Position numbers and translations under genes: made by a program. Under the pieces are notes generated by a model. It was not told where the DNA came from. It searched no databases and saw only the letters and a program-made list of their open reading frames with translations. Shown here piece after piece: positions 1 through 64,000 of a stretch of DNA of 64,000 nt. Where the stretch lies: contig OZ024742.1 of NCBI GenBank assembly GCA_964016885.1, forward strand, positions 156,984,001 through 157,048,000, in the 5' to 3' direction. How positions within the stretch are numbered: the stretch's first letter is position 1; every line of letters begins with the position of its first letter. The DNA comes from Eledone cirrhosa (taxonomy: Eukaryota).

Positions 1-447
1 AAGGTGCTGTGGGATTTAAGGATACAGACGGACAAAAAACTGGAACACAATAGACCTGACCTGGTGGTTGTGGACAAAGAAAAAAGATCGTGTCTGATTG
101 TGGATGTGGCCTGCCCGTTCGACACGAGAGTGCAAGAGAAGGAGAGGGAGAAAATTAACCGATACCAGGACCTAAAGTGGGAGGTGAAAAGGATTTGGAA
201 CTGCCATGAAGTCAAAGTGATCCCGATTGTCATAGGCGCACTGGGGACTATCTCCAAAAGTTTCCAGGGATGGTTAAAGAAAATCGGCCCCTTCACGCTT
301 TTTGGAACGCTTCAAAAGGCATGCTTGCTTGGAACAGCAAGAACCCTCCGATACGTCCTGAATATCTGAGGCTGCAGGTAGTGGCTTGATATTCAATCCA
401 ACGGACTTTCCAGTTAACCAACATCAATGACTGAGATTCAAGGAATA
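1..447 (+). mobile_element. 3' end of R4/Dong-type non-LTR retrotransposon (restriction-like endonuclease domain + 3' UTR), ending in (TAA)n
   Basis: ORF 4-369: LWD..IQTD..HNRPDLVVVDK..CLIVDVACP..EK..RYQDL..VIPIVIGALG..QKACLLGTARTLR, the RLE PD-(D/E)xK domain; (TAA)n follows at about 448-478. Confidence 0.9.
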
Positions 448-478
448 ACAACAATAATAATAATAATAATAATAATAA

Positions 479-592
479 TTGTTTCTACTTTTGGCACAAG
501 CCCAGCAATTATCCCAGTGCATTACTGGTACTTTTGTTTTATAAACCCCGTAAGGATGAAAGGCAAAGTTAACCTCGGCAGGATTGAACTCA

Positions 593-594
<2 letters not shown>
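479..594 (-). mobile_element. 5'-truncated tRNA-derived SINE embedded in (TAA)n
   Basis: Matches 22492-22676; B-box-like GAGTTCAATCC and core GCCTTTCATCCTTACGGGG; (TAA)n on both sides. Confidence 0.85.
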
Positions 595-634
<40 letters not shown>

Positions 635-636
<2 letters not shown>

Positions 637-3600
637 CTTTCTGTATTAACCACAAGGGTTTACACAAAGTAGACATTAATGACAGTACAGGACAATACAG
701 GAGGGTACAAAGGGGCATTTTCTCTATAGCTAAAGCCTTACTAGACCTAATGTACTCTATTCTAATCGCTCTTTTCAGAGCAAACCACCACTTTTTTGTT
801 GACGATGGCCCCCGTCAACGCCCACTTAACTAGTTAGTTAAGCCGGTCTCTGTAGGCCTTGCGCGCTGGTAAGGACGCGTTTAGCTTCCAGTAGCCGGGT
901 CCTCGTCTATGAAGCCTATCTAAGTGAAGCACAAAGATCACGAATGTGTGGTCCGTGTAGCTGACTATCTTGAATTGTGGACAGCCTATGCTAGACCTGT
1001 CTATTTCCCTACAAAATACTCTATCTAGATATGATCTGGATGACCCTATACTATTTGTCCAAGTCCACATTGGCACATTCGTGAAATCCAATCGGTACTG
1101 TCAGACAGTTCAAAACGTCTGAGCAGGTTGGTGAGGTTCTTGCACCCTCCTCCCCTATCCGCTAATCCCACACAGTCCCAGCGTGCATCTAAGATCCCGT
1201 TCCAGTCGCCCACTAACACTAAAGAGCGGGACGTTCCAAGAAAGGTCTCCAGACGCCGGAAGAAATCAGGCCGCCCTGCTCCTGTCGGGGCATAGACGGC
1301 CACTAGCCTGAAAGCTTTTCCGACTCCGCTGGTCACGTCCAGCACCACCAACTTACCTTCTGGGTCCAGGAAGATGGCCCATATGGCGAGATCCAAACCT
1401 CTGCGAAAGAGTACAGCAACTCCTCCCCCCGATCCAGGACGGCTGGGAGATGCGTACACATCGTAGCCGCCGAAGATCAGTGCGAAGGCCCGTGCTTCGG
1501 AGATTCTGGTCTCGCTGATAGCCACTATATTTATGTTTAGTGACCTGAGGTCGTTGAGCAGATGGCCCTGCTTCAGTGACGACCCCAAGCAACTCGCATT
1601 TATGCTGCCTATTCTGAGTGAGGTCATGTTGAAATGGAGTGGAACAGATGGGAAAGACCACTTACCTTACTTCTCGTAGAGGAAGGATGGTTTCTCCATC
1701 CTTTTCACTGCTTCTGGCCTCCTCCGGAAGGATGTCCTTATAAATCATCCCGGAGAGTGCTTGTTGGAAGTCTCCGATGTCTTTGGGAAATGTTTGTTTT
1801 AGTGTCGTGTACATTTTCTGTGTGATGCGAGTGATTTGTATGTGTGGAGTAGGTGTGAACTTGTGGGTTGTTGTGTAGACTTTTTCTGTGATGCTGATGT
1901 TGTGTTGGATGTAGTGTAATAATTGCTTGTTGTTCAAATTTATTGCTGTGTAGTGTGTATCGTGTTGGTTGTTTTGTTTTGTTTGCGTTTGTTGTGGGTT
2001 TGTTTCTGTTTCGCTTTTTGGTGACTTTTGTGGTGTTGGTGATGGTGGTGTCGGGATTAATGACGGTGATGGAGTTGGTGTTTGTGGTGATGGGTTTGGT
2101 GATGCTGGTGTGGATGGTGGCATGTCTGTCCTAAATTTTGTGTTTGATAGTTTATTTGTTTCCCTCTGTATTTTGTTTTTAGAGCAGGAAGGAAGAGATT
2201 TTTTTTCTTTTTTGGCTTCTTTTACTTTTTTTCTTTTTATGATACCGTTTCCCACTCCTCGTCTTCACAATCTGTCTCCAGTTGCGATAGGTCGGGGAGT
2301 GGAAAATCCTCCACAGGCGATGGTTTTGGTTGTGGCAAGGTGGATGGTGTAGGCGCTGGTGCTAGTTCTGGCGCGTTGGGTGGTGTTGGTTTTGCTACTG
2401 TTGCTGGGGTTGTTGCTGTTACAGTTCCTTCTGTTGTTGCTCATACAGTTGTTGCTGCCATTTCTGCTGCTGGTGGTGTTGATGGTTGAGTCACTGGGGT
2501 GGGTAAGAAAGGTGGCCTCAACATTTTAACCTGAGATCAGAAAGCCCTTAGATGGGTTCCTTCGCTACAAACGACATACCAAGGCCTTCTGCCCTCGACG
2601 ATACGGTGAGGTGGCTGCCGTCAGTGAGGTTTATTACCTCTGGGAACTCCTCAATGGCTTTTTGGTCCGCTTGGATCAGGAGCTCCATGCCAGATCCGGA
2701 CCAGTTCTCCTGCTTTTCTTTCGCTATTTCGATTATCTTGGTGTTGGCGTCGATGCTGGCGAGGACGGCAGCCATTAGCCAATGAATTTCGATGGCCGGT
2801 GGAACGTGGGTCACCCTGATCTTCACAAGACTTTGGCTACAATAGCTTGGGACGAGTGTGAAGTCGTCACTTCTTAATGGGGCCATGGAGTGTTCTCTGG
2901 CCTCCTGTGGTGTTTCAAAGAACACGTCCACGGTTCCATATTTCTGCCCCCGTCTGATGTGGGTTTTCTTTGCCCACACATGTCCCAAAGCATTTTGGAT
3001 TTGCGACTCGGATGCCAGTTCCACTCGGCGCGATTTTATGTTAATCGTCCAATAAGACACGGTGCATAGGTGTCGATGGTCCATTTTATTAGGTGGAAGT
3101 AGTGGGGGATGGCCCTGTACCCATCTTTCTTTACCATTCTGTTGGCTTCTTCTAATTCCTCCTGAGTTACCTGGATTGCTTCGCACATTTTTGCTACTCT
3201 GGCAAAAGATAGGGTGGTTTTCTTATTCTCATTGTTGTTGTTGCTGTTGTTGTTATCGTTATTTTTGTTATTGTTAATTTTAGTTTCAGTTGTGGTGGTG
3301 GCGTCAGTGGTGTTCAGTGTGGAAGAGTTCATTTTGGGTGAATCAATTTCGATGTCACGAGATAATTTATTTATTTATTTTGTTTCTGTTGTCGCTGTGG
3401 TGGTGGTGGGGTGGCGGCTTTAACACCTGCAGTCATTGGTAATGGCGCGAAATGAATGTCTGCATGAGACAAATTTAAAATATTGCTACTGCTTATATTT
3501 TTAGTGTTGGCAAACGTAGTAATATTTACAATGGTGGTGTCGGTGTGAGGTGTTAGTTTGTGAGGAAGGTGTGACACTGAGTCGTCCATGATTTTTTTTC

Positions 3601-3806
3601 AAAGAAATATTTTTGTTTGATAATTATAAAAGTTAAAATTTTGGGCTCAAGACCCCAATCATTTTGAGTGTCCTTTTCAGAAAATATGTATTTTGAAATT
3701 ATATACAGTTAACAATAAACATTTTACACAAATGGCAATTTTAAACAACTGGAAAGAACTAACCTTTGCGTAGCTCAGAATAATACGATTTACTACGTAG
3801 CTCGCC
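635..3806 (-). mobile_element. Tx1/L1-clade LINE copy 1, internally deleted: ORF1 + APE endonuclease + 3' terminal ~85 nt, no RT
   Basis: APE ORF from ATG 1627 (IGSINA, ISET, VYAP, LVGDWN, YLDRVF, YTDH, GYWKLN); disrupted ORF1 1662-3589; 3' end at 635 homologous to 3825 and 10208. Confidence 0.85.
1662..3589 (-). pseudogene. Tx1 ORF1 (gag-like) of copy 1, frameshifted
   Basis: Asn/Thr-rich N-terminus, SFARVAK motif, KKTHIRRGQKYGTVDVFF block shared with copy 2, Pro/Thr-rich and basic C-terminus. Confidence 0.65.
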
Positions 3807-3824
3807 AATAATAATAATAATAAT

Positions 3825-6800
3825 GATTTCTTTATTGGCTAAAAGGGCTGACATCCAGAAAAATATTACAGACGTCACAGGATGGTACAGGACGGTACGA
3901 TGTGGGTTTTGTCCGTGTAGATATTTTTATTATTTATATAAGAAAAGAAGAAAATGTCATAGAAACATATATATATATATATATAAACAATAAAAATGAA
4001 AATTGAAACAACGAAAAATTCCCCAATAGGGGGAAACCTCCGATGGTTGCTCGTGGCGAAAACCACATAAAAGACCACGGCCACCCTGACCACCAGGGCA
4101 AGTGCCCTTCCCAATTTTTCCATCTCTCAAACTACAGACGTATATTCAGAGCGGTCCCGTTCACTCAGACCATTCTCGCTACATTCAGCCACCTTTCAAA
4201 CAAACTTGCTAGAAGGCAGCACTTACCTCTCCAACCTGATTTTCCTCTTCAAGTGAAACTTGAAAAAGTTAATTAGGGATTCGCCGAAGAGGAAAGTATC
4301 TGTCTTTAACCCTTTCAACCTTGTCCATCACACAATCTCTTTCGCCATGGCCACCAGGCAGATGAAAATCGCCTGCCCTTCCTCCTTGAAAGAAGACGAC
4401 GAGACCATCTGCACAATGGACTCAGTCGAACCGGATCAGTCCTACACGCGAGAGCAACTGTTCGATATAGCCCCACAAGTCAGCAATGCACGGGAACTGA
4501 ACGAGTGCGTGCACGACGGTTTCGTCGCTCTGCGCGCATCTGGGACAGGCTCGGCTGACAGCACGTCCGTGCCTGTAGAGCTTATCTCGAATCCGCAGCG
4601 CTCCCCGAGAGCACAACCAGGCCAGGGATTTTTTAAAGTTATCCATAGGCCCTGGGCTGAATGTTCTCTGGAAGAGAGCAAACAGCTGATCTTTTTCGAC
4701 GCCCAGGATCTCTCCGAGAACGTCGTCGCACTTCCCCTCCGCTAGTCCTCTATAGAACGCTGAGGTGGATGTTCCACCGATACTGGTGACCAGCTGGCAG
4801 AGGGCAGTGAGAGCTTGGAGACATTCCAGTTTCCAAGCGCTATCCCTCGGTCTTTTTCTGATCCAGGACTGCAGCTCCGTGAAGGAGACGAGCTGTGGGA
4901 AAACGTGCCTGGTGAACGGTGACTACACCTGTTCGCCGTCAAGGAAGCACCAGAGATGTCGCAGCCTCAGCGCATTTTGCGCATCATCAGCCATGGCAAG
5001 CCCAGTCCTCCACGCAATGGGTGTTAACAGCAGATGAATCGTCATACAATGGGAATGCGTACCTTCAACAAAAAGCGGAAGAGGATGCGCTCCATTTTGG
5101 TGAGATTTGGGCCGGGGCAAGGGTCGACGGTCAGGCGGTAGCAGATGACGGATGCGAACTACACATTGGCCACATCCGCCCGGCCTTTCAGGACAGCTTC
5201 CTCTCGGCCCATTTCTGGGTGAGGGAGGCTACCTTGCTCGTCACCTCGTTCCAGTTTTTCTCCATCTGGATGTCCGGTCCGAAGCAGACTCCGAGCAATT
5301 TAACCGGTCCGTCCGTTCAACGCCCCACAACGCTGTCGGACGGCATTGTCTTGCCTCTCCAGGTGCCGAGCTGCAAGCCTTATTTTATCTTTGCTCCTGT
5401 CACAGCTTCGTATTCCTTGAGAGCGGTGCCGAGCATCTGGACGGGTCTGGAGGTCGACACCAACAAGGTGATGTCGTCGGCATAAGCCGACTCGTATTTT
5501 CCGCATCCTGGTTGGCGTGGGACGCCCCTCATCGCCCCCAGTTTCTGCAGTAACGGCTCGAGAGCCAATACGTACAAATGGTACGAGAGTGGATAAACCT
5601 GGCGGACTGAGCGCATGATGCTGAACGGCTGCGACAGGTGACCGTTCACCCTCACAACTGAAAAGATATCGCTGTAGATCGCAACGATTCAACCCCTAAA
5701 AACGGGCCCGAAACCAGGTGCCTCGAGGACCGCCACCAGGTACCGATGGTCGACCCTATCGAATGCTTTGGATTGATCCACATTGATCAGGACCCCACCT
5801 GTGCCAGATTCCTAAATAACCCTCTCTAAGGTGTATCGCATGAAGTGGAGGTTGTTGCGTATGGATCTGTTCGGAATGGCGCATTTCTACGCCTCTTCCA
5901 CCGGACCCTTGACGACAAGCGCCAACCTCGTTGCTAACACCTTAGCCAACATCTTGAACTCTGCGTTTAGCAGGGTTATGGGCCTGAAATTATCGATAAC
6001 ATCCCCCTTATTCGGGTCTTTTTCTCAGCAGCGGCACCGCTCTCCAGCTCACAAAACTGGCAATGCTCCCATTCTGCTGCCACTTGCAGTAGACGGCTGC
6101 TAAGAGGTCACCGAACAAGTCTGGCATAAATGCAGAAAGCTCGTAGGGCAGATCAATCAAACCTGGCGATTTACCCCACGTGCAGTTAGCCATCGATTCC
6201 CGTATTTTACCGGCTGTTATTGGCGTTTCGCAACACTGTGCCGCGGTCGTCAAGAGACTAAGCAGTCCGACGTATGCACTGAAGTCCATGTCCCGATCCG
6301 GGTCGCCGCTGCTCCCGAACAGTTCAGCAAAATGCTGCTGAAAAGCTTCACCCATCTGCTCGGGTTCGAGCAACACGCACCAGTTTTGGTCAGACAAAGA
6401 CCGAATTGTAGCTTTGTTGCCATGTCGCGCCTCTGCCACCCGGGACCATTGGTCGACTTTTGTCCCCTCGTGTTTCAGAGCACGGACTCTAGCTCTCACA
6501 GCGCAGCCTTCGTGTTTTGCGTTGAGGAATTGGTCGAGTGCCAATCTCGCCGCAAGCACGTCGGTTGCGATGTCTGACCTAAACGCCCCTTTCACCTTTC
6601 TAACTCACTCTGCCTCTACTCTATTTTCTTCTATCACTATTCCTTTGCTAAACCTAATCGACTCTACTTTAATTGCCTTTTCAGGGTGAACCACCACCTG
6701 TTGTTGACGACCGCTCCCGTCAACGCCCGCTTAACTAATACGCTAATCCGGTCTCTGTAAGCTTTGCGCACCGGGAACGACGCGTTCAGCTTCCAGTAAC

Positions 6801-9789
6801 CGGGCCCTTGTCTATGATGTCTGTCTATGTCGATCTCACAGATCCTAAATTTGTGGTCTGTGTAGTCGACTATTTTAAATTGTGGACAACTTATACTAGC
6901 CTTATCTAGTTCTCTGCAGAATACCCTATTGAGATACGATCTGGAAGACCCGATGCGGTTTGTCCATGTCCAATTTGGCACATTCGGGTGATCCATTCGA
7001 TACCTGTCAGAGAGTTCAAAACGTCTGAGCAGGTTGGTGAGGCTCTTGCACCCTCCTCCACTATCCACTAACACCACACAATGCTAGCGTGCATCCAAGA
7101 TACCGTTCCAGTCGCCCACAAACTCTAAAGAAAGATCTCTAGACGTCTGAAGAAATCAGGCCGTCCTGTCCCTGTTGGGGCGTAGACGGCTACAAGCCTG
7201 AAAGCATTGCCTTCGCTGCCGGTCACGTCCAGCACCACCGACTTACCTTCAGGGTCTAGGAATATGGCTCGTATGGCGAGATCCAAGCCTCTCCGAAAAA
7301 GGACGGCAACCCCTCCCCCCGATCCTGGACAGGTGGGAGATGCGTATATATCGTAGCCGCCGAAGACCGGTGCGACGGCTTGTGATTCGGAGATTCTGGC
7401 TTCGCTGATGGCCACCACATCCATGTTTAGTGACCTGAGGTCGTTGAGCAGGTGAAACTGCTTCCAAGATGACCTCATGCCACGTGCATTTGTACTGACT
7501 ATTCTGAGTACGGCCATGTTGGATGAGAAACGGGGCAAGTGAGAAAGGATCACTTACATTGATCGTGTGGTGAAGGGACAGTAGAACGTCCCTTTGGCTG
7601 GTCATGGGTGTTTCCAAGAGGGTGTCAGTTTATATCCTCTTGGTAACCTAACCACTGAAGTTTCCAACTGTGTTGGGGAATTTTTTTTTTAATGATGCTT
7701 ATGTTTGTCCGGAGAGTTCTTGGTGATGGTGGGGTGTAGTAGTTTTTTTCTGTGATGTCTGTGTGCTGCTTTATATATTGTATGAGTTCTTTTTTTGCCA
7801 TGTTTATGGCTGTGTACTTTTTGGGGGGACGGGTGATGTTGTTGCTGTTTGGTGTGTGTGTTTTGTTTTGTTTGCGTTGTTGGTGTATTTGGTGATGCTG
7901 TTGGTGGTGTGGTTGTTGTTAGCGGTGGTGCTTGTGGTGGTGATGGTGATGGTGGTTGTTTTGCTGCAAGTTTCCTTGCTGCCTTTATCCCTCTTTGTGT
8001 GCCTTCGCTTTTGGAGAGTGAATCTAAGGGTTTTTTCTTTTTTTCTTTTTTTGTGGCAGCCCATTTGCCACTTCACTCCCGCCTCAAACTCCATGTCGGT
8101 TTCCGTGGCGTCTGGGAGGGGTATGTGCTCCAAGGCAGTTGGTGGTGGTAGTGGAGCCCACTTCGGCAATATTGTTGCTGGTGTAGCTACTTCAAATGTA
8201 GCTATTGGAATTGCCACCACTGATGCTGCTTTAGTTGTCCGTGGCGTTGGTACGCGTGCCACGGACGTTGTCCTCCTACTCACCGTGGAAGGGGCTTCTG
8301 CGTTTTTTGCCTGCCCTGCTCTTGGTAGCAGCGGACCAGGTATTGGAAGGAGAGGGGCCTTCTTCTTCGCTGTCTCTGCGGGCAAAAGGCCCTGAGGTGA
8401 CCCTTCGACCTACAGAGATAACATTTTGGCCGTCTTACTTCTATGCTTATAGGGAGTTGGAGTCCTTCCTGGATGTCTATGATAACGGGGATAGCGTCGA
8501 TACTTTCCTGGTCAGTTTGTATAAGCATTTGCATGCCTATACCTGACTAGTTCTCTCTCCCTATTTTCTCAACTTGCAGCAAGGACAGACGCGGCCAGCC
8601 AATGTATGGGCACGTCGGGTGGGACCTGGGTCACTTTGAACATCACAATTTTCTGCCCGCAGTAAGAGGGCACCAAGACTATCTCCTCACTCTTTAGGGT
8701 TTCCAAAGAGTGAGACTTCGCTTCCTAGTGGGTGGCGAAAAGTACATCTACTGTGGTGTACTTTCTGCCTCGGGTGATGTGGGTTTTGCGTGTCCAAACG
8801 CACCCCAAGGCCTTTTGGATTTGAGCCTCCGTGCCTCTCTCCACCCAATGTTAGATTTTGCTTACGGTGCGGTAAGTCACCGTCTGTAGCTGCTGGTCCT
8901 TCAAAAAATCGGGTGGAGGTTTCAGGGAGACTCTATTGGGACTTCTTGTCACAATGGCCCTTGCGACTGCCATCTCCTCCTCTGTGACTAACACTGCCTC
9001 GATATTACGGGCGACACCTGCAAAAGAAGTGGTCCCTTTTTCAGCAGCACCACTATTGCTGCCGCTACTGGTCTTACTGGTGGTGCTGAGATCGCTGTTA
9101 ATGGTATTGATGTCATTGTTGATGTTTTCGTTGGTACAGTTGTTGGTGTTGTTGTTGTTGTTTTCATTCATACTGTTGCTGTTGTTACTGTTATTGTGAC
9201 TGTTGTTATTTGTGTTGTTTTTGTTGATATTATTCCTACTATTATTGTTGTTGTGGTTGTTGTTATTGTCATTGTTATTGTCGTTCTCGACCTTAACGCT
9301 GTTATTTTTGTTATTGTCGTTCTCGACTTTACCGCTGTTATTTGTGTTGTTGCTGTTGTTATTGATGGTGTTGTTGTTGGTGTTGCTGTTGGTGTTATTG
9401 TTGGTGTTGTTTGTGTTAGAAATATTTGGTAATTTTAAATCTGTAACAATCCTCTTTTCCTTTGTAATATTTTCGTTTATATTTACCTCCGCTGGAACGC
9501 TGTCTTGTTGACATGCTGATAAAGTCGCCCTCTCTCTGTGTTGTCTGACAGCGCTCTCTCTCTCTTTTTTGTATTATCCATGTTGACATTTTTTTTCAAA
9601 AAATATTTTTACACAAATACGACACCCCGTAAAGGGGTGCCGTATTACTTACGAGTGAACCCCTGTATTAGGTGGGTCCTTTCTTCTAAACTTTTATCAA
9701 ATTGAAAACTTGAATAAAAGGTTTAGAACGGTTGAAAACGAGGTAAAACGTTGAAAATAACTGGAGGCGATGAGAAGATTGGCTTCACC
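3825..9789 (-). mobile_element. Tx1/L1-clade LINE copy 2, near full length (~6 kb), multiply frameshifted
   Basis: ORF1 with zinc knuckle CYLCRSKGHLRAFC (ORF 8280-8534); ORF2 APE-RT-CCHC; AATAAA then (TTA)n at the 3' end; TAA-like tract 9792-9810 at the 5' end. Confidence 0.9.
4132..7517 (-). pseudogene. Tx1 ORF2 (APE endonuclease, reverse transcriptase, C-terminal CCHC), disrupted
   Basis: ATG 7517 MAVLRIVSTNARG; GKSPG; SAYADDITL (ORF 5380-5655); CPRCAQSDETVVHAL; ends VNGTALNIRL* at 4132. Confidence 0.85.
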
Positions 9790-9810
9790 AACAATAATAA
9801 TAGTAATAAT

Positions 9811-10172
9811 AAAAAGATCGTGCCTGATTGTAGATGTAGCCTGCCCATTTGACACGAGACTGCAAGAAAAGGAAAGGGAGAAAATTAACCGATACCAGGA
9901 CTTAAAGTGAGAGTTAAAAAGGATTTGGAACTGCCATGAAATCAAGGTCGTCCCAATTGTCATAGGCGCACTAGGTACTATCTCAAAGCGTTTCCAAGGA
10001 TGGTTAAAGAAGATTCGTCCAGCCACGCTTTTTGGAACACTTCAAAAGGCATGCTTGCTGGGACAGCAAGAACCCTCCGATACGTCCTAAATGTCTGAGG
10101 CTGCAGGTAGCGGCTCGATATTCATTTCAACAAACTTTCCAGTTAGATAACATCAATGACAGAGACTCAAAG
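9811..10172 (+). mobile_element. 5'-truncated R4/Dong RLE 3' fragment flanked by TAA repeats
   Basis: Close nucleotide match to 81-447; (TAA)-like tracts at 9792-9810 and 10173-10207. Confidence 0.9.
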
Positions 10173-10175
10173 AAC

Positions 10176-10207
<32 letters not shown>

Positions 10208-10209
<2 letters not shown>

Positions 10210-12624
10210 GTTTCTTTATGGGCCACAATGGCTAACATGAAGAAAACAATTACAGACGGCACAGGACGATACAAAGTGGGCTTTGCCCGTGTAAAAGGGT
10301 TATAAAAGACAGAAACGTGTAAAATAAATTAAAATTCAAACAACAAAAATTCACCAATAAGGGGGGAAGCTTCCGAGGGTCACTCGTGGAGAAAACCTCA
10401 CAAAAGACCACGGACACCCTGACCACCAGGGCAAGCGCCCTCTCCCAGTTTTCCCACTCTTCTGTCTACAGGCGCATATTCAGAGTGGGCCCGTTCACTC
10501 GGACCAGATTCGTCACTGTCACCCACCTTTCAAACAAACTTACTAGAAGACAGCCCTTGCCTTTCCACCTTGATTTTCCGCTTTCAAATGAAACTTGTAA
10601 AAGTTAATCAGGGATTGGCCGGAGAAGAAAGTGTACGTTTTCAAATCTTTCAACCTTGTTCACCACACAATCTCTTTCGTCATGGCCACCAGGCAGATGA
10701 AGTCTGCTTGCTCTTCTTCCTCTTTAAAGGAGGATGGCGGGTCTATCAGCACAATGGACTCAGTTTTTAACCGGATCCGTCCTACACGCGACAGCTACTG
10801 TTCAACATAGCTCCACAAGTCAGTAATTCTCGGGCACTGAACGATTGCGTGTAGGACCGTTTCGTCGTCCTGCGCGCATCTCGGACAGGCTCGGCTGACA
10901 GCACCTCCGTGTGTGTAGAGCTTATCCCGAACCTGCAACGCTCCCAGATAGCACTGCCAGGCCAGGGATTTCTGGAAATTGTCCATGGGTCCCGGGCTGA
11001 AAGTTCTCATGAAGGGAACAAACAACTGATCGTCCAGGGTCTCCCCGAGAACGTCGTCGCACTTCCCCTCCACTTACCCTCTACAGAACGCCAAGGCGGT
11101 TGTTCCAAGGATATCAATGCCCAGCTGGTAGAGGGCCGTGAGCGCCTGGAGACGAGCTGTGGAAAAGCGTATCTGTAAAACGGCGACCACACCTGTTCAC
11201 CGCCAAGGAAGCACCAGTGATGTCGCAGCCTCAGCTCATATTTGCGCATCATTAGCCACGGCATACCCAGTACTCCACGCAATGGGCAATGACAGTAGAT
11301 GGATCGTTTGACCATGAGAGCACGTCCCATCCACAAAAAGCGGAAGAGAAGGCACTCCATTTTGGTCATAGTTGGACTGGAGCAAGGTAAGACGGTCTGG
11401 CGGTAACATATGACGGAGGCGATGTACGCATTCGCCACCTCCTCCCGACCTTTCAGAGACAGCCTCCTCTCAGCCCATTTCTAGGTGAGAGAAGTCACCC
11501 TGATCGTCACCTCGCTCCAGTTTTTCTCCATCTGGAGGTCCGGACCGAACCAGACCCCGACAATTTAACCGGTACTTCTGTCCAGCGCCCCGTGACGCTG
11601 TCTGACGGCATCGAATTGCGACTCCAGATACCGAGTTGCAAGCCTACCGACTTTTCCTGGTTTGTCTTTGCTCCTGCCATCGCTTCGTAGTCCTTGAGAG
11701 CGGTGCCCAGCATCTGGACGTGTTTTGTGCTCGACAACACCACGGTGCCGTCATCGGCATTAGCCGACACGGATCTTCCGCATCCCAGTTCGCGAGGTAC
11801 CCCCTCATGGTCTCCAATTTGTGCAGTAATGGTTCGAGGGGAAGTACGTATAAGAAGGTCGAGAGGAGACAATCCGGGCTGACCGAGAGCATGATGCTGA
11901 GACAGCTGCGACAGGTGACCATTCACCCTCACAATCGAGCAGATGTTGCTGTGCCTCGCAGCGATGCATCCCCTAAAAACGGGCCAGAAGACGGCCACCT
12001 CGAGAACCACAGCCACGTACCGATGGTCGACCCTATCAAATACTTTAGATTGATCTGTGAATGCTCCCGTTCTACTGCCAGTTACAGTAGACATCTGCCA
12101 AGAAGTTGCCGAACAAGTCTGGCATATACGCATAAAGCTCGTAGGTCATACCATCAAGACGTGGCGATTTACCCCTCGTGCAGTCAGTCACGGCTTCCCG
12201 TATTTCACCTGCTGTTATCGGCTTTTTGCAGCACTGCGCTGCGGTCGTCGAGAGCCGCGGCAGTCCGTCAAGGTATGCACCGAAGTCCATACTCCGATCC
12301 GATCCGCCGCTGCTCCAGAACAATCGAGCAAAGTGCTGTTGAAAATATTCGGATAATCCAGTCTATACCTGTCAGAGAGTTCAAAACGTCTGAGCAGGTT
12401 GTTGAAGCTTTTACACCCTCCTCCCACACAATCCCAGCGTGCATCTAAGATACCGCTCCAGTCGCCCACTAACACTAAAGAGCGGGACGTTCCAAGAAAA
12501 TCTCTAGACGTCTGAAGAAATCTGGCCGTCCTGCACCTGTTGGGGCATAGACCGCTACTAGCCTGAAAGCATTGCCTTCGCTGCCAGTCACGTCCAGCAC
12601 CAGCGCTTTACCTTCTGGGTCCAG
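10208..12624 (-). mobile_element. Tx1/L1-clade LINE copy 3, 5'-truncated with several internal deletions
   Basis: Colinear with 3825-7260; ADD motif (ANADDG), CPRCAQDDETVLHAIVQC, APE remnant LVGDWSG. Confidence 0.85.
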
Positions 12625-12732
12625 CTATTATTTTAAAGTAGTGACTAAGTCACTTACAGATATTTCAGCTTATCTCCCTTCCTTTTCTGAAAAAAGAAGT
12701 AAGTGACATAGTCACTACTTTAAAATAATAGC
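12624..12732. repeat. Inverted repeat (~33-bp arms) at the start of a PLE pLTR-like fragment
   Basis: gctattattttaaagtagtgactaagtcacttac versus gtaagtgacatagtcactactttaaaataatagc; 12655-12775 is repeated at 12973-13078. Confidence 0.75.
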
Positions 12733-12944
12733 GCAAGGTCTTCAAAATGTTTTTAATTAAACATACGTTATATTACGAAGTATACTATATATACATTCTT
12801 GATTACATCGCTATTTTAGAGCACCAATCCTAATTTTTAATATTTGCTGGACCGGCAATCGCTCTGTATAATCTGTTCCTGATTATTACTGGAATTCTAT
12901 ATGAATCCAGCCTCTATAATTTTCGGCAGAGGTCGGCGAGTACC

Positions 12945-12987
12945 AGGCTCTATGAACACCAACAGTGTGAAACAGATCTGTCAGCTT
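12945..12987 (+). ncRNA. Minimal type-I hammerhead ribozyme, G5 deleted (probably inactive)
   Basis: aggct CT-ATGA acac caaca gtgt GAAA cagatctg TC agctt; all three helices pair. Confidence 0.6.
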
Positions 12988-13309
12988 ATATCCCTTCCTT
13001 TGCTGAAAAAAAAGTGACATTATCACTACTTTGAAATATTAGCGCAAAGTCTTCAACATGTTTTTACTTAAACATACAGTATTTTATACCGGCTGACACT
13101 AATTCCGTTTCCATTTTACATGTACCAATTTACTCACACCTCTCTTACCCCAAAGGTTTACACATACACACTTGCACACATATATATTACTTTCGGTATT
13201 TTTCCTTCTGTCTGTGGTTAATTTAATAAGACTGTGTTTTTATCATCCCTATTTGTCTTGTTTATTCTTGAAGTATATATATATACTACCAAAATTAGAT
13301 TAAAGATGC

Positions 13310-13926
13310 CATGACTGAGAATATCAGGAGAATGCGCCATATAACCTGTGGATTAAGCTCAAACATTGTAAGTAATAAATCCGAGCATTTATTAACATTA
13401 AATTAAAAGCCGAATGTCATATATATAAAATAAACATATCAAACAATTACAGGAGATAATTTGAAAAGCGTGTAAACACGCATAGTTACGGGGGTAATTT
13501 ATTAAAAATTAACACCTTGAATATAGATGCAATAATGATTTATCTCCTTTATATATATTCCATTGAAGAAATATATTTCACCATTAATCGGTGAATCATA
13601 GATTTTAAAGCTTGGATCATCGGCAATGAAGAAGATTTAACTATGTATGATTACACACTAAAAGCAAATCAGGGTATAACGACCAAAAGCACATCTGGTT
13701 TAAAAAAACACATCGCCCCGCCATCGAGCCAGTGGCGTGAATAGGGTTATCGACAGCTAGTGAATAGCAGCCGAGTCCTTTCAACATAAAAAGCTGAAGT
13801 AATTGAATACTAGGAGCCATGTTTAAGAACATCAGAATCATGCGTCATATCACCTGTGGAATAAGCTCAAAAATCCTCAGGAATAAATCCGAGCATTCGT
13901 TAAAATTAAATTAAAAGTCGAATGAT
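13310..13926. repeat. Diverged ~115-bp direct repeat pair (13310-13419 and 13815-13926), PLE pLTR-like
   Basis: Shared atgcg.catat..cctgtgga.taagctcaaa...aataaatccgagcatt...attaaattaaaag.cgaatg. Confidence 0.55.
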
Positions 13927-14168
13927 ATATATATATATATATACTGTATATATATATGTGTGTGTCTGTGTGAGTATGTTAGATAATTCCGAAGGAAATG
14001 CAAAGGAGAAAAGAGTGCTCTATGTATGGCGTATATTAATATTGTCTGGGATCCAGAAACCTTTGGTAATGGAGTAGTTATATTTTGTGTTGTTCACTTT
14101 CTAATTAAATATATATATATACATGGAATTATTTACAATGAGTTTAAACACACATAGTTAACAAGAAA

Positions 14169-14262
<94 letters not shown>

Positions 14263-14308
14263 CACCCATTCTTTGATAAAACTTTAAGCTGTTCTTATAA
14301 TTATATAT

Positions 14309-14339
<31 letters not shown>

Positions 14340-14524
14340 CACAGATAAATCCACCAATTAATGGTAGGGTCTAAGCCGTATGAAGAACTCAATGTAATCC
14401 GTATGTAGAAGAAGTCGTTTAAAATACAAAATCTCAACGATATAATTCATTGGATACAGAGTCAAAAATACAAATAGTGAAAACAATGAAATTAAACAAA
14501 AAAAACGGTTAATTTATAGTAAAT

Positions 14525-14664
14525 CTCATTATTTTACGATCGCTTCTAGGAGGTAGTTCCCCGTATGTCCATTCTATTATTGATCTATGTAAAATACATT
14601 AAAATTATCATAGTAAGAAAATATACATACGTCTTCTCTACCCGCCGTCTTCAGAAATAATGAG
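14525..14664 (-). ncRNA. Type-I hammerhead with long loop II (left arm; GAAA>GAAG)
   Basis: ctcattattt CTGAAGA cggcgggtag...ctacctccta GAAG cgatcg TA aaataatgag; 10-bp stem I. Confidence 0.6.
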
Positions 14665-14897
14665 TTTTGTTTATTGAAGAATACAAAAAAATATATATGA
14701 ATAAGTAACGTTTTATAAACAAGGTTGAGATTGGCCAATAGTAAAAATAGGAAGGGACAATGAAGATCATTAAGACTACGCTACCAACTTAATGATCTAT
14801 ATTGGCCCTTCCTATTTTTACTATTGGCCAATCTCAACCTTGTTTATAAAACGTTACTTATTCATATATGTTTTTTTGTATTCTTCAATAAACAAAA

Positions 14898-15038
14898 CTC
14901 ATTATTTCTGAAGACGGCGGGTAGAGAAGACGTATGTATATTTTTCTTACTATGTTAATTTGTAACGTATTTTACATAGACAATAATAGAATGAACATAC
15001 GGGGAATTACCCCCTAGAAACGATCGCAAAATAATGAG
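14898..15038 (+). ncRNA. Type-I hammerhead with long loop II (right arm; cleavage triplet GTA>GCA)
   Basis: ctcattattt CTGAAGA cggcgggtag [82 nt] ttacccccta GAAA cgatcg CA aaataatgag. Confidence 0.6.
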
Positions 15039-15168
15039 ATTTACTATGCATTAACCGTTTTTTGTTTAATTTCATTGTTTTCACTATTTGCATATATATT
15101 TTGTATATATATATATATATGCTTACATATATATATATATAGAGGGAGTGAGAGAGATATATACATAT

Positions 15169-15257
15169 CAAAACGGGTGTGGTAAATGACTAGTGTATCC
15201 GATACTTGATGTAGTAGAACGTGGTAATATGAAAGTGCCGGATTTTGACCTAGCTGT

Positions 15258-15349
<92 letters not shown>

Positions 15350-15524
15350 GAGTTGAAACCCAGACGGCTGAGTTCATAACGTTTCAACTGTTAGTTCCGA
15401 CTACTTCGGAACTTATAGTTGTAATGGCAAGAGCTCAGTCAAGATCCCGGCTCTTTCATATTACCATTACCACGCTCTACTGCATCAAGTATCGGATACT
15501 CTAGGCATTTACTACACCCGTTTT
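15169..15524. repeat. Inverted repeat (~95-bp arms) around (TA)n
   Basis: 15169-15262 is an imperfect reverse complement of 15423-15524. Confidence 0.75.
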
Positions 15525-15537
15525 CTCTCTCTCTCAG

Positions 15538-15649
<112 letters not shown>

Positions 15650-15856
15650 GTTATGCAAGAAATGCTTAGGATTATCCTTAATTCAGTATATGGTTAATTA
15701 CTACACTAGATAGAGTCGACGTACGCTGAGGGGTTACTCAGCGAGTTATGGAAGAATAGTTGGAAAAACTCACTTTCTGATCGTTCTATATTCCGGGGTG
15801 TAGATAAAGAATGAATAATAATAGGTAGACATCATAAAAAGGCAATTTATTCCGAG

Positions 15857-15973
15857 TACTTACCAATGTTTCAACAGTAGTTATACAGCCTAGACATGTT
15901 ATGTGCAAATTGGTGATTATTTGATTGTAGATACTCAATTTTCAAATGCTGCGACTACCGTTACCTCAGAGCA
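15857..15973 (-). ncRNA. Degenerate type-I hammerhead with long loop II
   Basis: tgct CTGAGGT aacggtagt [~72 nt] actactgtt GAAA cattgg TA agta; the inverted partial copy at 16706-16795 has agca, which restores stem I. Confidence 0.5.
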
Positions 15974-16110
15974 GAATGGTTAAAATGTATACCCTTGTAT
16001 TTCTTAAAGGGAGTTATTGGAGAAGATAGAGTAGAAAGGATGAGAGAATGAAGGGGATATATATATATATATATATCCCCTTCTTTCTCTCATAGCATGT
16101 CTAGGCTGTA

Positions 16111-16183
<73 letters not shown>

Positions 16184-17004
16184 CTATATATATATATAAA
16201 GAGAGAGAGATAAAGAGAGAGAGAGAGAGATAGAGAGAGAGAGAGATGTAGGGGTTGGAGAAGTGGGAGAGAGTGGTTTGAAGAATACAGATAGCTTAAT
16301 CAAAATGTTGTGGTACGGGTTTTATTATACGGTTTACTCTCAAGGTGACAGCCTTAGGCTTTGTGTAGATGTGGTCAAGATTGGGATTATGTATTGCCAC
16401 AGAGAGCAGGTTAATAGATGTGGAAAGTGAGTGGGGTAGACCGAGGGCGAGAGAGAGAGGGGGGAGGGAGAGTTAGATATAGAGGAGACAGATGAAGTTT
16501 AGGAGATGGTGATACATCGAGTTCATAGGTGTAGTCTGCAAATCGCACTCAAGTAGCCATTTATAATGATAAGCAGGGTATTGGCTTGTAGTGTGGGGGT
16601 GGGGGATATAGTTAGGAAGTAGTTGTTGAGAGGAATTAGTTAGCGAGAAAGCGATGTTGTAGTCTCAGGTTCAACTGTTAAGTTATTTTATAGTGAGAGC
16701 ATTTAGCATGTCTAGGCTGTATACCTACTGTTGAAACATTTGTAAGCACTCGGAATAAATTACCTTTGTATGATGTCTACCTGTTATTATTCATATATAT
16801 ATATATAAAGCCATTATAAATATTTGAATTATTGAAGAACATCAAACACCAGTTATTCTTCTCCTTTTTTCAAATCTCTGCCATTCTGTCTCTCCACCTT
16901 TCTCTCTCTCTCCCCTCTGTCTCTTTTATATATAATATATATAATAAAATATATATAATATATTTATATATATATATATATATAAATATGTATATATATA
17001 TATA

Positions 17005-17372
17005 TCATCATCATCATCATCATTTCATTTTACGTCCGCTTTTCCCTGCTTGCAAGAGTGGGACGGAAACAGACTCTGGCTTGATTTCTACATATGGATG
17101 CCCTTCCTAACACCAACCTCATTTACAGTGAGTGGTGGGTCCTTTTTTTGCCGTGGCACCCCACGACCACTTTGCAGTGGAGTGATAGGGACTGCGGTCC
17201 CTAACATTCCACTGCAAAGTGGTCGTGAAATGAGATGAGGAAACTGGAGAAATGTCAAATAAAGTGTCTTCCTCAAGGAAACAACACATCACCCGGTCTG
17301 AGAATTGAACTCACAAACTTTCGATTGCAAGGCCAATGCTCTATGCTCTAACCACTAAACCATGTACCTCCA
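17005..17372 (-). mobile_element. Composite of SINE/LINE-tail fragments with (ATG)n tail and a tRNA-derived head
   Basis: Head 17265-17372 (rc): tggtttagtggttagagc A-box, gagttcaattct B-box, tgttgtttccttgaggaagacac; (CAT)n at 17005-17023. Confidence 0.55.
17162..17227. repeat. GC-rich hairpin, 31-bp arms (29/31 complementary), 4-nt loop
   Basis: cacgaccactttgcagtggagtgatagggac tgcg gtccctaacattccactgcaaagtggtcgtg. Confidence 0.9.
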
Positions 17373-17374
17373 TG

Positions 17375-17424
<50 letters not shown>

Positions 17425-17479
17425 GTATATATGACACAGAGAGAGGGGAGAGAGGGAGAGACAGAGAGAAATATATTTC

Positions 17480-17552
<73 letters not shown>

Positions 17553-17554
<2 letters not shown>

Positions 17555-17675
17555 AAGGCGGGTAAAATTCCCGAGATCCATGGACGAGTTCTCTCCAGCG
17601 GTCTCTGTCCCTCATTATCGCTGCCATATCCTGCATCTCCAACAGACCAGTGTCTGTCCTTAGGGCATCAACATA
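17553..17675 (-). mobile_element. 3'-terminal fragment of an RTE-like LINE ORF within (TA)n
   Basis: [31 protein letters not shown]...*, a DR..WR C-terminal motif typical of RTE-group ORF2. Confidence 0.55.
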
Positions 17676-17909
17676 TATATATATATAGAAGTATGTACAT
17701 GTACATACATATATGTATACAGACGTACAGTAGTATGTATATATATATACATACATGCACACATGTATATATGTACGTATGGATTCACCGAATATTTATT
17801 ATAATGCTCGGTGTGTTTGTAAACAAACATCCCGTATTAAGCCGTAGTGTCCAGCAACCATCGTTGCTCGTTTGTTCAACAAACTCGTTTGTTCAACACT
17901 GACAAAGGA

Positions 17910-17952
17910 ACGCTGTACTAGTTTCAGGCTTATTAGCTATCGTCAGCAACGT
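17910..17952 (-). ncRNA. Minimal type-I hammerhead ribozyme (array unit 1)
   Basis: acgttg CTGACGA tagctaataagcct GAAA ctag TA cagcgt. Confidence 0.75.
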
Positions 17953-18319
17953 ATACCTTCCTGCCAGATTGTTGAACGTATATATTTACCTTATGCATAT
18001 TAACGGCTGAGTAGCCCAATTTGCATATCGAGTGGGTTAATCTGCCAGGTGCACCGAAAACGACAAACGGAAAAAATTAAACGAAATTTCATTTCCCACT
18101 CTTAGTACGGCTGTTACTTAAATACAAGTATGTACACGTACATATATATATGTATACAGACGTACAGTAGTATGTATATATATATATATATATATATATG
18201 TACGTATGGATTCACCGAACATTTATTATAATGCTCGGTGTGTTTGTAAACAAACATCCCGTATTAAGCCGTAATGTCCAGCAACCATCGTTGCTCGTTT
18301 GTTCAATACTGACAAAGGA

Positions 18320-18362
18320 AGGCTGTACTAGTTTCAAGCTTATTATCTATCGTCAGCAACGT
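18320..18362 (-). ncRNA. Minimal type-I hammerhead ribozyme (array unit 2)
   Basis: acgttg CTGACGA tagataataagctt GAAA ctag TA cagcct. Confidence 0.7.
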
Positions 18363-19041
18363 ATAACTTCCTGCCAGATTGTTGAACGTATATACTTACC
18401 TAATGCATATTAACGGCTGAGTAGCCCAATTTGCATATCGACAGGGTTAAGCGGCCGGGTGCACCGAAAACGATAAACGGAAAAAATGAAACGAAATTTC
18501 ATTTCCCACTACTACGACGGCTGTTACTTAAATACAATTTATGTACACCTACATACAGATATGTATACAGACGTACAGTAGTATGTATATATATACATAC
18601 ATGCACACATATATATATATGTACGTATGGATTCACCGAACATTTATTATAATACTCGGTGTGTTTGTAAACAAACATCCTGTATTAAGCCTTAGTGTCC
18701 AGCAACCTTAGTGTCCAGCAACAAGGCTTAATACAGGATGTTTGTTTACAAACACTCCGAGCATTATAATATATGTTCGGTGAATCCATACGTACATATA
18801 TATATATATGTGTGCATGTATGTATATATATATATATATATATATATACATACTACTGAACGTCAGTATACATATATGTATGTACGTATACATACTTATA
18901 TTTCGTTTCATTTTTTCCGTTTATCGTTTTCGGTACCCCGGCCGATTAACTCACTCTATATGCAAATTAGGCTGCGCAGCCGTTAATATGCATAAGGAAA
19001 GTTTATACTTTCAGACGTTCAACCGTCTGGCAGGAAGGTAT

Positions 19042-19084
19042 ACGTTGCTGACGATAGCTAATAAGCTTGAAACTAGTACAGCAT
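19042..19084 (+). ncRNA. Minimal type-I hammerhead ribozyme (inverted unit)
   Basis: acgttg CTGACGA t agct aata agct t GAAA ctag TA cagcat. Confidence 0.8.
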
Positions 19085-19274
19085 TCCTTTGTCAGTGTTG
19101 AACAAATGAGCAACGGTGGTTGCTAAACACTGTACGGCTTAATTCGTGATGTTTGTTTACAAAACACCGAGCATTATAATAAATGTTCGGTGAATCCATA
19201 CGTACTTATATATATATATATGTGTGCATGTATGTATATGTATATACATGTGTATATGTATATAGTGAGGACTC

Positions 19275-19360
19275 TTTTCCTATTACCCACTCCACTACCC
19301 TAAGTATCGAGTACTGTGGTGCCTTATGGTCCACCCGGTGTCTTAACACACTTTCTTTGT
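19275..19360 (+). mobile_element. Fragment of the 5' region of the PLE at 36430-37115
   Basis: ttacccactccactaccctaagtatcgagtact...ttatggtcca matches the reverse complement of 36990-37065. Confidence 0.65.
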
Positions 19361-19365
19361 TATAT

Positions 19366-19455
<90 letters not shown>

Positions 19456-20184
19456 AATTATATACCTGTGCGTATGTGGTGTGTAGGTGTTTCTATGTGT
19501 GTATGCTTGTATAGTGTGTTTATGTGTTGTCGTGATGTGTGTTTGTGTCTACTTCTTTGTGTGAATGCATACGTAGTTACAAAAAAGCTAAAGAAAGAGA
19601 GTGAGGGTGGTGCAATGGAAATATGTAAACGCGATAGAAAGATAGAGTTATTTCATTTATATCTCTCTAGATAAAGAGATATATGGATACTCAATCTTCA
19701 AATTATTCTCGGTCTATTTTTAGTATTTCTGTTTGTTTTCATGACTGGGGAATCAATGAATAAAATTCACTTGTCTGTCATTGAATCGTATATATTGATC
19801 ATATATGTTTTCAATCTAGGTAAAACGTATTCTAATGTACTGATCGATGGCTGTACGTGACCAAGCATGATTTAAAAGACACACTAAATGAATAGTGTAT
19901 TCCAGAAATCAATCAAACGACACGTCAATAATTTCTGAATAGTTCTTGAAGTATATAAAACAATTCCCTTCAACCTTCTTAGAAATGTCTTCTTGCAGCA
20001 GAACACAAACAATTCCTTCCGCCAGACATCATCTGCGTTAGTTAGATTAGTTTGTGCCCGTCGCATATATATGTAAATATACACAGATAGAGAAAAACAC
20101 ACATGCATAAACATACACACATTCAAACCCACATACAAACCAATATGTATGTGCATATAAGTCTGGGTCTGTGTGCATGTGTAC

Positions 20185-20237
<53 letters not shown>

Positions 20238-20238
20238 G

Positions 20239-20357
<119 letters not shown>

Positions 20358-20434
20358 GTATATATATATGTATATATATATATGTATATATATGTATATA
20401 TATGTATATATATATATGTATATATATATATATA

Positions 20435-20876
20435 GCTCTTAAGAGTCAATGGCCTTCCAAAATCACCGGGAGAGATGACCCCTTAGCCTTTGTCAAGGCA
20501 GAATTCTAGGAGAAGGAAAACTCTGATATAACACCTGCAACCCTGATGGTATCCAATGATGTTGACTTGTTCTTCTTTTTGGTAAATATCATCTTGGTTA
20601 AGAGAGTGGGACTGGCGTTGTGCAATGCCTTTGCTCACTATAAAAGCTTCACGGCACAGGCATTGCTTTATATCTGGAGATCTCTCTGCACTTGTCATCA
20701 CATGGTACCATGGGCCCAGCACTGTGTGTCAATAATTGTCACAGGTGTAGTGTTTGTACCAGAGTTTTCAAGTCGCTGGCTGGACTCAAAAGTCACACTC
20801 GTTCAGCGCATCGGTAGGGGTTCTCCTACATGGATATAAAGTAGTGGCCGTACTCGAAAACGAGTTGGCAGCCACC
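20435..20876 (+). mobile_element. Short bipartite RTE-derived non-autonomous element in (TA)n
   Basis: 5' part ctaggagaaggaaaactctgatataa resembles RTE 5' UTRs; 20737-20817 encodes [26 protein letters not shown], a C2H2 ORF2 terminus; (TA)n on both sides. Confidence 0.55.
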
Positions 20877-21815
<939 letters not shown>

Positions 21816-22491
21816 TGTGTGTGTGTGAGTGTTTGCGTATATATGTCTTTCTACAACGTTCTTGTTTTCTATCACTCTCTTTTGTATCGTTCTCAGACGA
21901 ACATAATTAGTACTCATAAATGTCAACGTTTCCTATTTGAACACTACTCTGGCTGACTCATGTGTGACAGGTGGACTTCCAGATCTGGAATATAACCCAA
22001 GCAATGGTGATCAGATGTGATAATCTAAAGGGAGACATGAGAGATTGTTCTAGTGGTGTAGGGATTTCCTTCTTAAGCCACCTCTGTAAAGTGAATCCTA
22101 AGTCTCTAGGAAAGAGATAGTGATATCGTCGTATCCCTGCTAAAGACAAACAATTTGATATAGCATAATCGACCAAATATTCACACTGTGGCAAGTCTTC
22201 GAGTAATCTTGTGAGTATTACCAAGGGCGTATGCTTGTCAGGTAGAACATGGACAGACGTATGAACGCTTTCCACTAAAGCTGGGGTAGTTCATCGAACA
22301 CGGAGTCGTTTTTACAAATGATGGAAAACAAGAGACGGAATTTAGTGCAAACATTTCAGCAGATCGGGTAGTAATGGGCCAACTTCAGTATTCTGTCATC
22401 AGAAAAGGGAGATAGTTGTAAAAGCCAAAATCACTATCTTCAAGTTGCTCCTTGTTACATCATTTACGTATGTTCATGAATCATAAATAAT

Positions 22492-22676
22492 TGTTTCTAC
22501 TTTAGGCACAAGGTCAGCAATTATCCAGTGCATTACTGGTACTTTATTTTATCGACCCCGTAAGGATGAAAGGCAAAGTCAACCTCGGCGGGATTTGAAC
22601 TCAGATCGTAAAGGGACGTAACTATGCTGGAAAGCATGGCGTCCGACCCTCTACCGATACTGCCAATCCACCGCCC
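22492..22676 (-). mobile_element. Full-length tRNA-derived SINE (Meta/MESC-like core), copy A
   Basis: rc: A-box TGGCAGTATCGG, B-box GAGTTCAAATCC, core CCTTTCATCCTTACGGGGTCGATAAAATAAAGTACCAG; 15-bp TSD tgaatcataaataat. Confidence 0.9.
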
Positions 22677-22691
22677 TGAATCATAAATAAT

Positions 22692-22876
22692 TGTTTCTAC
22701 TTTAGGCACAAGGCCAGCAATTACCCAGTGCATTACTGGTTCTTTATTTTATCGACCCCGTAAGGATGAAATGCAAAGTCAACCTCGGCGGGATTTGAAC
22801 TCGGATCGTAAAGGGACGTAACTATGCTGGAAAGCATGGCGTCCGACTCTCTACCGATACTGCCAATCCACCGCCC
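22692..22876 (-). mobile_element. Full-length tRNA-derived SINE, copy B, tandem to A
   Basis: About 6 differences from copy A; TSD sequence at 22477, 22677 and 22877. Confidence 0.9.
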
Positions 22877-23462
22877 TGAATCATAAATAATGACCGGAAG
22901 AATGCTATCGCAAATAATAGTGGCTGAGATGGGGTTAATAAGAACGACTTTGGGCGTAATGTTACTCGATATAATATGTAAAACAAAGATCAGATAATTG
23001 TTCTATGCAGAGCCGCTAGATTCCCGAATGGAGAGATCTCTGCTGGGATAATACGGACATGTTGTCAGACGGGTTAAAAGGACTGGCAGGTGACCCCAGT
23101 GTGGTCTCTGAGAAAGATAAGATCAATGGGCTCAAGCATGCTTGAAGACTCTCACCCTACGACACATCCAAGAAGAAGAAGAAGTTACTATATAGAAAGC
23201 ATTAGACATCTTACTTCTCTTTCCACAACACATATTAAGTACCGATATATTTCATGGTGATAATATCTCATGTTATATGGCGAAAGCAATGCTCTATCAT
23301 CTTTTGTTTTGGCTTTAGATGATCGCTTATAGAGATAAGCTGGAGCTGAATCCAAAATGTTACTTATTTTAAATATACCTTAACGTTTTCCATGCCATTC
23401 CTTTTTCAAATATTGTGTAAAATAACTATTAGAAAATACATATATATATATGCTATGGAATA

Positions 23463-23500
<38 letters not shown>

Positions 23501-23890
23501 GAATGTCCAAATATTTGTCTTTGCGTAGAATTTTCAGAAACCATTATGCAAATGCAGCTTTTCATCTCCACACGAAACTACATCCACGGTAAATAAATTA
23601 GGAACCTGCTTGAAACGGATACAGATTGCGTCTGAGGCAGTGTTGGAGACCAGGTTTTACATCTGCTAATCATTATTATATCATGCAACTGCCTTCTTAT
23701 CAATTATTTACCTATTGCAAGTGGATCGACTGTTGTTTCAGTAATTACTGTAAAACCAGTTACATTTAAACTTTCCAACATTTCATTCAAGAAGACTTTG
23801 ATACGCGTTACCTATGAATATATATTACAAATGCAATACAGACACATAGACCCACCCATCCTCCACACACACATATATACACACACACAC

Positions 23891-23922
<32 letters not shown>

Positions 23923-24749
23923 TCGCGTGCGTGTGTGTATATATATATGTGTATGTATATATATATAAATCAGCTATACATAACCAACACTCATTTCATT
24001 AAAATATAAGAGGCTAGAACATACACGTATTTTTTACTAACTATTATGATTTTCAGCTTCAGCTGGCTAAGTATTATAAGGAGGAAAGAACGAAACATTA
24101 TTTATGAAGCAAACATGTTGTTGAAAAATTATTTTGTATCGACATCTAAAACACATTCTTTATGATAGACAATAGATATACATTCTATTGTTAATACGTT
24201 CACTGTTTGATTAATCAGTTTTCTGCGCACGGAAAATCGACATTTTTAATTATAATTTCCCTTACGTATGCGCTGTATTTACATACATCAAAAGAAGTCA
24301 ATTTTATTGACTAACATATTCCATTACACTTCTTCAAATAACTCATCTATATTTGCTTAAATTGTCTATTACTCTTATAGAAAGTATGTAAGAGAGTTAT
24401 ATATGAACAACGAATGACTACTTAAAATTAAAAGAAAATATATCACAAGAAGCTTAGGTAAAGGAATAAAAAATTCATATAATAATAACATAGCATGTAC
24501 AAATATTTTGGAACGGTTACGAAGCTCGCTGTTTAATGAAAATATTTGCGTTAGGTTCGAACTTAAATTGAGAAATCACGAGGTGAAGACTTGTAAACAA
24601 AACTAGATAAAGTATAAATATGTGGATCTCGTCAGATATAGCCCACGCCAGATGTGGTTGGCTATATTTATAATACACTCCTTTATTAACAGCGTAAGTA
24701 AGATTGGTGTACGCAGAATGAATCTTAGATCATAATGTAAAGGCTTGTT

Positions 24750-25650
24750 TTAATCCTTTGCGCAGGGCCAATTGTTAAGCGAAATATATGATGTCCTCCT
24801 CCCATACCCAGTTTTGTGTATCGGGTAATGTGTAGAAATATTTACTATCACAGAATCGTTCACGAAGTCGCCGTATAATCATTTCTCGGTACATGATCAG
24901 CCATAACATGGTCAACCTTTCACGTGGGAGTTGACAAACAATTGATTATCTTAGTGCTTCTCTTCTCCACAGAGTGTAGACCGGGTGTTCGCGCCCGGTA
25001 AGAGATAAATTGGATCAAGGCACGACGCTCAAGAAAAAATTAGATTACGTGGTAGATGTAAGTTGTTATCACCTTTGCTCGACATTTAGGTGATAGGCTC
25101 CATTCGGCCGATTTCTTGATAAGACTGGACAACATGCTTGCCCACTCATTCTTTTTTTTTCATTTGAGATCGGGACCAATCTAGACATAGAGCAATTTAA
25201 CGTTCATCTGTCGGCTAACCCTCCACAACCCGTTATACCGGTATGGGCTGCAGGCCTATCGACATATACTGGAAAACATTTGTTACTGTCAACCCCTGGT
25301 ACTCAGTAAACATGATGCCAAACACCTCGATTTGCTTACAGTCCGGCCATTACATGGATGCCATCCACATATAAAGAGAAGGATTTTCCAGATATGTATG
25401 TGAGTGAGATGTATCTAAATGCCGGTATTTTCCTACAGTAGGTTCACTATGATTAGAGGAGGTGATAGGTAAGAGCAATAATTGGCCGAGCACAGGATAC
25501 TAAACCGCAGAGATATAGGCCGAAACCTGTCAATATGTTATCGCTAGTTTGCTCACTTTCATAGAGTCATGACTACTCCTCGGCTCGTATGTCCGGGCTT
25601 TCCTAACTCTGTTGTCATCGAGGAACAAGTATGTCATATATAAACTATAA
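24750..25650 (-). mobile_element. Very degraded L1/Tx1-like ORF2 relic
   Basis: Piecewise WSLSPKCRAKVITTYI (compare RLSLKGREEVANAYI in copy 3) and KQIEVFG. Confidence 0.3.
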
Positions 25651-25733
25651 TAAAGTAAGGAGTGCGGGACTGCGTCCAGAATATATTTGTTTATCCCGTT
25701 TGTAAAATAAGCTGGATTACTTTGAATAAATAA

Positions 25734-25851
25734 TTGTTTCTACTTTTGGCACAAGGCCAGCAAATCCACCAGTGCATTACTGGTACTTTATTTTATCGAC
25801 CCCGTAAGGATGAAAGGCAAAGTTTACCTCGGCGTGATTTGAACTCAGAAT
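25734..25851 (-). mobile_element. 5'-truncated tRNA-derived SINE
   Basis: Matches 22492-22610. Confidence 0.85.
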
Positions 25852-26783
25852 GAATATTACATAATGTATTTACTAAATCTCGTTATTCTTGATTACATAT
25901 AAATAATATTGTTGCTTATTTTAAGAATCACTTCTTTAAAATGTTCAAATGTCAACACTTCCGGTTAGCGATCGCTTAAATAAACATTCATATATTTCCG
26001 TCACTAATTTACTCCAATGCAGTTTATATATAATATTGTCTTTTTTTAATGTATCATGGATTACGTAACATATTACATAAGACAGTGTAACGCAGTCTTC
26101 TTTCCATTTCTGTATATAATGTCAATTACGATTTTATTTGATGTATCATATCTACATGCATATATACTTGCGTATAATATCAATATGCATATCACACATG
26201 CAACCATGTAGTTCTGCTGGTTTTGTTCTAGTATGCATAAAGATTATAGAGTAAAATATTTACATATGGCAATTGGTGCATCTGGTATTTCGTGTATTTC
26301 ATTTGAGTAATCGATTTGCAACTCCCCAATTCTGCTACAGTGAGTTTCATCCAACGATCCGATCCGACAATCAACCGAAATTTCTAGAAAATTGGCACAG
26401 AACAACTGCACACATTTGTTTGTGATCCTGTAGCATGGTCTTGTATTGGTAATTGTGTTTTTGTGGCCTCGTTCCTTTGTTTCTAACTAGATCAACCTCA
26501 AATATAGTTTCTTTTGTCTTCTAGTGTTGCTGCTTTTACTGGTGATTATAATTCTACTCATTTAACATAAACAAGCATACATAACATGTATTGTGACATA
26601 GTACATATTAGATGAAACCTAGACAACTACTTCTCCCTATGCTACTTTAAGAATACATTTTAATAGAAAAAATGTAATTTTGATGTAGTAATATACATTG
26701 ACGGAAGCAATTACCGAATATATCAGAATTGTTATAAAGAAATAAAAGATGCGGTTGCATTTATATGTGTGTAAATATGTATA

Positions 26784-26851
<68 letters not shown>

Positions 26852-26939
26852 ATATATCCTGATGATTTCTCACGAATAAAACAGTTCTAGTCTTGTAGAA
26901 GATTTTCCATATTAAAAAAGATATATATATATATACAAA

Positions 26940-27275
26940 AGCATGCAGACACCCAGAGACATGCCCACAAGTAGTGCAACACTCGAGCGGTGATATGTCA
27001 AGCGGAATTACATCTACCAACCAGCACCACCAATCTGAAGATTGGACCTATGCCGGAATGTCCGAAAGCCGGCTCAAAAAAGGCGGTACCTGAATCACGA
27101 ACCAATCTTCAGACATCATGTCAAAATGAAGCCACCCAGCTCGCAAACTACGTGCGAATTCTTAAAAGTAATATCACACAATTTACGATGAAATGAAATA
27201 TATTGTAAATGTTACCCTCTATATTAATGGGACGAAATGTTGCCGTCTATGTAACACAGAAAATTAGGATCTACT
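26940..27275 (+). pseudogene. PLE GIY-YIG endonuclease relic
   Basis: Piecewise CRHPETCP..VICQAEL..WTYAGMSE..RYLNH..ATQLANYV.ILK..FTMK*NIL..YINGTKCCRLCNTE. Confidence 0.6.
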
Positions 27276-28175
27276 CTTGCACCTCTCTTCTGACTTTCTC
27301 TGCTTAACTACGCGCATTGGCTGCTTTAGTGGTTGTCCATGGCAAGCTAAATTCATCCTGACCACACTAACTGATTTTAATTTCAAGGAATTCAATTTTA
27401 TTGAACTATCAACTTTGCACAACCCCTGTGTTGTTAATTTTTATAGTTACGTCCCTTTCCACTATCCAAATGATTTGTTAATTTATAGCTAACCCCAAAA
27501 TTACCTTTCTATGAAGAGCTCTCACGTATATTCTAAAAAATTAAAACCAACCAGTGAAGGCAGTCATTTTTATTTTATACAACATGGTGAATGAACTAGG
27601 TGTATAACACAAAGAAACTTATAAATATATATATATATATTGATTGATTGGTGACGCTCGTTTCATTCGAGATTGCGTCACTCTACCTTGAATACCGTGT
27701 GTGTCTCTGATCAAATCATCGGAATATGTTTAGATAGACACTTTTAAATAAATATTAATATTTCTGAAAACTGTATTGCGATATTGCAAGTCTGATAGAA
27801 TATTATTGCTTATATAATGTAATATATAGGCAGCAGGCTAATAGGAAATTTGTTTCAGTCGCTTAAGAAAAGCGGCAGTAATATTATATAACCAGAGCAA
27901 CTTAGAACAAGCATAATGGAAAGCAAATACAATATAATGAACATTGAAAATTGGAAAGTTATGTGACAAAAATCTCTCATTATATAGAATTTCAAAGGTT
28001 GTCAATTATGTGCATGTTTTTTTTATTATTTCAGTTGCGATAACGTAACTATTTACTAATTACTAGAGCCAAATTTTATGAACCTTAACAATTCGATAAA
28101 TAACTAGATCGTAATTTAGTCAGAAATCCTTAATTGAATCATTAACGTTTATGGCGGAACAGCTTGGAGCATGTT

Positions 28176-28215
<40 letters not shown>

Positions 28216-28267
28216 TGTATATAATACAAGGACGATTTGTTAAGCCTTCATTATATTTCTGATTGTT

Positions 28268-28458
28268 GACGCTCGCTCCGCAATTGGTCAGCTCGACTTC
28301 GGTCTGTATCGATCTGGCCCAACATTGGAATCAAAAGCTCGTCGCACTTGTGTTGTAGTAATGTCATTACAGCAACAGAGGTCCGACGAGCTTTTGAGTC
28401 CAGCGTCGGCCCTAATCGATACAGATCGAACCTTGAATTGATCAATAGCGAAACGTGC
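28268..28458. mobile_element. Palindromic element with a hammerhead-like motif on each arm (same family as 35877-36191)
   Basis: Arms centred on gtaatg-t-cattac (~28364); right arm gaggt CCGACGA gcttttga...tcaatagc GAAA cgtgc. Confidence 0.65.
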
Positions 28459-28581
28459 AAAATGCAACTGGAATCTTTTTTTTAAAACAATATATATTTA
28501 TTTGGTTCCTTTACTGGTTTCGCAGTTCTTCTGCTTTTCAAAAGTAGAATTGAGATGGAGGGTTTGTGCTTTTTCTCACAT
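28459..28581 (-). mobile_element. 3'-end fragment of the PLE family at 40.1-44.4 kb, with U3-A8 hammerhead at 28509-28544
   Basis: rc matches 44269-44390; ctt TTGAAAA gcag aagaa ctgc GAAA ccag TA aag. Confidence 0.75.
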
Positions 28582-28924
28582 ATATATATGTATATATATT
28601 GTTATACTTGGGGATGGTCATATTGTTGTAATAATATTGCCAGAAATAATAACAGAACACACTCACTGTTTGGTTGGTTTTCGCTTCTGTATCTTTTATA
28701 TCTCCATAGTTAATTCACTTGGTCCTCGGTGTTTATCACTGACTGACCAACGGTCAAAAATACAGATATAAATACATAAAATACTTAGGTTAATAGGAGT
28801 TAGGTATTGTATACCCGTGTCCCATTAAGGTATTGGCAGCATAATAAGTAGCTCTATGCTTTGGAGCAGAGCCGTATATATGATAAATAACACAAGAGCG
28901 TCTACAACATCAACAGATTTTTAT

Positions 28925-28973
28925 TGGCTTACAATGTTTCTTCCTTACGTAACCGTAGGATTCGTCAGAGCTA
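28925..28973 (-). ncRNA. Minimal type-I hammerhead ribozyme with intact core
   Basis: tagct CTGACGA a tcctacg gtta cgtaagga a GAAA cattg TA agcca, immediately followed by AATAAA. Confidence 0.65.
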
Positions 28974-29847
28974 TAAAAGGGGTTTGATTGGTGTTATGGA
29001 CTCTACCAACCAAACATTCAAGAACAAAGAGTAAAGAGAGTAAAGAGCAAAGGCAGGGGACGATAAGTCTAATTTTGGTGCGGGAGGGTGGGGTGTGGGT
29101 CCTTGTTTACTAGCTGTGGTCATATTCATTCCCGGGACTCGAGTGGTTAGTTGAGCCATAGATGGGGTGGCGTCGATAGTAGGGTGCAGAGGGTGTGCAG
29201 AGGCTACACACATACAAAGGGCATACAATATATATATAACGGAGGAGAAAGTACATGAGGTAATTAGAAATGGAAAAAGAGTAATAATAATAATCTATAA
29301 TTAATAATGTATAATAAGGCATGGGGAAGATTACACTATAATAAGGTATAAAAGCAAGAATAAGGTAAAATATAAAGGGGGATAAAAGTGAAAATAAGAA
29401 TAAAGATTTAAAAAAATATATATAAAATAAATATATAGAGAATATATAAAGAAATATAAGCAAGTATTAGAAAGGGAAAAACACAATGTAAAAAAAGCGA
29501 TTTTTTCAAATAAAAATATTATAAATATAGGGGGGGGGGAACGGGATAGAGAAATATAATCAAATGTGGTTAGTTGAGAGAACATAAGATGATAATAGTT
29601 ATGTCAAGTTTATACATCTTAATAATAAGTAATCTGTATATCAGAGTTACACATCCTTCAATTCACTTGCAGGTTCAACCCACGTGGCATAGTCCATTGT
29701 TCATCTGTGCGGTCATGTGCGTTTGTTTTTGACACCACAGCAGATGCACAAGTTCGTAAATTCCAATGCAGATAGATAAAATATATATATTCTAACAAAG
29801 AGTGAAGAATAATCTGATCGGCTGTACAGAAAAGGTTTTATTTACAG

Positions 29848-29955
29848 TATTAACAATTGTTTCATTGGTCAGGTGAGTCTAATTGCCGCTGATCACACAA
29901 GATTGCGTCACTCGACTTTAAATACAGTGTTGTATCTGATCGAATTTTCGCAATA
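29848..29955 (-). ncRNA. Degenerate long-loop-II hammerhead (related copy at 27649-27728)
   Basis: tatt GCGAAAA ttcgatcag...ctgaccaat GAAA caattg TT aata; the related copy has core CCGATGA. Confidence 0.3.
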
Positions 29956-30043
29956 TGTACTATCCCGAGTGCTGGGTACTCAACCTCTAACTGGATTACC
30001 TAAAACGATAACTTATCATCTCATATATATATATATATATATA

Positions 30044-30151
30044 TACAATATTAAATAAATGGAAACTATATTTATAAAAACATATTTATTTCATTATATA
30101 ATGAAATAAATATGGTTTTATAAATATAGTTTCCATTTATTTAATATTGTA
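30044..30151. repeat. AT-rich palindrome, 54-bp arms, no spacer, one mismatch
   Basis: Centre 30097|30098 tcattat|ataatga. Confidence 0.9.
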
Positions 30152-30236
30152 AATATACTCCAAATATTTGTCGAGTGCTTTTATATCAGTTATAAATATT
30201 TACTAGTTGTAACCCAACAATTTTAAATATAACTTT

Positions 30237-30336
<100 letters not shown>

Positions 30337-30449
30337 ATACACTCACACACACACACAATTATATATATATAGAGAGAGAGGGCTGATACAGAGATGAACA
30401 TTATTTCTCACAAGGTGCCAATAATCAGTAAACTATAGAAACGTATTGT

Positions 30450-32300
30450 TTTTTTCTTCTCGACCGGAATACCACTCGCTAGAGAAATCCATCAACAATC
30501 TGACTATGCATCATTTTATTTGTACACAATGAATCTAGTAGAGATTTATAGAAATTAGTGTTTCATGTTAGTTTGGTTTCTTTCTACCATGTCGAGTGAC
30601 CTTTATTATGTTTCATTCTTAGTTCGTAACTATCAAGATTTGTCAAGAATTTTGACACGTTAGTTTAGTTCGTTTGAATAATTACAAATCACATCTTCCT
30701 CGAAATTGTTTCCCTTTCATACAACAATCTAATGTGTCATTATAAATGCTTTCGCAACCACTTTCATTGCTTTAATTAACTTTCACACTTGTCTTTCAGC
30801 TTCAGTCATTCTTCTGCCGACACAACCAATCCCACTTTGAACGTGTTTCTGTTGTCAAAGACTAGATGTTCTCTCATTCTCATTTCTTTTCATTTATTTT
30901 GTAAATGACTTTCCCTGTGGTGCCTGTTTGTGCCATGAATTCATATCTGCTTTTGTTGAATCATTGTCGATGTATCAGTGGTTGAATTACGTGTTCGTGT
31001 TTCAATAATTTCTGTGCAGTTTTGCTATCGCATGTTGTTTGATTTTATATTTTCCTCAATATTCTCCAGCGATACCCTTTCCTTGCTCAACATATTGATT
31101 AATATATTTAGGCATAACATTTATACAGTCAAAGTCCACCATATTTTATATTTTACATACTGTCAGCCAATGAAAAGATTCACCCTGATATTATGTATAG
31201 CATCAGAAATGTACTGCTCACATTTCTTAGCAGACTGTGTATTGTAAGATTATTCCATTGTGTTATCTTTCAAAGGGGGTGTCGTGGATCGAAATTATTT
31301 CAAAATCTTTAGTCTTTGTTTACGAGATAACTTTGCAGACTTATGTAATTATACAGCTCGATCCATATATACTTTCTTTAAATGTGAAATAAACAGATTC
31401 CATAGGTCAGAAATGTTTTGATAATACGGCGTGAGGAGAAATTATTCTTTTTCTGTTACTATTGGAACCTTCAAGTTCAATATAAATTTCCTCGTCGTTA
31501 ACCACCTATGTCTACTGGTAATGTTCCACTCGGCTGCATTAATTCATTTAATTGTTTCTACTGTTGGCACAAGGCCAGTAATTACCCAGTGCATTACTGG
31601 CACTTTATGTTATCGACCCCGTAAGGATGAAAGGCAAAGTTAACCTCGGCGGGATTTGAACTCAGTTCATAAAAGGACGTAACTGTCCTGCAAAGCATGG
31701 GGTCCGACCTTCTACCGATGTCCATGAGATAGATATAGTTCAGATTCCTTAGATGATAAGTATACTGTCTTTCCTCAATACCTCAAAAGTTCATATGTTA
31801 TTTAACGTTTGTCTGTACTCCAGAATAAGTTTCCAGGTATATATGTAATTATTTATTGATGGGGATATTTTCTGTCATATTACTTTGCTTCTTTGATCTT
31901 TCTCTTTTTAAAACACAAATACAGAGGAGTTCTAATCTTGCAGTTGAAAGCTTTGCATCTTTTGACGATATTCCTATCCAATCTTTAGATCTCACATGTT
32001 ATCCAATGTATGATGGTTGTTAGAACAATACATAAATTACATCGGTATTCATTGCTTTTGTTTTCATGTTTGAAAATTGCTTCACACGTAGCGCACGTGT
32101 TATCGATTTTTTTATCTGTCTTTTATTAGGTTCAGTTCCTGAAAGGTTCCTGGTAGCATAATCTTTAATTCCCACGCATTCCTTTGTGGTTATGTCAATT
32201 ACATTAGTCATTTTGCAATCTATCTATGGTTTCAGGAAATTTTGTTATCGTATTGTTTTAATATATTTTTATTAATTACATATTAATGAGTATAATGTTC
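30450..32300 (-). mobile_element. Highly degraded R4/Dong-like LINE relic (contains a SINE)
   Basis: Piecewise ITKFPET, SITRA (RPITC-like), MNSWHKQAPQGK (compare KKWQEKPLYGK), SKWDWL. Confidence 0.3.
31552..31719 (-). mobile_element. Near full-length tRNA-derived SINE
   Basis: Matches 22492-22660. Confidence 0.85.
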
Positions 32301-33011
32301 ATCCTATTCCATTAAATGGAATTTGATATACAGTATTCAAAAATTCTAAAGGCAGGAATATATATTGTGTGAAATTCATGAGGCTTAATAAACATTATTA
32401 TGTAACATGTTTATTTCAAATGTGTTAGATTTGATTCAGTGTATGTGTATATTCATAATTTCATAAGTTCTATGATCCATTATTAGATAAACGTTTTTTT
32501 ATTTTATTAATTCAAATTTTCGTTTGCGTAGGTGAATATGAAGCCCCTTCTCCCAATGCAAAATGAGAATATTTATGAAAGCATAGTTGGAATTGTATCT
32601 ACAATGCAAGGGCATCTACCGTTAGAGCATATAAACAAAACAGAAATTATAACAAACAGTTGTTATATTCTAGCAATAAATTGTTCCCAAAAATCATAGC
32701 CAGATTATGGATTAACTTTAGAAATATAAATTCTGGATGTATCAATGGATGGAAGAATGTTTGAAACAACACATTAACGATAAAAGAGATACACGTAGGA
32801 TACTTAATAGAGTATAAATGAAGTAATGTCCTATTTCTTAGTTACATACATTCATACATACATACATTCATACAAACACACATGCATACATACATACACA
32901 CATGCATGCATACATGCATACATACATTTATACATACATTTATAGATACATATGAGCATGCATACCAGCATTCAGACCTACGAACATACATACATAGATG
33001 CATAAACATAC

Positions 33012-34153
33012 GTACTGGCTCAAACGAGGACAAAAATACGAACTTCTTTGTGGATGACCTGAAACTCTATGCCAAGAACATAAATGGGATGAAGAAACAT
33101 CTTGAACTGGAGTTTGGCCAAGATAAATGTTCATATATAACTGTAAAGAGGGGAAAAACTAAAACCCAATCTTGCAACATTTTTTATCAATAGCCTAACT
33201 ATTTCACCGATATCTGACAGATAACTGTGGATAGATGAGAATATATCCTATAACTGTATTTGCAACAAGGAATGCGTAACCAGGGAATAGTTCACCCGAT
33301 TAAGAAGAATATTTTCAGCGGAACTCTCTACGCACAATAAAACAGTTGTTCACAATGGGTTTACTGTGCCTGTCAGAACAACAACGTTTTGGAATACTCG
33401 ATTGGTCGATAGACGAAATTTCGAGCAATCGATGATAAAACTCGAAAAATTATGAACAACACCAGAAACTTCCACATCAACAGTGACATAGACCGCCTCT
33501 AATTGAAACGTAAGCAAGGAGGCAGAGGCCTAACATAGGTTTAGAAGGCATTTGAGTGTCCCATCATACCCCTCCGACAACATTTACGAACCTCGAAGCG
33601 TAGGAGCCCATCTGTTGAGCAAGTATGTCTTCATAGGACAGATAAGATCATGAGATTGGGAAGGAGCTCCTTGAAAGATACTCCATGCATGATAATCAAA
33701 AACTCACACCAAGGAAACTTTCCCAGCAGTACCGCAGAAAAAACTACATGCTCATCAGCAAAAGATTATGCATCGATATGTTGCCAGGAATCTGCAGAGT
33801 GAGAGTAATATAGATAAGCAAAGTAGTCTATTTTCAACCAACAACCGAAAATCTTGAGAAGGTGGGCTTCACAGAAAAAGAAGGAATACGACTAGTTAGG
33901 AGATTACAATCCATTAATTGAACAGTAAATCTATGTAAAACATTCCCAAAACTCTGCATCTAATAACTGCATGTTCACATGTACAGATGCAAAGCTTGTG
34001 CACATGCACATATATAACTCAAACCATGCACATCCAGACATACAATAACATCCACACATGCAAAGATATGCATACATATCTACCTAATTGATGTTGTGTC
34101 TAAATTAGAAACCGACTCCCTCTCTATTGGTAACATTTTTTAAATTATAAAAG
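33012..34153 (+). mobile_element. Degraded R4/Dong-like LINE 3' half flanked by (CATA)n
   Basis: FFVDDLKLYAKN..LEFGQDKC; FHINSDIDRL*LKRKQGGRGL; (CATA)n at 32843-33010 and 34156-34207. Confidence 0.65.
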
Positions 34154-34213
34154 AACATACACACACATACATACATACATACACACACAAACATACATAC
34201 ATACATAAATATA

Positions 34214-34249
<36 letters not shown>

Positions 34250-34250
<1 letters not shown>

Positions 34251-34570
34251 TGGTGGAATCTTCAAATAACGAAAATAATAATTGATCAAATCACATTCAA
34301 CCACATATCTTTGTTTGGCATCACCCATTAAATCATGCTCGCGTGTAGAAATCAACTGCCACTATCGATGTCAATGGAGTATGAAATTGCAAGGGAAAGA
34401 TGACACCAATGGGTAAATGAAGAGGAATTTGGAGCTCCACAACCCAACATACATGTCCAATTTCATATCTATTAATATTGGAGCTAGACATTATATAGCA
34501 ACCTACCTGAGCCAAAATATAGATTTGTTGAGATGGAATGTAATTCCTTAGATCAGACGCTTCCAATAGC
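34250..34570 (-). mobile_element. Possible Ty3/gypsy aspartic-protease-region relic
   Basis: SIVAVDF/REHDLMGDAKQR resembles the IIGADFL.H.DLLVD.K.R motif; catalytic DTG not seen. Confidence 0.25.
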
Positions 34571-35449
34571 AGTGATATCTTAAACCTCCAAAATATGTGA
34601 AATATTACGCTTCAAATGATGCTCGCTTATATAAAGGACGACGACAATTTTCTTTTTTTTTTTATAAAATAAAAAAAGTATAACATACATACGGAGATAC
34701 ATACTTATGCATATTAGCAAAACATTGTGATCTTGTTCCCCTCCATGGTTCAGATTTACGGCTGTTTTTCTTTCATGGGTTATCTTCGAATATCTCTGTT
34801 CCGAGTGTTTAAATTTACACACCTGACTACATATGGGTCCTTCGAACGTCAACATATGGCTTGTCTCACCGAAAGTAGGATAGTTTCAATTACGTCTGAC
34901 AAATATATATTGATTTCATAATCGTACGAGTAGTGGCGCTGTAAAATTTGTTCTGTCTATTGACTATCTATTGACATAATAATTTATTGTACCTTTCATA
35001 AAAATTAATTATAAATTATTGAATTTATTACACATAATATGATGAACGATTTTAGTATAATTTACAAAACCTTCCTATCAAGAAATGCGTTGTGTAATGT
35101 TTAGGAACTTACATTATCAAACGGCAGTTGAGGATTTTACATGTTTTACCCTAAATAAAAGAATAAATACATATTTTTCAGTTTCTTTCTATTCACTCAC
35201 TATATTTTTCTCTTTTTTCCTATATGTCTTATTGTAACTTCTCATGATTGACTAGTCTCCGAAAATTAAAGACACTGTTCCTGCTCCTCTACCTTACCCT
35301 AAACAGAAAATGTATACTGTTTTAAAACAAACATTATGTCATTCATTGCATCATATTATATTCTAGGTTCTCCCACTCAGCAGCCTATAGCTTACTCATC
35401 TTACTTTGTCTCGAAAGGCAGTTATTAGAAAATAGAAAAGTAGGGAAAA

Positions 35450-35485
35450 TCTTAAGGTTTCGGACGTTAATTCTTCATCAGAAAA
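35450..35485 (-). ncRNA. Degenerate minimal hammerhead
   Basis: tttt CTGATGA agaattaacgtcc GAAA cc TT aaga; weak stems II and III. Confidence 0.4.
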
Positions 35486-35876
35486 TATATGTTGAAATTT
35501 AAGAAGAAATAGAAAGAGAGGGAGTAGTTGCGGAAACAAAAAAGAATCTTCGAGAAAAAGCAGAACTATTCATTTCGCTCTGCATAGAAGCATTTATGGT
35601 GGAGGAAGTTTAGTTCGACATCGTTCAAAAGTATGTGATCAATGACACCGTATAACGTGGTAAACGCGTAAAATAATTTCGTATTTAGAGTGTGTAAGTT
35701 TGGAAATATGTACCTGTTTGTTTTATGTGTGCGTGTGTGTGAAAATAAACCTTTTTTTTTGTTTAACTTTTGGCCCGTACAGTGAGTGTTAGTGTAGAGG
35801 TATACGCCTAAGTTATTTTGGTCAGAATTAAGCTATGAGGATAAGTATTTCTAAACATTATATATAAATACATATA

Positions 35877-36191
35877 TACTAATAATAATATAAAGGACTT
35901 AGCGTTAGATCTTCATTACAGTTTTTGAGGCGGGACGCGTGTTTCGCGATTGATCAGCTCAAGGCCGGTTTACTATCAACCTGGTCCGATTCTGGAATCA
36001 AAAGCTCGTCGGACCTCTGTTATGGTAATGATTCTTTTGTCATTACTATAACAGAAGTCAGACGATCTTTTGATTCCAGATTCGGACCAGATCGAAACAG
36101 ATCGAGCCTTCAGCTGATCAATCACGAAATGCGCGTCCCAGCTCCATAAATTTAATGAAGTTCTAACGCTTCAACCTCTCTATTATTAGTA
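35877..36191. mobile_element. ~315-bp palindromic element, hammerhead-like motif on each arm
   Basis: Arms 35877-36031 and 36040-36191; left (rc) gaggt CCGACGA gcttttgattccag...ctgatcaatcgc GAAA cacgcg TC ccgcctc; right CAGACGA...GAAA tgcgcg TC. Confidence 0.75.
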
Positions 36192-36380
36192 GTATCAGAC
36201 TGGGGTTAGTACAACATCAATGTATCTACTGGAAACTACACATCGAGAGCACACCCAGGTGAACCTACAGTAACTGGATAATTCAATCCCTGGATGTTTC
36301 AATCACTAAATATGCATATAAATCGAAATTGTACCTGCAATATGGCAGATACCAATCGAATTGTTTGAGGCGGTGACATA

Positions 36381-37224
<844 letters not shown>

Positions 37225-37262
37225 CCCACTCTTTCTCTATTTCTCTCTCTCTCTCGCTCTCT

Positions 37263-37329
<67 letters not shown>

Positions 37330-38494
37330 AATATATAAAGATAGAGGGGGGATAGGTACCTAGATAGATAGAAAGATGTAAGCGCAACAGTGAACGCTCT
37401 TTTACTCTGAAATAGAAGTACGATGCTTTGACGTGTATGTTCTGCCCGTTCTTTCCAATCGCATGCTTTAATATAATTTATTTCTTCAATGCATTTACAT
37501 TGAAACAGTTACTCTAAGTAATACTGACACATATGTAGACCGATGCACGTCTAAATACAAATACATTGCTAAGAACTGAATTTCACTTGTTGATACTTCA
37601 GTAAGCACGCTCTTCATTCTATTATTACATAATATACGTCACACCTAATGCATCATAGATACATGAAAACAGTTCTTACGAATTCCATTGCATTGCTCGT
37701 TAAATTCAATGTAATGTTACTTGCCTGCATCATTTATGCTTTTTCATTTTAGTTCATATGGTAATTAATTTCCTGTTATACGCATGTTTAATTCTTTTCC
37801 ATTTTTCATTTAATACTTAATTATAAATACAGTTTGCGTTGAGGAAAGCTGTATTTTTTTGTGTTTCCTTGATCTTTGTTTATTTTTCCGCAGATTGAAG
37901 CGTGTTTTTCTCCGGGATAGAATTGCACTTTAATTATCCTACTCGAATAATTCTATATTGGTCGTGTTAAACTGCGTTTGTTGTTTAATGTCTTCATGTG
38001 ATAAAATCGCTTATACGGTTTGAGGATATAAAATAGTTTTATGATACAGAATCTAGACTACATTGAACGGTGAAATAAATATAGATCAGCATTCATATTT
38101 GAACTATTATGGAGTAAATTGAAATGCGTAACTGTTTACAACATACTGAGAAAGGTAGTTTTATCATGTTTTAGTATTCTGCAACAAAAGTGCTTAGAGC
38201 AATAGAATGGGTACCAACATTCCGTTTTCAATTACTTTTTTTAATTATTATATAACGTATCCGTATTTTTGAACATGCTATAATTGCTTTACCGGCCGTA
38301 ACTAAACTAATGAAGTTTTCTCAATCAAAAGGCGTGATTTTTTATTAATTAAGGTTTAGTATAGACTACATTAGTCAAGAAACAAACCTCATGTTGAACA
38401 CATTATTTAGGGAAACTGTTTTCTCTGGCACTTGCATGAATCATTATCAACTCAACTATGTGTTTGATTTAAAAAGAAATTAACATATCTAATG

Positions 38495-38542
38495 TTTGTT
38501 TCTACTTTAGGCACAAGGCCACCAATTACCCCAGTGCATTAC
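38495..38542 (-). mobile_element. SINE 3' fragment followed by ~570-bp (TA)n
   Basis: tgtttctactttaggcacaaggccaccaattaccccagtgcattac. Confidence 0.75.
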
Positions 38543-38555
38543 ACACACACAAACA

Positions 38556-38586
<31 letters not shown>

Positions 38587-38588
38587 TG

Positions 38589-38738
<150 letters not shown>

Positions 38739-38762
38739 TATATACATATATATATACATATA

Positions 38763-38824
<62 letters not shown>

Positions 38825-38831
38825 TATATAC

Positions 38832-39124
<293 letters not shown>

Positions 39125-39331
39125 ACAGCTGTGGCACCACATTCATATGATTAGTGCAATTAAAGTGCAAAAAAGGTAATGAAATATCTATAAATGACAA
39201 ACAAACCATTTTTCAATATATATCTATAGAGAGGTCATGTAATAGTAACACATACGTACAAACGCATATGTACATACACATTTACACACTATATATATGT
39301 ATATATATATACATATATATACTTGCATGTA

Positions 39332-39384
<53 letters not shown>

Positions 39385-40018
39385 GTGTGTGTGTGTGTGT
39401 GTGTGTGGGTATGATTGAGTTTGTATGAATATAGTTTTTATACTTTAGACCAAATAACGGCAGACTTGAAATAAAATTCCACTTTATGGCCTATTAAAAT
39501 GTGATACATGATTTTCTTTTAAAATTCATTTGATCTGATAAGTGTGAGGATTTTTAGCTCGTATTAGGTATGAGATTGCTTTTTTATTTGTTTTTTTTAT
39601 ATCTAACCCATATCATCATCCTTTATGTAAGCGGACAGTAAATGACTTATGGAGCCGCAGAAACCCAAATACTGGATTTTACCATCTCTCCAGGGTCCGG
39701 GTAAATTTTCAATCTTATATATTTTTATATATTGTTATATTTTTATATCTGCTTGACCCGAATTACTTGACCGTTTTTTTCGCTGTGCGGATGATTAGTT
39801 TAACCACCATCTCAGTGTGTTTGGCCTTTAACGTATGTGGTAGCTCTGATTCATTTGAATTATCGAGCGCTTGCCACACAGCTCGGACGTGTTTTTCGTT
39901 AATTCCTGAGCTGAAATTCGATTCTCGCTAATCTATACTTATATATATATATATATATATATTTCGTTTCTGAATTTGTTTAGCAAGGTTCTTTATCTGA
40001 AAACGTGTGTTGAAACCG

Positions 40019-40104
40019 ATATTGTTATACTTTGGGAGGGTCATGTACCAATATGTGCGTATGTTTCATATTGGCAACATGACCCTCCCAAAGTATAACA
40101 ATAT
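40019..40104. repeat. Inverted repeat (~37-bp arms) just upstream of the PLE
   Basis: atattgttatactttgggagggtcatgt...acatgaccctcccaaagtataacaatat; related end at ~28596. Confidence 0.85.
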
Positions 40105-40127
40105 ATATATATATGTATATATATATA

Positions 40128-40969
40128 TTCGCTCTTTGGAATCTCCTAAAGAATAATGGCAAGGCAGACATATATGAAAAGTGGCTAAACTCTACCCCAA
40201 TCATCCTCCCCCAAAAACTCCAAATAAAACACATCCCGAATGAACCAGAAAACCAACAAAGACTTAGGGAAAAGATGGCGTTAGAAAAATTAAAAATAGA
40301 AATAGAACTGTTGCGATTAAGAGCCTACCCCAACGAAGAAAAATTCAAGTCACTCGACCACCAGATGGACACAGAAATCTCAAAGCACTCTGAAGGCCTA
40401 CTCTACGAAAAAACCTTAAAACTTTGGAGAGAAAACTGTGAGGACGAATAACTATCATCCCTCCAGCGATGGGAAAAAAACGCCACCTGGTTCAACAACT
40501 ACGAAATGCACTTCAAAAATGAACAACATACAGGTAACCCATTTTTAAAACAAACTAAAACTCACACACCACATGCACAACAAATTAAAAAAAAGTAACA
40601 AAGCGTCCAACATACCCCCAGCAAAACTATAACGATAATCCCAGAAACCATAGACAAAACTATAACCCTAATAACAAAAACCGAAGATCCCCGAACACAA
40701 GTCAGGACCCGATCCGCAGATCACAACCCACATAAAACCTATTCCCAAACCGTAGACCCCTGCCTACACAGAGCCTGTTCCAAAACCGTAGATGCCCACC
40801 CATACGAAGGAACAACATTTACAACCCGGACTATCAACAAACCGAACCCCAATACGCCCGAAACATCTATACAAGACCACACAACAACAGGGGAAATGCC
40901 ATTAGATATAATAATACCATTGAAAAAACATTCCAGAAAAATCATTTTTTAGACCAAGGCTACAGGTAA
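40128..40969 (+). pseudogene. PLE upstream ORF1 (coiled-coil-like followed by N/R/Q/P-rich tail), disrupted
   Basis: ALWNLLKNNGKADIYEKW..LREKMALEKLKIEIELLRLRA; later frame QNYNDNPRNHRQNY...RYNNTIEKTFQKNHFLDQGYR*. Confidence 0.6.
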
Positions 40970-43241
40970 AACGACACCCGGTGGCACAAACCGATTTTGA
41001 AAAACCGAAAATAATCAACCTTTCAAATACAAACCTCTCAGCCCAACAAGTAAAAATTATCTCCAAAGGACTGAAATTTAGACCAACACCACAATACTCT
41101 AACCCCAAAGAGATAAATGACGATATCTCACACTTCTGTAGAAAATTACGTCTCACAGAGGAATTCTCTGACAAGGAGAATAACGACGAATCAATTGTAG
41201 GAAATAAAAGCAGCTACAATCCAACAAAAGAGTTCTGGACAAATTTTGTGACCACATAGCTACCTTCCCATACCATGAACTACCGCAACCTAAACCCAAA
41301 CCCAACAAGAGTCGAAGGGAAAGGGAGATTATCCATGAACTAAAAAACAAAACGGACATTATAATTAAGGAAGCGGACAAGGGAAGTACTGTTGTCATTA
41401 TGGAGGCTGAAAAATATAAAAATTCTATGTTCTCTCTCTTACAAAATACTAATTACTATGAAAGAGTAAATAACTACCAGCAATCAAAAACAATGACCAG
41501 ATTAAACACACTGATTTATCGATACCAGGAAGACAAAACTAAAAAGGATCGCGATTATTTAACACATTTTGAATATAAACCCAGCAACCTTTACGGAATT
41601 CCGAAGATCCACAAGTGTAAAATAATTAACGATGCCTGTAAACAAACCACCTCAGCCTGCGTGAACACGCAATACCCCACATACCTTAAATTAAGACCTA
41701 TTGTAGCGGGCCCACAATGTGAAGCACACAGACTGAGCAACTTTATAGACATACTACTAAAACCAATTCTCAAACACATACCAAGCCTTATTAGAGACGA
41801 TCTGGACCTCTTAAACCACCTCCCCAAACATGTCAACAACGACACTATTATTGTGTCTTTCGATGTAGTGAATCTCTACACAACGATCCCATACTAATAC
41901 GGACTAGAAGCAATAGGATTCTGGCTAGAGAAATATCACAATGAGATACCTGACAGAATAGAAAAAAGCTTCATCACCGAGTGCTTAAAATTCATCTTAC
42001 AGAACAACTTTTTTGATTTCGATGGCAGTACTTACAGGCAAATATCGGGGACTGCAATGGGTACAAAAACCACTCCAACTTATGCCAACTTTGTCATGGC
42101 ATACTTAGAAGTCCAGATATATGAACAGTCCAAATCAAAATACGGATAGAACTTCTACAAATATTTATCAGAGAATTGGAAACGCTAATTGGATGATTGT
42201 CTCATTCTTTGGTCCAGCACACTCGACCAACTGAAGTATTTCAAAAACTTAATAAACGGCATCAATAACCACATCCAATTCCCAATGGAATACAACCAAG
42301 ATCAACTCCCATTTCTGGACATCTTAATCTTAAAAAAAGACACACATATTGAAACTGACATACACTACAAACCAACAGATTCCAAACAATACCTACTATT
42401 CACCTCCAACCATCCAAAGCATACGAAGACGAACATTCCTTTTAACCTAGCAAGAAGAATTTGCACAATTGTCTCCAATTATGAAACGCGAAATAAAAGA
42501 CTTCAAGAATTAAAGGAAATTCTACTCGAAAGAAAGTACCCACTATTACTAATAAATAATGGAATAGAAAGGGCTAAAGCAATAGGCATTGATGAATTAC
42601 GAAAACAGAAACAAATTCAAGGTACGTCCAATATTCTATCAAATATCGCAACACATAACCCAAGAAATTCGGAAGCTTACAACACTATTCACAAGAACAT
42701 CCCACTACTATAACAACACCCAAGAATGAAAAAAGCCCTTGAAACACAAAAAATAATCAAAAGCAGAAGACAACCGAAATCACTGAAAACATTACTCACC
42801 AATGCCAAATTACCTACCACAAACCCACAACCAAGTGTCAAAAAATGTGGTCGCTCTAATTGTGGAACCTGCACTCACCTCATTGAAGGCAACACGTATA
42901 CATTTAAATCAGGACAAAATTTTACTGTAAAAAATAACTTCACTTGCTCATCAAAAAATCTACTTCATGACATTAAATGTAAAGGATGCAATGTAGATTA
43001 TATAGGACAAACTAAACTCACACTCACAAACAGAATGACAGTTCATCGCCAACAATTACGTGAACTAACCACGAGACAGATACCACTAAGTGAATATCTA
43101 GACATATTCGCAAGTAATAAGACACACAAATTCCGATCCTTCCCATTTTACCTTTGCGCTAAGAATACAACAGAACAATTACGAATACATAAGGAAAATA
43201 TGTTTATTCAAAAATATAAACCAGCATTAAATATGGTTTAA
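40948..43241 (+). pseudogene. PLE reverse transcriptase + GIY-YIG endonuclease ORF, disrupted
   Basis: IINLS..KGLKFRPTP, ADKG, LYGIPKIHK, LRPIV, SFDVVNLYT, GTAMGT, R*LDDC (YLDD with Y>stop), LPFLD, CGRSNCGTC, YIGQT..RMTVH. Confidence 0.9.
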
Positions 43242-43715
43242 TATACATTATTATAACATGCTAACCATCCAAACAGCCACATACACGCACACATTACACC
43301 TACATTAGAAAATAAAAAAACCCGAACTAAATAAAACTTAACATACGTTTGCACTGACAATACAACAGAACAAATACGAATAAGTAAGGAAAATATGTTC
43401 ATTCAAAAATATTCCTACTAAAGGAATCATTTTCCTACACACACACACACAATATATAGATATTCTCTTCATCTTAACATGCTAACCATACTCCCACACA
43501 CATAACACCCATACACACACATTACAACCCCCGCACCCCACACACAACTCCCCTCCCCCATTTCTACTAATAGAATCACTTTCCTACACACATATATACA
43601 CACACACAAAATATATACTCTCTCCATCTTAACATACTCCCACACACACACCTAACACCCATATACACACACACACAACTCCCTCCCCCATTTCTACTAA
43701 TAGAATCATCTTCCA

Positions 43716-43746
<31 letters not shown>

Positions 43747-44305
43747 AGCACACACATAAACATACATATCTTTACTTTCTTTATTCAATAAAAAATCTAA
43801 ATTCTGACACCCCAGCAAAAAAACATATTTACTGAACCAGAACAATTCTCCCATCCCATTTCTCTTGACCATTATCTTTTACTTATCATAACATTCTCTA
43901 AAAAGGCTTACAGATTGGATTTCAAAATAAGGACGCGAAAATGTAATGAAAACTTGTTCACGTGACAGCCATAATTTCATTTATAACCAATCAAATTACG
44001 TTTATTTTAAAAAAAAGCCTTGGTGAGCCCCCTTTTTTTAAGTAAAAAGAAATTCAAACACTCATATATGAAAAAACCACCTGTGAACCCCCCCCCCCCC
44101 CCCCCCACCACCACCACCACCACCCACCCCGTTTGAAGAACTTTGTAACGTGAACTGGCGTGAAATTTATTATAATTATTGACCAACCAATCAAATTACT
44201 TTTCGAAAAACCTGGCATTTCGAGCCACTTTTTCCATATAAAACAAGTAACATTCAGAGACCGACCAGATGTGAGAAAAACCACAGACCTTCCATCTCAA
44301 CTCTA

Positions 44306-44342
44306 CTTTTGAAAAGCAGAAGAAACTGCGAAACCCGTAAAG
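44306..44342 (+). ncRNA. Minimal hammerhead, U3-A8 core variant
   Basis: ctt TTGAAAA gcag aagaaa ctgc GAAA cccg TA aag. Confidence 0.6.
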
Positions 44343-44408
44343 GAACCAAATAAATATATATATATTTTTTTTAAATACCCAGTTGCATTTTCGATTTCAT
44401 CTTTTTTT

Positions 44409-44482
<74 letters not shown>

Positions 44483-44498
44483 ATATATATATGGGGGT

Positions 44499-44672
44499 GT
44501 TTCTGTGTGTGGCACAAGGCCAGCAATTATCCAGTGCATTACTGGTAATTATTTTATCAACACCGTAAGGATGAAAGGCAAAGTTTACATCGACAGGATT
44601 AGAACTGAGAATGGAAAGAAGTATATGCGTTAAAGCATGGCGCCCGACCCTCTACCGGTACTGCCAATCCAC
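44499..44672 (-). mobile_element. Diverged tRNA-derived SINE
   Basis: Matches 22494-22671 with indels. Confidence 0.8.
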
Positions 44673-44910
44673 TAAAATAATGAATCGGGATAATATCCAA
44701 CCACTCTTAGACGCCAGTCTACATGTTAACACATATCTGATGAGTCAGGTTCGATCATTAATCGATCGTCCCTCGACCCGATCGACAGTGTAATATATGT
44801 AATATATAATCAAATACGTATATGATGCAACTCTGATTCTTTTTTCCCATATAAATTATTATTGATATTCTGCTCCCCAAGAGCATTGAGAGTTCATGTA
44901 TATATATATA

Positions 44911-46208
44911 TGATGAAGGACTAACTTTATTCATATGTAACCCATTAGCAACCACGCAGCACGTTTATTCTCATATTTACACATATTTTTTCCCCCGGTG
45001 TGATCCGTCTATTTCGTTCTTACTGCTTCCTCTTTCTCTATATCTTTACCCTCTCTAACAGTCACTCTCTCTGTTAGCCCCTTCCTCACCCTTCACTCAC
45101 TCACTCTCTGTTACTACCTCTCCTCCTCCTCCTTCTTCCCGTTTGGCCTGTGCGTAATTCTTTTCTTTCGCACCCTTGGTCAGGCAGGTTCGCTTGTCGT
45201 CTCTCTCTCGTCTACGATTTCACAGAACTTATGTTCACCGAATTCACAGACTAGATTCCTTCTTCCCCCATTAGACCTGTACGGAATTCCTTCCTTGCTC
45301 ACATTCCAACCAGGTTTGATGGTCTTTATTCTCTCTCGTTCACGATTTCACCGAACTTATATTCATGGAAATTTGGGAATTGACTCCTTCTCCCTCACTT
45401 TTCGTTGATTCACCATCTTTGTTTGTTTATACTCTCGTGTTCTCTTTATTTACGTGTCCCAACTACTTTTTTTAGCCGTTGCTCGCACCAACCGGAGGTA
45501 TATGGTCTTTAAAGCGACGAAATACCAATGATGGTTGGAAGATCACTGATGAAGGACTAACTTTATTCATATGTAACCCATTAGCAACCACGCAGCACGT
45601 TTATTCTCATATTTACACATATTTTTCCCCCCGCTGTGACCCGTCTATTTCGTTCTTACTGCTTCCTCTTTCTCTGTATCTTTACCCTCTCTAACAGTCA
45701 CTCTCTCTGTTAGCTTCTTCCTCACCCTTCACTCACTCACTCTCTGTTACTACCTCTCCTCCTCCTCCTTCTTCCCGTTTGACCTGTGCGTAATTATTTT
45801 CTTTCGCACCCTTGGTCAGGCAGGTTCGCTTGTCGTCTCTCTCTCGTCTACGATTTCACAGAACTTATGTTCACCGAATTCACAGACTAGATTCCTTCTT
45901 CCCCCATTAGACCTGTACGGAATTCCTTCCTTGCTCACATTCCAACCAGGTTTGATGGTCTTTATTCTTTCTTGTTCACGATTTCACCAAACTTATATTC
46001 ATGGAAATTTGGGACTTGACTCCTTCTTCCTCACTTTTCGTTGCTTCACCATCTTTGTTTGTTTACACTCTCATGTCCCCTTTATTTACGTGTCCGAACT
46101 ACTTTGTTTAGCCGTTGCTCGCACCAACCGGAGGTATATGGTCTTTAAAACGATGAAATGCCAATGATGGTTGGAAGATCACTGATGAAGAACTAACTTT
46201 ATTCATAT
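44911..46208. repeat. 636-bp tandem duplication plus ~25-nt third start, flanked by (TA)n
   Basis: tgatgaag at 44911, 45547 and 46183; units highly similar. Confidence 0.9.
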
Positions 46209-47369
46209 ATATATATGTGTGTGTGTGTTTGTGTGTGAGTGTGTGTGTGCGTGTGTGTGTGGGGGAGGTTGGGGGGTGTATACGAGCATTTGTGTGTGTA
46301 TCGTTGCGGGTACACAGGAAAGAGAAACATGCGTAAGATTTTGACATAATATTTCTACATATATTATTACCGGTTTCGAGATGTAAAGTTGTCTATCGCC
46401 TCTGAAAATGTGGAGATGATTTAGACATGAAACTATTGGTAATGCACCAACTAGCCGAAATTCATAATAAATTACGTATGTATATATATATATATATATA
46501 TATAATGTATATAAACAAATATACCCATATATACGCCCATGTATATGTGTATACGTGTTTGAGTAAAAACACGATATGTGGGTATTTTACTCATGTGACT
46601 TGTAATGATGTTTTTACGCATATACATATTATTTCAGCATACATACACTCTCAATATGTTCAAGGCGTAGTTCTCCATAGATAATCACATATGATGAAGT
46701 ATATATTATATATAAATGCATGTTTCATATATTATGTTGTTTTTAGAGAAAATAAACATACAACACAAACAATAAATCCGAAACAAATAAAATAGTAAAT
46801 AAAGAAAAGATAAAAATATTGCTTTCCTGTCAAAAGCATATCTCTTCTCGTTCTTTATAATATTCCCATGCCAACGTTATATTCATCTTAGTTGTTACAT
46901 TAATCACAGTACGCTGACATATGCGTGCATTATTGGGTATGACTATGTTTGCTTAAATGAAGTATAAATCGCTTTGTCTGATCCTTGCGTGCAGGTGAGT
47001 CCGTTGAAGACGATTAATGGAGGAAAAGCTAGCTTAGGATTTTACATCTAGCACTAATTCACAGACCATTCCATTATTGTGACTCGTCAACCACAGAACA
47101 ATTTTTATCCTATAATGAATTATTACTCCTGTTTGTTTTTCAAAGTGAATTATATGATAAATCATTTTTGATATTATATTTGATTTCTTTCTTTTACGTT
47201 ATTATATTTTTAAAATATTGCGTGGTTATTATGAGTGGAATGTCACTGAAATTGTCCCAACGTTTGAGCATGACATCTATACTAGAAGTAATGTTATATC
47301 CAGCTATCGAATCCAGGCTTCGTCCGCCTTAAATAGAGATAGTTTGTAATATTTTGCGTCCGAATACTT

Positions 47370-47411
<42 letters not shown>

Positions 47412-47420
47412 GTGTGTGTG

Positions 47421-47514
<94 letters not shown>

Positions 47515-48253
47515 TGTGTATTTCTATATTTATATATATATATATATATTTACAAGTATAAAAAACACACGTGCATATTCGCGCACACATAGCAACACAC
47601 GCACCATCTATCTATATATAAATATGTTTAAACATGCCTATATGCATATAATTATCTACACATACGCTTATATGTGTAATGGTGTGTATGTGTGTTTTAC
47701 TGTATGTGCGTACGTGTGTCTCTATAAGGCATTGGTGGTACAAACGTTTATGCATCCTATTCATTCGATATGTTGTGTCTGGTTAAATATGTACTAAGTA
47801 GATATGTCCTGGGGATCATATGATTGATTAAAAACTTTGAAGGTGATGTTCCCATCGATAAAGTATCCAATAATGTACGTGGGCATTAAGACAGGTTTAG
47901 ACAATTGAAATGTATGTCTCTAGTGTCAAGTGGGGTATATATGATCTTTCCGTATTTGTCTCTGTTGGGAGTCCATTTGGTGAAGCTCTTCACGTTTGTC
48001 TGTAGCCTCAGATTGGTTGTCATCTTCGCTATGGAACGACTAATTACCGATGAGTATTATTTGAACTATTTATCATTTATAAATCCTGAGTTTGTTTAGG
48101 TCGAATAGCCACAATATTTCCTTCAAGACTCAACTAACAGCAGAAACTAAAGTATAAAACATTTCTCAATTCAATTCATACCCGAAAGTGTATTTTTGTA
48201 AATGGAGATTTCACTATGGAGATTTCACTGTATATGAAACAAATTTTGGAAAA

Positions 48254-48390
<137 letters not shown>

Positions 48391-48392
<2 letters not shown>

Positions 48393-51300
48393 TGCATTTA
48401 TCTTGCTTTATGTTCATACGAGTTATCACCAAGTCACAACCAGTGACCTCAAGAGACAACAAGGACCGCCATGTTCAAGAAAGAGCATACATATTCACAC
48501 ATGCATCCTTAGTGTTTAGACTTGTGATGTACTTATATTGACAGGATCTTCCTTAGTATATGGGCAGTTTCCATTAGTACTATCTTTTGTATTTCTCCTA
48601 TACGCGGGTTTCCTGGGTATTGCGATAAGTAGTCGTTAGACCCCTTAGGTATCATTCCCAGAGCGCCTACAACCACTGGTATTGTTTTAGTTCTCAATTT
48701 CCACATTTTTCCAATTTCTATCTCCAGGTCCTTATACTTGCTCAATTTTTCAAATGTTTTTATAGATACATTCTTGTCTATTGGAACAGACATATCAATT
48801 AGCAGGCATACCCTCCTTTGAAAGTCCTTCAATATTATATCAGTTCTATTTGCATCTATTTTTCGGTCTGTTTGGATGCTAAAGTTCCACAAGATTGAGA
48901 TGTGATCTTTTTCAAGTATGGAAGGTGGTTGATGCTCCCACCAATTCTTTTGATGGGGCAGGTCAAAATGCTTACACATTATCCAATGTTTGTATTGTGC
49001 AGCTCTGTCATGCCTGTTTAGGTATTCGGTTGGAGCTATAGGACTGCACATTGAAATTATATGGTCAATGGTCTCTGGTTGTTTTTTGCATACACGGCAT
49101 AATGGGCTGCACCCAATTTTATTATGTTGGCTTGGTAATTTTTTGTTGGCAGACACAGATCTTGTGCCGATATAATCAGTCCTTCAGTCTCCGATTTCAG
49201 TCCAGAGGATGCCAACCACTGATGGGTTAAACTTTTGTCAACATCAGGATTGTTAGCTCGCTCTGGGTATTTTCCATACAGAGGCTTTTCTTGCCATTTC
49301 TTAGCCAGTTTCTGTAGCAGTTCTTTCTTTGCAGTTACTTTTACCTGCTTTGCTTTTTCTGTGTTTTCCATTTCAGCAGTAAATGGGACTTCCGAAATTT
49401 GTAGTCCATTACTGTATCTTTGTGCATCTTTTGTAATGTAATATGATCTTTTGGTGCTTTCGTGTTTCAAAACGAGTTTGATCATCCAATCATGTGATTC
49501 CTTTAGATATGTGGATAATCCAATTGTTGCAGTTTTCAACGCAATGTCTAACTGGATTAACCCACGTCCTCCTTCTTTCCTAGGGAGATATATTCTATCT
49601 ATGTCTGCCTTAGGGTGATGCATTCTGTGCATGGTTAAGAATTTTCGGATTTTTGTATCGAGCCTACGGATCTCTGTGCTTGACCAGTTGATGACATTGT
49701 AACTGTAGGTTACTACTTGTATGGCAAGCGTGTTTATGGCATCGATCCTATTCCTTGCATTCAATTCCATTCTTAAGATTGCTCTGACTCTGCGGTAACA
49801 TTCCTTCCTTATCCTTTCCCTCATTGTCGAGTGCTTGATTCCGTCGCCTTCACAAACACCTAGATATTTGTAAGTTTTTTCTTGATCAAGCTCTCTCATC
49901 ACGTTCCCCCGAACAAGATTAATGTCTGAACTCTTCAGCAGCTTTCCTCTGGTGAACGTTGCTTTGGCGCATTTATCCAGTCCAAACTCCATTTTAATGT
50001 CATCACTGAACTGCTTCACAGTCGATAATAGCCCTTGCAATTGTTCATCATTTTTTGCAAATAGTTTCAGGTCATCCATGTCATAGACTCTATATCCATG
50101 TTTTGTTTCATTGAGCATTTTACTTAATGGTATAAGCGCGATGCAGAATAAAAGCGGTGATAAAGAGTCACCCTGAAAAATTCCACAATTAATGTTAACT
50201 TCTCCAGATTTCAGTGATTTTGTTTCACTATTCATAAGGAGTGTCGTTCTCCATGTCTTCATACTGAATGACAAAAATCTCCTGACAACGGGGGATATTT
50301 TGAAAATCTCTAAACATTTTTCAATCCAACTGTGTGGCAAACTATCGAATGCTTTTTTATAATCTATCCAAGCAATCGATAGATTTTTGTGTCTATTATG
50401 ACAATCTTCCAGTATCATTTTATTAACCAGAAGCTGATCCTTACAGCCATATGAGCCTCGTTTACACCCTTTCTGCTCAATGGGAAATAGGTCATTTGTT
50501 ATCAGGTGGTCATATGTGTATTCAGTTAGGACTGATGTTAAAATGTTATACATTGTGGTCAAGCAGGTTATCGGTCTGTAATTTTTGGGATTGTTTGTCT
50601 CATCATTCTTCGGTAGCAGGAATGTAATGCCGTTAACTAGCCATGATGGTATGTTTTCTGGCTCCTTAACTATTTCATTGTAAAGTTGGGCTAACAGCTC
50701 ATGAGACTCTGTGAAGGCATTTATCCAAAAGTTTTGTATTTTGTCTTTTCCTGGGGATTTCCATTTGCTGGTTTTTCTTAGAGCCAAGAGAAACTGTTCA
50801 ACTGTTATATTTTCCCATGTTTGTTCTTCAAGGTGAGCTGTTTCTTTCATTTGTCTGTCTATCCATGGGGCATGTATGTTATGAACTTTTTCTTCGGCCC
50901 AGATCTTTTCCCAAAATTCTTGCACTTCCTCCTTGGGTGGTATTGATTTAGCAGTTATTGTTGACTTACCAATTTTTCTGTAGAAGTTTCTTTGGTTGCT
51001 TTTGAACATATTATTGTCCTTATAGAATCTAGATCGTTTTTCAAAGCGCCTTATACGAGCAGCTTTGGCCGACACTTTTTGCTTGATTGTTTCTATCAGC
51101 ATGTCTATGTCACATGTTGATCTTATACTGTACTTTTTTTTCAATTTTCTAAGTTTAGTTTGTTTAACATGTTCACCTACTTTATAGTTTGTTAAAATTT
51201 CTATGTCAGATCGGAGAAGGTTTATTTGGCGATTGATGTTATCTTGCCAAGTAGATTTCTTGTGGGAATTCGTTTGTTTTTTCATCTTCACTCCACATAA

Positions 51301-52320
51301 GTGAGTGGTGACTTTAGCCGATGCATAATAGAGATGATTTAAGTCAGTAATATTTAGTTTGTTTGCGATGATAATGTTTTTGAGAATTATGTTAGTCTTG
51401 TGTATTATCTTTTGGTTCTGTTTGGAGTTCTGGATCTTAGGGAGGGTGTCTCGTTGCCCCATGTCAGATTCTTTCATTTTCATCCATTCGATCATAATGT
51501 CATCCTTCAAGTTGGCAAGTTCATTCTCATTCATTTCTTTATCATTTACGATCTCATTATTTTCATTTTGAGTTTCATCCTGAGCATGCACTCCCTCCAC
51601 TTTTTCGCTCCTTTCTTTAATTTGTTCTGTTGCCAGTGATTCCGCCCTAACCCTGGGATTCGAAGTGTTACAGTTTACCTCGTTTTCACTGACACATGCT
51701 TCATTTTCCCTTCGCTGACTTTGTGCTACTAATTTGATCTGATCAATTTCTATATCAGTTAGTAACTTTTTTCTTACAATATTTCTTCGTATATTGGCTA
51801 GTTTGTTACTGTCAATATAGCCTCTGTTTTCGGGATGTTTCTTTTTCCAGTTGATATATGTTTGTTCTGTATTCGATGTATTTGATGGGTAGTACGTGGC
51901 AGTGTAGAAAGCCTCAAGGACTTCTTTATTATCTTCCCTTGACCATTTTTCTCTTTTTTCTTTGGATTTCTTGGTGGTGAGCATGGAGGGCCAACAGTAG
52001 GAGTATTCCGGTTATGGGAGGTCTCCAGCTCCGAAGTGATGGGAAGGTTTGAACCATTAGCTGATTTTTCGACCCCAGTCTGGTTCCTCTCTGAGGGACG
52101 CGGCCCTTTTTTACCCGGGTGACGGCCGATCCGGTATGAGATTTTATCATTAGACATTTACTTTATTTTGTCGCGTTTTATCCTTATCCGCCAAGGGGTA
52201 ATCATTTCGTGTTACCACTTCTAGAACGAGTGTCAACCAAGACTAGAGGGGTCGTTCTCCCCTAGAGACATGGCTATACCCCGCCGGCCGCCATCCCGGT
52301 ATTTCTTGGTCACGGGGTTT
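48391..52320 (-). mobile_element. Near full-length R4/Dong-type RLE LINE inserted in (TAA)n
   Basis: Single ORF from ATG 52157 to 48533 broken by 2 frameshifts; 3' UTR runs into (TAA)n; ~160-nt GC-rich 5' leader. Confidence 0.92.
48533..52157 (-). pseudogene. Dong/R4 polyprotein (RT, CCHC, RLE)
   Basis: KSPGKD, NYRPITC, WIDYKKAFDS, GIFQGDSLSP, MDDLKL, CRVC..ETIDHIISMC..RHD, NRTD (normally NRPD), IDMSVP, KYKDL. Confidence 0.9.
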
Positions 52321-52409
52321 TCTTTTTGTTGTTTTTTTTTAAATTGTTATTATCATGAGTGGTTCCTTAATGTGAGCATTGCGTGGCTTAAGAATGAAAT
52401 TATTAATAA

Positions 52410-52454
52410 TTGTCTCCACTCCAGACACAAGGCCAGCAATCACCCAGTGCATTA
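52410..52454 (-). mobile_element. SINE 3' fragment
   Basis: ttgtctccactccagacacaaggccagcaatcacccagtgcattac. Confidence 0.65.
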
Positions 52455-52793
52455 CAATAATATAATATACTTTTTGTTGTAGTTGGCTGTTATTGTTGTT
52501 GGCTATGTCGGTGGTGGTGCCGGGGCTTTTTATATTGTTGGTGAGGAAGGGGTGAGCCAGCAGTCCCATAATTGTTGATGTAGACGTTTGGCCGGTGGCA
52601 AGGTCACCAAGTCAATCTATTTATATCTTTTGCTAGCCTCTCTCTTGTCTAGTGATACCGGCACCTTCCCTTTTCTCTCTCAAGTTAACAGGGGAATAGT
52701 GTCGGCAGCATTGAATGAGTGGTGGCGGCGATGATGGATGCGGTGAGGTGGTGGCAGCGGTGGTGTTGTGGTTACTGATATAGTATCTATGAG

Positions 52794-52963
52794 TTTGTGT
52801 TCGTTTGTTTAATATATATTTTTATTATATTTTGTGTTGACATATTCCCGTAAAATTTGAATTAAACATTTTTTAAAGTTTGTGTTCGTAAGTTTAATAT
52901 ATATTTTTATTATATTTTGTGTTGACACATTCCCGTAAAATTTGAATTAAACACTTTTTAAAA
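52794..52963. repeat. ~84-bp tandem duplication inside a possible Tx1-ORF1-like relic (52480-53365)
   Basis: gtttgtgttcgt...ttttaaa repeated; surrounding GT-rich sequence resembles the 5' regions of the Tx1 copies. Confidence 0.7.
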
Positions 52964-53365
52964 TTTGAGACAATAATAATAGTAATTATTATTATGATGC
53001 TGGTGAAATTGCCGTTATCTGGCTGTTATATTTAGTGTGATGGGATAGGTAGTGCATCAAGTTTCTGGTGTTGGTGAAATTGAAATTGCTGCTATTTGGC
53101 TGTTCTATATAGTCTAGACAGAGGGTGTTTTGTTCCATTTATAACCATTTTCTTTTTTTGAATACAAAATATATAATACAAAATTGAATATTTGAGCGAT
53201 ACAACAATATAATATGGATCCGAAACTTTATGGGACCTCATTCGGTGCATTTATGCAACATTTGTGCTAAGAATTGTTCTTTCACAATTGATTTAAATAT
53301 GTTAAAAATCAAAAACTTACGGGAGCAATTTCGTGACGTTCTACCACCTCGTGCGTCTTCTTCCC

Positions 53366-53425
<60 letters not shown>

Positions 53426-54027
53426 GTACTGTATGGAGCACATCATTGATCTCCAAATTACAAACAATATGGAGTAGCTTTACTCCAGAGACCATTCGAC
53501 AAAATCCCATTTTGCCCACATGTAATCGACATCGTATTCTTTCTCTCATTACACAATATGCATTACCATATGTATGAGTAGACGCATGCAACGCAATGAA
53601 TAGAGTGAGTTTTGCTTTCACACCTCTCCTCTTCTAATGAGTGAGTTCTTAAGCTAGCACATTATTGCACTAGCTCCAGAAATTCTTGAGATACGTTTCG
53701 TTTACCGCCTGTTTTATTATAATTCATTTCGTATGCAAAGCGTACTGCACATAACTTTTCCGGAGAAGGGACGTTTCATTCCTCACAGCACTCATTTCTA
53801 TTCCTGCCTTGCTTCACTCCATTGCTAACTTCTCCAGTGCATATCAACAAAGTAGATAGCATAATGAAATCTGCAAATATAAGCGGCTGATCATACATTC
53901 TCCAATTCTATCACGAACGCACATGTAAATCCTTTTTATAACCAATATTACATGCATAATTGTACAGTGAGCTGAATCAAAAACATAATCTTCATGCTTA
54001 GATGTAAATTACTTGATATATAATTAA

Positions 54028-54183
54028 TTGATTCTACTGCTGGCACAAGGCCAGCAATTACATTACTGATACTCGGATGAAAGGCAAAGTTAACCTCGAC
54101 GGGATTTGAACTCAGATCGTTAATGGACGTGACTATGCTGGAAAGCATGTCCGGCTCTCTACCGATATTGCCATTCAACGCCC
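54028..54183 (-). mobile_element. tRNA-derived SINE with internal deletion and ~16-bp TSD
   Basis: Flanks ttgatatataattaat (54013) and ttgctatataattaat (54185). Confidence 0.8.
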
Positions 54184-54774
54184 TTTGCTATATAATTAAT
54201 GTCAGATTTAGTCATAAAACTAAAATGTCTCCCACGTTTACAGGCCTGTGGGTTGTAAAATTGTCTTCTGTAATATCAATCGCTTTATTATGTCAGTGTT
54301 TCAGTTTAACACGGTTTGTAAAAGAAACAGAATCACGCAGTCTTAATTGCTGCAAAAAATATAACACTATTATTTATTTCTATAATTATTATATTAGAAT
54401 AATTCAAATACTTTATATCATACTTGAATTCAGATATATTATAAAAAATTCAAATGTTTCTTCACATAAAATATATATTAATGGTATACCTATTAAACAT
54501 GCTATGTTTCGAAAATTGTTTAGACTATTATTTTATGTGAGACAAGTTAAGTTAAACAGTAATATAATTTACTACACCTAACTTTCTTTCCTCACCTTTC
54601 ATAGAGCTTATAGCACTGGTGAATTTCGTATTTAATATATATTGCAGTCAATAGTATTTTACAAAGCGATTCTCACACATATATTACATTCAAATACATC
54701 TTTTCTCATTTAAAATACAGAAATAACGAAGTATACAGTGAAAATTAAATGCAAAGAATAATTTAGCAATTTAG

Positions 54775-54905
54775 GGCCGTAAATGATGGGGAGTTTAAGC
54801 GTTGAGCAAAAGCTTTGCAGAATTTATTTCGGGTCTTTACTTCCTGAGTTCAAATCCTGCTGATATCCACATTGTATTTCATACTGATCAAGTTGATAAA
54901 ATTAA
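54775..54905 (+). mobile_element. Old degenerate SINE
   Basis: ctgagttcaaatcctgctga B-box and tttcatac...ttgataaaat core remnant. Confidence 0.45.
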
Positions 54906-55339
54906 CTCACGCCTACTAATTACTGGTCTTCTGCAATGAAAATTATACGGAATTATTAAAGTGTCATAGAATGGCAGCTGTAAAGTTCCATACTATGATA
55001 CACTGGGAATTTTGATTTAGTCATGCTTCATTCATTCTACTATTGTCAATAACACGCGTATCAGTAATTGCCAATCCAGTTGATATTTAACAGAAGGCCC
55101 GTTCCAATAATGTTTACTGCGTTACTGTTAACTAAATCATATCTAGAATTATAGAAGTCTGATTAAATCGATATATGCCAGAATGTAACTACCATATGTA
55201 GTAATTTTCAACGTCTGTTTTTCATAATAAATTATCTGATAAGTATATATTGCCATATATTTCGTTCATCCAGCAGATGTCCGCCCATATCGAAACTATC
55301 CGCCACCTACGACACGTTCTCTAGCAGAACCGCTCTGCT

Positions 55340-55790
55340 GAAATTACAATAGCTGGTGTAGTAATGCGCCTGCTCAGCATTGGGGAATCAGACGAAGGAA
55401 TGTAGGTGTAAAGGCGAAATTAGCTATCTTCAAGTTGGTATTCGCTCTAAACCTTACCTATGATCATGTAACTTGGATTATCACCAAAAGTAAACGATCA
55501 CGAATACAAGCAGCCGAAACCGGGTGCTTTCGAAGGGTCTTTCAAGTAACGTTACTCAATAGATTTCGTAGATCGGACATCAGAGAATCGCTCTTGATAA
55601 AGACGCTATTTATCACAGTTCCGATGCTACGGGCATGTGATTATAATGTCTGAGGAAAGAATGGACATAATTCTAAGGGCAAAATCAACGAGCAAGAAAT
55701 CCAGAGGTAAATCCCGATGTAGAGGGTTCCTTCTGACTGGATACACCGGAAAGAATATTTTTTCAGGGCTCTGACTCCACGTCTCGGTTT
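55340..55790 (+). mobile_element. RTE-clade LINE relic
   Basis: LTYDHVTWIITKSKRSRIQAAETGCFRRVFQVTLLNRFRRSDIRESL; homologous to 22360-23000. Confidence 0.6.
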
Positions 55791-57856
55791 AACAACATCA
55801 CTGGTTGTTGGAAGGAGATATTTTATTCCCTTAATTCTAGACAGAAGTGTCCAGGACAAAATGTATTATTTGTCTTGTAATCCATCGCTAGCAATTGAGA
55901 ATATTTAAGTTAATTGTCTCAAAGTAAATAATTGTTTAAAGAGAGACACAAAAATTAAATTGTTATATGATGTGAAAAAGTTTTTCCGTGACAGTGGGTC
56001 CATCTATATCATAAAATAATACTTTCGTATTCTCTATAGTTTAATTATACTTGTTTGGTCGATTTTCGAAATCAACCGCAAAATGTCAAATTTTAATCTA
56101 AGAAGTGAAAGTGTTATGCATAAAGAAGTGGAATTATTCACAGTAAAAAAAGAAACTAAATATTCATAAGTTCCTTTCCGAATCGGAGCAAAAATATATA
56201 TATCAATGTAAATAATATGTTGATGATGTTTGGATATAAAACTTATTAGTATCATGTCAACTGTTAGGACATCAAAATTATTAGTTTGTATTTACCTCTT
56301 ACTTCATAGAAATGTTTAAATTAAATACCAATTAAATACTGAAGTAGCATCAGTCAAATATTCATAGCCATCATACATAAAAATACACTAAAACGAGAAA
56401 AATCATATAGTACGGTGCTAATGTGCAAAATAATGCGTCGAATGTGCTTCGAAATTATATTCATGGTGTCCAAACTCCTTTTACGGGTTTCACGTCAATG
56501 AAAGAATATCATAAATATGTAACAGTGATGTTTTGACGCTAAATAATAAAATCGATATTGTAGTTGAAATATTACAGAGAAACACAAAACGTGTGAAACG
56601 TGAATTATAATATCTTTGCTGTAGCGTATATTTGACGTAGTATCGATTTCTTATTATGTAGTATTTTAAAAACATTTAATAGCACACATGGTTTCTAGCA
56701 AGTCGAAATTGGAATTTGCAATCATAATGGCTGTCGCGCCTCTCGTTTGAGAAGTTTAAAGTTAGTATTCATCTACTGGTATGGAATAACGTTCAAAACG
56801 TTAGCACTTCATAACATATCACTTAAGACACTAAGTGATATACTTAGAGATACTTCGTTATACTTTGTTATTGTTAATAGGGTACAAACGACCTGACAGA
56901 CGTATATATGGAACACGAAGTTTATAAAAATTGTCTCTCATTGACTTATTATTTTCTGCGTGTGAAAGGACATGAATGTATGTTTTTCGTTGAATGATTG
57001 AATATATATTAAAACTTACCGGAGTTAAAGTGTTATTATTTGTTCAAATCGAAAACATAATATATATTCATGTATTCTCATATTCCCTGGAATATTCCTG
57101 TTCCCGAACAAATGTATTGAACATTGCAATGAAATATTATTGTTAGTATTTGAATGGACCGTAAGAAAAGAGTAGCGCTGTTGATTATACATCTCCCAAT
57201 ATTTTGTTACGTATCTACAAATGCTGCTTTCAGAGGATACACGAAACATTTTCCTATTTCCCTGGCCATATTATTTAAATAAAATATACAACAAACTCTG
57301 GTCAATTAATTCGTGTGTACTATCCCCTAAGCTGGGCTTGTTAGATCTACGTATCAAATCTGCGATATATTTAATGATTTAGTAGGGAACCCTGTACTTC
57401 CATTTATAAATGTTTTAAACATTACATGTTAAATCGACGTTATTATAATCTCTGTGTACGTGCAGACAGACCACCAGTGATAATATATTTTATATCAAAA
57501 CCTAGAAATTCAATAACAAGTTGTAGTAAAATGTCATATGTAAAGCTCTATACTTTCATCTAACATGACTTAGTGAATATGCTAAATTAATGGTATGGAA
57601 TACTCGTGGATCACAACAAATGAATGATGTCACTTTTTGAATAAAAAAAATAATTCTAAATAATATTTTTTTTTGTTTTATGTTAATATATCATAAAATG
57701 TGTTTCAGCTCGTCCGGGAAGAAAATTGTACAAAGTACCTTGAATACATTCAATTATATGGAACAAAGTTAATAAAAGTGTAAGTGACTTAGAACAAATT
57801 TACCCCTACAATTTGACTTCAAATAATTTAGAGCATACATCTGTGGACTCTCTTTG

Positions 57857-57933
<77 letters not shown>

Positions 57934-58282
57934 ATAGAAAGGGGGGTTGAAGTCTCAACATTAACTCAAGTTTTGAGTAATGCAGCCATGATAGATCGAC
58001 ATCATATTCGTTTAATCGCATGCAGTTTTATGGTCCGAAACATATAAAACATTTTTCTGTAGTCATATAGGAACATCAAACATGTGTAGAATTAATTTAC
58101 ACTGAAAGATTTTCAATTCATGTATATGGCTAATGAAATATAGAAAAGCATTTGAATCACAAATTTCGTTTACAAATGTTTTCTGAACATGAAATAACCC
58201 TTCATAATATCATATATGAACACCAAACATTAAAATTGTTCGGCTACATGCATTCATTAATAATGATAAATATATCAATATT

Positions 58283-58341
<59 letters not shown>

Positions 58342-58505
58342 GTGGGTAAACGAGAGTGACCCAATGTGTATATGAATAAACACATTTTCAAAATGAAGCC
58401 TGAAGAAATGCGAGTTAATACGAATATTTCTTTAAATTAAACAGATGATTATATATCATATATATATAACTATATACTATATATCTGTATACATACACAC
58501 ACACC

Positions 58506-58606
<101 letters not shown>

Positions 58607-58868
58607 GTTTACATGAATACTTTAATATATGAATGTGTGGATATATGAACAGACATTATATTGTTTGAAGTATATCTTATAGATCAAATGTAATGCAGTC
58701 AAATATCAAAACTAGTGTTCCAAGTAGAAATATTCATTCTAATATTTGCATTTCAATTAGATTTATATGCGTTTCTATATTCACCCGCGAAAAAGGAAAG
58801 AATAGTTGCTACACATAAATATTTCACAGTTATGTATATATATCTGTATTTAAGAAAACACATACCCA

Positions 58869-58913
<45 letters not shown>

Positions 58914-59022
58914 GGAAATCAGTAAAATCGAATATCTGGCGGTTTGCAAGTGAATTCGGCCTACTTACATGAAATGATGAGTTAGCAAAGCACTCGATAA
59001 GATAGGTCCTTAGAGTAATAAC

Positions 59023-59217
59023 ATACGTTTAAAAAACTTGACAAATCTAACATTGTGGTAAGCTAAACTAACACACAATATGTATACCAGAGCCACGATA
59101 GCATTAATCAAGTTGAGAAAAAGTACAAACCTGATTAGTGCTATCGTTGCTCTGGTATACATATTGTGTGTTAGTTTAGCCTACCACAATGTTCTATTTG
59201 TCAAGCTTTTTAAACGT

Positions 59218-59219
<2 letters not shown>
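59023..59219. repeat. Inverted repeat, ~92-bp arms, 13-nt spacer, abutting (TA)n
   Basis: 59023-59114 is the reverse complement of 59128-59219. Confidence 0.9.
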
Positions 59220-59252
<33 letters not shown>

Positions 59253-61390
59253 TCATAGATTAATAGGAGGTTTAAGTAAAGTGAAAATATAATCAGCCTA
59301 AATCAGTCGCTCACAAACTCTAAGAGAGGGCGGGAAAAAAAGCAGGTATAGGGCTTTAGTAGGCAAACAAATAGACCAAGACTGAAGAAGTAGGGGGGGG
59401 GGGGTAAAAAGAGGAACAGATGAAAAGAATGAAACTTCTAAGCAATTTATGTTGATAGATATGTAACAATAGATGTTATTTTCAGTATCTATTTCATCAC
59501 GTAAATGATAAAGCGTTAAGAAATTACCGTGTTTGAGTATATTTTATATTTCACACAAATATCATTGCTGAATACATACATACCTATTTTAAATTAAAGA
59601 TGCATACATACGTATCTAAGTTAATGTTCTGCTATTTTTCGTAGGCCAATTCATTTCATACCAGTCTTGTATCACATATCATATATTTAGTCAAATTCTC
59701 TTCTGCGATAAACAATACTTATTAAATAATTCATAAATATATTGTATTTATTCGTACGTTGTGACTATAGGTGTTCATATATCCACACAAATGAGGTATT
59801 TCACATCGTAAATTTTTCGGCATATTTCTAGTATAGCAACTAATAATTCGGAGCAACCATGTATATAACTCAAAGAAATTCAACTGTTTTTTTATGTAAA
59901 CAGCAGTTGAAAATCTAACTTTTGAAGTTTACGTATTCATTTGAAATCAATTTTATTTACTGTTAAAAAGAGCACACCTATTTGATCCGTTGTTATATAG
60001 TCCGGACTTAATATTGCGTCTCTCAGGAAGAGAAAAAATGTCTTTCATCCTGCAAGTGATTCTTAGTCCTTTTGTAAATTCTTTTGTGTAGATGTTTTCC
60101 ACGTTAGGGCCACAAGCAGGACTGATCTTTAAGCATTGTCTACAGAGGATAATGCTATATATTTGCTTGCGATGGATGTTTAGTTGTTACTTCTAGGAAT
60201 TTCTTATTTATGATAGTCTTTATATATAACGAAATAGAGTGGCATCAGCCAGATCATTGTTATGGTACTGCTCATAGGTGTATTTTGTGGTGTGGTACTA
60301 AATATTTAGCAAAACGTATATTTGAAGCAGCATTCTAGAAATAATATGTTACAATAGGAAGCTGTGTAAGCGATTATATCCTTAGACGGTTATAAACTAG
60401 TAATACTATGGCTAATATTAGAGAAGGACATTTTTGAATCCCCGGTGGAGTTATGGCAGGTATCCATGCTAATGATTGCATGTTTTTCTTTCGCCCTTTG
60501 AAAAGGTTTATAGGAACTTATTGTCATGGCAACACTTACATTTAGGAAATTAACCTTATAACTTTGAGGCGTTACTCAGAATAGGAAATACAGCTATAAA
60601 ATATTTAGGGAAATTACATAGGTTATGGTAATTACAGTTGTGTGATACAGGAATGGAATCACCTTTATATAGCCAATTGAATGATTAGAGAATGTATTAT
60701 CTAGTGTATGAAGAATATGGAAACCAGCAAAGGTCTGCTTTATTCGATAAGTACTATCGAGACATGAACATAATTTTCTGGTTCATATATTTTAGCCATA
60801 TAGTCATGTTAATAGAAATAACAGGCATGTATGGACATCAACATACATATGTTTACAACAATATAAGGAACACTACGTCGGACTCAAAATACGTAACACA
60901 TTGTAGCGTAGAAATGGAGTGTTAAATGTCACCTATGTTGAACTGTGTTAATCTATATTCATTTATCGCTGGACGTAGATATAACGGAAGTAGTATAATA
61001 CTATTATAAGAGGCATCTGTCAATTATAATACGTTTATTATTATAGTTTCACAATCTTCTTTCTGGCTACTGCTAATTCAAACACAACTGGGTTTAGTAA
61101 TCACTGGGATGTATACATATATATCCTCACAACACATACCTTTTAATCATTATCGAAGTTTTCGCTTCCTCTATGCACACATAACGTACCATATGTTTTA
61201 GTTTATTACGTCAGTAAATTCCCGTATTAGTCTTCTTCAGATAATAAATACATATACAATTTGTGATTACCTCTTCTTTCTCCGGGGGAATTGATCCCTA
61301 AGTATCATCCTGGCATATCAAAATAGAAGCCTGAAGAAGGGCTGGTTAATTACCGAACGCGAAGATATAAACATAAGGCTGTATGTATGA

Positions 61391-61426
<36 letters not shown>

Positions 61427-61930
61427 ATGATATTAACAAATGGAAACAATATGTATACAAACACACACACACACGAACACACACTCACACACACACACAC
61501 AAACACACACTCACATGCACGCAGACACATACCCCCCCCCCCCCCGCATATATATATATCAAGATTAAATCAATTTCTTGGTTATCGTTATAATGTTCCT
61601 ATCGTAACATTTGATAGAGGAAGAACATTATACATAACATTAACGTTATGATTTTTTTTACTCCAATGCTTAACATACATCATTACATGTAACTAATAAA
61701 CAAAATAGCAAAATACAACATGAAAAATACGACAGTGAAAAAAATCGTTATATCTAAAAGACGTAATACGAAGCAGATATAATAACATATCATTAACTAT
61801 TTACTCATTTTCTTCATATCTTCAGTAAACAGTAAAATGTTTCCTGGATACTACGCAATATTTTTTTTTGTTAGAAACCCCAACAAAAAACGGTGCCTCG
61901 CAACAAAAAAAAAACATAATGACGAAGACT

Positions 61931-64000
<2,070 letters not shown>

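Follow-up and report, generated by a model that had tools for sequence, protein, structure and literature searches.

A decayed Penelope-like element and its family

The window, a stretch of 64,000 nucleotides from the Eledone cirrhosa assembly GCA_964016885.1 (contig OZ024742.1), carries on its forward strand a decayed, 5'-truncated Penelope-like element (PLE) of the Neptune type, which we assign to family A (Table 1). Compared with L035, a natural intact copy of this family, the window copy lacks the first 105 codons of ORF1. It has a 1-nt deletion near 40587 and stops in the remainder of that frame, a 10-nt deletion at 41228, and several stops, one of which falls on the Tyr of YLDD (42186-42188). 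The window copy is dead, and for that reason function has to be judged from the family only.

In L035 both frames are intact, with an ORF1 of 400 aa and an ORF2 of 773 codons that includes the reverse transcriptase (RT), a Cys-rich linker and GIY-YIG. The pairing that defines endonuclease-bearing (EN+) PLEs, a PLE-type RT with a C-terminal GIY-YIG domain, is found by Pfam on L035 (RVT_1 weak at E 5.9e-06, which falls below the cut-off; GIY-YIG at E 1.6e-05) and by motifs in the window. Between RT and EN lies a CX2-5CxxC linker with Neptune-like spacing, as judged by eye against supplementary Fig. S2 of PMC8557442. Direct and inverted terminal repeats (pLTRs) are present in L035 and other copies, and the 3' stretch of the window copy recurs in L035 in both orientations by blastn. 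Rfam found no hammerhead in seven loci and a simple motif scan of family A was negative, in searches that minimal hammerheads can escape; the only Rfam matches were microsatellite-driven miRNA ones below threshold.

Table 1. Features of the family A element in the window (+, forward strand).
Feature	Position	Strand	Basis
Decayed 5'-truncated Neptune-type PLE, family A, with 3' pLTR-like region	40127..44368	+	pairwise alignment to intact copy L035
ORF1 remnant, covering residues 106-400 of the family protein (400 aa)	40128..41014	+	tblastn against L035 ORF1; translations
Slippery heptamer T_TTT_TTA (Phe-Leu), in ORF1 phase	40945..40951	+	family A junctions, families B and C, 12 foreign loci
Weak hairpin GCUAC/GUGGC after 7-nt spacer; in family A, other families without it	40959..40985	+	
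TAA private to the window copy (1/30 loci), source of the 'aaaacg' loop	40967..40969	+	
Family ORF1 stop, 20 codons past the Leu codon	41012..41014	+	25/27 T6 loci
ORF2 in the -1 frame: RT, Cys-rich linker, GIY-YIG; broken in the window copy	40945..43241	+	
Cys-rich linker CGRSNCGTC in ORF2	42846-42872	+	
YIGQT of the GIY-YIG endonuclease in ORF2	42999-43013	+	
3' untranslated and pLTR-like repeat region	43242..44368	+	blastn to L035

The ORF1/ORF2 junction in three families of one genome

The sequence-only reading had proposed a GIY-YIG PLE lineage in which separate ORF1 and RT-EN frames are joined by a -1 shift at U_UUU_UUA, and its description of the junction was accurate: TTTTTTA stands in ORF1 phase (…NHFLDQGYR*), and the -1 frame is open from 40924, with no ATG ahead of the RT motifs. 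The proposal itself withstood those attempts at refutation that could be run on sequences. A search of the animal's own 3.0-Gb genome gave 1322 candidates, of which 40 were scored; the non-self family A copies among them are 92-93% identical. We chose 30 family A loci by DNA likeness alone, the window included. The T-run is T6 in 27 of these and T5, T7 and T8 once each, and in 25 of the 27 T6 loci ORF1 ends 22 codons from the Phe, at the TAA that matches 41012-41014. Across the whole genome, the junction flanks with a gap of 4-8 bases are matched at 318 places, 286 of which carry exactly T6A. Conservation of the heptamer, which the reading had made a test, thus extends over the family, most of whose copies are split, and the T-run is not a copy-specific indel. 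Its presence exceeds what chance would give, as only two runs of at least six T occur in 3.4 kb of family A coding DNA, the heptamer among them. The first ATG of family A ORF2 lies 155 codons in, after the conserved IINLS, KGLKF and KEADKG (copy L048).

Two further families, B and C, were found with a distant ORF1 relative as query. Both have T_TTT_TTA in ORF1 phase and ORF2 in the -1 frame, and the heptamer is the sole run of at least six T in their 3.5 kb of coding DNA. Family B is about 44% identical to family A in ORF1 and 57% in ORF2. Family C, with 40 matches at 99-100% identity and the same junction at 20 of 20 loci, is very young by its sequence. Among 39 fetched family B loci, about half of them chosen for odd frame lengths, 22 are split, eight are in fused phase, eight are out of phase and one has a deletion at the junction. 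On the tree the 8 fused rows require 8 changes and are thus scattered; a set of six identical copies consists of split ones only. Family B (L077-L116) also carries a hypervariable poly-C of 7 up to about 25 C in the ORF overlap after the heptamer, which often breaks or fuses the frames, through real instability or assembly error. A search with a foreign ORF2 start gave 150 matches; the 30 loci that were fetched all belong to family A or B.

Relatives in other organisms

A profile search with ORF1, also suggested by the sequence-only reading, returned 770 representatives at E<=0.001. No fused relative occurs among the best 150 ORF1 matches (<=553 aa) or among the best 120 of 509 ORF2 relatives (478-803 aa); ORF1 relatives of 701-2000 aa were not found, which is weak evidence, and viral contigs yielded no relative. 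Of the 78 ORF1 relatives that reach 330 aa, 68 have Phe-Leu within their final 45 residues; the counts are 1/78 and 3/78 for the two preceding intervals and 16/120 for ORF2 relatives. The residues K, Q, E, M and W, whose codons are unable to give the first T, never precede Phe-Leu (0/67 against a background of 17.9%, in a set of related rows that comprises the 68 minus one RT-containing fragment).

At the DNA level, 12 of 87 fetched foreign loci have T_TTT_TTA or T_TTT_TTG in phase behind an open 0-frame, which is long in most of them, the decayed L144 having 38 codons. The remaining 75 mostly belong to different clades or are without the junction; L202 has T5, and L203 and L220, partial N-terminal matches, have no ORF1 junction. 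Families A, B and C and the 12 foreign loci make up 15 T6R junctions, and in each of them a stop codon interrupts the -1 frame 0-15 codons before the heptamer. A closure this near brackets the point of ribosome entry.

In a FastTree phylogeny of the RT, built without named references, one branch of 30 rows (support 100) contains nine rows of the frameshift type. A different branch is made up of elements that lack the linker and have long in-frame N-termini, and a Zn-finger linker together with one long ORF is found in L155 and L223. From these comparisons the frameshift architecture emerges as a real and ancient one, widespread in a Neptune-type clade.

Some loci sit at the edges of this picture. 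L151 and L159, apart from the 30-row branch, have T_TTT_TTA behind 0-frames of 312 and 631 codons with no match to the ORF1 profile, and possibly represent a separate ORF1 type or a separate origin. The slip candidates L204 and L175 were left out of the counts (unclear geometry; distant EN-less branch). Around 1215 in L181, a distant element with no endonuclease detected, A_AAA_AAC stands in a like geometry, with a 0-frame stop 12 codons from the first slip codon and CCC-AAA-rich repeats thereafter; L181 is outside the 15 T6R junctions, and L181 and L204 are within the 16 of the folding test. Several relatives are filed as bacterial proteins (P0019, P0039, P0046, P0061, P0118) or as contigs of metagenome-assembled genomes (L217-L223), from bivalve gill symbionts and others, and are probably host DNA in the bins.

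How might ORF2 be expressed?

What is directly observed is how the junction is laid out, that heptamer and phase are conserved, and that no ATG, AG or RNA fold is common to the junctions. On these grounds we consider a programmed -1 ribosomal frameshift at the ORF1/RT-GIY-YIG junction very probable. The heptamer has the X_XXY_YYZ form of a canonical -1 site, stands in 0-frame phase within the ORF overlap, and is conserved. We envision a scenario whereby ORF1 and RT-GIY-YIG are read from overlapping frames with U_UUU_UUA/G at the junction. Most ribosomes would stop and release ORF1, and a minority would slip back by one base, presumably with tRNA-Phe and tRNA-Leu moving in tandem, to produce an ORF1-RT-EN fusion with a predicted length of about 1,144 aa in family A. 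ORF1 would thereby be made in excess over the enzyme.

Alternatively, ORF2 might be translated on its own, by ribosomes that reinitiate or initiate internally at an NTG in the overlap that corresponds to a conserved ORF1 Trp, with the T-run serving some other role. The site reads ATG in family B, GTG in family A and CTG in L137, five of the six closest ORF2 relatives (P0008-P0012) have been gene-called from a start at about this position, and a fixed stop distance might suit a stop-restart mechanism. However, only 2 of 15 junctions have an ATG ahead of the first RT motif, and the site holds none of ATG, GTG, CTG and TTG in the youngest family, C, or in L142, L144, L145 and L217. No stop-start overlap is seen at the ORF1 stop, and the fixed Phe-Leu phase would go unexplained. 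The NTG itself looks like a by-product, because DTRW differs between families A and B only at positions synonymous in ORF1. We therefore regard separate initiation as very unlikely. Even less credible is slippage of the RNA polymerase, which would add one U at T6 and so fuse the frames in some transcripts. One extra T does fuse them (L026), and T7 is found in 4 of the first 100 listed genomic junctions, yet this rate fits ordinary homopolymer slips or assembly error (there is one T5 in the same 100, and one T8), and polymerase slippage is indifferent to codon phase, whereas the run is fixed as xxT-TTT-TTR.

Splicing is a still more remote prospect. Here TTTTTTAG would act as a 3' splice acceptor and ORF2 would be translated from spliced RNA, an idea favoured by T6AG in all three families of this genome and in 7 of 12 foreign loci, by a G-starting codon after Phe-Leu in 48 of 68 ORF1 relatives, and by the conserved introns that PLEs can have according to a figure legend (PMC8557442). 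Against it, the run continues as T6GT or T6AT in 5 of 15 DNA junctions, and an AG is impossible in 20 of the 68 proteins. The downstream 16-mer without the T-run has a single genomic match, which by eye adjoins unrelated DNA; this last argument is a weak point, as PLEs may keep introns. With AG missing in 5 and ATG missing in 13 of 15 junctions, both splicing and an own start for ORF2 are argued against; neither signal, each named beforehand as a potential refutation, is conserved at the ORF2 start. Least likely by far is that the active element has a single ORF and that the split is a copy-specific indel, a reading already refuted for families A-C. Fused copies do exist, through T7 in family A and through poly-C length variants in family B (8 of 39 loci, partly picked for odd frames), and Zn-finger PLEs with one long ORF occur elsewhere (L155, L223). 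Still, the split state prevails at 286 of 318 family A junctions, the fused B copies are scattered, six identical B copies are all split, and T6 is kept at all 20 family C loci.

What might stimulate the shift?

The sequence-only reading had likened the region downstream of the heptamer to the HIV-1 signal, with a stem and a pseudoknot. The GCUAC/GUGGC hairpin lies where it was placed, behind a 7-nt spacer, and is the minimum-free-energy fold of the window copy. It is weak, however, as equally good folds arise in 53 of 200 shuffles across 59 nt (12 of 200 on a hand-picked 34 nt). The pseudoknot has to be rejected because its loop, 'aaaacg', is private to the window copy among 30 loci, and so is the ORF1 stop 15 nt downstream of the heptamer. 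As to covariation of the stem, by eye at most three base pairs could be common to families A and B, and none is shared with C. Across 16 junctions there is no common stimulatory fold (mean z -0.37, in a test of local folding). A z below -2 is reached at one of the 16 (L137), family A scores -0.31, the family C junction is essentially unfolded at -0.8 kcal/mol, and a simple pseudoknot search on the junctions did no better than on shuffles.

The position of the ORF1 stop shows more regularity. In the 91 of 154 ORF1 relatives with Phe-Leu in the last 45 aa, the distance from Phe to the protein end is exactly 12 aa in 24, 22 aa in nine and 32-33 aa in seven. A distance of 12 aa leaves ten codons between the Leu codon and the stop. 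Shorter spacings occur in only two of the 91, both fragment-like, and a random stop would be expected below 12 in 36-49% of cases; among the DNA junctions, seven of 15 have a spacing of 12 and the other eight a longer one. Within the 12-aa class, the ten C-terminal residues are 10% identical between proteins. On the ORF1 tree this class is clustered (3 changes against 11.9 when shuffled), implying inheritance as opposed to many independent origins. Comparison of the proteins thus indicates an inherited spacing that has been retained while the tail sequence turned over. Other spacings are found in 67 of the 91 proteins, the window's family included, and the 22-aa peak is largely one clade, to which that family belongs.

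As this gap amounts to about one ribosome length, a terminating ribosome suggests itself as the stimulator. Tentatively, and by analogy, a ribosome terminating at the ORF1 stop might act as a structure-free roadblock that holds the trailing ribosome on U_UUU_UUA/G; we rate this as possible and somewhat doubtful. The terminating ribosome would sit one disome spacing downstream, at ten codons, or at 20 or 30 for longer queues. In family A, where the gap is 20 codons, that part would have to fall to a second ribosome in the queue or to the weak hairpin. The same spacing pattern could also arise if the protein itself required a tail of ten residues or more, from long-range RNA pairing or from a trans-acting protein.

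Some precedent for a roadblock is found in published work. When a ribosome is stalled at UGA in engineered E. coli reporters, it stimulates the -1 shift of the trailing one about two-fold, with a peak at a 9-codon spacer (PMC6815119). The A-sites of mouse disomes lie ten codons from each other, and a second state adds one codon (PMC7397865). Bacterial ribosomes queue behind arrested stop codons (PMC7544508), and in SARS-CoV-2 and PEMV the stop position modulates shifting, beside RNA structure (PMC8168617, PMC4737148). Like the E. coli reporters, the PLE junctions have a heptamer about one ribosome length before a stop and do without RNA structure. The reporter system is bacterial and artificial with its 9-codon peak (PMC6815119), in contrast to the PLE gap of ten codons, which is natural and eukaryotic and whose role we infer. 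If the stop spacing were functional, these elements would offer a natural eukaryotic case of collision-driven programmed frameshifting, which in the literature searched we found demonstrated only for engineered bacterial reporters. If the terminating-ribosome model were true, enzyme output would rise with ribosome load and slow termination.

The ORF1 protein

A predicted model of ORF1, based on an alignment of 86 sequences, consists of long helices with a pLDDT of about 90 or more over residues 81-250. The tail is predicted to be disordered, is rich in Asn, Arg and Gln, and has a pI of 11.3. Pfam searches on the 86 members gave no family common to more than two of them, a sequence search of solved structures with ORF1 returned coiled coils only, and the best VIA match, with Z 8.7 and an rmsd of 6.6 Å, amounts to a generic helical bundle. 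An atlas lead of 0.84 to PNMA/gag clusters had pointed to a gag or capsid protein and was not confirmed by three fold searches. We infer that ORF1 may act as a helical particle protein that binds RNA.

A DT[RGQ]W motif (window 40973-40984; P0001-P0006, P0128, P0208) is conserved in the ORF1 tail of one subclade and has been lost by family C. Lying 3' of the slip site, it is a C-terminal motif of the unshifted ORF1 and absent from the would-be fusion.

Relation to known elements

In HIV-1, the gag-pol -1 frameshift takes place at U_UUU_UUA, with a structural ORF upstream and the enzyme in the -1 frame. The PLE junction has the same heptamer and the same succession of a structural ORF and an enzyme in the -1 frame; it differs from HIV-1 in that no stem-loop is conserved, no capsid match is found for ORF1, and neither a protease nor an integrase is seen.

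Among PLEs, the elements in which a pseudoknot accompanies a frameshift are probably those of the EN-less Athena type. According to the legend to Fig. 1 of PMC8557442 and of its preprint, which names no clade, ORF1 of PLEs is in some cases 'separated by a frameshift with a pseudoknot', and the elements so described resemble ours in having a helical ORF1 upstream of a PLE RT and a frameshift link between the two. EN+ PLEs are called single-ORF by Craig et al. 2021 (PMC8557442), which also reports Neptune as paraphyletic; single-ORF EN+ elements are contrasted with two-ORF EN-less ones in PMC6431247; and the accessible text of PMC3846280 and PMC5408684 adds no frameshift detail. Family A is like the Neptune-type EN+ PLEs described there in its RT, its CX2-5CxxC linker, its C-terminal GIY-YIG with CCHH residues, and its pLTR-like direct and inverted repeats; the linker spacing is like that of Neptune1_Nv and DrerioNep1 and unlike that of Nematis (PMC8557442). 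It is unlike the canonical single-ORF EN+ PLEs in that ORF1 is separate and ORF2 lies in the -1 frame. No report of a frameshift in EN+ PLEs was found in the literature searched, and earlier primary accounts may already show Neptune-type ORF1 frameshifts.

If our reading of the junction as a programmed frameshift holds, the description of endonuclease-bearing PLEs as single-ORF elements changes. The arbitrary methionine starts of hundreds of RT-GIY-YIG proteins in databases would be explained, and an unannotated ORF1 family would be assigned a role. These elements would also provide many natural, independent -1 frameshift cassettes without an obvious RNA stimulator.

Other features of the window and of related copies

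Copies of families A, B and C often adjoin (TA)n or (CA)n microsatellites (flanks of L077 and L111; L226, L235, L237), and some copies are 5'-truncated within the ORF overlap. On the reverse strand of the window, a 219-codon frame at 36306-36965 contains SDKTGNLY, has no tblastn match to family A ORF2 and no useful Pfam match, and presumably recalls the N-terminal part of another Penelope-like RT. Downstream of the element, at 44911-46054, a unit is duplicated at a spacing of 636 nt (97% over 300 nt), with internal repeats of 128 nt.
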